From Eutreptiella sp. 'Long Island Sound 2002' (lineage: Eukaryota > Protista > Euglenida): a DNA stretch of 64,000 nucleotides. Where the stretch lies: positions 3,224,001 to 3,288,000 of the forward strand of contig OZ038378.1 of assembly GCA_964036045.1 (NCBI GenBank), read 5' to 3'. The notes beneath the pieces were generated by a model that was not told the origin of the DNA, did no database searches, and worked only from the letters and a program-made list of their open reading frames with translations. The position numbers and the translations under genes were made by a program. Shown piece by piece: positions 1 to 64,000 of the stretch. Position 1 is the first letter of the stretch. Each line of letters opens with the position of its first letter.

Positions 1-233
1 CAGAGAGACAGTTGTGTGTTCTTGAGGGTGGCGACCAATGCGCTGTTCATGGCTTTTCCAGTTGTGCATGATGTGTGTTATGTGAAGGGAAGGTAGTTTG
101 CAACTTTCTTGAGCCGGGGCAATTTGGGTCACTTAATTCTAAGGGCGTTTCCAAGGGGTGTGCTTGGGGGCTCTTCGGGGGGAACATAGTCTAAAAGTAG
201 CGCGCAGTGCGCGCGCAGTGCAAAGATTCCCCC
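1..233 (+). mobile_element. Right end of Harbinger-like MITE, family A
   Basis: Bases ~10-191 closely match 25948-26128. The copy ends in GCGCAGTGC-GC-GCGCAGTGC-AAAGATTCCCCC, the same terminus as the complete copy at 25418-26182. The left end lies outside the window. Confidence 0.85.
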
Positions 234-1012
234 TATTGCCTCCGGCAAGGCATCTCAAAGAGAGTGCTAGAACACTAGAGTCAAACAAGCAAGCTTACAG
301 TCAACTAATAAGCTAGTCAGTTAGGCAGGCAGTCTATGAGGCAGGCAGGCATGTAGGCAGAAACACCTAGTTTGGTTTTTCTGTTGTTTTCTCTCGGCTA
401 GTGTGCAGACATCTGCAGCACATAAGAAAAAATTATTGGGACAGCACAACAAGCCAGAAATATTTAGCCGTGCATCCCACAATAAATATATTGGCCATTG
501 GAACCTTGATTGTATGCAGCAAGGATGCCAACAGCCGTGCCTGCTGGGAGGTCCTGGAGTTCCAGAAAGGCAGGGTGGCTCCAGCCCATGCGCACAGTTC
601 GCGCATACACCAACTCTTGCTTTGAAGCGGTGCGACCGGTCCAAAGCTAGAAGAAGAGCTGTCCGAAGCTAGTGCAAAAAACTTGGACTGCCTCACCGCC
701 TCCCCCTCGGATGTGTGGACAGGTGCAACAATGGTGTGCATATTCCTGCGTGCTGAATATTTTGAGCGGTAAGCTGGTGCCACTACCCCGCCAACCATTG
801 TTGTGGTTGCTGCATCCTCCTCCAAATCATTAACTGGCCCACACCACTTCACAATGCGGTGAAGCAAACAGAACAAGCCCGAGATAGCATTGCTGGTTAG
901 GGTAGGCCACCAGTGACCGTGGTAGAAGCACCATCCAAAAGAACTAGCCCTGCCTGTCAAAATGAAGGGACCGATTTGACCCAGACAAAGACAGAGAGAA
1001 GGGACCAATTGG

Positions 1013-1402
1013 CAACCATCGGCACTGGCCAAAAAGTCAGCTAATGTCGGCCAGTCGCGAAAATCCCATTTTGTCAGTTGGCTAGTTCGGCGAGCAAGTT
1101 CATCAACGGAACTTGGGGGAACGGTGGCGAAGCTGTGGAGACATGGGGAAAATGGGACTGGGAAAAATTGGAAATTGGTCCCAATTTGTCCCATTTTTGT
1201 CCGATTTTCCTCCCGTTTCCTACCAATTTCACACATTTTTTATACATTTGCCACAAAATATTTATGGCAATTTCCCAAAAGTCCCCATTTCCCCCCATTT
1301 TCCCCCGCTTCCCCCCATTTTGCCACCATTTCCCATTTTCCCCATTTTCCTTCACCTCTGCGGGTAGTCGGCTAATTTGGCTGCGGCTGACACCGATGCC
1401 TG
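1013..1402 (+). mobile_element. Small TIR element (family D) with internal hairpin and CCCATTTT arrays
   Basis: Imperfect TIR (CAACCATCGG / CCGATGCCTG) and internal inverted repeat AAAATGGGAC...GTCCCATTTT. Organisation matches 22797-23197. Possible degenerate 9-bp TSD accaattgg/aacagttgg (7 of 9 identical). Confidence 0.5.
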
Positions 1403-1469
1403 AACAGTTGGACCCAGCCAGTCAAAAGAAAGAAGAAGAAAGTGCCCTCACCTTCCAATCGTCCGCTTT

Positions 1470-4400
1470 TTGTTTGCAGCCCCTTCATGGTATGAAAATA
1501 GAGCTATGTGGGGCCCATGGAAGCCCCCTTGTGGGTCGTGGACAAATCCTATGGCCTACCCCACGGCCGCACATCCGTGGGTTCAATCCACTGCAGCCCA
1601 CGCAAGCGCCGTCAACAGCGCTTGGGGCTGCAGAAATTGCGCTTCTGTGGAGCACTCGCTTGAACAGTGCCCGCATCCATGGCTTTGCTGGCGTTGCGGC
1701 CAATCGGGGCACACGCATCATGTTTGTCGCACGCCGGACAGTGCACTTCACAATATCTGGAATGGCTACTACACAGGGCATTCCTATCCCAATGGGTCAG
1801 ATTATCCACCAACTCCCAAGGCTCCACCAAACTCAGTGTCCAGGTCCACTCCAATACCCCCCCAATCCCACACAGCGGCCCAGCTCCACGCGTCCACCAC
1901 TCCAATACCCCCCCAATCCCACACAACGGCCCAGCTCCACGCGTCCACCACTCCAATACCCCCCCAGTCCCACACAGCGGCCCAGCTCCACGCGTCCACC
2001 ACTCCAATACCCCCCCAATCCCACACAACGGCCCAGCTCCACGCGTCCACCACTCCAATACCCCCCCAGTCCCACACAGCGGCCCAGCTCCACGCGTCCA
2101 CCACTCCAATACCCCCCCCGTCTCACACAGCCGCCCAGTTCCACGCGTCCACCACTCCAATACCCCCCCCGTCTCACACAGCCGCCCAGTTCCACGCGTC
2201 CACCACTCCAATACCCCCCCAGTCCCACACAGCAGCCCAGCTCCACGCGTCCACCACTCCAATACCCCCCCAGTCCCACACAGCGGCCCAGCTCCACGCG
2301 TCCACCACTCCAATAACCCCAGAAATCAGCCTCGAGAACGAGAGCATCGACGGTATGGAGCACATCAACGACTACTTGCTCCGTGTGGCGCCGAACGGCA
2401 GCGGACGGACTGCACCAGGACACCGCACAATGGGTACCGAGTCCACGCTGCCGCAGGCCCCAAGCCTGGCACGGGCAGTGCCCCATGCTGAGCCACCGGC
2501 CCATTCCCAAGCGTCTTCCACGCCCACAACCCCCAATGGATGGACCATGGCCCCTTCCCAAGCGTCCTCGTCATTGATGCCCACGGCCACTGGGGATGGC
2601 TCACGGCTGCCGCATGGGGCACCCAAAATGGCCCAAAGTGAGCGAAACGAGGACAGCGATGAGCAGCTGCTACAGCACAACGCCCTCCCCAACGCCACAA
2701 TACTATACTACACTGGGCGAGGCGGTGTTGCTGAAAACCGAGATCACGGCAGATGGACCACTGCAGAAGCCCAGAGCAAAGCCCCAACGGCCCCCGCATC
2801 CACGGACGCCCCAAGCGCAGCGCCCCTACCTCCAGCTGCATCGGAGGGGCTAAAGCGCAGTTTGGCGCAGTTGGCAGATTCAGTTAGGAGAGCTGTCGGT
2901 GAGCCAATGGATGAAGGCTGTGTTGGAGAGGAAGGCGCCAGCACGCTGCAAGAGGTACGAAATGATGCATCCACCGCCCTCCTGCTTGCGCACCAGGGCG
3001 CTGGAGGCGAAAACCGGCATGCGATGGGGGAGGGGAGTTTTAGCGCACTCAAAGAGTCCATGGCCCAGCTTGGTTTGATGTATCAGCGTGGGTGTATCAC
3101 CAGGGCGGTGTACAATACTCGTCGGGCTGAGCTGGTGGATGAATACTGCGGGATTCCCCTTGATGCAGACGACGATGAGGCAGGGGCAGCGGGTCCGGTC
3201 CAGCCTGTGGAGGAGACTGCAACATCCGGCACCATTCAGTACGTCTTCGCAGGCAATGCCCCAAGCAAGGAGCTGCAACACAACGCAACAGCAAGAGAGA
3301 AGAAGAAAAAAGAGAAAAAGAGCAAAAGAGGCAAAGAAGCGAAAGGGATGCGAAGAACTGAGGTGATGAGGTCCAGCCCAGCCCCCACGGCCCCATCAGC
3401 CTCCAGCTCCTCGGCGGTGCCCACAGCCCCCGAACATGGCCCGCGGCTGTCGCACGGGGCGCCCACACTCGCCCAGACCGTATCAGAGCAGGGCACCACC
3501 GCCGCAAGCTGCACTGGACCGCCCCCGGAGGCCACGGCGGTGCACGGGTCCCAACTGCCACCGACTGCGGCCAGCGCGAACGCAGCAACGTACCAATGCC
3601 CTTTCGACGAGCGCCACAAGTTGCGCGCAGAGGAGGTGGCGTCACATGTGGCGCAGTGCCGGCCTGTCGACGCCAAGCGCTTCTATTTGTGCCCCTTCGA
3701 CCGGGGGCACCGTATACCGGCCGGTACTGTTCCCGGGCATGTCCGCCGGTGTCCAAGCCGGCCCTCTCTAAAAGCCCCCAGGGCCCCACCACCGAAATCA
3801 GCCTCCAGCTCCTCGTTGGTGCCCACAGCCAACGAACATGCCTCACGGCCGTCGCACGGGGCGCCCACAATCGCCCAGGTCAATCAAGAGCAGGACGGCG
3901 ATGAGAAACCGCCGCACAGCGCCCTTTCCATCGACGCAAGCTGCACTCCGCCGGGCGGTGTCGGCGAAACCCGAGATCGGACTCCTGCCGAGGCCCAGAG
4001 CAGGGCTCTGACGGGCCCAGCCCACGACACCCGAAGCAAAGCCCCAGGGCCTAACGTGTACCAATGCCCTTTCGACGAGCGCCACAAGTTGCGTGCAGAG
4101 GAGGTGGCGTCGCATTTGGAGCATTGCCGGCCGGACCAGTCAAGGCCTGCCACGGCCCTGTATTCTTGCCCCTTCGCCCCCTGGGCGCATCATATGCCCG
4201 CGAGAACGATTCCTGGGCACGTCCTCAGGTGTCCGAACCGCCCACAGGTCCGCAAGCGCCAGCCCCAAGCCACACTGGCTACACTGGCTGCACTGGCAAG
4301 GGCTGGCACTGTGATTGCCGACGATGCCTTTTACAAACAATGTGCAAGCTGCCGCTATTGGAATCTCAAGGTGCGGCCCACCTGCCAGCAGTGTGGGGTT

Positions 4401-6803
4401 GCCCTACCTCACCAGCTATCCGGCCATGCTACTCCAGCTCCGGATGCATCGCCCCTGAAAGCAGCGTCCAGCTCCGCATCGGTGACTCCAGTCACGGAGT
4501 ACCCTCGTTTCCAGGATTTGGACTCTGTTATTGCGGTCAAGAGTGAAGTCGCGGAGTACCCCAGTTCCCATGACCTGGACTCTGATATCGCGGAGTACCC
4601 CCATTTCTATGACCTGGACTCTGATATTAAGGTCAAGAGTGAAGCCGCGGAGTATCCCCATTTCTATGACCTGGACTCTGATATTAAGGTCAAGAGTGAA
4701 GTCGCGGAGTATCCCCATTTCTATGACCTGGACTCTGATATTGAGGTCAAGAGTGAAGTCGCGGAGTATCCCCATTTCTATGACCTGGACTCTGATATTA
4801 AGGTCAAGAGTGAAGTCGCGGAGTATCCCCATTTCTATGACCTGGACTCTGATATTGAGGTCAAGAGTGAAGTCGCGGAGTATCCCCATTTCTATGACCT
4901 GGACTCTGATATTGAGGTCAAGAGTGAAGTCGCGGACTCTCCTTTGCACTCCGCTCGGGACAGCCCGGACTCTCCAGACTTTTTTGCCGATTGGGCCCCC
5001 GATTGGGAAGCGGAGGTGCCTGCTCTGCTGCCCCGCCACACGGCCCACAGTGAGGCAGACGGCAGCCCCCACCGTCACGGGGTGCCGGACGAGGACGACG
5101 AGACGCTTCTGCACGAACTTCAGGGGCAATTGGGTGGCGCCCCACCGGAGAGAGTCCGCGTGCGCACGCGGCGTGCGGCCAAATGCCCCCGGGAGTCGGT
5201 TGCCGGTTCCCTTTCCGGCACGGGTAAGGTTTATTACGCCGGGCTTTGCCGGAACGAGCGGGCGGTGGCATCCGCGAAAGGCCCTCAGGCTCCTGCTGCC
5301 ACTGCACTACACGCTCCCTGGGCCGCGTCCGCTCGCAGCACCGCCGGACCGAGGCCGCGCAAGCGGCCCAGAAATCATGTGCAGGCGACCCCCGCTCAAG
5401 GTCGACACCGCCCACGGACCAATGAGGCCCCGGGCAGTGACAACAGGGTCTCTGCGTCTGGCGGCCCTGCGCCCCAGCCGGCCTCGAGGCACAGTTTGAT
5501 TGTGTCGACGTTCCCGGGCTGCGACCCCAACAGCCACTGCCCGGGCGCCATCGTTGTCGAGCAGGTGGAGCGCGGGAGGGTCACGGGCGCGCTGTACGTG
5601 TTCCGGATGCGGCCCGCCGCAGCGGAAGACGAAGCCGTGCTCCTGCAGCACATCACCGACCTGACGGTCTTCCTGCGGAAGGACTTCATCCGGAAAAGGG
5701 ACATATACCAGCGCCTCACGTTTCAGGAGGCGAAGAAGCATGCACGGGATCCGGCCAAATACCAAGGGCTGTTGGACAAGCTCGAGGCACGAGGCAGCCT
5801 GCAGTCGGAAGGGACTGTGTTCGACTTTCTGGGATTTGTTTGTCGCGTCTATCACCACCCACTCCACCGAGAAACGGTCAAAAGAGTTGAGAGAGTGCTG
5901 CGTGACCTGGATCGCCATCATCGCCCATCACGAGCACGGAGCTCTTGCCTTGAAAATGTTGAAGCCGACGACGATTCCGATCACGCGATTCCTCGGCCCA
6001 AGAAGCGTCGCCGCCTTCCACGCAACGAAGCAGCTAACTCAGATACCACGTCTTCGCCACGGCGACCCGGTTTGGCGGGATCTGAGGACGATGTTGGGGG
6101 CTTGGGCACAGCAAGTCCTCCTGCGGCTGTCACAGAGCGTTGGAGGCCCCAAGTGCCAGACAGTACAAGCCTCGATGGCTGCTATTCTTTTGCAGAGGTC
6201 AAGAGTGAAGTCACGGAGTACAGCTTGGTAGGATCCGAGTACAATTTTGGGGGTTTGAGGCATAGGCCTGACGCTGAAAACATCGCATCGGATGATGATT
6301 CCGATCACACGATTTCTCGGCCCAAGAAGCGCTGCGCCCTTCCATGTGATGAAGAAGCGAACTCAGATACCACGTCTCCGCCACGGCGACCCGGTTTGGC
6401 GGTATCCGAGGACAATGTTGGGGGTGTGAGGCACAGTGACGAGGACGTCGAGGTTGATGTGACCATCTGGATCGATGTCAGTTCCTTGGAGGCTGAGGCT
6501 GAGGATAATGATGTGCCTGAGGATGAGAACGGTGGTGGTGGTGGTGGTGGTGATCATCATCTTCATCATCAGTCTGAAGACCCTGATGCTGAGGGGAACG
6601 TGGAGTATGAGCTTTGCGCTGACCTTGCACGACGGGTTGGGTTGGGTTTACGCCCCACCCCACCCCCTCCGAAGCCCGCACCTGCCCCAGCCCCAAAACC
6701 CCATGCACAAAAGGCTCGTTCCAAAACAGGAAATGTGTTTGTGCCTGTGCCTGTGGATCAAGCTGCTGGGGTGTTGCATTCAGGGTTGGCGGTGGACATG
6801 TAG
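1470..6803 (+). CDS. Large multi-zinc-finger, low-complexity protein: 2x CCHC knuckle, 4x CHHC (zf-U11-48K/GTSF1-like), 1x RanBP2-type finger, tandem repeats
   Basis: 5.3-kb stop-free frame. CX2CX4HX4C at 1629-1670 and 1686-1727. CPF-X3/4-H-X9-H-X3-C at 3597-3659, 3690-3752, 4065-4127 and 4167-4232. C-X2-C-X3-N-X6-C-X2-C at 4341-4394. The track start (TTG 1470) lies in a polypyrimidine/AG acceptor (AG 1478-1479). First in-frame ATG is 1506; alternatively a frame-compatible upstream exon 711-768 ends in GTAAG. Confidence 0.85.
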   Translation: MFAAPSWYENRAMWGPWKPPCGSWTNPMAYPTAAHPWVQSTAAHASAVNSAWGCRNCASVEHSLEQCPHPWLCWRCGQSGHTHHVCRTPDSALHNIWNGYYTGHSYPNGSDYPPTPKAPPNSVSRSTPIPPQSHTAAQLHASTTPIPPQSHTTAQLHASTTPIPPQSHTAAQLHASTTPIPPQSHTTAQLHASTTPIPPQSHTAAQLHASTTPIPPPSHTAAQFHASTTPIPPPSHTAAQFHASTTPIPPQSHTAAQLHASTTPIPPQSHTAAQLHASTTPITPEISLENESIDGMEHINDYLLRVAPNGSGRTAPGHRTMGTESTLPQAPSLARAVPHAEPPAHSQASSTPTTPNGWTMAPSQASSSLMPTATGDGSRLPHGAPKMAQSERNEDSDEQLLQHNALPNATILYYTGRGGVAENRDHGRWTTAEAQSKAPTAPASTDAPSAAPLPPAASEGLKRSLAQLADSVRRAVGEPMDEGCVGEEGASTLQEVRNDASTALLLAHQGAGGENRHAMGEGSFSALKESMAQLGLMYQRGCITRAVYNTRRAELVDEYCGIPLDADDDEAGAAGPVQPVEETATSGTIQYVFAGNAPSKELQHNATAREKKKKEKKSKRGKEAKGMRRTEVMRSSPAPTAPSASSSSAVPTAPEHGPRLSHGAPTLAQTVSEQGTTAASCTGPPPEATAVHGSQLPPTAASANAATYQCPFDERHKLRAEEVASHVAQCRPVDAKRFYLCPFDRGHRIPAGTVPGHVRRCPSRPSLKAPRAPPPKSASSSSLVPTANEHASRPSHGAPTIAQVNQEQDGDEKPPHSALSIDASCTPPGGVGETRDRTPAEAQSRALTGPAHDTRSKAPGPNVYQCPFDERHKLRAEEVASHLEHCRPDQSRPATALYSCPFAPWAHHMPARTIPGHVLRCPNRPQVRKRQPQATLATLAALARAGTVIADDAFYKQCASCRYWNLKVRPTCQQCGVALPHQLSGHATPAPDASPLKAASSSASVTPVTEYPRFQDLDSVIAVKSEVAEYPSSHDLDSDIAEYPHFYDLDSDIKVKSEAAEYPHFYDLDSDIKVKSEVAEYPHFYDLDSDIEVKSEVAEYPHFYDLDSDIKVKSEVAEYPHFYDLDSDIEVKSEVAEYPHFYDLDSDIEVKSEVADSPLHSARDSPDSPDFFADWAPDWEAEVPALLPRHTAHSEADGSPHRHGVPDEDDETLLHELQGQLGGAPPERVRVRTRRAAKCPRESVAGSLSGTGKVYYAGLCRNERAVASAKGPQAPAATALHAPWAASARSTAGPRPRKRPRNHVQATPAQGRHRPRTNEAPGSDNRVSASGGPAPQPASRHSLIVSTFPGCDPNSHCPGAIVVEQVERGRVTGALYVFRMRPAAAEDEAVLLQHITDLTVFLRKDFIRKRDIYQRLTFQEAKKHARDPAKYQGLLDKLEARGSLQSEGTVFDFLGFVCRVYHHPLHRETVKRVERVLRDLDRHHRPSRARSSCLENVEADDDSDHAIPRPKKRRRLPRNEAANSDTTSSPRRPGLAGSEDDVGGLGTASPPAAVTERWRPQVPDSTSLDGCYSFAEVKSEVTEYSLVGSEYNFGGLRHRPDAENIASDDDSDHTISRPKKRCALPCDEEANSDTTSPPRRPGLAVSEDNVGGVRHSDEDVEVDVTIWIDVSSLEAEAEDNDVPEDENGGGGGGGDHHLHHQSEDPDAEGNVEYELCADLARRVGLGLRPTPPPPKPAPAPAPKPHAQKARSKTGNVFVPVPVDQAAGVLHSGLAVDM
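1845..2315 (+). repeat. 51-bp coding minisatellite, 9 units plus a partial unit (TTPIPPQSHTAAQLHAS)
   Basis: Read directly from the sequence and the translation. Confidence 0.95.
4494..4935 (+). repeat. 57-bp coding minisatellite, 6 near-perfect plus 2 degenerate units (AEYPHFYDLDSDI[K/E]VKSEV)
   Basis: Read directly from the sequence and the translation. Confidence 0.95.
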
Positions 6804-9800
6804 TCTATGGTGAGCGTTTTGGTTGAGCACCCCTCAGCACTGGCTTGAACTCACTTGGGCGGTGGCAATCCGGCGTCTGCATCGTGTTGGGTGTCCGCCT
6901 GCATTCGTTTGTGAGCACCAACGGATGATGGCCCTGAAACACAATTCCGCATCCCACTTTCCCGCCATATGCCGCATGACGTCTGGGACCTTCCATGAAG
7001 TTTACTGCAGCTGTTTCAGAACACAAAGGTCTGTGGCACCTTCATGTTCAAGGGTATCGAGTCCCTTGTCAGGGAACCCAGCTGGACGAGGGGTGGTGAC
7101 CCTGTCTTCGAGGGGTGGGATTTAACGACAGTGGCAAAACACCAAGGGGAGATCCGTGAAAAACTGCGGACCCTTTTTTTTAGCAGGTATGACGGCGAAG
7201 CTTGGGGCGAAAACTTGGATTTTTTGAGGAGGCTCGAGTATTTGGACGGGAGCCCCGTGAAAATTTACCGCTACGAAGCTGACACACAAGCCCCCCCCCC
7301 CCACCCAGTACATTACATGTCCCATTCCACGCTGTGCTGGTGTCTGTGGGCCATATCTTGAGCCTTACGCTCGTATATCATGGACGCGGGCCTGAATGCA
7401 GTGCGGTAATGCACCTTTCGGCCCGTCTGCCACAGGCAGGGGGCTGTATGTGGATGCATCTTGATTTGAGGGTCCGTTCCTGTCCACTGTACATTTCAGA
7501 GCACTCATGTCCTCTCCTGCACACGTTTGTGCAAGGCAAGCACTCCCCTGGGGAGCTGGTAATTGCACATGGTCCTGTGCCCCAGCACATTAGCTACATA
7601 TTTTCGGACATCTCGAAATTTTAATTCCGGTATTTGGGATGCCATCTTGTCTCCGTTGCATAACTGCAAGAGTCACCGAGCCTCCTTTAGCTCAGGTCGC
7701 ATCAAACTCTTGTTGAAACTGACGGTACCCAAGTACCGGCCCCAACTGCGTTTCATACTGCCCGTAACCGCGCCCCAACCGCTTTTACAGTCCCCTGTAA
7801 ACACTCTCGAGCTATTTACGAATTGCTCCCAATGCTCCCAAAGCCCCTCCCCTTCAAGCAAATCCCTCGGGAGGGGGTCAGGGCAGACACAATGGTGTGC
7901 TACAATTTGGCCTCACATTTCTGGCCTCTTCAGGCAATTCAATGTTTTCCCTCAGTGACGACGTGGGTAGGTTGGCCGAGACCATGAGGGTTCCCCATCA
8001 GCCCCCCAACAACGGGGATGCCGCAAGCGGGCGTCTGCTTGGTGCGTTGTACCCAAGAGGCACTCACCTCATGGCATTCTCCCCACAGCACCTGATTCCG
8101 GGCGAGGATACCACACAACCCGGCTAGGATGGGCCAGGGGTCCATTGCAACTCTGGGGAGGGGGGCCTTTCGAGCTAGCGTGAGATAGAGGGGGTGGCGC
8201 GGGGCTTCGGGTTGTTGAGAAATTTCCCAGTGCCCTGTGGGGATTCTGTCACCGCTGGATGTGGAAACAACTACAGGGTTTCTTGCGCCAAGAGAAATAC
8301 CAACCACATAGTGTCCCAGCCAGACGCATCATCCAGGGACTGACTGAGCTGCTTTCTCGCCGTCAGTGGGTACCGTACCCTCCAAAGATGCTCGGATAGC
8401 CCTCTTGTATTTGATTGGTAAAGGAAAATCATTACACCTGCCCGCTACTACATGGCGCCCGAGTTGCGCTGTTTCTCGCCCTGTTGTAGCACGGTACCAA
8501 TTACGCCTTGCGGCGCGTGCCTTTTTCTCTTTTCTTCGTATATTAACCAGTGAATTGACTGGCTGCTTTCAGCACCATAACATACACAGCATCGCAGCAT
8601 GGTACGAATGGCTGGATACTTGGTCTTGTGACCACATAGCAGAAGCTGGTTGTAAGGACCAATTTCACAATGTGGGTCCAAAACTGGTTGTACAGCATTT
8701 AAAGGACAACACCGAGTGGCTCAAAGGCACACGTAAATGGAGGGCAGCACATCTGTGCTGGTCCATCCATGAAATAGACAAGAGTATGGATCGGGCTGGG
8801 AAAGCCACCGATTACATTTTTTCTGTTGTTACACATACTGATTTGGTGAAGCTCATCGAATTTTCCTTGGTTTGCCATAATTATTGTTACCTGCAGGAAA
8901 GGTTTGGTAGCACCTGTTTGCTATTCCTATGGGAGGCTCATTCAGCGCACAGTCCGCTGACCTCTATTGCATTTGGTCATTTCACTTGCAAAAGGTAAAG
9001 TAAATATGCCTCTTTTCATGTGACACATGTCGGTGTGCATCATGAGTGGTGTGCAGATTGGAACACCGACTGGCTGGTGTTACAGAGCATTGCCACCCTC
9101 CTACCGTCCGGTGGGAGGTGAGGGGAGGGGCGGCCTGTCTGTTTTGTCTCCACCTATATGTATGTGCTACTTACGATCAAGATGTTGCCCTCTCCCTCCC
9201 GCAAAAATGGTCACCTGCACTATCTTCCCACAGACCTTTTGCGAAAAGTGCCTGGGCCGTTTTTCGGCTCTTGACAAGCTTTTTCTCCCTCTTGTGTCTC
9301 TCATGTCTGGCCTATTGTGCTGATCCTGCTTCAACCAACAAACACGTGACGGCTCACACGTCACCATGCGGGGGGGGGGGGGGGGGGCTCGAAAGGCCAG
9401 ACTTTATTTTCTTTCCTTGAAATTGGCTCAGAACAGATTTTTGGGCAAAAAATATGTGTGAACCAGATTTGCCTAAATTTTGTGTTCCATTGTTTTATTG
9501 AACAGTTTTAGACGTCCCGCAATGCTTTTGGTAGGCTCAGCCGTTGGAGCCGAATTAGGTGGGGGGGAGGTCTCTGAAATAGGCTTTAAGGGCCCCCCTC
9601 CCCAGAGTTGCGATGGACTGCGGGCCATGTGACAACCACGCAACCGACAGGACCAGTTTTGTTTGCCTGCATCAGAACTGTGTATTGCGCCGCATCGCTT
9701 GGCGGTGTGATTTGTGCCCCCGCTGTTATGGTGCCCGGGAAAGGGCGCTGCGCTGCGATGGTACTAGGCGCCGTCAGCAATCGCGTGGACCTAAGGCGAT

Positions 9801-10375
9801 GTGACGGAGGCACCCCCTTGTGTACATCGTGCTGATGTTCTCTGACTGTATTGGGGGCAGTTGCAGACGGGAGCGATGGGTCCCGATCCGACTGACAGGA
9901 CCGAATGGGGCTTTGGGGGGGCAACTATGCACGCATGCCCACAGAGGAACGTTGCACAGGAGTTCGGTTTCGCAGTTTTGAATGAAGAAAATGGTTGGCC
10001 TTTTCCTGAAACTCTTGCTTTTAGGGGAAGTCGGGTTTTCGGGGGTTGATAGAGCCCCCGAAAACTGAGGGGGGGGCGCAGGTTCAAGAAAGCTGCTCAG
10101 TTGAAAGGAACATCAGTTATAATGAACTCGGGAGCCAAAGGCACGGAAATCCCCCCCCCTCCCGCCCATTGCGGGAACGACACCCTTGTCAGAACAACAT
10201 TTGGTGTAGTTTCTGCAACTTTTGGAACTGTGCGCTCCGTTGCCCTTTATCAATGCCTCCGCCCCCTCGTCAGAACAACAGTGGGTGCTGTTGCCGTCAC
10301 GTTTTGGCGCTTTCGTGGTGTTCTGGAAAGGGGAAGGGCGAGGGTTGCATGCTGGTGATTTGATGTTATTGGCCA

Positions 10376-10540
10376 TTTTGACCATTTTTGGACCCTGACG
10401 GATTTATTATTCTCGGCTGTTTTGACCATTTTCGGACCCTGACGGATTTCTTATTCTCGGCTGTTTTGACCATTTTTGGACCCTGACCGACTTATCATTT
10501 CTGCCTGTTTCGACCATTTTCGGACCCGACGGATTTATTT
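10376..10540. repeat. 44-bp tandem repeat, about 4 units
   Basis: GACCATTTT(T/C)GGACCC recurs at 10380, 10424, 10468 and 10512. Confidence 0.9.
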
Positions 10541-11759
10541 GATGTTGCCTCCCTCTTGTACAGCATCCAAGGCCTCCCCCGCTGAGCCTGGGTTGCCTCA
10601 TCTGTGCAGCCCCAAGATTGCCCCGCAGGAAATGCGGTTCTGTTCCGGTGGGGGGGACGGCAACTCTGATTGCAGCCACACTGCGTCGGTCCAAACCGGT
10701 CCAAACCCCCCGACCAGGCAAAGTTTACCCCATGCTGCTGTACACACCATGACAACACACACAGTATAGCCATCATATGAACCTAGCTTCTTTCCTTGCT
10801 CACTGGGCGCGGTTGATACTAGGGGATGCTGCACAGGAGAGGAGTCATGCTAGCGACCGCACCACTACGTTAGCATCCTAAACCCGAATCCGAGCTCGGT
10901 CACTTTCCCCCCACCACGACCCCTAAGGCGTCAGTTCAGTATGGCCGAATGAGTGCCCTGAATCCCTCAAACTGAGCTGTCTCCACCCTTGTGGTTGCAC
11001 GCAGGCAGTGAGTATCTGGCAGTGGCTGCCGCTGTATCTTCGTAACCAACAACCGTCTCTAGGCCTATGGCCATCATCGGAATGTACTACACCACCTATA
11101 CGCTTTACATAGCCGGAGCACACCAATACTGTTGCAGTGGAAATGACGCCCAAAGTTTCTTCTTGTACAGGATTTCTGAGCTTGACCGTGGGTTCCCTGG
11201 TCCTATCCAGGTGCCTGGCATGGTATCCCCCTGTCTTTCTCTTGTGCAAGCACGCCCTCGACGACGCCTAGAAGGAGGAATGGCCCGCAGCTGCACGTTG
11301 ATTTGAATGCGGTCTACATCCCCTTGACACCGGTCCGGAGCAAGCTATGCAGGGTGCACATCGAACGTCAGTACAAAAGCGGATGTGCAGTATTATCTTC
11401 GCACCTTGGGGTCCATTGAATCAAAGCCGGGGTGGTCGGGTGGTCTCCTATTCCTACAGGCCGGTGTGCGAAAGCTGCCTGGCGTCTCTCCCTCTTGTGG
11501 CCTGCATGTGCTGCCTGTTGTGCTCACTGTCACCAACACCACACACATGACAGCTGACACGCGGCCAGCAGGAAATTAGGAACAGGCGAGATTTGGAATG
11601 GCAAAATTTGGCAAATGTGTGCCAATTATGCCATGGTATTTCACGGTCCAGAGCCCTTTTTCTAGATGTCATTTTAGCTCTCTTGGCATGTACATTTCCA
11701 TTGTGCCCAACAGCCTCCAGGAAATAAGAGCAACCATCCAAGCAGCCATCGAGAAGCTG

Positions 11760-12044
11760 TAATCGAGTCGGATGGGCCGGAGCGGGCGGCCCCCACCACC
11801 AGGATCAGCCAATACGGGGCGCTCCTCCCGGGGACGGTGCTATCTGGATGAGGCAGAGGTACCACTGCCATACCAAGTTCCCCAGCTCAAGCCCCGTCTG
11901 GGCCAGGTAGCTTCTCTACCGGCTGGTGCCCTCTCTGGGCCTCTGAGTGTGTGTGTTTCGGCCAGGCGTCCTGCCATTGGACGCTTGATAGCGGGCTGAC
12001 GGACGGTGTTAGCTGGCAATACCTGACCTGACCTGACTTGACCT
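11760..12044 (+). mobile_element. SINE-like retroposon with (ACCTG)n tail and 9-bp TSD
   Basis: GAGAAGCTG at 11751-11759 and 12045-12053. 3' tail ACCTG-ACCTG-ACCTG-ACTTG-ACCTG. The head GTCGGATGGGCCGGAGCGG weakly resembles a tRNA A-box region. Confidence 0.7.
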
Positions 12045-12765
12045 GAGAAGCTGCAAGGAATAAGAGCAACGAACCAAATGCCCACAGGAAATAACAACCA
12101 CCATTCACGGCCTATGCTTGTTCTTGTGCCACAATCTTGGAATTTGTACCAAAATTTGCAGTGGTATTTGATTGGTGCCAAATTTTCTCCGCAACAAACT
12201 TCCCCATTCCAATGTTTGCACGTTCCTAACTTTCCCCTCCCCGGTATGTGGACAATGATGTCAGCACCAATCATGTCACAGACTTTGTTACGCACTTGTC
12301 CAACTGATTTGGGGGAGAGTGACACCATTTGTCGTTAGATGTAATGTGTCATTATGGTGGCATCAAATACAATCTCTGACCCACGCACTGTGTTTGTTGC
12401 AACCTGCAGTGCACCCAGAAACCCTTGTGCAAGATGCTGAATCCACACCATGTGAAACAGGTAGCGGAAGATGCCAAAAAGTGCTTGCACGTCCAAAGGA
12501 CTGAGGTCAAACGTCGGGTTGAAGCCTCATTCTTGGTGTCTTGGAAGTGTCCGGAAACCTGGATGCGCTGATCAATTCGCCATTCCTAACCCAGGGTTCG
12601 AATCCAGGACGATGGGTTCGGGAGCCTTATGCTGTATTTGGTTCTGGCCATTGTGTGGTGTACAATCTGCACATGTTCTAGACACTGTGCACGAACATGA
12701 CATGGCATGAAGAGGTAATATTCAGGAACCCTTATCAACAGGATTGTATGGGCATGGTTACCCAT

Positions 12766-13504
12766 GGGGGGAGCGTTAGCGCGCCAGGTGCGCGCCGGGC
12801 ATTTTTTTTGACCCGTGCCCCACTGGTGACCTTTTAGGGGGTGCACTGAGCGCAGTGCGTGCACAGTGCAACTATTTGGACGTTTAGCCGCCCTAGAACG
12901 CCATACTTTGTGATACCATGGGCATTATTGTTGTCATACAATGGGTATTTTGATGCTTCTTTCACATTCGGGATATGATATATTTGGATTCTCACCCAGT
13001 TTCACCAATTTTCTTCCATTTTTTGCTCGTTTCCACCACATCCACTCCTTACTAGGTTGATTTCTCCCCACCATGGGGGCCCCAAGAAAGCAGGGGTAAT
13101 GTAGCCATATTGATTTCTCCCCACCATGGGGACCCCGAGAAGGCAGGGGTGATGTAGCGAATACTGAGTTTGCGCTTTGTTCTTGTAACGTGAGGCAGAA
13201 ACGCCGTCCAAACCGCTTGCGGCCTGGGGACTCATTACCATAGCGAAATCAATGGGAAAGGCAAAGACAAAGTACCGTTTGTTAAGTACAATACAAATGA
13301 CATTTGGAGTTGTTGATTTCACAGCTATTGTCTAATTATGCAACGTGCTTTGTAGGGAAGGTGCGCAGTCCATCATGGTCTACTTGGGGGGGCTTCTCCA
13401 CCAGAGGGTAAATCTCGGACTGAAGTCGGGATAGTTAATAGAAAGGTAGCACACCGGGCGCGCGCCGAGTGCGTGCCGGGCGCGCGCCGGGCAAACATTC
13501 CCCC
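12766..13504 (+). mobile_element. Harbinger-like non-autonomous element, family B, with a nested family-A left end at 12837
   Basis: Ends GGGGGGAGCGTT / AAACATTCCCCC with subterminal GCGCGCCGGGC units. 13280-13504 is clearly homologous to 47015-47224. The TSD is not preserved. The nested GGGGGTGCACTGA-GCGCAGTGCGT-GCACAGTGC-AACTATTTGG follows TTA. Confidence 0.75.
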
Positions 13505-13872
13505 TTAGAGCACGCTGTGTAAACCAAACAGCCTTCAAGAGCCCACCATGATGACACACTAATCTGACAAACACAGATCAAGTGTCTGTTAGATGGTCAG
13601 CTTGTATTTTGTGTTAGCAAGTGCAAGTTTTGTTGTTTTATGGTTGATACTGGTGGTAAGGCTGTTATCGTGAGCGGCAGACGGAGGAGCAGAGGAATGC
13701 GGCGCATGCAGATGGCATCGGCTTAAAAGAGGGGTGGGACATTGTGTGGCAATGAAAGTGAGGGAACGGTTGCTAGTGGGGCAGCGCTGTTTTATTGGAC
13801 GCCGTTTGGCAACAGAACTGCTGCTCTTGTGCTTTTGCGCCCTTTTTGGCTGTCCGTTTTTGTTTCAACAAG

Positions 13873-14238
13873 ATGTTTTCTGCCTTCACTCAGCTTCTCA
13901 AGGCCTGAGTTCTCCCCATTGGCTCTGGGCTGGCTGGCATCCTGCTGATGCGCATCCTTCAACGTTGCGCCAGATCCCTCCCAGGCCCAGGGCCACCACC
14001 AGTTGCCCCTGTCTCCCCGTGGGCCTGTGTGACCCACCTGACAAAACCCACAGTCCCCCAATACGTGCTCGACATGACCAAGCAAATGGGAAACGCAGTG
14101 TATCGGTTTGTCTTGCCCTTTGGCATGTCTTTTTATGTGGTGACGGATCCTGCGACCCTCTCGCAAATCTTCAACGACGATGCCGCGGCGAAGACCGATG
14201 ACTACCATGGCATTGCGCAAGGCACTGGCGGCCCGAAC
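13873..14238 (+). pseudogene. Cytochrome P450, 5' part (membrane anchor, Pro-rich hinge), interrupted
   Basis: ATG 13873 lies directly after a pyrimidine tract and AG. The frame reads MFSAFTQLLKA*VLPIGSGLAGILLMRIL...PGPGPPPVAP...GTGGPN, with an in-frame TGA at 13906-13908 and a second ATG at 13948. It continues in frame at 18963 once the insertion is removed. Confidence 0.85.
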
Positions 14239-14375
14239 TGCAGTTAGTATAGCGCAGCGGGATAACGAAAGTTCTGCCACCGGGCCCCCAGCACTCCCCC
14301 CCCGCCCTGTCCTGCTTCCCCTCCTCCCTCCTCCCCTCCTTAGCCTTTTTATAATTTAAAGGCGGGGGTACATCG
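14235..14375 (+). repeat. Split direct repeat A1
   Basis: Matches 18672-18810 with 2 substitutions plus a small difference in the C-run. Confidence 0.95.
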
Positions 14376-14384
14376 GGTCATCCA

Positions 14385-14750
14385 ATGGGCTCGGCCAAAA
14401 ATGATGGGGCTTGGGACTGGAGACGTCTAAAAGACGAGGACCCCGCGGCGAAGTCAACAGCATGGGCCCACCTGATTCAGACGCCCTGGATGGCCCGTAT
14501 GATCCCGCTTCAGCATCGTACAGAGGTGCTGGTGGCGGGCGTGGCAGGATGGTCTCGGGACGGAGTCAGCTGGAGTGCGGTGAAGCTGGCCAGGACCTTC
14601 CATGAGACGCCAGGGATCTCGTTTCAATCCCCTGATCCGCAGCGGTACGTCGACGCGCTGCTGTATGGGTTGACACTTGCCTGGGGAGTAGAGGTGACTG
14701 CGTTCAGCCTGTCTGCGGAAGAGGCGTCGGGTTCGCTGTCTGCGACTTAA
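14385..14750 (+). CDS. First ORF of the YR element (ORF1a, unknown; possibly the N-terminus of gag)
   Basis: ATG 10 bp after A1; 121 aa. It overlaps the frame of ORF1b, which is open from about 14635. Confidence 0.5.
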   Translation: MGSAKNDGAWDWRRLKDEDPAAKSTAWAHLIQTPWMARMIPLQHRTEVLVAGVAGWSRDGVSWSAVKLARTFHETPGISFQSPDPQRYVDALLYGLTLAWGVEVTAFSLSAEEASGSLSAT

Positions 14751-14791
14751 TCGCCAAGCCGCCTGGAAAATCGGCGAGCAGGAGAGGAGGA

Positions 14792-15571
14792 GTGGGGATC
14801 AAGGGTGAGAGACACTCTCAGGGGAAGAACGCAAAGCCCGAGACCAACAGTGGTATGGCTCTGGACGAGGAGGCGGGCGCCGGAGCCGGTGAGCGCGAAG
14901 GAGGTGGGGGGCCGGCCGCGGCTGAGGAGGACGAGGAGGACGAACTGATGTACAAGGAGCCCAGCTTCAAAAATGCCAGGTGGATGAGAAAGAGGCCCGG
15001 GGCCCCGCGGTGGACGGTCAAACTGTGCCGCCTGGTTGAGAGGTTAATGGAGGCCGAGGAGTCTGAGACTGCGACAGAGGTGTCCACGATCATTGACGAT
15101 GTCTGGCAATTGCTCCTTGATTGCGACAAGTCGGGTAAGGACGCGGTCAAGGCAAAAATAAAGGAGGTCAAAAAGAGGAACAAGAAGAAGGCCAAAAAAC
15201 AGAGGCGAAAGGAGAAAAAGAAGGAGATGAAGGAGCGCCGATCATCTCGGAGGGGAAAAGGGAGGCGCAGGTCCTCCGACTCGGATTCGTCGTCCACGGA
15301 CAGTAGCAGCGACAGTGCGTCCGATACATCATCCTCGGCAAGCTCCAGCTCATCGGGGCGCCACTCAAAGCGCAAAAGCAGAGGTGGCACGCAGGGGAGC
15401 ACGAGTCAGCCGGAGTTCAAGTGGATAGACGGAAAGCGCCACTTCCGCAGCAAGAAAACAGGAGACTGGGTTAATTGCGAAAACCCTCCAAAAACGGCAT
15501 GCCCGGAGTGTGGTGGCCACCATTGGTGGTTTGACAGGGAGAAGCACGGGTGTAAAGGCCGAAGGAAGTGA
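14792..15571 (+). CDS. Gag-like ORF of the YR element
   Basis: Lys/Arg-rich and Ser-rich tracts, a C-terminal CPECGGHHW knuckle-like motif, and position ahead of the YR. Confidence 0.7.
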   Translation: MGIKGERHSQGKNAKPETNSGMALDEEAGAGAGEREGGGGPAAAEEDEEDELMYKEPSFKNARWMRKRPGAPRWTVKLCRLVERLMEAEESETATEVSTIIDDVWQLLLDCDKSGKDAVKAKIKEVKKRNKKKAKKQRRKEKKKEMKERRSSRRGKGRRRSSDSDSSSTDSSSDSASDTSSSASSSSSGRHSKRKSRGGTQGSTSQPEFKWIDGKRHFRSKKTGDWVNCENPPKTACPECGGHHWWFDREKHGCKGRRK

Positions 15572-15679
15572 CTGCGGAGCCATGAAGATGGAGACGGGGC
15601 TGCAGGAGGCACGCGGGGGGACGAGGAGTGCGAGCGCGAGTGGCCGTGGGCGACCGCGCGCGACAGACTCGAGGCGGCG

Positions 15680-16809
15680 ATGGCTGACGAGTACGGGACG
15701 GCTTTTGATGCCACGACAGTGCGGGGCCTGCAGGATGGTACCCTCGACGGGTATCTGCGGCAGCTCAGGCGACTGGCCAGGCTGGAGCGGATGCGACCAG
15801 GCGACGGTGCTCGGGGTATACTGGAGGCCAGGCTCATGCAGATTGTGCAGGGCGACCTGTCAGAGAGCGCCGCAAAAATCGTTCTGGCTGTGGCGAGGCT
15901 GGCCGAAAAAAACGGAGTGGCTTGCCCCGGTGGTGCGGAAGTCTGATTGGTACCTGGTTATGTCTATCGAACAGCGGCGGTGCAAAGAGCAGCGGGCGGA
16001 GGCGAAAGAGTGGGCGCAACTGGAGGACCTGTGCAGGCTGTGTGCGGCTGCCTCCAGCTTTGCGGAATGGGAGGCGGTGGCGCTGGCGTGCGTGTCGGTG
16101 GGACACTGCCTAAGGGGTTCCGAGGCGGGGGGTGGGGTGGGGCAGGAAGATGAAGGCGTGCGGTTTTTTGGAACAAAGTCCAGGAGGGGGGTCCAGCGAC
16201 AGGAAGTGGGGCCCTGGGTGCGAGAATGGTTACAGTTCTTGGCGAAACTCAGGGCACTCAAGGGGTTCCACCCCGACAGGGGGGCGTGGCACGAGTCCAG
16301 GGAAGCGCTGGGGAAGACGTTGGTCAGCCTGCTGGAGAGGGGGGAGGGGAAGAAAACTGTCCGGTGGCACAGTTTCCGTAGGATGGGGGCAGCACAACTT
16401 CGGACAATGGGGGCGCCGCTCACAACAATCATGCTCTGGGGGGGGGTGGAAGTCAGCGAAAGTCGCGCAGATGTATACCGAGGCCCCCCCCAGGTGGAAG
16501 TTTGCCCGGTCGGGAAAAATCCCATGGCCCATGTGGGGGGGGGGGGGGGGGGGGGCACAGCCAGGCTACTGCACAAAGCAGGGCTCCACACTCTCTTTCT
16601 GGCCGTCATGGATACGCCGGGAAATCGCCTTCGCGGCCGGGGAAGCTTCCCGACTTGCTGGGGGATCGCCTGAGGGGGGTGAGAATGCACGCAAACGAGG
16701 AAGGAGAGTGTCCCCGAGTGCGAGTGCTGCGAGGACAGTTGCGAGATGCGGCGAGGGCGATAAGCGAAATGCGGGGCGTCAAGGTGCACAGGCAAGAGAT
16801 GGTGCGTAA
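15680..16809 (+). CDS. Tyrosine recombinase, with two +1 homopolymer frameshifts
   Basis: N-terminal LQDGTLDGYLRQLRRL; catalytic R in CLRGSEA (16113); K in FGTKS; HSFR (16368); WGGWKS; Y in AQMYT (16474). Frame changes occur at A7 (15906-15912) and G9 (16438-16446). Confidence 0.9.
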
Positions 16810-18556
16810 CCTCATTACGGGGATGGGTGAGGCAGTGCTCAGACTTGAGTGTGGAGAGGAGGGTCTGGATACGCTGTGCAGTGTGTTGACAAAAGTTGGG
16901 GAGGGGGACTTAGACGAGGAGGACGATGGGTACTACAGTAGTAGTGACGAGGAGGGGATGGTTACCGAGGAAATGGCTGCTCGGGGGGTGGGGGAAGCGG
17001 GGTGTGTGACAGTGTCGGATAAGATCTGGAACAGCCTGGTCCCTCGTGACTCTATGGGGGTGTACCGGAGGTAGTTGAGGGAGGACAGTGCGGGGGTTGA
17101 AAAGTCACAGGGGGGGAGACCGGGGCCTGTGGATGCAATGCTGGAATCCCTCAGAACTGAGACTAAGGGACTGCGCAGAACAAAGCGACCCGAGACGGCC
17201 AAAATGTTCCTTACCTGGAAGAATGCACTAAAATGCCGAGCCATTCTTGATGCGCGGGGAGTCAACGCAAGCGACCCCCGGAAGCCCCCAAAGTTCAGAC
17301 TCCCTGGGCTGGAGGCCATCCGCCACTGGATGGGACGTGCGCGCCCTCGGCGTGTGGGGGGAGGCAGGTGCCGTGTTTTTTTGGCTAAACTGGACCTGCA
17401 GAATGCTTACTGGAGCATCCGCCTCCCCACCGCATGGCGCACTGTTTTTGTGGTGGGGGGGCGGTCGGGTAAGCGTTTTCGATATGCAAGGCTGCCTTTC
17501 GGATGGGCCTATAGCCCTGTGATATTTCAGAAGCTGGTATCCTCTGTTATCCGGGGGGCCTTGTCGCGACGTGGTGTGCGGGGTTGGGTGTATCTGGACG
17601 ACATTTTACTGTCGTGCAGGAGCAAGAGTCGGCTGAGGGGGGCTGTGAGGGACTGCATTCGAAGGCTGAGACGTGCGGGTTTTATTGTGGGGGCCAAGTC
17701 CGAGCCGGAACCAACTGAGCGCCTCGGTTTTATTGGTAAGCAAATTGACACCAAAGCTGGGACGATCAGCAATGCGGTGGGTGCCTTGGTCGGTGCTTTC
17801 AGGGCGTGGGTCAGGGGGGTGGGCAGGGGGCGCCTGCCCTCAAAGGTTATGGAACGCCTCCTGGGTAAACTGTGCTGGCTGAGCAGGCGCAGTGCGGGTC
17901 TGGGCGCCTTCCTGGCGGGCGCATATCGAGGTTTGCAGAGTGGGAAAGGGGTGTTTGGGAGGGGTGTCTGCAAAGGGGTGGCGACAGTGCTCCTGTTTTC
18001 TTGTGTCCCTCAGCGGTGTGACCCTCCAGGGCCTGGTGGATGAGGGGCCTGGGAGGTGTTCGTGGATGCGGCTCCAGAGGGCAAAGTTTTTCGACTGGGA
18101 ATTGTTGGGGGGGGGGATTACTGTCGATCGGAGGTGTGTCCGCCCTGGGTGGACTCCCTGCAGCAGGCGGAGCTGTATGCGCTGTACATCGTTATTAAGG
18201 TGGCATCCTATCGTGGTTTTGAAAGAATTCGTGTGGGTTCAGACAGCAACGTAGCTAGGTCTCAGATTAATGCGCCGCGGGCGTCGGTGCATGCCGATTC
18301 TCAGCAACGAATACTCTGGCGCCTGTTTTGGCTCAGGTGCTGGAGTACTGTTAGTGTCGAGTCCTTCAGGGTGCCGTCTTTTTTAAACGCGGCCGACCCC
18401 CTGAGCAGGGAGACAGGCTTCTAGTCACGGAAACAGGCCATTGCCGAAGCAGCAAGGCGTCGTGAGATGTGGGAAAGAGCCGTCGACACGAAGTACATGG
18501 GTCTGATGGAGATGATTCGCCCCCCGTGGAGATTCAAGGGGGAGGTGGGGGACTGA
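16685..18556 (+). CDS. Reverse transcriptase plus DIRS-type RNase H; single frame with three in-frame stops
   Basis: RT motifs LDLQNAYW, LPFGWAYSP, YLDD (17591). RNase H motifs FVDAA, AELYA, SDS, NAADPLSR. Stops TAG 17072, TGA 18041 and TAG 18422 all lie in one frame. Confidence 0.9.
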
Positions 18557-18606
18557 TGACGCGACGGTTACGGGGGACAAATGGACGCGCAGTCGCGCGG
18601 CAAAAT

Positions 18607-18962
18607 GTGCTGTCCGCCGAATAGTGCATCTTTCCCGATTGCTTTGTCCAGGGAGAGGGGTGGGGCAGGCAGAACTGCAGTTAGTATAGCGCAGCGGGGT
18701 AACGAAAGTTCTGCCACCGGGCCCCCAGCACTCCCCCCCCCCTGTCCTGCTTCCTCTCCTCCCTCCTCCCCTCCTTAGCCTTTTTATAATTTAAAGGCGG
18801 GGGTACATCGACCCACCCGCCCGCCCCGTGTCTTGTCCCGGAGCCTGCCAGGGGTGAAGAAAGGACGGCCCTTCATATGTTACTCTATCACTGGTGCTGT
18901 CCGTGGAATAGTGCATCTGTCCTGATTGCTTTGTCCAGGGGGAGGGGTGGGGCAGGCAGAAC
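18607..18962 (+). repeat. 3' repeat block B1-A2-spacer-B2 of the YR element
   Basis: B1 and B2 are both 69 bp with 5 differences. B1 and A2 overlap at GAAC (18672-18675). An 83-bp unique spacer lies at 18811-18893. Confidence 0.95.
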
Positions 18963-20096
18963 ATACTCACCCGCGCCACGTCGGATCCCCGTTGGTTCGG
19001 GGCGCGCAAGGGCCTCGCACCCGCGTTCGCGACCCTCAACATCAACCGCCAGGTCGCCCACATGCACCACAAGCTGGGCGTGCTTTGTGCGAAGCTCGAG
19101 GACCACGCACGCGCCCAAGCCCCTGTGGATGTCACGCAGATGATGGTCATGTTCACGTTGGATTTCATTGGCCAGAGCGCATTCAATTACGACTTGCGTG
19201 CCTTGGAAGACACCCACAGAAGCGAGGGAGCGAGGCTATTTGCCGATGTGCAAACCGTTTTCACGGAGTTCGTGTTGAAGCAGGGCGCCAATCCAATCCG
19301 GCCGTGGCTTTTCTGGCTTCCCGAGATCAGGGCCGCAAAACAGGCATCGAAACGGCTGCAAGCCTTGGCCCTTCAAGTCATGAGCCGCTACCGTGCGACC
19401 CACTCTGAAGAGGACATCCGGACCGGGCAGTCCATCTTGGCCCATATATTACGGAACCCTGTCTACCCTAGTGATGAAGCCCGGGTGCACGACGTCCTCA
19501 CTTTGATCGTCGCGGGGTACGACACCACTGGCTTCACGGTGTCATGGATTTTGTACGACCTTAGTCGCACCCCAAAGGTCATGCAGCAGCTGCAATCCGA
19601 GTTGGATGCTGCGTTCCCAGACCCTTCCGTCGATCCCTCTCCCTCCGAATTATCCCAGCGGCGTGTCCTCAACAACTGCATCAAGGAGAGCATGCGGCTG
19701 TGGCCGGTCGCCGCTCTTGGAGTGGGGCGGGTCAACAGCAAGGACGTGCATGCCCAAGGGTTTATTATCCCCAAAGGGTCCCAGATAATGACACCGTTCT
19801 ACGCCATCCACCGCATGCCGTGCATTCCGGACGCCGACGCATACCGCCCCGAGCGCTGGGACGAGCCGGACTCGGCCCTCACGGCCCGGTACATGCCCTT
19901 CTCACAAGGGCGGCGTAACTGCGTGGGGCAGAACCTGGCGAACCTTGAGATCCGGGTGGTGCTGGCGCGGCTCATGCGGCGTTTTGCTTTTGAGGTCGTC
20001 CAGGAACCGGCAATCGACTTCCGTGGGGTCACTATGAAGCTGCGGGACTTGTTGCTGCGGGTCAGTAACCGACTTGGGGGTCAGACCAAAGGGTAG
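18963..20096 (+). pseudogene. Cytochrome P450, 3' part (377 aa, no stops)
   Basis: ILTRATSDPRWFGARKGLAPAF (C-helix WxxxR), AGYDTT (I-helix), ESMR (ExxR), PERW, FSQGRRNCVG (heme Cys). Confidence 0.95.
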
Positions 20097-21066
20097 AGAG
20101 TAGAGGGCTGTGTCTCAGCGAATGCGTGTCAGAGGTGAAGCGGCGTCCTTTGCTCTAGTGCTCCTCGTGCCGTCACTCCGCCCCGTGCCAGTTGTTGGGT
20201 CAGCGTTTTACCGGTTTCTTCAACATCGGGGCTTGTCTGGGGCAAACCCACTCCAAAACACAACAAGAACATTCCAATGGTAGACTATGGCTGCTCTTTT
20301 TGAGGGTGAGATGGCTGCTATGCTTGTGATACATGGTCCGTGACGGGTTTTGTTTGATACAGCCATTCTTGACCCATTTTTCGCCTTTTGGGTCTTTTTG
20401 AACCGCTGTTTCTAGGGGCCCAAATGGATCAGAAGCAGGGAAGGTCCTTGAGCATATTGAGAAAGTCATTTCAGACCCATCTTTCATCCTCGGAGATTTC
20501 TACCGCGTGTCCCAGTAATCCTGCCCTGCTACATGTGCAGTGCATCGTTCGGGTGTGAAAGGCGGCAGTAATAGGGGCTCGACGGGCCCCAAATGCTTCC
20601 CATTCTTTATTGTTGGTCACCCAAAGTGGATGAAGGCACCACATGGGGTCCGCATGGGGGCCCGATACCTGGAACCTGAACAATGGCCCGTTTCCGGTCA
20701 TTGCCAACCAGCACAAACCGCCACTTGGAAACCCACAACGTCTTCCTCGGCACTCCAAAATCGGGCCGTAGTGGTGCACAAGTGCATCAAATCAGTTGGT
20801 TGCCTCCTTGCTTGCTTCTCCGCCACAACTCCCCCCACAGTTATAAGGCATGGGGTCAAACCAACCTTGGTGCCTTGAATTGAGCTTCGGTGCGTTTAAC
20901 CGCAAACTGTGACCGGAAATGTGGGCTAGAAAAAATGAAAAAGAGAGGCGTGCGAAATGACACATAGCAGGTGGCCATGCATCCCCATTTTGTATTGGTT
21001 TTTCAGTGAGTGGTCTTGAACATACCCATGGTCTTCGCCATCCGGCGTGGAATGCACTGCTGCAGG

Positions 21067-21179
21067 TCTCATTGGTCCACTTTGTGCAAGCGGAAATCTC
21101 TTTTGCTTGCGGTATTGAACCCTATCCTTGGGACAAGACTGGCATTGTAGGCGGCCTTTGGCGTGGCGTGATATTGAGG
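21067..21179 (+). CDS. Candidate isolated exon of an unidentified gene
   Basis: Bounded by CTGCAG| and AG|GTAAGG; open frame VSLVHFVQAEISFACGIEPYPWDKTGIVGGLWRGVIL. No partner exon was confirmed. Confidence 0.25.
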
Positions 21180-22796
21180 TAAGGTCGACCTTCGTAAGAT
21201 TTTGACGTTCCAAACTACCTGCCCAATGGTAAAGGCGAACAGTCAGGGTATGTCAAGGGGTACATGCAGGGTCCTCCCCCCCGAGATGCTGTACCCAGGG
21301 CTGCTATCCTTCGATGAACTTCTACTCGCCATGAACGCTTGCACGCCCTTGGTCAGGCCGCTTTTGTGTTATGCTCGCCAGGGGTTCACCCCCGTGCATC
21401 AACAAAGGGTACATTTTGGCGGGTACATAGTAGCTCACTACCCCCACCCCCCTTGATTAGTACCCACCCGTGTATTTCTCCCGGGGGGGAACCCTCACTT
21501 TGAGTTTTCCAAGCTTGATTGCAATTACAAGGTTCGATATTGAGGTTCTCCTGTGTGTCTACTGGTTCGACAAGGTAGCATTATTAGAGCATTGTTGTGT
21601 AAATGGAGTTTCGTCCAAGGCAGTGCGCAACTTCAGCCTTGGATGTTGATCATATTCACACGTACCCAGCTGGTACTGTTGGCAATGTCCAACACTCAGA
21701 GGGCAGTGTTGAGTTTGCCAAGTTTCCGGGCCCCTTAGAGCGTGGGGCTGACTACGGTTGGTCCATCACATATGAGCGCTCTGGTATTGTAATGACGCAT
21801 AAGTGTGCCCCTGTAGCACGTATGTCTGTCCTCCGTGTGCGAAAGCTCCCACGGCACACCTCAGTGTCTTTCCCCTGGGGGGAGGCGGGGGGGGGGGGGG
21901 GGGCATTTATGCTATGTTCCCCCGGCGGTTTGGGGAAACCGGCGCATGCAGCCGGGTACTACTCAAGTGAGGCGGGGAGTAGGCATGGTGATGCAGCACC
22001 CTTCAACAGGCGTGATGCTGCAGTGGAATTCCCGTAACACACCCGGGATTGCGGCGAACCTTAGCCCAGGTCATTGTTTTCACTTCTTGTTTGGCCCCCC
22101 TATTTTCATGACTCGGATGATGATTCCGCCACTCCTCTCAGAATCCGAATCATTTCAGCAAACACCAAGGCTTTGCTTTTCGCTCATCGTAGTGTGCTGT
22201 AGAAGTGGAAGGTGCAATGCGCTTCCGCTACACGCTGTAAATGGTCTCTCGAACGTCAGTCCCTGTACTGGCACTTTCATGATGTGCTTGTTTACGTGCT
22301 GCCCACGGTGCGCATATCGCTCATGGAGGCTATGGGTGTGAGTGGATTGTGGGGGGGAGGCAGGCTGCCTACAACACGCCATTATATGCACTGTCACAAT
22401 TGCTGTGCCCCAGCCCCTTGGACTGGGCACTGGCCCCCTGACTACCACCCTGCATCATTGCATACACTTGCACGCCGACACCAGTATTTGTTACCCAAGC
22501 ATCAAAAGGGTCTATGCCATGTGCAATTTACACCACCTTATTGCACAGGACATTGTTTGAAAATTTTGACAATTCAGCCACATTGTTTTGTAGAAAAGTG
22601 GGGCCCAATGTACGGTATGATGCAACATGGACTGACGCCTGTGTTGCCACCGCAGAGTGCATCGACTGGTTGGCTCAGTGTTTACGCTTTGGAACTCTCT
22701 GTACATGAGCACAACCCATGTGTGCCCCTGATCCCAGTTGAACTTCCTCCTCGCCCGCTACCTCCACTGTTGTAATTGGGAGCAATGTCTGTAATG

Positions 22797-23197
22797 CAAG
22801 CATCCGCACTAGCCACCGTGGCGGTGAGTGTCCGTGAGTGGCAAAAAATCCCACTTTCCCGTTGGTGAGTGTGGTGAGCTAATCTATACAAAGGGAACTG
22901 TGGGGAAAGCCTTTGACCCCCGAAAAATGGGGAAAATGGGACGGTGAAAAATTGGTATCTTATCCCATTTTCGTCCCATTTTCTTCAACCACATCCCACC
23001 ACCTCTGCAACCCAGTTCCCCTATGATATGCCCGCTACTTCCCCTTTCCCCCGCCATGTCCCCCTAGTTTCTCCCATTTTTCTCTACCCCCCCCCCCCCC
23101 CAATTTCCTCCATTTTCCCCATTGCCCCGATTTTTCTAGGCTCCCAGATCCTAGTTTGGTGAGCGGTGAGTTTCGTGGCGGTGAGCACGGATGCCTA
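22797..23197 (+). mobile_element. Second family-D TIR element
   Basis: Ends CAAGCATCCG / CGGATGCCTA; perfect 12-bp internal inverted repeat GAAAATGGGACG...CGTCCCATTTTC; GGTGAG repeated in the same orientation near both ends. Confidence 0.55.
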
Positions 23198-24839
23198 GGA
23201 ATGGACAATTCTTACCCTTTTCCCACATTTACTCTTTTCAATGGGAAGACCCACAAAGTGTAGCAAGAAAAGGTGCTGCAATATTATACAAATAATGTTA
23301 TTTTCCTTTTAACCCAGATGATAGTTGACGGCGATTTAGCCAAAACACTTCAAGTGAGAACCTACTTTTTTCTTTGCTTTTCATCTTAGACAGGCAATTA
23401 AACGTTGCAAACACTTGTTGGTACGCGATGAATGATGCACGATCTAGCTCATGGCATATTTGTTGTTCAGCATAGCATTGGATTGAGCCCCATACCTGAA
23501 ACAACACATTACAATTTTGGAAAAAAAAAGGTTGCACAACAACTAATCTCAAAAACCAAGAATGATTTTCTGAGCTTCATTTCATGCTCTAGTACTTTGA
23601 TACTTCTCTTCATACTTATTTTGATACTTTGATTTTGCAAAAGGAAAAATAGCAAAATATGCCATATGGAATGGATCTCGACATAGAAAATGCATTTTCT
23701 TGTTTGTGTGGATATGGCTAGAGCCAAGGTTGACAAACAGGTGGACAAGGTGATAAGCTCATTCAAACGGAAAAGGGATTTGATGGATGGTGGCCCCACT
23801 CAATCACGATGAGCGTACCATACATCCCACTGAGCAGATGTCTCCGAGTCCTATCTGAGAACGTCAATGGATTACGAACCAAGGTAACGATTCATAAAAT
23901 AAAGCAACTAACGATGACAGCCCTATGTTCATACCTCTGTTCCATGGACTTCGACTTCCTTGCCGTAGACCCACACCTCAAGGAGCTAGAGGATGGGGAG
24001 GCATGTTCCTACCAGTTTGAAAAGTACTAGTATGAATTTGATGCGCCGCTGCATCCGGATGGTAAAGAGGGAGTGGCGGTGGCATGGAAGTCCTCAAGGT
24101 GGACGTTGCAATCCATGCAACTACTGCCGCTACGAGCACTCAAGGCCACGTTCACCTGCGGGCCGTTGGACATCACATTGGTGGCGATTTACTTTCACCA
24201 CAAACATTCCAAGTGACGTCAACGGTGGAAACAATTAGCAAAATCACTGATAGGTCCCAACTTGATCTTATGTGCGGATCATAACAGCTTAACCGTCAAG
24301 CACAAGAATGCTCTGCTGCCCCGAGAATTTGAGCATGACTCAGCCTTGGTGGCCAGAGAGCACGAAGTGAGAGAAATTGCGACAGCGGGGTTGCAAGATG
24401 TATGGGTGGACATCCATTGTCCGGACGTCATTGACATGATGGATAAGAGCGACTTACAGCCGGCACACTTGACGTACGGCTTCCCAAAATTGGGAGACCT
24501 GTTGAACCCACTGCGTCGGATAGACCGCGTGCATGCCTTGGCAGAGCTCACAAAGTTGGCGACAAGAGCCTACCCTCAATTCTTGGGCGGGTCGGACCAT
24601 AAGGCCATGCAAGTTGACTTCAAACCGCCGGCCTTTGACAATGAAGGACCGCGGTCCGAATTTTATTGTCTAGAGGACATTCTACAAGATGCACACGCAA
24701 TGGATGAACTGGAGACATGCCTCACAAAATTGCAATTCAAATGTGCACAGTGGTGGGGGGACGCTCTATCATGCATCAAATCGGCGGCCGTTGACTTCCG
24801 GAAAGAATGTACTTCAATGAAAAAATGGGTTGAGTTGAG

Positions 24840-25039
24840 NNNNNNNNNNNNNNNNNNNNNNNNNNNNNNNNNNNNNNNNNNNNNNNNNNNNNNNNNNNNN
24901 NNNNNNNNNNNNNNNNNNNNNNNNNNNNNNNNNNNNNNNNNNNNNNNNNNNNNNNNNNNNNNNNNNNNNNNNNNNNNNNNNNNNNNNNNNNNNNNNNNNN
25001 NNNNNNNNNNNNNNNNNNNNNNNNNNNNNNNNNNNNNNN
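24840..25039. other. Assembly gap, 200 N
   Basis: Run of N. Confidence 1.
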
Positions 25040-25417
25040 CAAAACGCTTCTCTAACATCTTTGAGCCGCAAATATACCAAGCAGTGAAGCACTTCCTCGA
25101 GGAGGGTGCTATGCCACCCAGCTGGACATCGGTGGTCGTCGCGATGATTCCCAAAGCTAAAGCGATGTAGACGCCTAATTGTTTGCGCCCAATTGCGCTC
25201 CAGACCACCTGGCACAAATGGGTGACCAACATCCTATTCATCCAAATGGAAGATATCCTCCATCAATGTAGTCCGCGGCAACAAACTAGCTTTTTGAGGC
25301 ATTGCTGTATTTTGCAGCATGTGTACTGGTCCATGGCCCTCTAGGATGGCCTCTAGTCGGGTGCTGGTGGACTTCAAAAATGCATTCCCAACCAATGTCA
25401 CACGACGTGGTGGCAAC

Positions 25418-26182
25418 GGGGGAGCCTTAAGCGCAGTGCGCACGCAGTGCAACTATTTGGGCGTCTGGCTGTACTAGAGACCCATACTTTGAGATACTAG
25501 GGGCCCCGAGGGGCATCATGGTGACCCCTAGCGGAGGTTTTCACTTCTGATTTTGTTCCCCTTTGTTTGGGGATCCCCGAGAATGCAGGGGTGACGTAGC
25601 AAGGCACAACAGTTTTGGGTCGAGGCATAGCAAGGCGTAGCACGTTTGGGTCAAGGCATGGCAAGGTGCAGCATGGTTGTGTCAAGGCATGGCAAGGCGC
25701 AATGCTCGTGTGCACACATTGATCTATCGTGCTTGCACATATGCTACCGGACTTCATACCCCCCCCCTCCTTCTTAGACACACTTTCTTCATGGATTTGA
25801 GTCTTGGCGATCGGGTGTTCTACACCCGCTCCAATGGCGTTTGAGTTCCTGCCACGGTGGTTGGGATGGCGGGAGATGGGCTCATCCACTTGGAGTACTA
25901 CCAAGATGCACTACGGGTGGTGAATCGCTGATGCAAGATGGAGTCCAGTTGTGTGTTCTTGAGGGTGGCGACCAATGCGTTGTTCATGGCTTTTCTAGTT
26001 GTGCATGATGTGTGTTATGTGAAGGGAAGGTAGTTTGCAACTTTCTTGAGCTGGGGCAGTTTGAGTCACCTAATTCTAAGGGCGTTTCCAAGGGGTGTGC
26101 TTGGGGGCTCTCCGGGGGGAACATAGTCGCGCAGTGCGCGCGTAGTGCGCGCGCAGCGCGTGCACAGTGCAAAGATTCCCCC
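25418..26182 (+). mobile_element. Complete Harbinger-like MITE, family A (765 bp), TSD AAC
   Basis: AAC|GGGGGAGCCTT ... AAAGATTCCCCC|AAC. Removing it rejoins the LINE RT frame (SHDVVAT-ALGLM). Subterminal GCGCAGTGCGC units lie at both ends. Confidence 0.92.
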
Positions 26183-27404
26183 AACGGCCCTTGGTCTGAT
26201 GATGATTCTAGTGCCATATGTCAAGCTATTACTCCACTTGTTGCGGGCCCCCTATCTCTACTTTGTTGGGAAAGGGTATGTACCACATATATACCATCAC
26301 CCAGGGGTAGGAACCAGACAGGGAGATCCCCTGTCCCTGGCTCTCTTCTCTTTGGTGGTGCCATTTGTTATTTCACCACTCCGGGCACTCAGTTCAAAGC
26401 TTACGATCATGATGACGACCTCATCATCTTCATGGAGGGAGAAGGGGACCAAAACCTGCTGCAGGCGGGGTGGAACGTGGTCTAGCAATTTAGGCACTTC
26501 TCGCACCTCCAAGCCAATCTAGCAAGATGTCGGCGATAGGCTGAAATGATGGGGGTCGAGAGTGGTTGACCTACTTTTCAAGTATAGGTGTGGAAGTCAA
26601 GCATTGCATCAAGTACCTGGGGGTTAGTGGGGGCTCATGCAAGATCAAGCATTTGGCCCAGCACTCCAAGAGGCATTTCGAAGGGCACGGGTAGTGTCAA
26701 CACTGCGCTTGTATTTGCATGAACGATGGTTTGTGCTGCGCTCCTAGATTCTACCGTTGGTTTCATGGGTGGCAAAAGTGTACGATATGCGCATATGCGC
26801 CGCAAGCGATCATTTGACAGTGGGCACCAACAGCTGGGTGTCGACCCCACCCATACTTTTGCGATGTGGAAGGAGGCGAGGCCTTGCCGGGCCAAGAAAT
26901 CTTCCTCATGCACCAAGCAGCATCACCGTTCGTATGTCAAGGGAACCACACAAGTTCCCATTGAAGCTGGTGGACGAGTTCTATCGGTGGGCCACGACAA
27001 TGGGCTTCACTCCAAGTACAGACAATTTACCGTACATCCAGCTGTGTATGGTGCGAACGTCGGGACTCTGTTTTTTGGGATGGTGAGGAAAGCCCCTTCC
27101 AAGCAACAAGTGGCACCACCCCGAGATAGGTCACGGCTACCGCGGCATTGTGTATATTCCTGCAATGATTTCCGGTGCACCTACTACCACACCACATTAA
27201 TCAAGGAAGGGGTGGTGACATGGGGACAATGTCTAGAAGCCGACAATTCGAGGTTCCTCAACTTTATGCCTCGCACCTAGAAGACAATTTACGCATGGGG
27301 AACTCCTCTGATCTGAATTTGGTGGGCTTGACTAAACTGTGGCAGCCTACACCACTGCATAATGTGTGCAATAGCTACGAATCCCCCCCCCCCCCCCCCA
27401 GCCC

Positions 27405-28691
27405 ATGCTGGGCCGTTTTGTTGCAATCCTGCTTGAACCTGTCAGCGATGATGATGGCAGGCCATCATTCCTCAATCGGGCACTCGCCCTCAACTCGAAC
27501 TTGCCTGTCGGCTGCGAAAAGTTGCAAATGGCGGACAGGTCCCTCATGCACATGCGCACACATGATCGATTTGATGTCTGGATTGCAAGCAGCACAAGGG
27601 ACTCCAGAAGCCTATCTCCGCCCCCAACGTATAAGCTTCTGCGGCTTATGACGCCTGGGGCAGAAGTTGACAAGGTGGTGTTCCACGAGCCACACGTGCG
27701 GGATAACCAATGCGCTGTGCAGGTTCACAATGACCTAATCAACGGGCTGTTGGGGTCTATTGGCCTGAACTCTGATGAAGTCCATCTCCTCCCGGGGACA
27801 GACCCACGGAACTCAAAACTGTTCTTCACGGAGTTGAATGAGGAACAGGTGAATACTGTGGTATCACAGTTCGGATCCAAGCCAAGGTTCCAGATCCAGC
27901 CAGTGGAATGGCATCGTGGTGCCAACGTGACCAACATGACTGCTGTCTATGAGGTGTGGATCAAGAAGACGCACAAGGAAACATGGTCTCCCATGCTGTA
28001 TGCCTCAGTTCTCGCGATGTTTTGGACAATCCCGGGCGTTCTGCAGGCACAATCGCCAGTGAAAATCCACGTGCTGGGGCCCAGCAAACTGCTGCTGGGT
28101 CTCACGGAAACTGGGCACTCACTGTTGAAGACAAGGTATCGTGAACTGGTGGCTGCTATCGGGGCTGTCTTCAAGGACCTGAGGACAAGACAATTCCTCG
28201 ATAGGGATATCATCTCCAAGCCCACAATCCCCTCGACATGGAAGAAAGACCTTGTGGGCACAGTGTACATTCTGGATGTGGCACCGTGGTGGTACCTCTC
28301 AGACCTGACTGAGGCCCTTGGTCCCTCAGTGCACTGCCGGTACATCGCGGACCGCGTCAGATGGAGTGTTGGGGAGATGCGCACTGCCACATGGCGATTG
28401 ACCGGGGAAAGTGTGACACAGCTGATTGGAAAGGTCTACCTGTCAGATTTTGGGATGCCTCCGATGTTTGTGATCTCCGAGGCAGATTACGAGGCGCGGA
28501 AAAGGCGAATCACAGATCGGCACAGAAACACAGACGACTCGAAGACACGCAGGCAAGGCCTAATCACGGCGGGAGAAATGGCCAAGGCCATGGAGTTGGA
28601 TGACCAAGTCGACAAGGTCATCAGCTCCCTCAAACGCAAGCGGGACTTGAAGGAAGATGAGGCTTCGTTGTCCAATGGAGCAACACGATGA
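27405..28691 (+). CDS. LINE ORF1 (likely start ATG 27528)
   Basis: Stop-free frame directly upstream of ORF2, with a stop/start overlap ATGA at 28688-28691. No domain recognised. Confidence 0.85.
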   Translation: MLGRFVAILLEPVSDDDGRPSFLNRALALNSNLPVGCEKLQMADRSLMHMRTHDRFDVWIASSTRDSRSLSPPPTYKLLRLMTPGAEVDKVVFHEPHVRDNQCAVQVHNDLINGLLGSIGLNSDEVHLLPGTDPRNSKLFFTELNEEQVNTVVSQFGSKPRFQIQPVEWHRGANVTNMTAVYEVWIKKTHKETWSPMLYASVLAMFWTIPGVLQAQSPVKIHVLGPSKLLLGLTETGHSLLKTRYRELVAAIGAVFKDLRTRQFLDRDIISKPTIPSTWKKDLVGTVYILDVAPWWYLSDLTEALGPSVHCRYIADRVRWSVGEMRTATWRLTGESVTQLIGKVYLSDFGMPPMFVISEADYEARKRRITDRHRNTDDSKTRRQGLITAGEMAKAMELDDQVDKVISSLKRKRDLKEDEASLSNGATR

Positions 28692-31600
28692 TGTCAGCAT
28701 CAAGCATCCCTCTGAGCAGCACGCTCAGAGTATTGTCCCAAAATATCAATGGGTTTCAAACAAAAATAACCATGAGAAAGCGTAAGCAGAAGCGCATAGT
28801 GGCCCTAGGGTCACTGCTGCGGTCCCTGGAGGTGGACTTCTTCGCCATCCAAGAACCTCACTTCGTCACGGTGGAGGATCGTCAAGCGGGCATGCAGTGC
28901 TTGTCAAAGTACGGGTATGGCCTGGACAGACCACTTCATGAAGAAGGAAGGGGAGGAGTGGCACTGGCGTGGAAAACATCCAAGTGGACACTGCAATCAA
29001 TGAAGTTCTTGTCTCCCAGGGCGTTGAAAGCCTCGCTGTCGAGTGGTCCGCTGGAGATCACCATAGTTGTGGTCCACTTCCACCACAAGCACACGCGTCG
29101 ACAGTCACAATGGAAAGACATCGCCAAGGAGTTACATGGACCAAACCTGATTTTATGTGCTGATCACAATAGTTTAGTTGTAAAACACAGGGACGCCTTT
29201 GCGCCCCCAGAGTTTGAGCATGACACGTCTTTACGTGCCAGAGACCAGGAGGTAACGACCTTGGCGAAAGCGGGTCTGCAGGATGTTTGGGTGGATATTC
29301 ACTGTCCAGCCCTGACGGACATCAAGGACAAGGAAGCATCGTGTCCGACGGGCTTCACATACGGCTACCCCCGAGAAGGAGAGCGACTCGACCCGCAGAG
29401 GCTACGCCATATTGACCGCATCCACACAACATCCGAATTGCTGAGCCTGGCGACGAGCGTATACCCCATGTTTGCTGCCAACTCAGACCACAAGGCGATC
29501 CTGGCTGAATTCACACCCCCGTCTTTCGACACAGAGGACACGGTCCCCAGATTCTACTGCCCAGAGACCATCCTTCACGACCCGGAGGCAATGGAAGATC
29601 TGGAGACATCTCTCAAGTCTGTCAAGTCAACAGGGGATCAATGGTGGGAAGAGGCGCCGAGCTGCATCCAAAAGAAGGCGATCAACCATCAAAGGGAGCA
29701 TAAAAACAAAAAGCAGTCGGTAGAGCTACAAGCCTTGCGGTTCCTGCGTGGCTCCACGAGAGACTCTGTCGCACTAGCGGTCTACCAATTTCTATTATCA
29801 CTCGGGATCGCAGCAGCAGATGCAGCAACAACCTACACCCTCCTGGTGGGTGTGTATGAAAAGGCTCAGCGTGACACAACGGGCATGGAAACACTGTCCA
29901 AGCTCAAGGGGGTGATCACGACCGGGGAAACCTCAGGAGATCCGAGAGCGCAAAGAAACGAATTGTATCGGTTAATGCGGGAGTTGCAGGAGCGAAAGAA
30001 ACTTCAACAGCTGGTATCCAGGACAGGCTCGGCGATACGGGGGGCAAAGGCGGTGGCAAAAGAGCTGGTGGACCATTGGGACAAAGTGTCCACCCCGACG
30101 GGATCCACCGAAGAAGATTGTGTAGCTTATCTGAAGTCGTTAGGAGTGGAACAGCGGCTGCGCAAGGCAGGTCGACTTCTTTTCAAGCAACTATCCCTGG
30201 ACATAGTTCATGAAGGCCTTAAGAGGCTGAACAGCAAAAGTTCCCCTGGATTGGATGGTTTCTCGGCAAAATTCTTCAAGAGGTTCTCGGACATCTTCGA
30301 ACCGCAAATGTATGACTCAATTAAACGTTTCCTCGAAGTGGGCAAAATGCCGGAGACATGGACCTCGGGAGTGGTGACAATGATCCCCAAGACGAAGGCG
30401 ATGCAAACACCAGATTCGCTCCGACCAATTGCACTGCAAACTACAAGGCAGAAGTGGCTCACCAACCCCCTCCTGATCCAGTTAGAGGATGTACTCCTCC
30501 ACTGTATCCCGTCACAGCAAACAGGTTTCCTTCGACACAGAAGCATACTCCAGCATGTCTATGGGTCACGGGCACTCTGGGATGGCCTAAGTGAAGGAGC
30601 GGCGTTATCAGTAGACTTCAGAAATGCTTTCCCCACGATGTCTCACGAGATGGTGTCGGCAGCTCTGGGTCTAATGTGCATACCATTCTTGTATATCCGT
30701 CTGATTCTACACCTCTTGCGAGCTCCGTATCTATACTCCGTTGGAAAAGGATACGTCCCAGGTGTATACCACCACCCGAGGGCAGGCACACGCCAGGGGG
30801 ATCCACTCTCCCCGGCGCTGTTCTCCCTGGTGGCATCCTTCGTGATTTTCCCACTACAAGACCTGGGTCCAGTACTGACTGTCATGATGTATGCAGACGA
30901 CCTCATCAATTTCTTTGATGGAAGAGCCAACCCACAGCTGTTGAAAAGAGTATGGGAAGTGGTTTCACGTTTTGGACAATTTTCGGGGTTGAAGGTCAAC
31001 CTGAACAAAACAGCAGCGATAGTTCGCAACTGTGGGGGAATGGAGTGGGCGAGGTGCTTTCGGGACATTGGAGTGGATGTCAAAAACTTCGTCAAGTATC
31101 TGGGTGTACGCTTGGGGAATATTGGGCACCAACAAGACGACCAAGGATGGGGGTTGACGATAGAGCAGGCCTTTGCACCAGCACTGCAAGAGGCCTTCCG
31201 TCGCGCAAGGGTTGTATCCACGCTGCAACTGTCCATGAACGAACGTGCATTCATGCTGACATCATGGATTCTGCCGGTCGTGGCATGGGTATCCAAGGCA
31301 TATTACGCCCCAATCTCGGTGATCAGACAACTGAAGTTGGTGTATCACGCGACTATGGGTACCAATAGCTGGGGAATCACCCTACCAATCCTCTCACGAC
31401 CAAGAACGCAAGGGGGACTGGCGCTACCAGAACCAGAACTGTTTCTTATGCACCAGGCAGCGGCTCCGTTCGTCAGCCTGTTGGGAGAGCCTCACAAATT
31501 CCCTGACAAGGCAGTGGAGACCTTCTATGCATGGGCAACAGCCATAGGGTTCACACCGTCCAAGGACAACCTTCCATATATTCAACTGGGCATGGTCCGA

Positions 31601-33532
31601 ACGGCAGATCTCACATTTCTGGGATGGTCGGCGAAGGCACACTCCAACATTCAGCGAGTGGCCCCGCAGGTGGCCCCCCCGGCAAACCGGGACCGCCTGC
31701 CCTTGTGGCACTCTGTGTATTTCCGAAATGAGTTCCGCTGCTCCTACTACAACACGAAATTGATCCGGCAGGGGGTGCTGACGTGGGGTCAATTCCAAAG
31801 CTTGGAGGACGCAAGATTGTTCAATGCACTGCCTCGGACATGGAAAGGGGTCTACAATCACGGCGGACGACTCCTCAACAAAGTCCTGTCACAAGGGGGG
31901 TTCGATACCCCCGCAGTCCATACCCAAAACTGGACCAGGGCATGGCTGCTCCAGTTCTACGCCTCTCAGCCAGGGGTCCGCGACCCGCAAACACCGGAGG
32001 TATGGGAACAGCTGGCACAGGCACAGCTACCACCGAGGGCTCAAGACTTTGCGCGAAAGGCGCTGTGGCACAAACTGACCGTACATGCAAGAGTCTACAA
32101 GAGGTCAGGCACTGACAAGTGCCCGGTGTGCTCACAAAAGGAGACGGTCAAACACGCGATGGTCGAATGCCCCATGTTCAAAGCAGCGGCGGCGGTTGTA
32201 CAGCATTACTATGGCCAAGTGACAACTGATAACGGGCTATCCACAGTTCGAGATATGATGGAGTCCGACGACGAAGAATGGTTGCTGAAAACGAACCAAG
32301 GCTGGGCGATGTGGTCAGCAAGAAGTGCCCACTGGTGATATCAATGCGAAGTCAAGGCAGGAGCGTCGCCGGTGTTCGCGTCATACCTTACAACATGGCT
32401 AAGGGAGCTATGTGAGTGGGTGGGATTTTACACAGGGGAGCGCAGGGAACAATGGAAAGGCTTTTAAAAATCACTGGAACAACTTCGAGACACCGGAGTG
32501 CAGCCACGACAAGGGGAAGTGCAAGTACATGGGGGACTGAATGCATGGTGGCAAACACACACGGAATGCTCCACCCAAGAAAAATCAGCCGACAATCATA
32601 GTTGGCAAAGGGCAACGGAGTCACGCCCGAAGCGCCCGAGGCAAGCAGGCCCGGGAGTGCTACAAGGAGTGCAAGAACTGATTGCAGAACTGGTGGAGAA
32701 GGGCTACAGGATAGTGTACACTTGTGGATCGTCGAAGCGACTGAGCCACAAGGACATGCGAAGGGCCGGGGGATTTGGCGTGTTCGCAGCGGAAGACGAC
32801 CAAGGACCAGAGGTGCGCTTCTGTGGCTACGTACCAACGCATTACAGGCAAACAAACAACGGAGCAGAGCTTTGGGCAGCCGTGGAAGCCTTACAGGGAT
32901 TCTGGGTGCCAAAACTGGCAATCCTCACCGACTCGCAATACCTGCAGCTGGGAGCGACTGGCAGGGCCCAACACTGGAAGTCAAAGGGATGGACAACCAC
33001 ATCTGGAAAACTGCAAGTCCACGTCCCAGTCTGGGAAATGCTGCTCCAGGAAATGGCGACGCCGGGAAGAGAAGTCAGGTGGGAACATGTCTCAGCACAT
33101 GTCAACGTGCAGGGAAATGAGATGGCGAATGGATTGGCCATGGAAGGCATGTGTTCAAGCCCACTGTGGTCACAGCATGTTGCACCAAAATCATCATCTG
33201 GGTCAGAGTCCACGGTAGGTTTGAGGGGAGGGTCGGGATCAGAGTCTGAGGGCACAAGGGCACTCTGGTCATCCCTGGGTATGGTACCCATGGACAGTGA
33301 TGAACTGACAGGGGAAGCATCCGGGGAGCCAGCGCCACATGAGATGGGACCGTACTCCTCAAGCAATACAGAAAGTGAGGAAATGAGGACAGGACACACA
33401 CACCAGGGAATGCTGTCGAGTGCAATGTCAGCAGCAGACACACTGTCCTTCAGCACTGATGTGATTGACACCAGGCGACAGCGCAAGAAGCGAAGGCTCA
33501 GGAAACGCAGGAACCCAGGACAGGGTCGATAA
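28688..33532 (+). CDS. LINE ORF2: AP endonuclease - RT - zinc finger - RNase H1 (L1/Tx1-like), with two in-frame stops
   Basis: APE: QNING, IQEPH, DHNS, IDRI, SDH. RT: SPGLDG, LRPIAL, QQTGF, DFRNAF, RQGDPLSP, YADD (30890), KYLG. Zinc finger CPVC...H...C (32120-32170). RNase H: TNNGAEL, TDSQY, VSAH, GNEMA. TGA 32336 and TAA 32465 separate the two track ORFs, which share one frame. Confidence 0.92.
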
Positions 33533-33768
33533 TGCCAGAGCCAGAAGCCCTTGCACAATGGTACAGACATCCCACAGGCACCAAGCACACCAATGCATGT
33601 CTGAAACACCTGTGTTCCGACGCAGAGTTTGCATCACATGAGCTGCGTTTTGTCGCAATAAAGCTTGCAACACATGAGCTGCGTTCTGTCGCAGTGAGCA
33701 GCAACACGCAAAGGAGAACACCAAGCAGCTGAACGCCGCGTCCTGTCGCGGACAGGCACCCAGGCGTC

Positions 33769-34410
33769 ATGCCGTCTGGGAGGACACAGCAGGAGAAGGG
33801 ACCTCACCAGCAGCGGTATGGCCCATACACACGCATCCAGCCAACCCCAAAGAAGGTCAAGCCTCAGCAAGAACGCCAGCGTTTCAAGGTGCAAGCACTG
33901 AGTCAGCTGGACGCCATTGCGAACGAAGGACTGCAAGCAGTTGAAGCAGAACTGACCACAATGGCCTGGGCCCGCAATCAGCAGATCTGGCTCCGACTGG
34001 ACCAACCACATGGCAGCAGAATGCACTGTGAGATTGTGGACAACCATGGGGAACCACTGCAGATGAGCAATCAGGAGCTCTACTCGGTGATGGTCCAGAT
34101 CAACTGGACCCTGAAGACCCAGGCTCTGGCGAACATGCAGGTCCAGTGGCGACCCAAAAGTGCAGGCAAGTGGCACCCGTTCCAGTGGGAGGCGATCCTC
34201 CACTGTCCGACGGCAGAAGGACACAGAGCGGTGCCCTCCTCGGTAAGCAGAACCGGCGATTGCATGCATGTGTGGCTGGCAGGCCGAGCGGACCTCTTGC
34301 GATTGTTCCAAAGAATGCTCTTCAGGCAGGCGGACCCGGTACCCGGGGACGCTGTGCGGTTCCTTTACACACTGCTGAACACACCCCCATGCGAAAGAAG
34401 ATACGCATGA
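33769..34410 (+). CDS. Unknown 213-aa ORF downstream of the LINE ORF2 (possible ORF3)
   Basis: Clean ATG-to-stop frame, non-repetitive and protein-like, on the same strand as the LINE, 236 bp after ORF2. Confidence 0.55.
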   Translation: MPSGRTQQEKGPHQQRYGPYTRIQPTPKKVKPQQERQRFKVQALSQLDAIANEGLQAVEAELTTMAWARNQQIWLRLDQPHGSRMHCEIVDNHGEPLQMSNQELYSVMVQINWTLKTQALANMQVQWRPKSAGKWHPFQWEAILHCPTAEGHRAVPSSVSRTGDCMHVWLAGRADLLRLFQRMLFRQADPVPGDAVRFLYTLLNTPPCERRYA

Positions 34411-34470
34411 CAGGGGGTGACAAAAAGGAGAAGAAGAGTGGAGCACATGGTGCCATGATGCAGATAACCC

Positions 34471-34575
34471 ATCGTCGTGGCTCAGTGGATACACCACACC
34501 TCTTCTGTCCCGTGGAGGATGGTTCGAACCCCGGGGGGGATAGAAATGCACCGAACAACCCGAACCCCCTTTTTT
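34471..34575 (+). ncRNA. tRNA-derived Pol III promoter unit / SINE head (not a functional tRNA)
   Basis: A-box TGGCTCAGTGG 34478-34488, B-box GGTTCGAACCC 34521-34531, T6 at 34570-34575. The cloverleaf stems do not pair. Confidence 0.55.
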
Positions 34576-35261
34576 GGGCTCGAGAGAGAGGGAGAGAGAA
34601 ACAGAGAGAGAGAGAGAGAGGGTAGAGCACAGTGGGAAAGGAACAGAGAGGTGCAACAGGAGAGAAAGAGCAGGGGAGAGCAAGAGAGAATGGGAGGGAG
34701 AGAGTAGGAGAGAGACCCACAGAGCGAGAGACCGGGGCTAACCGGCGCAAAGGGAGGTGGTGGGTTCGAGCTGACCAGGGTTCGAGCTGACCCGGGTGGG
34801 TTCGAGCTGACCAAGGTAAAAGGGACGCCACGGCGGCACGGAACAGTCAAGAAATGAAAAAGCAGGGCGCCGTACCGCCCCTGAGCCACAGGCTCGACAC
34901 GTTGTGACGTGTTGAACAGCCGAAGCAAGACTGGGGCGGCGAGAGTGCGGCCCATGTGAGGATGACGGAAGCAAGTAGGCATGAATGTGTGGGCGGCATG
35001 CACATGCATGGTGGGGAGCCGAAATGGTATGCGCCACACGCAAAACAGCAATGAATTGTTGAGTTGCCTGACAGACGGAGCACATGCTGAAATGCTGAGA
35101 CGCCTTTGCGCCAACCAGGGCGCCATTGCGCCCCTGAGGATTGAGTATGACACGTCCTCACGGGCCAGAGAGCAAGTGCATGATAGGGTCACAACCTGCA
35201 GGGCAAGGGTTAGAGACTAACCGGCACTGTGGGTGGGTGGTGGGTGCGAGCTGACCTCAAT

Positions 35262-35573
35262 GTCCTGAGGACCAGTGCCAATGCACAGCCAGCAACCACC
35301 TGGTGTGGTACAGAACTGGTCTACGCTGCAGTGCAGCAAGCAAAACACTGAACAATGTGGTTATGACCATGCGCCTGTGACACGGGGGCGTATGCGAGCC
35401 CAGTTTCCGTTGCCTCATGGCCCCCCCACAGCGTCCCCAGCACGGAGACATGCCTCGTCCGCATGAAGCTGTAGGTTTCCCAATTCATGGTGTACATGTT
35501 CTCTGGGCCTGAGTGCCCACGCACACCGTAGTCCGGATGGCCTAAACTCAGTCTGGTGTTAGCAAAAAAAAAA
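35262..35573 (+). mobile_element. LINE/SINE 3' end with poly(A) tail
   Basis: A10 at 35564-35573. The motif GTGG(C/T)TATGACCAT...GGGGG(C/T)(G/A)TATGCGAGC recurs near 38300, 41940 and 42415. Confidence 0.6.
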
Positions 35574-35591
35574 CACTTTACGTGTAGGGGA

Positions 35592-36760
35592 CATACCTTT
35601 TTAACACGGTTAAATCCCGGGAGGCGTGGTGCATGCTCTCATCTAGACTAAAGGCTGGCCTCTACAATTCTACGCGTCACAACCGGGTATCAATGATCCG
35701 CAGTCGGCCAGTATATGGGAGTTATGCGCCACAGCTTCGCTACCCCCTCATGCAAAAGATTTTGTGCAAAAAGTGCTTTGGAGAAAGCTGACTGTACATG
35801 AGCGTACCCAAAAACGCTGAGTCACGGACATATGTCCAGTGTGTGGGCAAAAGGAGGGTATCAAACACGCCACGATGGAGTGCTTGATGCATCGGGTGGT
35901 GTTTGCAGTGGTTCAACACTATTATGGAGGACGCCGTTGAGTCGGCCAATCAAGAGTTATCGCTAAAAACAGACCAAGGGCTGGGTGTATGGTCAGCTAG
36001 GCAGGCGGGGAGGGGCATCACCAGTCTTTACCTCTTTCTTAATTAACGACAAGGCTACGGATTTTGAGTGAATGGCTATCATTCTACCATGGGGATTGCA
36101 AACACCGCTAGCAAGGATTCCTACGGTCAATTGAGCAACTCAGGGAAATAGGAATACAACCAAGCAAAGGAGACATTCGGCTAACCTCAACGCTCAATTC
36201 ATGGTGGCAATCAACCCCGAACCCCCCCACTCGGTCTTTTGCGGTCTTTTTGATTCATTTGGATGAACCATTTGTGTAGACAATGCTTCAACCCTCCGTC
36301 ACTCCCTCTGATTAGGTCCCGAACTTGCTTCATTACTTGTTGCTTAGCTACCCTTGACTTTTTTGGTGACGGCAACGCCCCCTCATCTTTGCTTCTCGAA
36401 CCCTCTTTCGTTCGTGTAAAACGGTCCTTGTGGGTTTATGCACCTAACGATGGTCAACACACAGACAAACTGATAATGGGGGTGAACTATGGGTGGCCTT
36501 GGAAGAATTGCAAGGATTGTGGGTACCTAAGCTTGCGATCTTGACTGACTCACGGTACTTGCTGCAGTGGGTGAGTGGCAAAGCCCAGAATTGGGAGTCA
36601 TGGGGTTGAACAACGACACCGGGTCGGGTGGATCGGACTCGGACCGGCTGAGGGGGTATGGGAGGAGTTAGGCTTGCAGCCCATGGATAGTGACGAAATA
36701 AACTGAGAGGCATCGGGAGCGGCATCGGCAGAGGACACGCAAACCGTCAGTAGCAACGAC
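35592..36760 (+). pseudogene. Old degenerate LINE, 3' segment (post-RT, zinc finger, RNase H)
   Basis: LQFYASQPG...KDFVQKVLWRKLTVH...CPVCGQKE...KH and LWVPKLAILTDS align to the young LINE from the position where the 27301 segment stops. Confidence 0.85.
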
Positions 36761-39751
36761 AATTGAGAGGATGAGGGGGGAAAGGTTGGTATGTGGATGG
36801 GGGTGTGGATGGGGGTACGAGGACGAGATCATGCCCACCCAGAGAAGCACGGACGTCAGTGACACATAGTGGCGGCATGCAGAGCGCCGCAAAAAATGCG
36901 CGAAGGGGTGGAGTGATGTCTATGCTCGTGGGATTGCATGATGACACAGCTCACACGCAACGCGCAACACCATCTTTTGTTAAGTGCATGCCTATGTCCT
37001 TGGAGGACAGTTCTTGAAGAGGCCTGGCGATGGTGGGGAAAGGTCATATGCGACGGCAACAGCTCAAGGTGCGTTGGGCAGCGTCTAGAGGAGCATTGGC
37101 TGCGGCGGAAAGATACGATGGGGCCAATATAACGGACTAACGCAGTTGGCATGAACACAAGGAGATTTGTGGATGTGTGACGGAGGAGTCTGATTCACGC
37201 TTTGTGACTGGATTGGTGACAGTTGACGGCTGTCCGACCATGGTCAACGAGCAAGATATTTTCTTGGTACTCACTTGAGTGGCATGGGATGTGCGGACAT
37301 GTCCGCACTATGAAGGGGGGGCCCGAGGGAACAAGAAACAACGGACTTAGCTCCACCCCGATGGGTGGGAAGTTAGAGTGCGGGTGATGATAGAGGCGGG
37401 GTGCACGGGAGATAGTCATGTGTGTTAGCACCAAGGGGGAAGGGCATTATCTGTGGATCGGTGGGACCCCAGGGGTGATAGGTCACGTAAAGAGCATGAT
37501 ATATGGTCCGCAAACGTGGGTGGGGTGGGGGGACTGCATATGATTCTGTCTTTTGCTTTCAGAACCTCATGAGAGAACAATAAATAGTGGGCAGCCTGGC
37601 CCTGGACAACTTTTGCCATTTACATTGGAACCCCCCAAGCAGAGTGCGTTGATTAGTAGCAAACAGAGCGACTCTTGCCTTTTACCTGAACCAGGCAGCT
37701 GCTAGACAGGAACATCGGCGGCCGGTGGAGCTTCAAATGCACTGACAAGGACACGATGAGGGTAACCCTCGTCCTAGTAGAATGGTAAGCCTTTGGGTTG
37801 GTGTCGGGAGTGATCGGTGGTTTGAATCCTGCGACAGGGAGGGGGGGGGGGGGCTGGGATGCACCCGCATCGCCCATTTTGAATGCACTTTGGAGTGGTG
37901 AGTGCAGTGGAAGAACAAGGCAAGGTATGGAACGTCTCGTCTTCTTCATAGTGTAGTAGCTATGCATGGGGTGTGAGGCTCCTGGGGAATGCGTTTGAAC
38001 CCCGGAGGGTCGTAGTGGGCTGTCGTAGTGACATGGTCAATGAAAATCTTGCAGCCATCACTGGCAATCACCGCTCCCAACCGGTGGGGGTTGTGATGCA
38101 ATAGGGGCGTCTTTTGCAGTGATGCTCTGAACCCCCAAGTGCAAGGTTACATCTAATGGGCGCCTATGGGAGGGGGAAGAGCTGACCCAGAAAGTCAAAG
38201 AAACATTCGACAACCATGGTGCACGGCGAACTCAAGGCAATATTCAGCACTGATGTGGTTTGCTTTGCAGTGCAGCAAGTCAAAACAATGAACTGAGATT
38301 TGTGGCTATGACCATATACCTCTGTCGCGGGGGTATATGCGAGCTCAGTATCCGTTGCTCATGGCCCCGGAACGTGTACCCAGGCCTACGGGGTGCATGC
38401 AGCCTATCGGTGGCCCTAGAATGGGTGGGTCTTGACGGCGGGCCCAGTCTCTAATGTTGACCTTTGGGTCCAGTTGCTTACACTAATAGAGTCCTCAAAC
38501 ACCGTTTTTCAAAATCCCCAGCCATGTTGCTCTACATGGCAACGATGTGGCCAATGATTTGGCAAATCGGGGACGGCTATGGACTCCTTTGTATCAATCA
38601 GCCAGATGCAGACCCCCCGCCTTTGCACCAGTGGGGATGGCCATCAGCACGCCAAAACCCCCCAGGCGGGCGGTACACCCCCCCAATGAGGATGCGGTAC
38701 CGCCCTACTCGTCTCAGCACGTACGTAACGAGTCTGTACACACACCTCTAGACATGCTAACACGAAACCTCTTCACCCCATGGAGGGCAGGGAGGGCAGG
38801 GTCATTGATGGATGAAGACCCAGTCCCTTAATGGGACGAGGTCCCCTTGCGTTGCAATTCTCTGATGAGGATGTGAGTTCCAAAGATGACCGCATGTCAC
38901 TTAGTCGCTCCAGATCGTCTTCCGGCTCGTCCGGCACGCATTCAACCGATTCTACCATTACAGCCACTACAGTTTCGCAAGCATGTTCTTCACAAAGCTT
39001 TGATGCTCAGTCCAGTGATTACGTAGAGGTGTGCAGGTAGCTGGGCCTGTCACCCATGGTGCAGCCCGCAAAAAGAAGGCGCTGTCGGTCTTATTTGCCA
39101 AGCACAAAGGCCAGCTCTGGCACACTAGACTTTGGAAATCGTACTAATTGTTCAACTGTCTCACTCTAAAGGAACCCACTTAATCCCTCCGCCGGAGGGC
39201 TTGCGATACAGCTGTTACTTGATCAATTGGGATCAGCCGCAGGCAAGGTTATGCTGCAGTTAATAGTCCGGTGGTGCGCCCAATCTGTTTTGTACTGTGT
39301 AGATCCCCAGGGGTCGACAAAATGCGGCTCAGCAGGGCAGACAGAGACCACAAGCGTAGGAATGTGTTGCATAGCAATTCAGTGGCTCCGGCCGATTGTG
39401 ATGGAACTGCCGAACATTGCTGCATATGCATAGCAAGACGTGCATGTTTGGAGCACTTTGTGACCTGCGTATTCCCCCCCTCCCCCCGCCCCCCTCCCTG
39501 GGGGGACGGCTTTTGGGGGGGGGGTAGGGGCACGTGGCAACCCGGCACGGGGAAATTGTCACGCACAGGTTGGGGTCCGACATAGGGGCAGGCGGGGTAC
39601 ATCGTCCACTTGTTTTTGCAAGTTGTCACGCCCTTTCTGTATGGGAGTACAGTCCTGAGTTCGGGATCTGGGAGTGATGCCAACAACCTCTGTGAGCACA
39701 GCGTGCAGCCATTGAATGTCCTGATCACAAGGAAAACGAGCACTGAGGGGC

Positions 39752-40558
39752 ATGCCAAGGGAGAAATGTGGGCTGGGGCATGTATGCAGTCGGTGTCAAT
39801 TTGTCTCTTCCTGGAGCATCTCACGGAATCCTGCAGAGCATGTAGTTTGCAAGTCAGTAATTGCTGCTGCTGGTTTTAATGCCCCAGAACCGCATCACTG
39901 CCCTAATGCCCTTTGTGGAATTGCACACGGGACAACGCCTGCAAGTGACATCCAGACACCTATGAGTCCTTATACCCTTCGCCAGTTGCACAATTTTCTT
40001 GTTTCTCAACCTTCCACAACCAGTGGGCAGCCCGCCATGTCTCAGTACTATGCCCCGACATATACATATTCCGACGGGCGTCCGCGGAACGACCAGTTTT
40101 CTCAACCTTCTGTGACCAGTGGGCAGCACACCGTGTCTATGTACTATGGGGCCTATCCCCCGCCATATTCTGGCGGGCGCCCGCGGAACAATCAGTTTTC
40201 TCAATCTTCTGTGACCAGTGGGCAGCCCACCATGTCTCAGTACTATCCCCCGCCATATTCCAGCACGGGTCCGCGGAGCAATCAATTTTCTCAACGTTCC
40301 ACGACCAGTGGGCAGCCCACCGTGTCTCAGTACTATGCTCCGACAAATTCCGGCGGGCGTCCAGGGAACAGCCAGAACAAGAGGAAACTGAGCCACGCAG
40401 AAGAGCCGCAACCGTCTGACAAGAAGATGCGCAGGTTCGAGCGACGCAAACAGCAGCTGCATGACATGTGCGTTGAGCTCGGGGCTTTAGACGACGATTT
40501 GCCTGATTCTGATTCGCAGGTCGTCAGTGTCCACACTCTTGACAGGGGGACGCTTTAG
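39752..40558 (+). CDS. Unknown ORF or exon with four 90-99-bp repeats (SQ.S.TSGQP.(M/V)SQYY.P...GRPRN.QF) and a basic C-terminus
   Basis: Indels between repeat units preserve the frame (40002-40370). NKRK/KKMRRFERRK resembles an NLS. The true start is unclear. Confidence 0.5.
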   Translation: MPREKCGLGHVCSRCQFVSSWSISRNPAEHVVCKSVIAAAGFNAPEPHHCPNALCGIAHGTTPASDIQTPMSPYTLRQLHNFLVSQPSTTSGQPAMSQYYAPTYTYSDGRPRNDQFSQPSVTSGQHTVSMYYGAYPPPYSGGRPRNNQFSQSSVTSGQPTMSQYYPPPYSSTGPRSNQFSQRSTTSGQPTVSQYYAPTNSGGRPGNSQNKRKLSHAEEPQPSDKKMRRFERRKQQLHDMCVELGALDDDLPDSDSQVVSVHTLDRGTL

Positions 40559-42814
40559 CACCCCCCCCCCCCCCCTCTGAACCCACACCCACCCCCAGGG
40601 TCCAAACCCTGCGCTTGCCCCTCTTCCAAAGCAGCAGGGACACTTCAGGCGCCTTGGGTGCCAAGTTTGGGAGTGACCTCAGTAACGTTTTCATGTTGTT
40701 GACTGGACCTCATCCTATTTCGTCTTTCCGCATTTCAATGGCCTCCTGATATATCAAGTAGCCAACAACCGCACCTCCCCACACCCACACCTCCCCTCTC
40801 CCCCATGCCCAAAAGCGTCCCTTCATGAAGCCCAGCAAACACCCTATGCCCTGCCCGTTGCAGGGCATGCCATGTTCATCCAGTGATGTCGGGTACCATG
40901 ACAAATAAATAGGGGACACTCGGAGCTGTTTGGCTCCCCGCCCACAAAGAGAGTACATTAATGCGCCGGGCAAAGTTTTCTCCTATTTCCCCCTAGTTCT
41001 CGCCCTCTTTTCCCATTTTTCGTCCCCGTGTTGAGCACCCCCGAGAAGGCGTACTAGAAACCCATACTTCGTGATACTAGGGGCATCAGTGAAAACAGGC
41101 CATTGGATGCTTCTTTGTTTGGGCCGTTGTAGATGACCCAAGCATTGCCTCAGGAGATGATTGTGAAGATGATGATGCAGGCATTTGTGCTTTGTGCCGT
41201 CACAAACACACCACCACAGTTTGTGGGCAGTGCAATGGGAAGAGATGGCCGGAACTTGATTTGGATGCCCGGCGCGCCGCCCAAACATACCCTCAAAGAT
41301 TTGCGGCAGCTGAACTGAGAAAACTTTGATGCCACTGGACCAAACTAGTAAAGACAACACTGCGGTGTTGCACTGAATCCTGCAGCACACCGCGGGGGGG
41401 GGGGGGGGGGGCTCCTCGGGTCCAAGGATGCCAACCCCCCCCCCCCCCCCCACCCACCCACCCACCCACCCAGGGGCCTCCGGCCAACAGTTAGTTGTCA
41501 AAGATACCGGCCTAAAGAGGCCATGGGCTCGAAAGGCGCCCGACATTCTATGGGCACCAAGTCTGCCGACTTCGCTTCCTCTACACTTTGGTGCATCTGA
41601 AGGGGTTAGTAAAATGGTTCAGCCCATGTGGTCATGCTCAAGAAGGCAGGGGTTATGTAGCTCCCCGAGAAGGTTGGGGTTATGTAGCCATTGCCCAGAT
41701 TTTGGCTCCCGGTACGGTAGGGGTTAGGCGTGAGTTAGGTCGCCATCAGGCTCACATCGCTTTCCGAAGATCCCCTGGAGGACAGACATCCTCTTTTGTG
41801 ACACAAATACGTTGAACATATAGGGGAGGACTCCCCGGCCGCCTCCCCCTTCTACAGAAATGTCCCCCCCTCTTCCATTGCCTTACATTGCATTGTATTG
41901 CGCTGCAGTGCGGCAAGACAAAACAATGCACTGAGAGACTTGTAGCGATAACCATATGCCTGTGACACGGGGGTATATGCCAGCTCTGTATCTGTTGCTT
42001 TATGGCCCATTGCCACCCCCGGAGCCCACCTCCCCCCCCCCCCCCACTAGGGGGCCTCCGATGTTTGTGACTTGCTTTGAGTGCAGTACATTGTGCAGGG
42101 CCTGTCATGCCCCTTTGGACGCTCGTGCGTCCACCTCTTCGTTGCCCACCACCCCTACATGCCAAACATCTAGCAAGAACTAGGTTTGGTGGAAATGCCA
42201 GACACATGGGACACAGACTCCAATCGGTCGGGGGGATCGTGTGTCACGAGTGACTCGGATGATGAATTTCTTGATGCCTGGCCCAAACAACCCCATCTAT
42301 GCTAATCGGGGCCAGTGGGGGGCAGAGTGGAGGTAACCCAAGTCGGCCCAAGAAACATTTGATAGCCAGGTGGCGAACTCAAGGCAACATTCGGTACCGA
42401 TTTGGAACAGTGTGGGCAATGACCTATGGCCTGTAACGCGGGGGTCATATGGTCGCCAAGTATCCGTGCTTCATTCTCTAGGGGGCCTCCGGCCAACGGT
42501 TAGTAGGGGGGGGGGGTAGTTGGCGTCCAAAACCGAGGAGTCGGCCCCCCGTGCTGCGGCATCACCACATTTGCAACCCGGGCACCAGCACCGGAGTCTC
42601 ACGACAGAATTGTGGCCTGAGGGGAACCCCTCGCCAGGTCCGGGAGGACACGGGTGGTGCGGCTAGCCAAAGAGGGGAGGGCAGGCCTTGCGCTTGAAAG
42701 AGGAGGAGGCTACAGGGCTACACGAAAGCGCTGCAGCCGCAGTTGGAGTTGGCACGCTACGATTGATCGGACATCTCCCATGAAGAGGATGAATGGCCTG
42801 CCTCAAGCCACGTT

Positions 42815-42850
42815 GGGGGCGCACCGTGCACTGTGCACGCACCTGTGCAA
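42815..42850 (+). mobile_element. Solo left end resembling MITE family C
   Basis: GGGGGCGCACCGT-GCACTGTGCAC-GCACCTGTGC-AAAAAG parallels the left end at 48301. No right end was found. Confidence 0.4.
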
Positions 42851-43615
42851 AAAGTAGGCTATTTTGGACCCTTTTCCCCCGATGGCCAAGGTCACCGCGG
42901 CAACCACTGTGTTCCCATGTGTTCCCAGACACAGGACTGCCCCAGATTCCTACTCAGTCCAAAAACTCAGACAATGAGTTGAAACAAACTATGGTTCACA
43001 CTGAAAATGCCAGAATGCTGTCAGTTTCCTATCTACAACTGCGGTTTTTGTGCTGTGGACGTATGCTTCCCCGGTTGTCGGTGGTTTTCAGGGTGGTCGC
43101 TGGAAAGCTGACTTACTGTCGGGGCACTGTGCAGAAACACCCCCTTTGAGTCTGCCCTGGGTGGGCCAGATGTTCAAGCGACAACGGGCGCCAGAATCCC
43201 CGCCGAATCCCAAGCTGGCCCTTCGGCCTCATTTGCTGAAAAGGAGAGCAGTGTATCACCGCCGACGCGCACTTGAAACCGGGACCGTCTTGCACATTTG
43301 CCCTGGGGCAAATCCAGCATGACTGCAGCCCAACCTCTAGACCAGCCTCACTGGAGCACTGCTGAGTGTCGTTGATCAGAATGTGAAATCATCCTTGATT
43401 CCGAGAGATTTCTCGAGTACCTTCTGGTGAGCGGGCTTCGCCAGCTTGCCGTGGCCTGGACCCCCCCCCAAAAAAAAAAACAAGAAAAAGATCAGAATGG
43501 GAAATGTATCCTTTGTAAACCACAGGTGGCAGTCAACAGACAACGGTCCATGCAACGCCGTTTGTTGGTTTTTTTGCATCGCTTTCGGGCTCATCCGCAT
43601 GCTTCCTGCCATTAG

Positions 43616-44140
43616 GACTGTGTGCTGGACGTCCACATCGAGGTGGAGCCACAATGTCGAGTTTGGAATCCCGCACACAAGCTGCTGCAAGGCCTCTGTG
43701 AGTTTGGCCCGGTTGAGACGGTGCAATTGCTCTCCAATTCGGACCGCCCAAAGTCTGAACGTCGGGTGTCAAGATGTGCGCGTGTGCAAATGGCTTCCGC
43801 GGAAGCTGCGCAGGCAGCGCACGCTCAGGGGACCATCACGGTGCACAGATGCGTTCTGACGGTGTTGGGCCCCCCCACGGCAGCTGCGTTCAGTGTGCAG
43901 AGTGACAATCTTGTGCTGGCGTCATTTTCGGACACCATTTTGCCCGACGAAGACTTGATGCCACTTCTGAACCAAATCACAGTGGGGGTCACGGTCGCCA
44001 CTGAGAAAAGTTCCACACTTGAACGTCGACTGTTGTTTCATGGCGGTGCCCAGGAGGCCCGCCGCTGCATTGTGCGACTGCAAAAGCCCTTGCTGCAGCA
44101 GTTCAAGCTGGGGCTGCATGCCGTTGCATTTCCGTCTTGA
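43616..44140 (+). CDS. Probable terminal exon encoding an RRM-like domain
   Basis: Preceded by a pyrimidine tract and AG. LLQGLCEFGPVETVQLL...RCARVQMASAEAAQAA...GTITVHRCVLTV follows RRM secondary-structure spacing. Confidence 0.55.
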   Translation, partial: DCVLDVHIEVEPQCRVWNPAHKLLQGLCEFGPVETVQLLSNSDRPKSERRVSRCARVQMASAEAAQAAHAQGTITVHRCVLTVLGPPTAAAFSVQSDNLVLASFSDTILPDEDLMPLLNQITVGVTVATEKSSTLERRLLFHGGAQEARRCIVRLQKPLLQQFKLGLHAVAFPS

Positions 44141-45186
44141 AGCACTGAAGGTTGCAAAGGTGTAATCGTTGTCAAGTTTGGTCGCTTTCTGTTCCTCCCC
44201 AGTCTACCGGGAGGGGAAATTTTGAGAGGGCGAAAAAATTGATGTGGACAAATTTGGAAGCCCTCCCTCCTTCCAAATGTTTCCTTCAATTTTAAGGATG
44301 CCATTTGCCAAAATGTGTGCACCTGAAATGACAGCAACCATCCAAGAAGAGTTTAAGAAGTTTAAGAAGAGTGAAGAAGAGTTTACCGGAGGGGGAATTG
44401 TTTGACGCGGTTTCTTTTTTTGGGAGGGCACAAATTAGGGGGGGGGGGATTTGGCACTCCTCCAGAGAATTAAAGGAAAATTTTGGTACAAGGTCCCTTG
44501 CTGTTCCTTCCCACTGGGCTCTGGATGGCTGATGCGATTGCCTGGTGGACTCTGGCTGCGCGGCAGCTTTACCCACCCCTCAATGACAACGGTGACACTG
44601 CCGGGTAAAATGCACGATCCACTGCTTGCCTTCTGTTGGGTTTGACTCCTACAGCTTGTGTACGATAGACAGATAATAACACCGCAAGACTTTCTGTGAG
44701 GGTGTCCCACTTCTGCAGGGCGGTTTTTCCCACACCGTGCGCACTGCTGCTCCCTACCTTCATTCACCTTGATGGCCGTGGGAGCAGTCTTCTTTGGTGC
44801 TTTTGTTACTTGCACAACTGCCTTCCCTTGTCAGCTAGTTGTTCTTTTACCGAAGTGACAAAGCAGGAACAAGTCACGTTGTGCATGATTTCTGGGGCAC
44901 ATGAGTTTTTTGTGGCAATGCCATCCGCTAGCCTTTGTCCCTCCATTTGCCGGATATCGTGAGACCATTGCTGTGGGTTGCATTCAATATCGACAAGATT
45001 ACCGGACTGCCTTGCTCTCCGCGTTTGGAGCCGCGGTGTCTTGCTTCCCTCCCGCAAAACATTGAGGATACAAAACCATCATGTAGCTAGTGTTGGAAAC
45101 CCTTCACGTCATCAAACACCCTCCAGGTGAATGGGAAACACCATATTGAATGATACCCCCACCGATGGTTGAGTGGAGTAATAGGC

Positions 45187-45385
45187 ACCCCGGGTCCCTA
45201 CCCACGCTATGCCCGGACGCCGGGGACCGGTTGCACCACCCAAGTTTCCTTATTTTCCCCCAGCTTTCCCCATTTCCCCCCATTTTCCCCCCATTTTCCC
45301 CCATTTTCCCCCATTTTTCCTTGCCATGGGTACATTGTGGGTACGTTTGTGGGTAGAGTACCCGCCACCGGAGCCGGGTACTTCT
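45187..45385 (+). mobile_element. Short foldback element with (CCCCATTTTC)n core
   Basis: Near-perfect inverted pair CGGGTCCCTACCCAC / GTGGGTAGAGTACCCG flanks a CCCCATTTT array resembling family D. Confidence 0.45.
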
Positions 45386-46531
45386 GAGCCCTGATATTCC
45401 CTTGCCTTCATTCCCGTTGCGTCAACTCCCAGTACTGGCCTAAGGAGTTCATGGGTGCCGAAGGCACCCACTGGTCCACAAGCACCTGAACCACATGTCT
45501 TTATGCTCTCACTGTGCTCTCACCTTCCCAGGGACCTCCAATATGCACTCTGGGGCTTTTCAAACACTGCTGGTTACTTAGTGCGTTCTTTCTTTCTTAT
45601 TGGCTCCCACGCTTCGGCGTGGCCTCTTCGGTTAAGGACTCCCACGCTTGTGTGGCCGTGAAAATCGCCGTCAAAAGGGCTTTACAACAAGCCACTGGAG
45701 AGGTCCCGCCTCACCAGCATATCCAAATGGCAATCCAGCTTGCGCGGAAGATTTGCCGGGCCTCTAGTTGATGCTACACACTGCCCGAGTTGCTATGGGC
45801 ACTTATGCATTTGCTTTCCACCCCCTATATGCATTATATGTATGTACTGTGCATTTGCTTTCCATCCCCTACATATACCAAAATGTATGTACCATGCCAT
45901 CATGTAACTCTACTCCCATGACCGCTCAAGAGCCCACCCCCTTGAGGTTCCCAATAGGCTTGGAATACCCAAACTGATGATACCCTACCCTCTACTAGGG
46001 CAAGGGGCGGTGCGAACTGTCGGATCACACCTGGGCTGCATACCCAACTGTTCGGAGCCCCCCCCCCCCCCCCCCCCACCCCCGGGCAAAAGCCCCTCCT
46101 AGACCCCGAGACAATGGTGGCCCCAGGGCCTGAGAAAATGGTGGCCCGAGAAAATGCCGGTTCCAGCGCAAGAAAAACTGATGTAGACGCATCTGCAATG
46201 GGTTTTGCTGGTGATGTGTCATGGAGGAGTCGCTGCACCACACAATGCAATCATGACCATGTTTAGTCAGGTTCTAGCTTTGTGTCTGCTTCTTGTATGA
46301 ATGCTGCCAAGATAGTGAACATCCACACATATGGATCTTCACCAAGCACAATGTTGACCCCCATGAGGTTGGAGGAAACGGGGCGCCTTCTTGGGCTTAC
46401 ATGCCACTCCCCCGCCCATTAGAAGTGGGTCAAAGGCCCCTTAGGAGACCTGAGCGGCCATGGTTGTGTATTACATGTGCCCCCATGAGCAATGGCTCAC
46501 TGTGTCGTCGCAGGAGGTGGTTCGGGTCTAT

Positions 46532-47224
46532 GGGGGAACGTTAGTGCGCCGGGCGCGCGCCGGGCATCTTTTGTGACCCGTGCCCCACCGGTGGACTGTT
46601 GCCGTTGATATGTTGGGCAACATTATATGGATTTGCCCCTTGGCCCCCGGGACATCAACAGATGTTTTGATTTGGGATGGGTATGGACCTTCTCGTACCC
46701 GAGGTGATTTCTTTGATTTCGAAGTTGGGGGCCATGATGGTGCTTATAAAGGCCGGATTCATGTCATTGTGCCATTCATTGGAAGAAAGAATGGCACTTT
46801 GACAGCCCGCCAACAATGTTACAATGACGTGCACGGGTGGTATAGGGCACGCATTGAGCAGCTGTTTGCTCGGTTGTGGCACGCAAGATGAGGCAGAGGA
46901 TGAGGCAGATGTGTGTGTGTTGTGTTGCCAGAAGCGCTCCACCGTCGCAGTTTGTGATGAGTGTAAGGAGCACTATTGTACTGAATGTATTGACACCCAC
47001 ACTTGTGGGACCAATGTTGTTTGTTAAGCACAATACAGATGACAATTGGAGTTGCTGAATTCACAGATATTGCTTTATTTTGCAACGTGCTTTGCAGGGA
47101 AGGTGCGCAGTCCATCATGGTCTATTTGGGGGGCCTTCTCCATCAAAGGGTAAATCTTGGGCTGAAGTCGGGATAGTTAATAGAAAGGTAGCGCGCCGGG
47201 CGCGCGCCGGGCAAACATTCCCCC
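46532..47224 (+). mobile_element. Internally deleted PIF/Harbinger-like transposon, family B (693 bp), TSD TAT
   Basis: TAT|GGGGGAACGTT ... AAACATTCCCCC|TAT, with GCGCGCCGGGC x2 at both ends. Carries a transposase fragment. Confidence 0.92.
46580..46891 (+). pseudogene. DDE_Tnp_4 (PIF/Harbinger/ISL2EU-like) transposase fragment
   Basis: DGAYKG...VIVP...LTARQQCYNDVHGWYRARIEQLFARL matches the D-x-(A/G)-Y...P...YN..H...R..IE..F pattern of this family. Confidence 0.8.
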
Positions 47225-48300
47225 TATGATATTCCTTTTATGAGGGTATCTCGGGGTATCCGCCAGTCACACAGTGTGACCCTGCGCGCCTATGCAGGAT
47301 GTGATGTCACCATATGCACCCCATAGCGTCCGGCAACACTTGGAAAACAACTTCACAATGGGCCACTATCACTACTCATTGGTTCGCTATGGCCGAGCAC
47401 AAGAAGGAGCAACACCTGAAGAAAGGAAAGTTGAGATTGCCCGCAGGTCTATGCTCAAGCAGCACTGCCCCCCCTCGAGCTTGGGTCAGGCATTTTAATG
47501 ATCCAGATGGCAAAAAAGCAACACAGCACTTCTCTTTCAAAGCTTGCATATGATCTGGTCTCATTTCTCCCATAATAATTAGGAGTGTTAGCATATGGGG
47601 CGCTTACCAAGGTGATTACTTGATGCGTTACTCAAAGGCCAATTTGCTGTCCCAGCCCCCAAGAAAATGGTGCCCCCGTCCCCCACCCCACAAGGGGGGT
47701 CCTTTGGGAACGAGATTTTTTCTCTTAAGGACCCCCACCCCCCCACCCCCATCACCTCTCCCGGACCCTCCTCCTAGCCCCCCCCCCCCCCTGGCCAACG
47801 GTTAGTGGGGGGGGGGGGGTAGTTGGTGTCCAAACCCGGGGAGTCCCCCCGCCCCCCCGTGGGTAACATGCCCCAAAAACATAAATTCGGCACCCAAGTG
47901 CAATGTCGAAAAACTCATACACATGCACCTACCAGGTGTGGTGCTCACCTGGAATTGTCCAAGCCTTGGAAGGGGGACCTAGTAAGTTGGATAATGGAGT
48001 CATTCATATCACGGTGCCAAGGTGACCTTGTCAGCTGAATAGCACACGAATCATCCACAGGGTGCAGGTTGGGAGTACTAGCAAAGCTCCATGATGAGGC
48101 GCATCTTTTTTCTTGCAGAATAGGCCAAGGGCAGGGCGTCGATACATGTTGACCATCTTCTCTTCTTTCTGTTCCTTTTCACCCTCTTATCTTTCCTTTT
48201 CCCCTATCTTCCTTCGCTTCCCATATGTGTCCGCGCTCCTTTGCTCGGTGACAGGTTGCCTTCAACCCCCCACCCCCCCTGCAACTGCCATAAGCCCTTA

Positions 48301-48613
48301 GGGGGTGTACCATGCGCTGTGCGCGCGCTGTGCGAAAAGTTGGCTGTTCTCCACCACCGCGAGTTCGGTAAGTTCAGAAGATTGAAAGGACGTCATTGAA
48401 TGGCTGCTGCAGTGGACGGGGCTATAGGGGGCAGAATTTAGGTCCCTGGGACCCATGGCAAGCATCAGATGTTTGAATTTTTGAGTTTTGAATTGATTGT
48501 GCATGATTCTGCAGGTGGGTGGTTTTCAGGGTTGTTACCTGGATAATCACCGTAATAATTGGCGCTGTGCGTGCGCTGTGTGCGCTGTGCCCGCGCTGTG
48601 CGAAAACGCCCCC
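48301..48613 (+). mobile_element. Complete Harbinger-like MITE, family C (313 bp), TSD TTA
   Basis: TTA|GGGGGTGT ... ACGCCCCC|TTA, with GCGCTGTGC(GC) units x2 at the left end and x4 at the right end. Confidence 0.9.
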
Positions 48614-50863
48614 TTATGGTGCGATGGATTATGCCCCCAAGCGTGGCGCGACCCCTCACACCAGTGTTTAGGGGGTGCTAATCCAGACCCGCAACTACAA
48701 GTGACTCAGCAGCCCACCTGTGTCACTTCCTCCGGTTGTGCTGCCGCACCTTGTCCTTCATCACCTTTGCATGCCGGTGGTTCAGAAGCCGCTTTGGTGT
48801 GCAGCACACGCGGGCTTTCGAGAACTGGCCTCCTTGGCCACGACTGTTGCCCTCCGGGAACCGACATCCCCCGACCCTGACCGTGATTCTGAGGGCTTGT
48901 GGCACCAATTGTGGTGGTGGTAATGGACCAGGGGCATGCAACCCAAGCCCTCGCCCACTGCCGAATGTGTGATTGGAGTATTTGGCGCCAGGTTTCAGAG
49001 TGCCTGATATTGCCCTGGCTGGATGTGGGTACCGGCGTTGCTTGCTCTGCCCGTATCTCTTACGAAGGCATCGACAAGGGAGTTTCCAGCTGCGCCCAAA
49101 TGCCATACCACTTGTGCAGCATTTTGATGTGGTCTCTTCTGAGAAGCGCTATCAAGCGTCCCAGACCATCAAACGTCCAAGAGCCCGCCCATGGCACGCC
49201 CACCGCTGGTGATGCCGGGAGTGCAGCGACGCCCTGTACAGTCCCAGCTGCCGCCCCTGAAAGTCAGGAAATGTTCCACATCATCGTGTGTTGCCTCCGC
49301 CTCTCCTCCCCCGAGGGCCACACCAGACCACTTGCGTTCTGGGTGGTAGTCATGCTCACCTCTAGTTGTAGTGGCGTGTAAGACCACCATTTTGTTCTGA
49401 GCCCCCCCGCCCCCCTCCTCCCCCTCGCCGCCGCCTCCCCTGCCCTCTCTTGCGCCTGCACGGCCTTGTCTATGCACAAGGGGCCCCGTCTGTCCAGCGT
49501 TCTGACCGCAGTCCTTGTGGTGGAGAATGTGAGATGACATGTTTGTGAGCCCATTCATGGGAAAGAGGGGCCTGTCCATGCCTGTGACTGCACGAGAGTG
49601 GAGCGCACTTTCACTTCCTTTCAGCACGTGTTGCTGTCATGGGTCCCAGAGACCTGCTTGGCTGTGGGCTGTGCCAACAGATTTCATCACGGAAATATGA
49701 ACAAAACTCGCCAAGAGTTCAGAAGTGCAAGCACCATGTGCAGCACATTTTGTTCTCCGCCCTCCTCAAAAAGGGCTCAATGGGCCAGACCCCAAATCCC
49801 GGGGCACGAAGGACTTGGATGGTCCCTGCAATAGCGCTGGTTGGGGGCGGTTAGGCCCAAAAGTTTGCACGGCGCGCACCCAGCGCCAACGTCCATCCCG
49901 CCCGAACAATACAGCCCCCCAAATATTCAATATTTCCCCCGGGGTACAGGTTAGGGCATTCGGTATACCCCTTCCCCCCGGGTCCCGGGTCCCTGATGCC
50001 CAACACACAGCATCACAAAGAGCCCTCTTGGAGTCATATCAGCAGAGGTTTGATGATAGTGCCATTGCCGACCGAACCTGCCCCTGCGGGTGGTTTGGGT
50101 GCAGCGAGTGCAAGAGGCGCAGCAGGAATGGGGGGGGGCAAGAAGCATGTTCTGGAACACCACGGATGAAACCCATTTCATGGACCACGGCAGTGCGATC
50201 CAAACTCCAATTCTTGGCAACGCCACAAGTATCCGTCATGGAGCCAGCGGGTTTGATGTTGAGGCAGGAAGCCTCGGCGCACCTCACGCGGGTGCTCCAA
50301 TAGTGCCAGAGGAATATGTCTACAACATACAACAGACAGCACGCCCCTGGGGTGCACAGTTTTGGTGCGGGATTCAGTGGAAGGTGTGAAATAGCGGGAC
50401 ATGATGGCGCCCAATAGTCGGCAGTTCTCCGGAAAACCCCCGCAAGAGGTGTGGTGCAAGTGCTCTGTGGGGGTCCAGCAGTTTGGCCGCTTTTGGCATC
50501 AGGGGCACCCCTGCCTCACACGCCTGCCCCATTCTGAGTAGGGGATGGAGACCCCGTGAAGGCAGGCGCGGCTGGAGCAAAAATGCGGGTCCACACGTGA
50601 CCTTTTGAGGCCCAGTCTGTCCCCCACTCATCGAAGGAGGAGCGCTTAACGCGGTGGCGCAACCACCAGGGCCACTGAGGGCACACGAGCAGAAGTGCAG
50701 AGGGCATACTGGAAAGTGGGAGGCCATGGCAAAGACCGCGGTCGTTCCCGGGAGCATCACCCTCACCTCAAAACAGTCACCCCCCCTGACTTCATCTGCA
50801 GACCATTAGGCCCGGGCCCTGACTGGCTGACTGCATCCCTGGCAGCCTCTCATTGTGCTTCAG

Positions 50864-53800
50864 GCACCCCCCACGACCACAGAGCCATGCCACCAACTCC
50901 CCATCGACGGACCTGCGGGGCCCCGCACCACCAACGCAGCGCCCGCAGCAGAGCCTTCAATCATCGCTGACGAAGGCGAGGCAGTGTCCGTGCCCACTCC
51001 CGCCGACGCGAAATCATATCCGCAGAGCAGACCCGGCCGGGGCCGGCACCGGCGCGTTCCGGGGTCGGCTGCCCCGCAGCGGGCCCCCGCCCCTGTGCTG
51101 AGGATGCGGCGCGCCAACATGAAGCGGAGGTGTTGTGCCTTTGCAGGTCGAGAGGAACAGAGCGGTTGTGAGTGTGCGGGGACCCTGATGAGGGTGTTGT
51201 GTCTTCTCGAGACTTGTGTGAGGGTGCAGGCACCCCAAGGGACTCAGCATGGAGGGTCGAGGTGAGGTGGGTTGGTGGGGGGGAGGGGGGGCGCATGGCG
51301 ATAGTGACATCACGGCAGAACGTTGCGATGTGCCTTCTTAGAACCCACGCGGGCATTGCGAACGCCGTGGGGTTGCGATGGCAGGCATGACGGCAGAACT
51401 TGACGCGTGAAATTTCTTTTGAGGGGGGGGGGGGGGGGGCAAGTTCGGGAGCGGGCAGTTGACAGTATTATCTAATGCGACGCATCCGTTTGGCAGAGGC
51501 CCTGGAAAATGATGCGCTGTGTTGCGGACCGCTTCGTTGGAAAGCTTCGGTGCCCGCCCCATGACCATTCTACCAGGGTGCAGGGCAGGACAACCCTACT
51601 GCCCGACCCTACTGCCCATCACGCCACTAATCAACCTGGAAATCACCCCCTTGTTTTGTTGATTTTTTTTTTTTGCCCCGGGCAGCCAATACAGGTACAA
51701 AAATTCCCACACATCAGCAACCAAGGAAGCCGAAAACCAGTGGACGTGGAATATTTGGCTTACATACTTGCATCACTTGTAACTATTTTCATGACCACTG
51801 TCAGACAACACAAAATACCCCATAAACCAATTTGCCAAGTTCAAAAGCATGGAGAACTTCACATCCAGGAGTGCGAGGCCTCGCAATGCAACCTGCATTT
51901 TTCTGGACAAATCGGCCCATTTGTCCACAATGTTGATCGCAAGGCTTTGCAATACGGCTTGAGAAATTCAAATTTTTCTGATGGACGTCAGGCATATTAT
52001 AGACAAAATAAAGCCAAAAAAAAGGCATTTTCGGGGGTAATTCAAGTGAAAAGGCCCTGTGTTGAAAGTGGTTACCAAGAAAAGTTGGTAAATTGCTCTG
52101 TTTATGTATGTCAAAAACGCACCCACTTTCAGAAAACCCTGAACCTGTTTTGGATGCCTGGGGGTTTGTGGTGTTTGGCCTTTTTTGATGCTATGTTGTG
52201 ATTGGTGGGGTCTATGCACTGTGCGTAATGTACACCTTATCTCAGGTAAGTTTGTCTTCGATAGCATTGTCTAAGGTACCTCCCCACCTTTGGGGCCGTC
52301 ATATTTTGGGACCGTTGCAACATAACCCCCTCCACCCAGGTTTTTGCAGGCACCTAATGAGGATGTTCTGACAGAGGTGCGAGAATCATCCCATGGCCCC
52401 TGCTGAACTTCATGGATTTCAACCCCACACCCGAGGAGGTGACCCGGCGGGGGTGTACAGATTGATGTTGCGCGCACAACAAAATGTGGCGGAACGAGAC
52501 ATCGTGTGCTTCGTGATGCTTGATCTTTGCGGTGAAAAGACTTCGGTAGTGGGCGTAAGCGATGCTTAACAAAGCAAATGAAATCGTCCGACCACATCTG
52601 TCCAACTGAGAAGTCAAGGTCTGCGACACCTACAAGACCTCTCCAAAGCTGGAACAGATCCCGGGACAAAGGCGCACGCGATAGCACGCCGGTCAGGACG
52701 AAAGCACCAGGCACCTTTCTTGTCAACGTTCTGGTCACCTGGACTTCTCTCCCCGGCTCACCCTAGTCGGGCTTTGGGGGGTCCCTTGGTGCTGCCCGAC
52801 CCCTCACGCTGTCAGATGGAAGCGCACCGACACGGAGACTGACGCCGACAAGTACAAGAGCTTCACCCCTTTCCATCACGCCGCCACATCGCGGCGCGGT
52901 GCGAAGAAGCGGCATCTTCCCGTGATGCAGCAGCACATCCATCAGGTGTGCTCTTGTTCGACGGCCGCAGAAGGGAGAGGCCGCTTCGGAGACCCCGGAA
53001 CATTAGAAGTGTCAAGGCACAGGGGGCTACGTGCATTTTCAGCAAATTTTGCGAGAGACAGAATTGAAGAGGTTGAAATTCCGCATCCTATGGTCAAAAG
53101 TGCCGCGCATTTTGGGGCCCCTAAACCGAGTTATGGCCATTTTAGTCACCCGGCCGGCCACTGCCGGAGGATCTTAGGCCGAAAAACACCCAAAATGGCA
53201 ATAAATCGCGATTTCCCGGGGCTACGTGCATTTTCAGCAAATTTTGCGAGAGACAGAATTGAAGAAGACCCGTTTCAGTGCTCAGTGTCTGATAGATTTG
53301 CAGGCAGCCGCACAGATAGCGCACCGGCTCACTCATGATGATGGGGATCTCATGGCCATCCGATGAGTGGTACGGGTGGTCATGGCCATCGTGCTGATGG
53401 TCGTGGTGTTTGGCCATGATTGGTGTCGGGGGCCAACGTGATGTCGGACTCCCGCTGACATGGGGACGCTTGTAGGCGGGAGCCCCACAGAGCCATACGT
53501 CCTCTGGTGGTAGGGGGGAACGATGGTCTGGGGAGCATCCGTCGGAGATTTGGAGCAATCTCGTATCGGGGAGGGCTCGGGCGCTGTGTTATACAGCCGC
53601 CTAACCAGAACCATGGCACTCCCCTGTAGACCAAGTGAGTGACAGGTGATCTTTACAATAATTTAAAACCAGGGGGGGGGGGGGGGCTTCCCCCCCCAAA
53701 ATCGCCTGCCTCCCCCCAGCTCCCCAGACCAAAACTATCATCGTGGGAGAAAACGAAGTTACAAAAGGGAAAATCTCGTCGGGCCATCTTTGGCACTCAA

Positions 53801-54300
53801 TTTTTTGAGTCCCCCCCCCCCCCCCACCCGCTCAAAAGACGCCCTGGAGGGCTGTTTACGCAACCGGTTGCCTTGTTCCTCAGTCATGCCACCTCAGGTG
53901 CGTACGCGTTGTTGAGCCGGATTGTGTTTTTGTCCATGGGGCAAAACGGGTTGTCATTCGTGGGGTGACCATGGCCCCATCGTTCAGTGTGCTGCATCAC
54001 GCAAAGCAAGACAAAGTGCAGTGTGTTGGAGGCGCGGAGGCAACGAATTACGGGTCTCCACGCCCCCCCACCCCCCTGCCGTTTCTCTTGGTGAGCCCGC
54101 GGCAGTCCGCATGGTAAGCCCGCCAGGCACCCCCGCCGGTGAAGGTGCCGGCTGCGCAGGGCAGCGCACCCATGTCAGCGGGAGTCCGACATCACGTTGG
54201 CCCCCGACACCAATCATGGCCAAACACCACGACCACCAGCACGATGGCCATGACCACCCGTACCACTCATCGGATGGCCAGGAGATCCCCATCATCATCA
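50864..54300 (+). CDS. Spliced host gene of unknown function; exons 50864-51129, 52816-52945, 54127-54300
   Basis: All boundaries are AG|exon|GT and the phases chain (2, then 0) into one open frame: ...MRRANMKR-RWKRTDTETDADKYKSF...QHIHQ-APPPVKVPAAQG...RRSPSSS. Other exons were not located. Confidence 0.7.
53023..53265 (+). repeat. Perfect 48-bp direct repeat pair (53023-53070 and 53218-53265)
   Basis: GGGGCTACGTGCATTTTCAGCAAATTTTGCGAGAGACAGAATTGAAGA occurs twice. Confidence 0.95.
53273..53464 (-). repeat. Inverted duplicate of 54169-54361 (exon end, donor site, intron start)
   Basis: About 192 bp with 7 differences counted by eye. Confidence 0.95.
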
Positions 54301-57028
54301 GTGAGCCAGTGCACTATCTGTGCGGCTGCCTGCAAATCTATCATACACTGAGCACTGGAACAGGCCTGTGCCTTGACACAGGGGCAGGAGTAAAGGCTCC
54401 CACGCTCATCGCACAGGGCCACGCAGCCAGACGTGGCAAGCCCCGTTTGGTCACGTTAGTTGTGGCTGCCGGGCCCATTTCGTGAACTTATTTGTGGGCC
54501 TGGCCCTCCTAAGGTAGCATGAAGGGCTCGTCTGGTCAGAGCTGTAGCCCTCAGTGCTCGATGTACTGACTGTTCACTGTGACTGGAGCACCACAGCCCC
54601 GGCCAACAGAGGGTTCAGGACCCACCCTGCCCCTGGCTGACTTTGTGGACAGACACAGGGTTGTGTGTACGTGTGCCGTTTCACCGGTGCATCGCGAAGG
54701 CACTGCCCAGAGGTCCCTGATGGTGTGGGCGAGCTGGATGGTCGAGCAATGGGTGGGGAGGGTGTGCATTTACGTAAAGGTATATAAGCTGTTGTACCAG
54801 TCTGACCGTATAGGCAGCGGTGGCGGTCATCTGGCCTCATGGACGAGAAGAGGCGCCTTGAGCCCCGAGCAAACTCTGACACCAACAGCAGCCCACGCAG
54901 CGGAGCCATACGGCAGAAGGGTCTGTACCAAACCCAACCCCAAACCCCCTGCTTTCTGGTGGTGGTGCCACTGGTACCGCTGCTACAAGTGGTGCGGGTG
55001 TTTCCCGCAAAGTGTGGTGGGCTATTGAAGATTGCAAGCGTCACTCCTGCTCCATAACGCTCGACGTTTGGACTCTCCAGCAGGAACCAATTCAAGTTGC
55101 CTTCTAGCACGAAGGAGGTGATGTGCGGCACGTGGAAGCACTTGCATGTGTGGCAATTTTTTTTTTGAGATTCTCCCGGGATGCACCCCTTAATTTACGG
55201 TCCAGTGGCTGCCATGGCCTGACAGCTGCTTGTGCTTGGTAGCTGCACCCTCGCACGGGATGTCTAGCAGAGCAGAGCACATAAAGGCAGAGCAAATAAA
55301 GGACCAGCGTAACGGCCAAGAACGGAGCAAGGGACATGCCTGATTGCCAACCTGAGGCTTTACCTCTACCCAGAAGGATAAGGCGATACACTGCACACTT
55401 CAAGGCACCATCTTGCACTGGTACGACCATTTGCGAACAATCGGTGATGAAGGCCCCGTGGCAAGGGTGACCAGAGCCAGTGCGTTGCGGCATACCTGAC
55501 CATTTGCAGCCCAGTCCCCTAGATTTGCCCTCGACCAACAGGCAGGTGCCAAATGGTAACCAACCAGCCATATTGGACCCCTGGTCCAATTTTTTTCCAG
55601 TTCACCTGCATGCAGACGTATGGAGCATGGTGTTATGGTGGTGTTTTAGATCCAAGGTGAAGGTTATGGACTGTGTTTTGGCATGCATTGGGAAGCAAAC
55701 GTTTTATCCAATTAAGTTGTGCATAGGACATCCACGTCGTTTTGTGCAATACTGGCCCGCCGTCGTTCACTCATAACAGTCTGAGTCTGGAAGCACCTCC
55801 TGTACCGTGACAACTGCTTGAGGGGGCGGTGAGGCTGTTGACACTTTGACCTCGGGGCACATACAGGGGTATCAGAAGAAGGAGTAGAAGCAGGGCAGGA
55901 GAGGCACAGGGTGCAAAAGGGTTGAAGCAGCCAAAGGGCCTGCCATCGAGAGTTTGGGGTGTCTTCGGAGCGAATTGCACCGACTCCACCCTGTTCACCA
56001 TCCACCGTCTTCCTCTTTTTCCTCCTCCGTCTCTTCTTCCTGAGCCCTTTCTACCGTTTCTTGATGCCTCTGTTCGCTGCAGATGGCTACCGTGCAAATG
56101 GAAAATGCCTCGCCCTCATCTTTGGCACTGGACCGCACATTAAGTCTGGTGTTCGAGGATACACAAGAGGCCGGCCCGGTGTGTCCACCGACTGAAGTGC
56201 AGATGCCCTCTGGAGGGGTGGTGCCAGATCTGGAGTTTGGGTTCAACGCTCGGGCTTTCGGGCCGCCGAAGGGGGATCAATTGTGTTTCCATAGGTTCAG
56301 AGTCGTGCAGAGTGTCGTGGGCCGTGTATGGGTACACTCTTGGCTGCTGTGGGGGAGAGAGTGCAGGGTAGACATGCTCTCACAGGCATTTGAGGCCCTC
56401 TGAATGTGTCAGATTGCCTTGTGTACAACCTCGTCCGTGTCGGTTGGAATTGGTTTTCCTGTGCACGGACCGTCAATGGATTCGGGGGGTGCCAGTGGAT
56501 TTGTTGTCCCTTTCAGCATCTACAACTCCGATGTGTCCTTGCAGCAACACACAACACACCGTCCAATCTCTTGGGGGGTTGTGGATTTGAGCTGAGGCCA
56601 GATGGCGGGAGGCACTCTCACCACATTTCACAGGCGGCCCCGCTGGTCCCGGATGGCGCCTGTGAGACACGTGAAGCTGCAGAGGAAGAAAGTGTACTGC
56701 GGCGCCTTCATTTCGAGGGAATTGAGTTGACGCAGACCCATCCCACGCGCCAGGCCCAGGCCGTTGTGCCCTGGGAGCAGCAAAGTATACCCGCTGCCAG
56801 GTGTGCCTTGCTGTGGCCGCCATGCCATGAAGCGTGTCGTAATGTTGCGATAGACTGCGAAGTCCAAAAAAGCGTCTGCTTTCAAGGGATGAGCATACGA
56901 AGGTGAATATTTGGCTTTAAAACAATTGTAACTTCGTTCGTTGGACGCCTAGTTTTTGAGCCCCATGAAGCGTTATGCACAAGGGGCAGCACAAAGGGGT
57001 GGCAACAGGATGTAGGCCATCCGTGCAA

Positions 57029-57560
57029 TGTTGTGTTTTGTTGTGTTTTGTTGTGTTATGTTGTGTTTTGTTTTGTTGTGTTGTGTTGTGTTGTGTTGTG
57101 TTGCCTTGCGTTGCGTTGCGTTGTGTGGTGTGGTGTGGTGTGGTGTGGTGTGGTGTGTGGTGTGGTGTGGTGTGGTGTGGTGTGGTGTGGTGTGGTGTGG
57201 TGTGGTGTGGTGTGGTGTGGTGTGGTGTGGTGTGGTGTGGTGTGGTGTGGTGTGGTGTGGTGTGGTGTGGTGTGGTGTGGTGTGGCGTGGCGTGGCGTGG
57301 CGTGGCGTGGCGTGGTGTGGCGTGGCGTGGCGTGGCGTGGCGTGGCGGGCCGTGGCCGTGGCCGTGGCCGTGGCCGTGGCCGTGGCGTGGCGTGGCGTGG
57401 CGTGGCGTGGCGTGGCGTGGTGTGGTGTGGTGTGGTGTGGTGTGGTGTGGTGTGGTGTGGTGTGGTGTGGTGTGGTGTGGTGTGGTGTGGTGTGGTGTGG
57501 TGTTGTGTTGTGTTGTGTGGTGTTGTGTGGTGTGGTGTTGTGTTGTGTTGTGTTGTGTTG
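57029..57560. repeat. Mirror-symmetric compound pentanucleotide microsatellite
   Basis: (TTGTG)n-(GTGTG)n-(GCGTG)n-(GCCGTG)6-(GCGTG)n-(GTGTG)n-(TTGTG)n. Confidence 0.95.
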
Positions 57561-59000
57561 ACACACATAACATATCATCATAATGTAACATCACAAAAGT
57601 GGGGCGCTTGTATGCAAGCTCCCCAAGCGCCCCAAGCGGCATGCAAGAAGCACCCTGTAACCCCAACATAACAACATAACACAACATAAGGGAATAATAT
57701 GGCATGGCATGGCATGGCATGACATGACGTGACATGGCACAGCATAGCATAGCATAGCACATTGTAACATTAACATAACATGGCACCACATGACACAGCA
57801 GAACGGACCATGGCATGAACATGGACAACATATAACACAACACAACATTAGCACACCATTCCTCGAACACCATAGCCCATCACACCCCATTATGCAGCAT
57901 AGCATACAGCACACTGTAAAGTGCAATGGGCAACACCATGTTTCCTTCCTCTCCCAGGCAATTCCACGCTCGAGTTTCACGTCTTGAAGGGACCTCCGAG
58001 CACGCGACTGGCACTGACAGCGCCCAGGGGTACACAATCGCCTTCCCTGAGCTGATGACTCGGCACCGCAAGGCTGAAGGGTCCCGCGCCTATTCTTCCA
58101 CCGCTGCTGAGAAGCGGACGCCACTTGAAGGTAATAATGCTTTGGGTAAGGGCTCTGCTGACGGCGGAGGACCAAGTGCTCGCTGGCGGGTGGACCGGGC
58201 CTCCCAGAGCTGGGGTGCACCACCACCCTCCCGCCTCCGTGCCTTTCTGTCTGGCACGATCTGAGGCAACGAGGCGGGCTGTCTCATCACAATCTTGTAT
58301 TGCTCAGTACTGTCTGTCATGCCAATGCCTTCTGAGTAGGGCGCTGGCATGGAAGCCGCAGGACAGCCCCGGTACTACTGATCACTACGGGTGCTGAATC
58401 TCTGAGTGAGCTTGGTCAGCAAGGTTTTCTGCCCGTGGGCCATGGGGTCGTTGTACAATGGCCGCCTCTTGCGCGAAGGGCAGCACCAGTGCTGGAAATA
58501 GAGGATCCCAAAAATTGTAAACGCTGTATTCAACTGTATCTCAAGCTCCATTTGGGGACCGGGTGCATCTTCATATGGCATGTCCCTTGTTGTGGATGGT
58601 CAAGATCTCATTCCTTTTTTTCATGGTTTTGATGTATTGATGTATCACATGTGTCTCCCAAGGCTCCAGAGTGTGTGTCCCGTGCGTATCCCAAAAAATG
58701 TAACGTGTGTATCCCGCGATGTTCGTGCTCCGCACTATCTCCACCTCTGGGCAGCACGTGGTCAACTGCAAAGCCGTCCTTGGAGTGCAGGCGCTGCTGG
58801 GCCCGTGCTGGGGACGACGCGCACTGTGGACCCGCAGCTACCACGCTGGAGTAGGCGCACCAGCGAATGCGGTGCTCCGATGTTTCGCAAGAGGAGCGCC
58901 CCGCGCACAGGGGTGTCGAAGGCCCTGGGCACACCCAACAACGCTATAGACCGCCGGATGTCATGGGTCCTTCGTTGGGGATTGTAGGAACAAGCATTAG

Positions 59001-59144
59001 GCTCTAGTACAGCGGTGAATGACCCCGCCCACAACCATCACAGCCATTGCATCCCTTCGAGTTCTGAAGCAGTCTTGCGTATTCATACAACGGTCATCCA
59101 GCGGCTCAGTTTCCGACCCTTGTGAGCTCTAGTACAGCGGTGAA
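59001..59144 (+). repeat. 19-bp direct repeat pair, 125 bp apart
   Basis: GCTCTAGTACAGCGGTGAA at 59001-59019 and 59126-59144. Confidence 0.85.
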
Positions 59145-60670
59145 ACGCCTCATGAGCGGCATCGTGAGCGTGCACCCTGCATTGAAAACGTGCATGTGGC
59201 TGTACGGGTATCTTTGCCGGGTTTTCTTCAGCCACTGCGCATTGCCTCCTCGTTCCCTCCGCCATCTGGTGATGGCACAGGCGGCAGACAGCCCCAACAT
59301 CCTCCCGTTGATGGCACAGTCCTGGCACGGAGTCCGTTTGGGCCGTCTGATACTCTTCACGCATCTCACGTCAGTTCCTGCAGCGCCATCCCGAGGGCGC
59401 CGGAAGCCCAAAGCCGTCGATTTGGAAGTGGGGGTGACTGCGTTCAACGCGACAGCAGTGCCTGCCCGTCCGTGCTTGAAGGTGTGAGCAGCCGACGCTG
59501 TGAAGGCAATTGGTGCATTGCAGAAGGGGCATGCAGCACCGCCCTGAGGGTGGGTATGGTACACGATTGTCATCTGTGGCTGTGTGGGGATGACATGATG
59601 TCCAGCGCACTGAGTGAACAAGGTGCAGTGTGACCAGCAGCAACAGCGGTGGCATGCTTTTCGAAACCGTTTTTTTTGACCGCTTTGACGGCCGGGCACC
59701 CCTTTGGAGCCTTTCCCAGGCCCGCACCACTCCCGGGTGGGCTCTGGGAGGTTTGGACCTGAAAAATGGCAAAACCGCTTGTTGACAACATGTTGACATC
59801 TGATGCACTGGCATATGGAATGGCATCGTGAGGTGAATTGAGAAAGCAGGATCCAGAAACTATTGAAACTGGCAGAGTGTTGGCAATTGTCGACTGTATT
59901 GAGGGCATTGGGTGTTCTTTGCAGTGCCAAATGCATTCAAACCAAAACAACATCCTTTGTCACCATTTGAACGAGCCAGCACCGAATGCGGATGCGTTTC
60001 ATAAGCAGACACCATTTTGATGTAGGCCCCGCGCTTGGGCCTGTTTGCGGTTTGTCCGAAAAAGTGCCATAAATGGGCCGGAAACAAGTGGAAAATGACC
60101 CTTTGTAACAATGCCCCGGGACCGTGCAGGATGTTTTGGGCGGTTTTGAGAACGCAATCATAGCCCACATACAATGCCATGTGCCCAGTGTACAACAGAA
60201 TGTGCGGAGTGTGCAGTACTATCTCCATCGTGCTCACGACCATCACAAGCAGAGTGCACTCTGCACGTCGCGTGTCCCTTCGAAGGGCATCACAGTCCTT
60301 CAGCAGAGGAAAGGCTCTTTGGTACAGACCAAAAGAATGGCCATTGCACGTCTGGTTTGGGTTGCAGTCAACAGCGGCGCCCGCTGACAGAACTTGCATG
60401 ACCCACAATTCAACACTCCGAACGCAGCGCTCATTGGGCAAGACTGCATCGTGCGCACTCAGTTTCGCTTTTGCATCTGCTCGCTCATCGTCATGCAGAG
60501 GCCTGAAGAGTGGCAGACCCCACCACTGAAGACGAATCGCTTGTCGCTGACACTGGCCGATATACCCACTTCGCGTTCCAGGTTTTTGATCGGGGAACAG
60601 GCACGTCCTCCACAGCAACTGAGGGAGGGGGCCACTGCTGCGTGAGCTCTGCTGCGAAAAAGATACAAGA

Positions 60671-60672
<2 letters not shown>

Positions 60673-60762
<90 letters not shown>

Positions 60763-60805
60763 GCACACGCACGCACGCACGCACGCACGCACGCACCCAC
60801 CCACC

Positions 60806-60843
<38 letters not shown>
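60673..60843. repeat. Compound (CA)n-(CG)n-(CACG)n-(CACC)n-(CA)n microsatellite
   Basis: Read directly from the sequence. Confidence 0.95.
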
Positions 60844-60846
<3 letters not shown>

Positions 60847-60911
60847 CTCATGGTTTGGTCGCATCATTGTTGAACCTCGCAGTTTGAGCATGATTTGAAA
60901 GAATTGGGCGT

Positions 60912-60977
60912 CACACACACACACACACGCACGCACGCACGCACGCATGTACGCACCCACGCACCCACGCACCCACC

Positions 60978-61045
<68 letters not shown>

Positions 61046-61062
61046 AACACACACACAAACAC

Positions 61063-61093
<31 letters not shown>

Positions 61094-61125
61094 AACACAC
61101 ACACAAACACAAACACCACACACCC
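60912..61125. repeat. Second compound (CA)n/(CACG)n/(CACC)n/(CAAACACACA)n microsatellite
   Basis: Read directly from the sequence. Confidence 0.95.
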
Positions 61126-62484
61126 ACACAGCGCGGTCGCCAGAGGCGTACTCACCAGGTCTCCCCGACTCCCCCTCCCCCTGCCGAGGCCTACACACTT
61201 ACGCACAGCGCGCACACAACACACACAGCCCAGCCCGTTTACCTGTACCCGTGGGTAGACATCCCGGCCTTTTGCCTTTTGGTAACAGCGCCTTCGGCAC
61301 ACACCCACACACCGCAAAGCATACACCACATTCAAAATACCCAACACGCGTGTCACGTCGCACACCGCAATGCGCAATGCGCCCTGCACTGCCCACCACA
61401 CACCGCGCCACACACGCCGCGCACCACACGGTGCAGGCCCCTTCTGTGCCGCATTCTCTCGCAGCACTTCCTCACTTCCACGCTTGACCTCCGACGCTTC
61501 GACAGTAGAGTCCCCAGACCATACGTGCCCCGGGCAGTGGACTGTTCCACGCATCATCGACGCCGTAAAGCCCCCTTTGGGAACCACAGCGCCGCGTCAG
61601 GGGGCCCTACGGTCCTGCCTCCGGGTGTCGCCCGGGGGACGCGGCGTTTTGAAGGTGAACAGTCCGCGTCTGTGCCCTCGTCGGATGTGTGGGAGTGGGA
61701 GGGCTGCGCTCAGTGCTGATGCAGGGGCTGCGGGAAGTGCCATGGCGAAGGGCAGGAGACGGTGGGGGAGGGCGAAGGACGGGGAAGAAGGGCAACGTAA
61801 CAGGCCCAGGCAGACGAGGGCCATCTGTGCGATGGCAACACTCACATGATGCCCCACCGACTGCCAGAGGGCCCATTCCAGTGGAACTGCGGAGCATGCT
61901 CCGCAGTTCCAGGGAAACGGCTTCCCAGCAAAAGAAGTAGCACACTAAGAGTACGCCTGCACATCCATTGAGAGGGTATGATCTGCGTGCACTTTCTTGT
62001 GGACTGCCTGCGGCTGAGATTCCGTCAAGGCCGGAGGTCTACAATCAGAGCACAACCGCGTCAAGTTACAATCCTGACCACAAATGCGTGGTCAGGGAAC
62101 ACCAGGACAGCAACGGTTAGACGGGGTCCCGGGCTTCGAAAAGTGCATGCACGGGGGGGGGGGGGTATGGATCTCCTCCATGGCGCTCCAGGGCCCCCAA
62201 CACATATCCCCTGATTGTACCGACCGTGTAGCTTTTTTGGGCTTTGAGGAGTCTTTTAAGGGGCCGTCCTTGAGGGGGCTGTGCCCAGGCAACTGCAGTG
62301 CAAGGAGCAGGGGAGGGCGCGGGGGGTGGCTGGGAGGGCAACTGCAGATATCTTATATCCAAGTGCAGAAAATCAGCACCTGTCTCCGATGATTGAGCAG
62401 CTTCGCAGCGCTGAGGCCCTGGGGTCTGGGGCCTTCGGATGCATGCGCGCGTGCGTGTGCGTGTGCGTGTGCGTCTGCCTGCAG

Positions 62485-62811
62485 GCTGACGTGGCATGGC
62501 CCACGGGCCCTGCACCCTACTCCTCCTCGTGCGGTGCGCACCCAGGCCCCCACGCCGCCCACGTACCCCGCACCAGCTCCAAGGTGACGTGTGGAATGAA
62601 ACCCTCCTCCCGCCCCCCCGGCCCTCAGTCCCCTCACCCCTTCGCTCTCCCCCCCCCCCCCCCCATCTCTGCGTCCGGCATTCCCGTGCGCAGTTGGACG
62701 TCGTGGAGTTAAGTGATGCGGTCCGCAAGCGTCTGCCCGCCGAATGCTGGCCCCGCAAGCCCGGCCGCACCCCTGCCCCGTCTGCAAGTGCCCTCCACAA
62801 GCCCCACTGGC
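62485..62811 (+). CDS. Candidate spliced host exons 62485-62583 and 62694-~62811
   Basis: CTGCAG|99 nt|GTGACG, then a 110-nt intron with a C-rich tract ending GCAG|; the next exon is in phase (LDVVELSDAVRKRLPAECW...). Confidence 0.4.
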
Positions 62812-64000
62812 GGTAGCGCGGTGCACGGGGGGGCAGTGGCGCCGCCTCCTCCTTCTCCGCGGTGCCCCCCCCCCCCCCCCTTCCGCACTGCTGAGCAGCC
62901 TGGGGCCGTTGACGCAAGAGGGGACGGCCGGGTCCCCCACCGCGCGAAGGCCGGACCGCTTGCCTCAGTGCCATGGTCCTGCTCGTGGGCACAGGACATT
63001 TGCGGGTGCCACCGAATACACGACGACCTGATGCCCCTGCGACTGTTTGCCGAACGGACCTCCTATGTCCCGAGCTCGTGGCGTGGAATGGGCCTCTTCT
63101 GGGGGGGGGGGGGGGGAGGTAGGGGAGGGGCTGCGCACTTAACATACCCCAGAATTCCTCAGTACTGCCCGCCTCCCAATGGCCTGGTCGCGTATCCCAC
63201 AGCAGCGGTGTTGAGCACCCTCCAAATTGCGGTGTGTTCGGAATGACTGAATGTGAAGCGTGTCTGTCCGGGCGTGGGAGGGACGCCATGTGGCAGAAGC
63301 AGCAGCTGTGAGCAGAGGGACCACTGCCCCACTCTCACCTCCTGAAAGACCTTTCCCCCGTGGCGTTACATGTCCCACATCGGCAGATGTCGTGGAGATC
63401 TGCCTCCGAACTTCACGGTCTTGGGAAAAACTTCAGGTGAGGCATGCCGGCCGGCTAAAGAGGGACTCCGAGGCGCTGAAGCAGCACCTGTGGGCAAAGG
63501 GACACCCGCCCCACCCTTACCGACGAAACATAGTTTTCGCCACATTCTTTGGACACGTCGACGATTCCAAGTACCAACCGGCATACCCCCCCTTCCCCTG
63601 CTCTCCGGAGCCTCAAGATTCCGCCAAGCGCCAGACACCGGATGGCTGATATGCTGTGGGATGTGGGCGCCACGTTTTTGCATCCCCCCCCCCCCCCCCG
63701 GCAGACCCAAGGCTTGCTGCAGGCACATCTATCAAAAGAGAGTTTTTGTGACGCCCGGAGGACACCCTCAACCCCTGCACTTGGGAAGATGTGCACACAT
63801 TTATAGGCCACATGGCCATTGACTGGTACTGCATCGTATGTGCGCAAGATCGGGTTGGCCCTGGTCTCTGCCTCCGTTGCCGTACCAAGTCCCGGGTCCG
63901 CACTGAGGCTGCGTCTACACCCTCTGCGATGGCATCGGCGCGTCTTGTTTCCAGCGCCACACCAACACACCCCGTGTGCCGTTGCTCCATCCCTAAGGGC

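Follow-up and report, generated by a model that had tools for sequence, protein, structure and literature searches.

A long Eutreptiella open reading frame combining two GTSF1-type CHHC finger pairs with further zinc modules

The Open Reading Frame and Its Features

The window, that is, the whole 64-kb stretch of Eutreptiella DNA that was analysed, contains a long uninterrupted reading frame that encodes zinc modules, repeat arrays and duplicated units. The features discussed below are all on the + strand:

1458 to 1479, +, polypyrimidine tract ending in CAG, its end coinciding with the opening of the reading frame (sequence reading)
1470 to 6803, +, uninterrupted open reading frame (ORF) of 1,777 codons, with the stop at 6801-6803
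1629 to 1670, +, CCHC zinc knuckle 1 (CRNCASVEHSLEQC), pattern C-X2-C-X4-H-X4-C
1686 to 1727, +, CCHC zinc knuckle 2 (CWRCGQSGHTHHVC), canonical form, by pattern
1846 to 2320, +, tandem repeat of a 51-bp unit (9.3 copies, 95% identity), each unit coding for the 17 residues TPIPPQSHTAAQLHAST
2555 to 2652, +, leader unit copy 0 (S-rich ... SRLPHGAPKMAQ), family D4, with no fingers after it
3048 to 3335, +, helical stretch with weak resemblance to the DMAP1-binding domain (PF06464)
3294 to 3356, +, Lys/Arg-rich patch (REKKKKEKKSKRGKEAKGMRR), putatively NLS-like by motif count
3395 to 3492, +, leader unit copy 1, family D4, ahead of CHHC pair 1
3597 to 3659, +, CHHC finger 1 of pair 1 (PF05253, pattern, AF2 model, Foldseek)
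3690 to 3752, +, CHHC finger 2 of pair 1, after a 10-residue linker (pattern, PF05253, AF2, Foldseek)
3797 to 3894, +, leader unit copy 2, family D4, ahead of CHHC pair 2
4065 to 4127, +, CHHC finger 1 of pair 2, its DNA 93% identical to finger 1 of pair 1 (family D8)
4167 to 4232, +, CHHC finger 2 of pair 2, X6 variant, after a 13-residue linker
4341 to 4394, +, four-Cys zinc ribbon with RanBP2/NZF spacing, C-X2-C-X3-N-X6-C-X2-C (pattern)
4495 to 4936, +, tandem array of a 57-bp unit (about 6 copies at 97%, and further degenerate ones) that encodes AEYPHFYDLDSDI(K/E)VKSEV
4977 to 5018, +, acidic Trp/Phe motif DFFADWAPDWEAEV (motif count)
5480 to 5930, +, folded-looking segment, predicted as three strands followed by four helices (codon statistics)
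5951 to 6100, +, C-terminal duplicated unit copy 1 (D6, 84% identity)
5991 to 6023, +, PRPKKRRRLPR, putative classical monopartite NLS (motif)
6275 to 6424, +, C-terminal duplicated unit copy 2 (D6)

The first in-frame ATG lies at 1506 and gives a protein of 1,765 aa, with out-of-frame ATGs ahead of it at 1487 and 1492. The tract at 1458-1479 may be a cis- or spliced-leader acceptor, so that neither the start codon nor the true 5' end of the gene is certain. P0001 (1,457 aa), a mechanical gene call in public data, is shorter and covers 2430-6803. The other reading frames close often across the ORF, and codon statistics give frame 1 over 2322-5957 a usage similar to that of the P450 gene in the window. 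This bias is absent from the N-terminal 125 codons, which include the CCHC part, and from the last 280 codons; the CCHC part may or may not be translated as one with the remaining ORF.

The CHHC Finger Pairs and Their Likeness to GTSF1

The original prediction of four CHHC fingers in two tandem pairs is borne out by the pattern, C-X5-H-X9-H-X3-C being exact in three of the four while finger 2 of pair 2 has X6. Numbered from ATG 1506, pair 1 spans residues about 698-749 and pair 2 about 854-909. On the whole protein, Pfam PF05253 (zf-U11-48K) scores 59.1 bits (E 3.6e-16), and each pair is matched in two stretches above the cut-off of 21.1 bits (48.1 for pair 1, 31.4 for pair 2); at E<=1, other Pfam families yielded only two sub-threshold hits. 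As a control for chance, the CHHC, CCHC and RanBP2 patterns were run over all six frames of the window. Elsewhere there were only two loose CHHC matches, both lacking the Cys-Pro start of real CHHC fingers, and the CCHC and RanBP2-pattern matches of the ORF were the only ones. None of the seven zinc modules has lost a zinc ligand.

Both sequence and fold identify the pairs as GTSF1-type, in agreement with the original prediction. Indeed, mouse GTSF1 (PDB 6x46) matches by sequence across both fingers of pair 1 (E 1.8e-7). In an alignment of 48 sequences with GTSF1-like proteins, no variation is seen at any of the eight zinc ligands or at the Pro that follows the first Cys. For pair 1, AF2 gives a confident model (pLDDT 87.1) of two beta-beta-alpha fingers (E-E-H each). 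In Foldseek, this model ranks GTSF1 6x46 first (prob 1.00), followed by 9nhc_E, the GTSF1 chain of the SIWI-piRNA-target-GTSF1 complex, and its single fingers superpose on U11-48K with an rmsd of 1.8-2.3 A. An orthologue of TRM13 or U11-48K is excluded by domain content, as the methyltransferase domain is absent and the fingers stand in tandem pairs rather than singly.

The features in common with the GTSF1/Asterix family, to which Paramecium Gtsf1 also belongs, comprise tandem CHHC fingers, CP-x4-H-x9-H-x3-C spacing with ligands and Cys-Pro kept, and short linkers whose lengths, together with the pairing, fit GTSF1 and not the single-finger families. As in GTSF1, an acidic, aromatic and disordered region follows the fingers. 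The overall design differs, since GTSF1 proteins are below 20 kDa with a single N-terminal finger pair (PMC9539491), whereas the present one is 1,765 aa long, carries two pairs in its central part and has additional zinc modules. The residues for RNA and PIWI binding may differ as well. In finger 1 of mouse GTSF1, RNA is bound by the basic residues R26, R29, K36 and K39 (PMC9385479); in the alignment only the R26 position is basic (one of four), with Glu at R29 and Gln or His at K36; the finger contains further basic residues (R, K, R) close to these positions. A PIWI-binding motif of the GTSF1 W98/W107/W112 type is not recognisable: there is no Trp within 40-50 residues after pair 1, and the sole Trp after pair 2 within that reach sits inside the zinc ribbon. 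The motif DFFADWAPDWEAEV and seven YPHFYD repeats are found some 120-260 residues past pair 2 and are not alignable to GTSF1; a docking role for DFFADWAPDWEAEV would be speculation.

The CCHC Knuckles and the Zinc Ribbon

Two CCHC knuckles had also been predicted. The exact pattern supports them, while the PF00098 profile covers both in two stretches at E 0.0028 and 18.1 bits, under its cut-off of 20.8. Among solved structures, retroviral nucleocapsid chains match them by sequence at E 0.015-0.06. The arrangement of two C-X2-C-X4-H-X4-C knuckles five residues apart resembles the pairs of retroelement nucleocapsids and CNBP, and knuckle 2 has the canonical aromatic and Gly-His positions of such knuckles. 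Unlike a retroelement nucleocapsid, the pair scores below the Pfam cut-off and has no capsid, protease or reverse transcriptase (RT) context.

The ribbon at 4341-4394 was originally read as a RanBP2-type finger. Its spacing is identical to that of RanBP2/NZF fingers, including the conserved Asn, and this spacing is what the assignment amounts to, as PF00641 (RanBP2) gave no match even at E<=10. Its best PDB matches are the HOIL-1L NZF/RanBP-type fingers (2crc/3b08), at a non-significant E of 0.17-0.57, and the ESM Atlas returned generic zinc ribbons for this part alone, with scores of 0.81 or less. The leading Trp of W-x-C-x2-C-x3-N-x6-C-x2-C, which lies two residues before the first Cys in RanBP2/NZF fingers, is absent, while the Cys and Asn spacing is kept. 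Further, the Thr-Phe pair with which NZF fingers bind ubiquitin is Arg-Tyr here, and the aromatic residue after the Asn that serves ZRANB2-type RNA binders is Leu.

Repeats and Other Segments

The remainder of the protein includes repeat arrays. The 17-mer encoded at 1846-2320 is rich in Pro, Thr and His, and this stretch is open in other frames too; the array at 4495-4936 carries seven VKSE motifs in an acidic-aromatic 19-mer unit. At 3048-3335, PF06464 remained sub-threshold (E 0.016-0.017, 16.4-16.5 bits vs a cut-off of 27), so that a DMAP1-binding domain is unconfirmed and is retained as a weak lead only.

The segment at 5480-5930 had been described as globular-looking. It has the most gene-like composition in the ORF, with a codon-position GC of 0.66/0.45/0.73 vs 0.61/0.42/0.75 in the P450 gene, and it belongs to no family found. 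Its single-sequence AF2 model (pLDDT 39) was unusable and was kept out of the fold searches. For this segment and the C-terminal third, no relatives were found in short-protein or mid-size protein searches, ESM Atlas features, Pfam, NCBIfam, PHROGs or JGI contigs. A diverged copy of 5476-5614 occurs elsewhere in the genome.

Relatives and Novelty of the Domain Combination

Homologue searches covered protein sets of 5.8 billion and 1.8 billion. No full-length relative was found, and a word-indexed search with residues 1-1765 gave only the window's own gene call; the JGI contigs held no close copy or transcript of the finger region. The closest non-self match is a CHHC U11-48K-type protein of Eutreptiella gymnastica, UniRef100_A0A7S4CV87 (P0002, 592 aa; E 3.8e-11), to which single pairs of the ORF are 28-33% identical. 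It likewise has several GTSF1-type pairs separated by low-complexity linkers, but only three pairs, and lacks the CCHC knuckles, zinc ribbon, repeat arrays and C-terminal segment. MMETSP transcript data include this six-finger paralogue. Its C-terminal part forms an ORF of its own, separate from the N-terminal half, in the single locus retrieved. The genome that carries the ORF is very likely that of Eutreptiella gymnastica; a protein encoded in the same ENA assembly matches part of a protein from this species at 100% identity.

The original prediction spoke of an undescribed architecture. The whole combination is indeed unmatched among the relatives found: of the 20 longer CHHC matches, none has CCHC or RanBP2 domains, and literature searches on the combination of CHHC, CCHC and RanBP2, and on an Eutreptiella Argonaute, found nothing relevant. 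Multiple CHHC pairs are already known, since proteins with four and six CHHC fingers exist, including the six-finger one expressed in Eutreptiella. Judged from these sequence comparisons, only the wider domain combination appears unprecedented, and not the presence of several CHHC pairs in one protein. With the whole protein as query, the ESM Atlas gave scores of at most 0.62 to unrelated TRAF/XAF1-type zinc fingers, which were treated as noise.

Copy Number, Expression and Constraint

The non-repeat parts of the ORF are tiled by unique contigs that are 100% identical to it and have a depth of about 35x, as expected of a single-copy sequence, and the flanks are repetitive (1200-1396 and beyond about 7019). 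Neither LTR nor TIR flanks were found, Pfam detected no RT, protease, integrase or transposase domain in the protein, and there is no second copy within the window. Single-copy depth, together with the absence of terminal repeats and transposon domains, indicates a host gene rather than a transposon-carried one.

Two estuary metatranscriptomes contain fragments that match the ORF at 100% identity, which is weak evidence of its expression. These fragments are short, of depth 2.4-5, absent over 1397-2184, and also cover 6844-7086 downstream of the stop; carried-over DNA may account for them. No transcript-derived protein or contig of the gene was found in the size ranges searched, and culture-transcriptome data gave no trace of it.

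Constraint was estimated by comparing duplicates within the ORF. The dN/dS is 0.17 between the second fingers of the two pairs, 0.33 between their first fingers and 0.41 between the C-terminal duplicates. In the leader units, pN (0.21) exceeds pS (0.06), as in fast-evolving or unconstrained sequence. The finger values point to constraint, which would be long-standing given a dN/dS well below 1 at a dS of about 1.3 for finger 2.

Proposed Function and Alternative Explanations

Taken together, the ORF is probably a real, single-copy nuclear gene restricted to the Eutreptiella lineage, encoding a large and mostly disordered protein that was built through repeated internal duplication and would act as a multivalent zinc-module RNA scaffold. 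In the layout of this protein, the two GTSF1-type modules are central, the CCHC knuckles lie near the N-terminus and the zinc ribbon comes just after pair 2, the rest consisting of repeat arrays, NLS-like basic patches and the one segment of folded appearance. The basic patches would direct the protein to the nucleus, the zinc modules may bind structured or single-stranded RNA, and partner proteins, plausibly one of the Argonaute/PIWI clade or another enzyme of a small-RNA pathway, would be recruited to this RNA, as is the case with GTSF1. We infer the scaffold role for Argonaute/PIWI from likeness, and a role in silencing would be pure analogy. Outside animals, GTSF1 partners PIWI in ciliates as well (PMC11602119, PMC11724296); Piwi proteins are reported from Diplonema, as are key determinants of RNAi from Euglena gracilis (PMC10161547).

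It is also possible, if somewhat doubtful, that the protein is functional but independent of Argonaute/PIWI, its zinc modules serving general nuclear RNA metabolism, such as tRNA, snRNA or spliced-leader handling or RNA chaperoning. CHHC fingers are also found in U11-48K and TRM13, both binders of structured RNAs, and mouse GTSF1 itself binds tRNA (PMC9539491). Nematode GTSF-1 is rewired to RRF-3 (PMC13650160). That the PIWI-binding Trp motif of GTSF1 is not conserved here, nor three of its four basic residues for RNA binding, points the same way. The tandem pairs, however, with their 10- and 13-residue linkers, match GTSF1 and not the single-finger families, and GTSF1 proteins come out on top in both sequence and fold comparisons.

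It is unlikely that the ORF is a young or decaying mosaic, put together from parts such as GTSF1-like pairs and a gag-like knuckle pair through segmental duplication and exon capture, with little or no expression and no maintained function as a whole. Such an origin would be consistent with the orphan status of the ORF, its very recent tandem expansions (95-97% identity), the excess of pN over pS in the leader units, the weak coding signal at both ends, the lack of a culture-transcriptome trace and the diverged fragment of 5476-5614 elsewhere in the genome. Against it stand 1,777 codons free of stops and frameshifts while the other frames close often, the low dN/dS of the fingers at the finger 2 dS noted above, the intact zinc ligands of all seven modules and the identical fragments in two metatranscriptomes.

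Within the favoured reading of a nuclear RNA scaffold, the most far-reaching version would be a one-protein counterpart of the axis formed by Asterix, Panoramix and a SUMO ligase, activities that are separate in animals, evolved independently in Discoba. The two GTSF1 modules would then engage target-bound Argonaute/PIWI and RNA, and the acidic-aromatic array with its SUMO-acceptor (VKSE) motifs, possibly with the ubiquitin/NZF-like ribbon, would recruit chromatin-silencing machinery. We regard this version as very unlikely.

GTSF1 is an essential PIWI cofactor in animals and has lately been shown to act with PIWI in ciliates too; to our knowledge, nothing is known of it in Euglenozoa. The ORF and the six-finger Eutreptiella protein show that euglenids multiplied the GTSF1 module and embedded it in much larger proteins. 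If the present protein is expressed and binds Argonaute/PIWI, it would open a way into transposon control in a lineage whose genomes are very repeat-rich, and nature would have supplied a test case of multivalent GTSF1 function. Without expression, the ORF would be a lineage-specific mosaic, informative mainly on the assembly of new genes by duplication.

The surroundings are rich in mobile elements, as originally predicted: the window includes LINE ORFs and further RT ORFs, with YR (tyrosine-recombinase) retroelement and MITE copies nearby. The companion suggestion of a transposon-borne decoy or anti-silencing protein, and with it a virus-borne or gag-like one, could appeal to this setting and to the nucleocapsid-like knuckle pair, but it is highly improbable in view of the single-copy depth across the unique parts of the ORF, the missing terminal repeats, transposon domains and second copy in the window, and the absence of any other CCHC knuckle in any frame of the window, which indicates that the local elements are not its source. 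Rfam gave no matches on the window. An upstream (CCCCCATTTT)n was considered as a common promoter or element and rejected; the other copy, at 45268-45318, has the simple repeat alone in common with it.

Zinc-binding modules

Regular-expression scans of the translation of the open reading frame (ORF) at 1470-6803 reproduce exactly the motif coordinates of the original prediction, and the modules are located as follows.

Zinc modules of ORF 1470-6803
1629-1670 and 1686-1727, plus strand: CCHC knuckles, pattern C-X2-C-X4-H-X4-C
3597-3659 and 3690-3752, plus strand: CHHC fingers of pair 1, pattern C-X5-H-X9-H-X3-C
4065-4127 and 4167-4232, plus strand: CHHC fingers of pair 2, same pattern in the first, X6 in the last
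4341-4394, plus strand: four-Cys ribbon, pattern C-X2-C-X3-N-X6-C-X2-C

Both finger pairs are GTSF1-type tandem CHHC modules, as had been proposed. The whole protein matches Pfam zf-U11-48K with an E-value of 3.6e-16. Scanned separately, the pairs each match in two stretches, with 48.1 bits for pair 1 and 31.4 bits for pair 2, above the gathering score of 21.1. In a search of solved structures, mouse GTSF1 (6x46) aligns to pair 1 across both fingers (E 1.8e-7), and an alignment of both pairs with GTSF1-like proteins from an exhaustive search (46 sequences, whole or in segments) shows no variation at any of the eight zinc ligands or at the Pro that follows the first Cys. AlphaFold2 on the GTSF1-like alignment yields two beta-beta-alpha fingers (pLDDT 87.1). 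The top Foldseek match of this model in the PDB is GTSF1 6x46 (E 6e-4, prob 1.00), followed by GTSF1 as bound in the SIWI-piRNA-target-GTSF1-Maelstrom complex; individual fingers can be superposed on U11-48K to about 2 A. Across six frames of the 64-kb window, the CCHC and RanBP2 patterns have no matches beyond those in the ORF, and a loose CHHC pattern has just two elsewhere, both lacking the Cys-Pro start; the finger cluster is thus not a chance product of composition.

The two CCHC knuckles are probably genuine: both fit the pattern exactly, the second in canonical form, and nucleocapsid chains among solved structures match them at E 0.015-0.06, although their Pfam score of 18.1 bits lies under the cut-off of 20.8. 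The proposed RanBP2 finger has the expected Cys/Asn spacing, but it has no match to PF00641 even at E<=10, and its best PDB matches, the HOIL-1L NZF/RanBP-type fingers, are in register at E 0.17-0.57 only. It is a putative four-Cys zinc ribbon with RanBP2/NZF spacing, an assignment that goes no finer.

Relatives and architecture

An exhaustive HMMER search of the finger region against 1.84 billion representatives returned 59 matches: the gene itself, a Eutreptiella protein with six fingers (E 3.8e-11) and, after these, mostly proteins of GTSF1 size (75-200 aa, about 30-40% identity) from animals and elsewhere. The closest non-self relative is this six-finger protein, P0002 of Eutreptiella gymnastica (592 aa; UniRef A0A7S4CV87; MMETSP transcript), whose CHHC fingers form three GTSF1-type pairs with a GGLDMF motif ahead of each, and whose C-terminal 285 residues are encoded at 100% identity on another ERZ25074135 contig. 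On this ground E. gymnastica, a euglenid of marine and estuarine waters, or a near-identical strain is very likely the source of the window, in agreement with the estuarine runs in which the sequence occurs. At that locus (L003 6001-6858, ENA ERZ25074135 ctg10975; P0002/P0060/P0061), the C-terminal 285-307 codons form an ORF separate from the N-terminal half.

A Pfam scan of 20 of the longer matches found four or six CHHC fingers in several, among them Eutreptiella and Ixodes proteins and two without a name; in one match CHHC occurs together with TRAF-type and 3CxxC fingers, and another is a vertebrate gene model including a reverse-transcriptase (RVT_1) stretch. Two tandem pairs therefore have precedent, and what holds of the architecture originally thought undescribed is the combination: CCHC knuckles or a RanBP2 finger occur in none of the 20, a literature search found nothing combining CHHC, CCHC and RanBP2, and CHHC, CCHC and ribbon in a 1,765-aa context have no counterpart among the data searched. 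The protein is a lineage-specific variant architecture around a known module.

Repeats and constraint

Most of the protein is of low complexity and made of internal duplications.

Internal repeats of ORF 1470-6803
1846-2320, plus strand: 51-bp repeat, 9.3 copies, 17-aa Pro/Thr/His unit
2555-2652, 3395-3492 and 3797-3894, plus strand: Ser-rich leader unit, three copies, the second and third each ahead of a finger pair
4495-4936, plus strand: 57-bp array encoding AEYPHFYDLDSDI(K/E)VKSEV
5951-6100 and 6275-6424, plus strand: 150-bp C-terminal duplicate

Seven of the eight VKSE motifs lie within the 57-bp array, and the eighth, in a dispersed copy at 6186-6221 (FAEVKSEVTEY) 1.3 kb downstream, keeps the core of the 19-aa repeat, a hint that the motif, not the array, is the conserved element. 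Shuffled sequence contains a mean of 0.55 VKSE motifs, but tandem-array copies are non-independent events.

Codon-by-codon comparison of the internal duplicates, in small samples, gives dN/dS 0.17 (dS about 1.3) for finger 2 and 0.33 for finger 1 (93% DNA identity) between the pairs, and 0.41 for the C-terminal duplicate; in the leader units, pN (0.21) exceeds pS (0.06). Constrained fingers sit within fast-changing linkers. The history is a mosaic one, in which duplication or homogenisation came later for finger 1 and the leader than for finger 2.

The segment at 5480-5930 is the most gene-like of the ORF in codon-position GC (0.66/0.45/0.73, against 0.61/0.42/0.75 in the window's P450 gene) and correlates best with that gene in frame-1 codon usage. 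Protein, contig and family searches detected no relative or family for it, and its single-sequence model is unusable (pLDDT 39). A helical stretch of the protein bears a weak likeness to the DMAP1-binding domain (E 0.017, below cut-off). A 903-bp contig of depth 15 from a genomic run is about 89% identical to 5476-5614 and, after a 370-bp skip, resumes at 5985; half of the ten differences listed fall at third codon positions, and the contig appears to be a diverged, incomplete copy from elsewhere in the genome.

Gene status and expression

ORF 1470-6803 is very likely a real gene, and its GTSF1-type modules genuine. It runs for 1,777 codons without a stop on the plus strand, and its first in-frame ATG, at 1506, gives 1,765 aa. 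The sole database protein matching it, P0001, is a mechanical call on the same DNA, within a 138-kb contig of ENA assembly ERZ25074135; it has 1,457 aa and begins at an internal ATG. The ORF opening coincides exactly with a polypyrimidine-CAG tract at 1458-1479, a possible acceptor; two ATGs upstream of 1506 are out of frame, and codons 1-125 are without frame-1 bias. Support for joint translation of knuckles and fingers therefore comes down to the open frame that they have in common and to the preserved knuckle motifs. Because several frames of the 51-bp repeat are open, on both strands, frame continuity across it is weak evidence by itself; overlapping mechanical ORFs of 233-412 aa result there and are unlikely to be genes.

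Overlapping mechanical ORFs over the 51-bp repeat
1078-2316, plus strand
1667-2491, plus strand
1612-2561, minus strand: several ORFs

Expression is possible. Two estuary metatranscriptomes contain short contigs (depth 2.4-5) that match scattered parts of 2235-7086 at 100% identity; they have no splice-like joints, extend past the stop over 6844-7086 and leave 1397-2184 uncovered, and may be DNA carry-over. Searches over the size ranges covered turned up neither a protein nor a contig derived from a transcript of this gene, and the gene is absent from JGI contigs, although the paralogue's MMETSP transcript is present there.

Possible mechanism

In GTSF1, finger 1 binds RNA via R26, R29, K36 and K39, the central Trp residues W98, W107 and W112 bind PIWI, and faster target cleavage needs both activities (PMC9385479; PMC9539491). 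Paramecium Gtsf1 is likewise a partner of PIWI proteins (PMC11602119, PMC11724296), whereas nematode GTSF-1 binds an RdRP instead (PMC13650160). Piwi and Argonaute proteins are reported from Diplonema, and key RNAi determinants from Euglena gracilis (PMC10161547). In the ORF protein, by contrast with GTSF1, just one of the four RNA-binding positions, that of R26, is basic in the solved-structure alignment, other basic residues lying within the finger, and no Trp motif occurs at the corresponding position after the fingers, downstream of which come acidic-aromatic repeats and a DFFADWAPDWEAEV motif.

NLS-like basic runs, including KKKKEKKSKRGK, KRPR and PRPKKRRRLPR, suggest a nuclear protein. 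The reading we moderately favour, all of whose functional steps we infer, is a multivalent RNA-binding scaffold in the nucleus, with GTSF1-type modules that would dock on RNA and/or on a small-RNA enzyme, of the Argonaute family or another. A role in small-RNA-guided silencing is a more doubtful proposal.

Copy number and genomic setting

A housekeeping TRM13 or U11-48K orthologue was rejected. The original prediction also allowed for a decoy carried by a transposable element. Sequence around the ORF is repeated (depth about 15,700 at 1200-1396, and likewise repeated past about 7019). The unique parts of the ORF are tiled at 100% identity by contigs of species-labelled runs at about 35x, a single-copy depth, no LTR or TIR brackets it, the window holds no second copy and the protein has no transposon domains; on these grounds a mobile-element gene was rejected. 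ORF 1470-6803 belongs to the host and is single-copy.

A simple repeat of (CCCCCATTTT)n type is dispersed, with copies at 1283-1350 and 45268-45318, the repeat alone being common to the two; the first, upstream of the ORF, reaches about 15,700 depth in a genomic run and appears in many different contexts, including metatranscriptome contigs. Elsewhere, the window contains the following.

Other features of the window
27405-32338, plus strand: LINE-like element, a 428-aa ORF followed by an ORF with endonuclease, RT and zf-RVT domains
17075-18043, plus strand: second RT fragment
19062-20096, plus strand: cytochrome P450 ORF, 344 aa, intron-free

Follow-up and report, generated by a model that had tools for sequence, protein, structure and literature searches.

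How did a 4.7-kb retrotransposon come to split a cytochrome P450 gene of the euglenid alga Eutreptiella sp. 'Long Island Sound 2002' without a single target base being gained or lost, and could its removal switch the gene back on? We examined this locus within a window of 64,000 nucleotides (the whole stretch of DNA that was analysed; GCA_964036045.1, OZ038378.1:3224001-3288000), with positions counted from its first letter and all features given below lying on the plus strand.

A split P450 gene and the element within it

The interrupted gene is intronless. Its 5' part (13873-14238, 122 codons), which we aligned with the N-terminal parts of full-length homologues, comprises the membrane anchor, a proline hinge and the first conserved block and ends in GGC CCG AAC (G-P-N), and its 3' part (18963-20096, 377 codons and a stop) carries all catalytic motifs and matches the Pfam p450 profile at E=9.8e-66. 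Membership of PF00067 is borne out by the I-helix (A/G)GxxTT motif (AGYDTTG, 19512), ExxR (ESMRLWP, 19686), a PERF-like motif (PERW, 19848) and the haem-binding FxxGxRxCxG loop (FSQGRRNCVG, 19899-19928). Upon joining 13873-14238 to 18963-20096, translation gave 499 codons and a stop, interrupted by one in-frame TGA (13906-13908). Homologues from euglenid, MMETSP and haptophyte data were 30-44% identical, and in a MAFFT alignment with nine full-length ones GGPN/ILT was column-matched to GPNMFT and RPSLFT without a gap at the join, indicating that the restoration is exact at the codon level, beyond the 1-in-3 chance of a frame match. An earlier note on this DNA, which had claimed that removing 14239-18962 restores a 499-codon P450 with intact motifs and no base gained or lost, was thus confirmed by translation and homologue alignment alike. 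The TGA lies in the predicted N-terminal anchor and is a second lesion, independent of the insertion; that it would be an obstacle, with ATG 13948 remaining, had likewise been noted, and we found the TGA with 0 differences in contigs of two samples (X1/X2 and X3, below) and the ATG in the same frame as the joined ORF.

Four short-read runs were examined as contigs, with X1 and X2 derived from the same sample (S1), X3 from a second sample, and X4 labelled as a second organism. One X1 contig, seen again in X2, spans the left junction (13850-14292) and another, also seen again in X2, spans the right junction (18935-19800), both with 0 differences, and an X4 contig spans the right junction as well (18937-19121). 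In X3, the left flank including the TGA was confirmed (13850-14149, 0 differences), with no junction crossed among its listed contigs. As contigs cross both junctions, the insertion in the P450 is not an assembly artefact.

The inserted sequence (14239-18962, 4724 nt, oriented like the P450) is a complete but dead tyrosine-recombinase (YR) retrotransposon of the DIRS order, bearing split direct repeats of the form A1...B1/A2...B2. The 5' terminal repeat A1 (14239-14375) differs from A2 (18676-18810) by 2 mismatches and 2 gap columns, B1 (18607-18675) abuts A2 at 18675/18676 in an internal image of the end-to-end junction, and B2 (18894-18962) ends in an element-derived AAC (18960-18962). A repeat search over 13500-20500 returned 0 inverted repeat pairs, and the repeats, being direct and split, are not the inverted terminal repeats of a strict DIRS1-like element; Rfam gave no matches in the window. 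When the five B1/B2 differences were polarised with the 69-nt majority of the B repeat, all of them, relative to B2 and to the B repeats of other copies, fell in B1, which makes dating by B1/B2 divergence unreliable for this copy. We therefore used its terminal branch (0.0116), which ranks fourth in length among the 24 copies in the comparison.

The gene order is a gag-like ORF1 followed by YR, reverse transcriptase (RT) and RNase H in ORF2, with no methyltransferase (MT) domain. ORF1 (14355-15571), with a C-terminal Cys/His cluster and low-complexity Pfam matches only, has ~406 codons in uninterrupted copies and is frameshifted here by a 4-nt deletion at 14725. ORF2 (15575-18557), ~991 codons in one frame in several other copies, carries frameshifts at 15906 (+1), 16438 (-2) and 16535 (+7 G) and nonsense codons at 17072, 18041 and 18422, bringing the frameshifts of the P450-inserted copy to four and its nonsense codons to three. 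The frameshift at 16535 lies in a homopolymer of 21 G (16535-16555) between the YR and RT parts, whose length varies among copies; in the read layout, reads are cut at 16526-16564, around this tract.

The catalytic core of the YR (16104-16482) was delineated by conserved columns, profile matches and an AF2 model. It retains the box I Arg (HCLRGSEA, 16104-16127), the beta-hairpin Lys (FFGTKS, 16164-16181), WHSFRR (16365-16382) and the Tyr codon (16474-16476), the last two now out of frame with each other. We found 225 relatives, and the R/K/H-x-x-R/W(G)/Y columns, including R181, K202, H266 and Y302, are conserved across 24 relatives. Pfam Phage_integrase matched weakly (0.006-0.04), and profiles of Cre (2e-4) and XerD (2e-3) matched with H-x-x-R...W...Y aligned; the AF2 model (pLDDT 88.5) was matched by Foldseek over both domains to Cre (5e-6), to the integron integrase IntI (8e-6) and to lambda Int, with further matches to Xer. 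Further downstream lie the RT core (RVT_1, 17381-17689; E=7.6e-18, and 2e-16 in an uninterrupted copy) and RNase H (RVT_3, 18155-18361; E=2e-4, with a bit score slightly over the gathering cut-off), and both domains were also found in the uninterrupted copy, in which Pfam matched neither an integrase (rve) nor an endonuclease domain. The element thus has the RT and RNase H of the DIRS order and a tyrosine recombinase in place of a DDE integrase or endonuclease.

Target motif across the family

The junctions read CTGGCGGCCCGAAC/TGCAGTTAG on the left, GGCAGGCAGAAC/TGCAGTTAG internally between B1 and A2, and GGCAGGCAGAAC/ATACTCACC on the right, all three as reported earlier. The AAC at 14236-14238, an Asn codon, is target-derived and forms the left copy of the shared core. 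That core had been proposed to be GAAC, with other insertions as the check. Counting the target motif at the left flanks of 60 independent insertions, we observed C at position -1 in 60/60, A at -2 in 51/60, and A (42/60) or G (15/60) at -3, i.e., a purine in 57/60; position -4 prefers A (31/60), with G in only 13/60, so that the element's G is not enriched. The family-wide target motif is hence a graded triplet, 5'-(A-rich)-R-A-C/(A), and the G of GAAC a coincidence of the P450 site: the other insertions do have a common core and no target site duplication (TSD), the core not being GAAC. Exact AAC was found at 37/60 left flanks (62%), and homology therefore cannot be the sole determinant of the target.

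Across the copies' flanks, no TSD-like identity beyond chance was seen. Both the P450 join and the 60 flanks thus display what characterises the DIRS order, namely no TSD and a short sequence shared with the target, and sister copies agree with the earlier claim that a YR retroelement entered in this manner over a sequence common to the B/A junction and the target. In each of the copies examined, the A1 start and the B2 end are invariant and the junctions exact to the base. The right terminal triplet is AAC in 41/42 copies, as against a left triplet other than AAC in 23/61 (Fisher p=1e-5), which identifies the right AAC as the element's own; in 16 of the 17 informative copies, the left triplet is of target type and the right one that of the element.

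The P450 is the only base-exact empty site available. One of 23 joined flanks (L023), and no other, falls in a repeat family that also occurs within the window (~34667-34994 and 29168-29242); its repeat alignment runs GAAC-AG across the join, and the family is diverged (70-84% identity, with nearby indels), making this case suggestive, not base-exact.

The family comprises ~170 or more genome copies, which are young, many with identical repeat pairs. We counted 341 A-type 5' ends in the genome, and of 570 candidates, 28 were scored as near-full copies (93-98% identity). In several copies, the 991-codon YR-RT-RH frame and the 406-codon ORF1 are intact, and several sister copies keep an open recombinase frame. 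A1 and A2, and B1 and B2, are nearly identical within most copies, matching the prediction of the replication model (PMC6681497). A longer 3' part in one copy (L028), considered as a duplicated A-x-B unit, was rejected as such, since it is an insertion with a poly(A) tail and a TSD of its own. A related family with a 50% identical YR (L090, truncated at its 5' end) has B repeats that also end in ...AAAAC; another related family (L091) is too rearranged to read. Atlas neighbours of the family include Euglenozoa clusters, which we regard as a lead only.

Integration and the question of excision

We consider it very likely that a DIRS-order retrotransposon with VIPER/TATE gene order inserted conservatively into the P450 coding sequence, at a target motif R-A-C and without a TSD. 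A closed or end-joined cDNA would serve as the substrate, and its end-to-end junction (...GGCAGAAC/TGCAG...) would recombine with a target of the form ...AAC/A..., the joining probably being done by the encoded recombinase; the target triplet would stay on the left and the element triplet come in on the right, with no target base gained or lost. Passages in two reports on DIRS elements describe a model in which a 3-bp sequence at the circle junction recombines with an identical genomic sequence, giving no TSD (PMC3266345; PMC7192593), and AAC junctions appear there for SkoDIRS2 and TnDIRS1a (PMC3266345; PMC7192593 citing Poulter and Goodwin 2005). Conservative entry is not a new principle, since this model of a shared trinucleotide without a TSD has been in print for twenty years. 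The earlier description of B/A as an attP-like site with GAAC as its attB-like partner stands insofar as junction and target share a short sequence; it is too simple in that the identical internal B1/A2 junction was never seen used.

Taken by itself, the P450 site, with AAC on both sides, looks as a 3-bp TSD would look, and C flanks every copy on both sides, so that a staggered cut with a short duplication (3 bp AAC or 1 bp C) and no shared-core recombination might be considered. The sister copies speak against it: the left triplet can be GAC, GTC, CTC, AGC, ATC or others, with the right one still AAC, in 16/17 informative copies. The right AAC also occurs at the internal B1/A2 junction and is therefore element sequence, and the element encodes no integrase or endonuclease domain. 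The 3-bp reading is already contradicted, and we regard staggered-cut insertion as a whole as very improbable. Host joining of a linear cDNA by annealing of 1-3 nt at its ends, in which the recombinase would have another or no joining role, accords with the very short and graded homology, with the lack of permuted copies using the internal B/A junction, and with a passage describing DIRS-1 cDNA as mostly linear and single-stranded (PMC7192593). Yet the junctions are base-exact throughout, and nothing is missing from the P450 target. Ends joined in this way are usually trimmed or filled in. Moreover, conservation falls in the order -1 > -2 > -3, opposite to that expected of priming from a 3' terminal overhang, and the recombinase frame is open in several copies, which together leave this route improbable, if somewhat less so than a staggered cut.

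Within conservative recombination, the junction asymmetry invites a more specific and, in our judgement, rather unlikely reading, in which only the minus (bottom) strand would be exchanged during integration, with a cut immediately 5' of GTT where the cDNA ends close and with resolution of the junction by replication, instead of both strands being exchanged with a double-stranded circle as by Cre. Such an exchange would fit the left-target/right-element arrangement in 16/17 copies, where a symmetric heteroduplex would give 1:1, as well as the fall-off from -1 to -3, which corresponds to the pairing order of the swapped 5'-GTT strand. The internal B1/A2 junction is identical over ~200 nt, and no copy shows its use in a crossover (no permuted copies among ~60 loci); under the one-strand reading, this non-use would mean that it is structure rather than sequence that sets the active site apart. 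If true, it would link the linear single-stranded cDNA of DIRS-1 to the integration step.

That precise excision between the two AAC-bearing junctions could switch the P450 back on, as had been suggested, draws on the behaviour of simple tyrosine recombinases such as Cre, which catalyse both directions. The junctions are directly oriented to each other, the frame is exact once the element is removed, and open recombinase frames remain in several sister copies. However, the P450 3' part is single copy in the 2.28-Gb assembly, where it matched itself alone, and no empty site is present there. A joint skipping 14239-18962 (GGCCCGAAC followed directly by ATACTC) was not found in the contigs of the four runs, which as contigs drop rare variants, and filled junctions were seen in sample S1 and, for the right one, in the second labelled organism (X4); the four runs yielded no RNA evidence either. 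No excised circles were seen in the contigs either, where a B2/A1 circle junction is indistinguishable from the internal B1/A2. Among 16 singleton 5' ends, no solo A-x-B remnants or footprint forms were seen, and for copy L008, which lies on a small contig, the left flank had no allelic empty partner in the assembly and matched only a 140-nt dispersed repeat. Each junction of the integrated copy holds only half of a B/A site, the P450 bears its own read-confirmed TGA, and the copy is heavily broken, with one of the longer terminal branches. We thus give the reversible switch the slimmest chance of the readings weighed here. The insertion is probably old and fixed and is gene-killing, the P450 is now a pseudogene and very unlikely to be a poised switch, and the element's entry without target duplication is known behaviour of its class.

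To our knowledge, the integration of split-repeat tyrosine-recombinase elements is a step that nobody has yet reconstituted. With the P450, the states before and after insertion of a tyrosine-recombinase retrotransposon can be compared base by base, and the abundant young family yields a quantitative target motif, of which few are available for split-repeat (VIPER/PAT/Ngaro-type) elements. Two features seen here, the asymmetric junctions and the unused internal B/A, place concrete, testable constraints on the integration step.

Relation to known systems

Compared by description, the element shares with VIPER/TATE of kinetoplastids (Lorenzi 2006; Ribeiro 2019, PMC6681497) the gene order (gag-like, YR, RT/RH), the A1...B1-A2-B2 repeats, a length of ~4.5-5 kb, the lack of an MT domain and a host within Euglenozoa, and some VIPER-like copies of Bodo also have fused ORFs. 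Unlike VIPER/TATE, its YR, RT and RH form one 991-codon frame, and unlike VIPER, most copies of which are degenerate, it is present in >170 young copies in the ~2.3-Gb genome of a euglenid; we saw no SIRE-like partner. Placement among VIPER-like elements is suggested by its gene order, its repeats and its host group.

With DIRS1-like elements (Cappello 1985; Poulter and Goodwin 2005; Piednoel 2011, PMC3266345), it has in common the lack of a TSD and a junction trinucleotide that matches the target and flanks both sides, AAC/GTT being among the listed DIRS1-like triplets. It differs in its direct split repeats, in having no MT domain and in its YR upstream of the RT, whereas in DIRS1-like elements inverted terminal repeats are combined with an internal complementary region, MT is encoded and the YR lies downstream of the RT. 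Poulter and Goodwin are said to have described in 2005 that Ngaro has RT/RH before the YR and that the RT of PAT-like elements groups with DIRS1. In our element, the YR (16104-16482) precedes the RT (17381-17689), unlike in Ngaro. PAT-like (PAT, kangaroo, TOC) and Ngaro-like elements have A1...B1A2B2 repeats, for which the replication model gives A1=A2 and B1=B2 at insertion (PMC6681497, PMC8547959).

Cryptons and Starships, which are tyrosine-recombinase DNA transposons, resemble the element in short flanking direct repeats that stem from microhomology of the element with its target and are no true TSD (PMC13465315). They differ in moving as DNA by excision, which is part of their cycle, and in having no RT. 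The core-site triplet of integrons is likewise AAC/GTT. The likeness to integron attC x attI recombination and to CTX-phage/XerCD integration, in which tyrosine recombinases exchange single strands, is one of possible mode, not of membership: the element is a eukaryotic retroelement, for which a folded attC-like hairpin or replication-dependent resolution is only conjectural. Its junction asymmetry would fit such a one-strand exchange, and the integron integrase IntI (2a3v) is among the best structural matches of its YR, on par with Cre.

A split P450 gene that rejoins exactly once the insertion is deleted in silico

As the earlier note had described, the cytochrome P450 gene at 13873-20096 is split by a tyrosine-recombinase (YR) retroelement at 14239-18962 (hereafter the window copy; a retrotransposon of the DIRS order), with a left junction ...GGCGGCCCGAAC|TGCAGTTAGTAT, a right junction ...GGCAGGCAGAAC|ATACTCACC and an internal B1|A2 junction ...GGCAGGCAGAAC|TGCAGTTAGTAT. 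Joining 13873-14238 to 18963-20096 yielded 499 codons plus a stop, with one in-frame TGA at 13906 and ATG 13948 in the same frame. A matching frame at the join is expected by chance in 1/3 of cases, and homologue alignment is the stronger test: when nine full-length homologues were aligned to the joined protein, its GGPN|ILT fell column by column onto GPNMFT, RPSLFT and similar, with 0 gap at the join. The join and the gap-free alignment together bear out the proposal that removal of the element restores the P450 exactly. The 3' piece matched Pfam p450 (E=1e-65) and kept the I-helix, ExxR, PERW and haem-loop motifs; the closest named relative was a Euglena gracilis transcript (42% identity), and the host is referred to here as a euglenid.

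An assembly artefact as the source of the insertion was ruled out, because contigs of independent sequencing runs cross the junctions: both were crossed with 0 differences by contigs of run X1 and seen again in X2, from the same sample, and the right one was crossed in X4, which carries the label of a second organism. Run X3, from a second sample, confirmed the left flank including the TGA, with no listed X3 contig spanning a junction; the TGA was read with 0 differences in two samples.

Anatomy and state of the window copy

Repeat search of the element region found direct repeats A1 (14239-14375) and A2 (18676-18810), 97% identical, and B1 (18607-18675) and B2 (18894-18962), 93% identical, and no inverted repeats. 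The window copy encodes RT (RVT_1, 7.6e-18) and RNase H (RVT_3) according to Pfam, and the intact plan in sister copies comprises a gag-like ORF1 of ~406 codons with a Cys/His cluster and a single-frame ORF2 of ~991 codons, the first third of which is the tyrosine recombinase. Pfam support for the YR alone was weak (0.006-0.04). An exhaustive HMMER search returned 225 YR relatives, and an alignment of 24 of these kept the box I Arg, the hairpin Lys, H-x-x-R, the Trp/Gly position and the Tyr. The YR profile matched Cre (2e-4) and XerD (2e-3) with catalytic motifs aligned, and an AlphaFold model (pLDDT 88.5) predicts a fold whose two domains both match Cre, integron integrase, lambda Int and Xer proteins. 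In ORF2, a run of 21 G (16535-16555) separates the recombinase from the RT; it occupies the same place in copies L002-L028, differs in length among copies (7 G more in the window copy than in L004) and thereby sets ORF2 as one frame or two; reads were flagged as cut at this run, so part of the length variation may be sequencing error.

Scored against an uninterrupted copy, the window copy lacks 4 nt of ORF1 at 14725, and carries frame changes at 15906 (+1), 16438 (-2) and 16535 (+7 G in the 21-G run) as well as nonsense codons at 17072, 18041 and 18422. At 0.0116, the terminal branch of this copy ranks fourth in length among 24 copies in the tree, most of which lie at 0.002-0.009. The replication model requires A1=A2 and B1=B2 (PMC6681497), and most copies agree within 0-2 differences; the window copy shows 2 between A1 and A2 and 5 between B1 and B2. 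Because the five B differences are confined to B1, with B2 family-typical, they were not used as a clock; they may be inherited, resembling an inherited variant or conversion patch more than even decay. By our own estimate, ~1% divergence would leave about one stop codon per 1.5 kb of unconstrained P450, which fits the single TGA.

Target core, the excision proposal and a possible one-strand exchange

What element and target share is a triplet core, R-A-C, of which only the C is obligatory. The 5' end of A had 341 matches in the genome (a 2.28-Gb assembly with chromosome-sized contigs), and the target motif was derived from the left flanks of 60 independent insertions and from 42 right ends. 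Counting leftward from the element, position -1 was C in 60/60 left flanks (chance 6e-35), -2 was A in 51, -3 was A in 42 and G in 15, and -4 was A in 31, with mild A-richness further upstream; exact AAC occurred in 37. The first target base on the right was A in 23/44 right flanks (p=8e-6). Of the GAAC core that the earlier note had proposed, the short shared sequence and the lack of a TSD held across the other insertions, but the core itself did not: G at -4 occurred in only 13/60 flanks and is thus a coincidence of the P450 site. Beyond the triplet, the flanks showed no similarity to the element, and no TSD was seen. The triplet on the right read AAC in 41/42 copies, among them copies with GAC, GTC, CTC, AGC or ATC on the left (Fisher p=1e-5; 16 vs 1 informative copies, p=3e-4), hence the right triplet is element sequence and the left one target sequence.

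Three 5' ends (L041, L042 and L043; G000:C9 near 65.11, 65.12 and 65.45 Mb), one in opposite orientation, share an identical 24-nt left flank, which looks like a segmental duplication including a copy, and were counted once. Copy L023 inserted into a dispersed repeat that has a GA-rich head and a conserved GGTGGTGGGTTCGAGCTGAC block; several copies of this family lie in the window, at 34667-34994, 35199-35255 and 29168-29242. Another dispersed repeat, of ~140 nt (L008:950-1105, G000:C374), has >1,200 candidate genome copies at 82-88% identity. An assembly gap of 200 N occupies 24840-25039.

The suggestion that reversible excision could switch the P450 back on found no support. The P450 3' part is single-copy in the assembly, where a copy of the element on a small contig had no empty partner; contigs of the four runs, which can miss rare events, showed neither a joint that skips the element nor an empty allele; and no solo remnants were seen among 16 singleton 5' ends. 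Excision is therefore unsupported but not disproved, and the P450 would keep the TGA even after precise excision. Junction PCR and short reads are blind to circles, because the closure B2|A1 is identical in sequence to the internal B1|A2. Overall, the integration reading is right, its core detail wrong, and reversibility unsupported.

A Cre-like exchange with a double-stranded circle, in its simple form, leaves two features unexplained. For mismatched targets, a staggered-overlap triplet should give left-AAC/right-variant as often as left-variant/right-AAC copies, whereas we observed 1 and 16. Self-closure of the element would moreover create a second B|A junction, identical in sequence to the first, but permuted copies (flank|A-x-B-A-internal-B|flank) were absent from ~60 loci. 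An exchange of the minus strand alone, cut 5' of GTT where the cDNA ends close into a distinct structure, would account for both features as well as for the -1 > -2 > -3 gradient. We consider this one-strand exchange unlikely; arm sequences outside A and B could explain the missing permuted copies equally well.

Comparison with known elements

Integrons and CTX phage use single-strand exchange at integration, and the element is likened to them by analogy only. If true, minus-strand exchange would fit the report of single-stranded cDNA for DIRS-1 (PMC7192593). Among related families, one with a 50%-identical recombinase has B repeats that likewise end in ...AAAAC, and nested insertions are common: in an ENA assembly (L090:8440-8560, L091:8363-9163), one copy, truncated at its 5' end, sits in another copy's RNase H, and a hAT-type transposase gene interrupts a further one. 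Copy L028 (G000:C26:3576292-3583939) carries between A2 and B2 an insert of ~270 nt with a terminal A18 and a ~15-nt direct repeat (GGACAGCCCTTCATT) on either side: a poly(A) retroposon, with its own true TSD, within an element that makes none.

In its gag, YR, RT/RH gene order, A1...B1A2B2 repeats and lack of a methyltransferase domain, the element resembles VIPER/TATE, whose plan is known from kinetoplastids (PMC6681497), and on these three features we provisionally place it in that superfamily. In the published DIRS model, a 3-bp circle-junction sequence recombines with an identical genomic triplet and leaves no TSD, and AAC is among the junctions already listed (PMC3266345; PMC7192593). 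As is also accepted for Cryptons and Starships (PMC13465315), the insertions of this family carry microhomology repeats instead of a TSD. Integration over a short shared sequence is an already published picture and no new mechanism; what is new is a clean case from a new host group, backed by stronger statistics than is usual.
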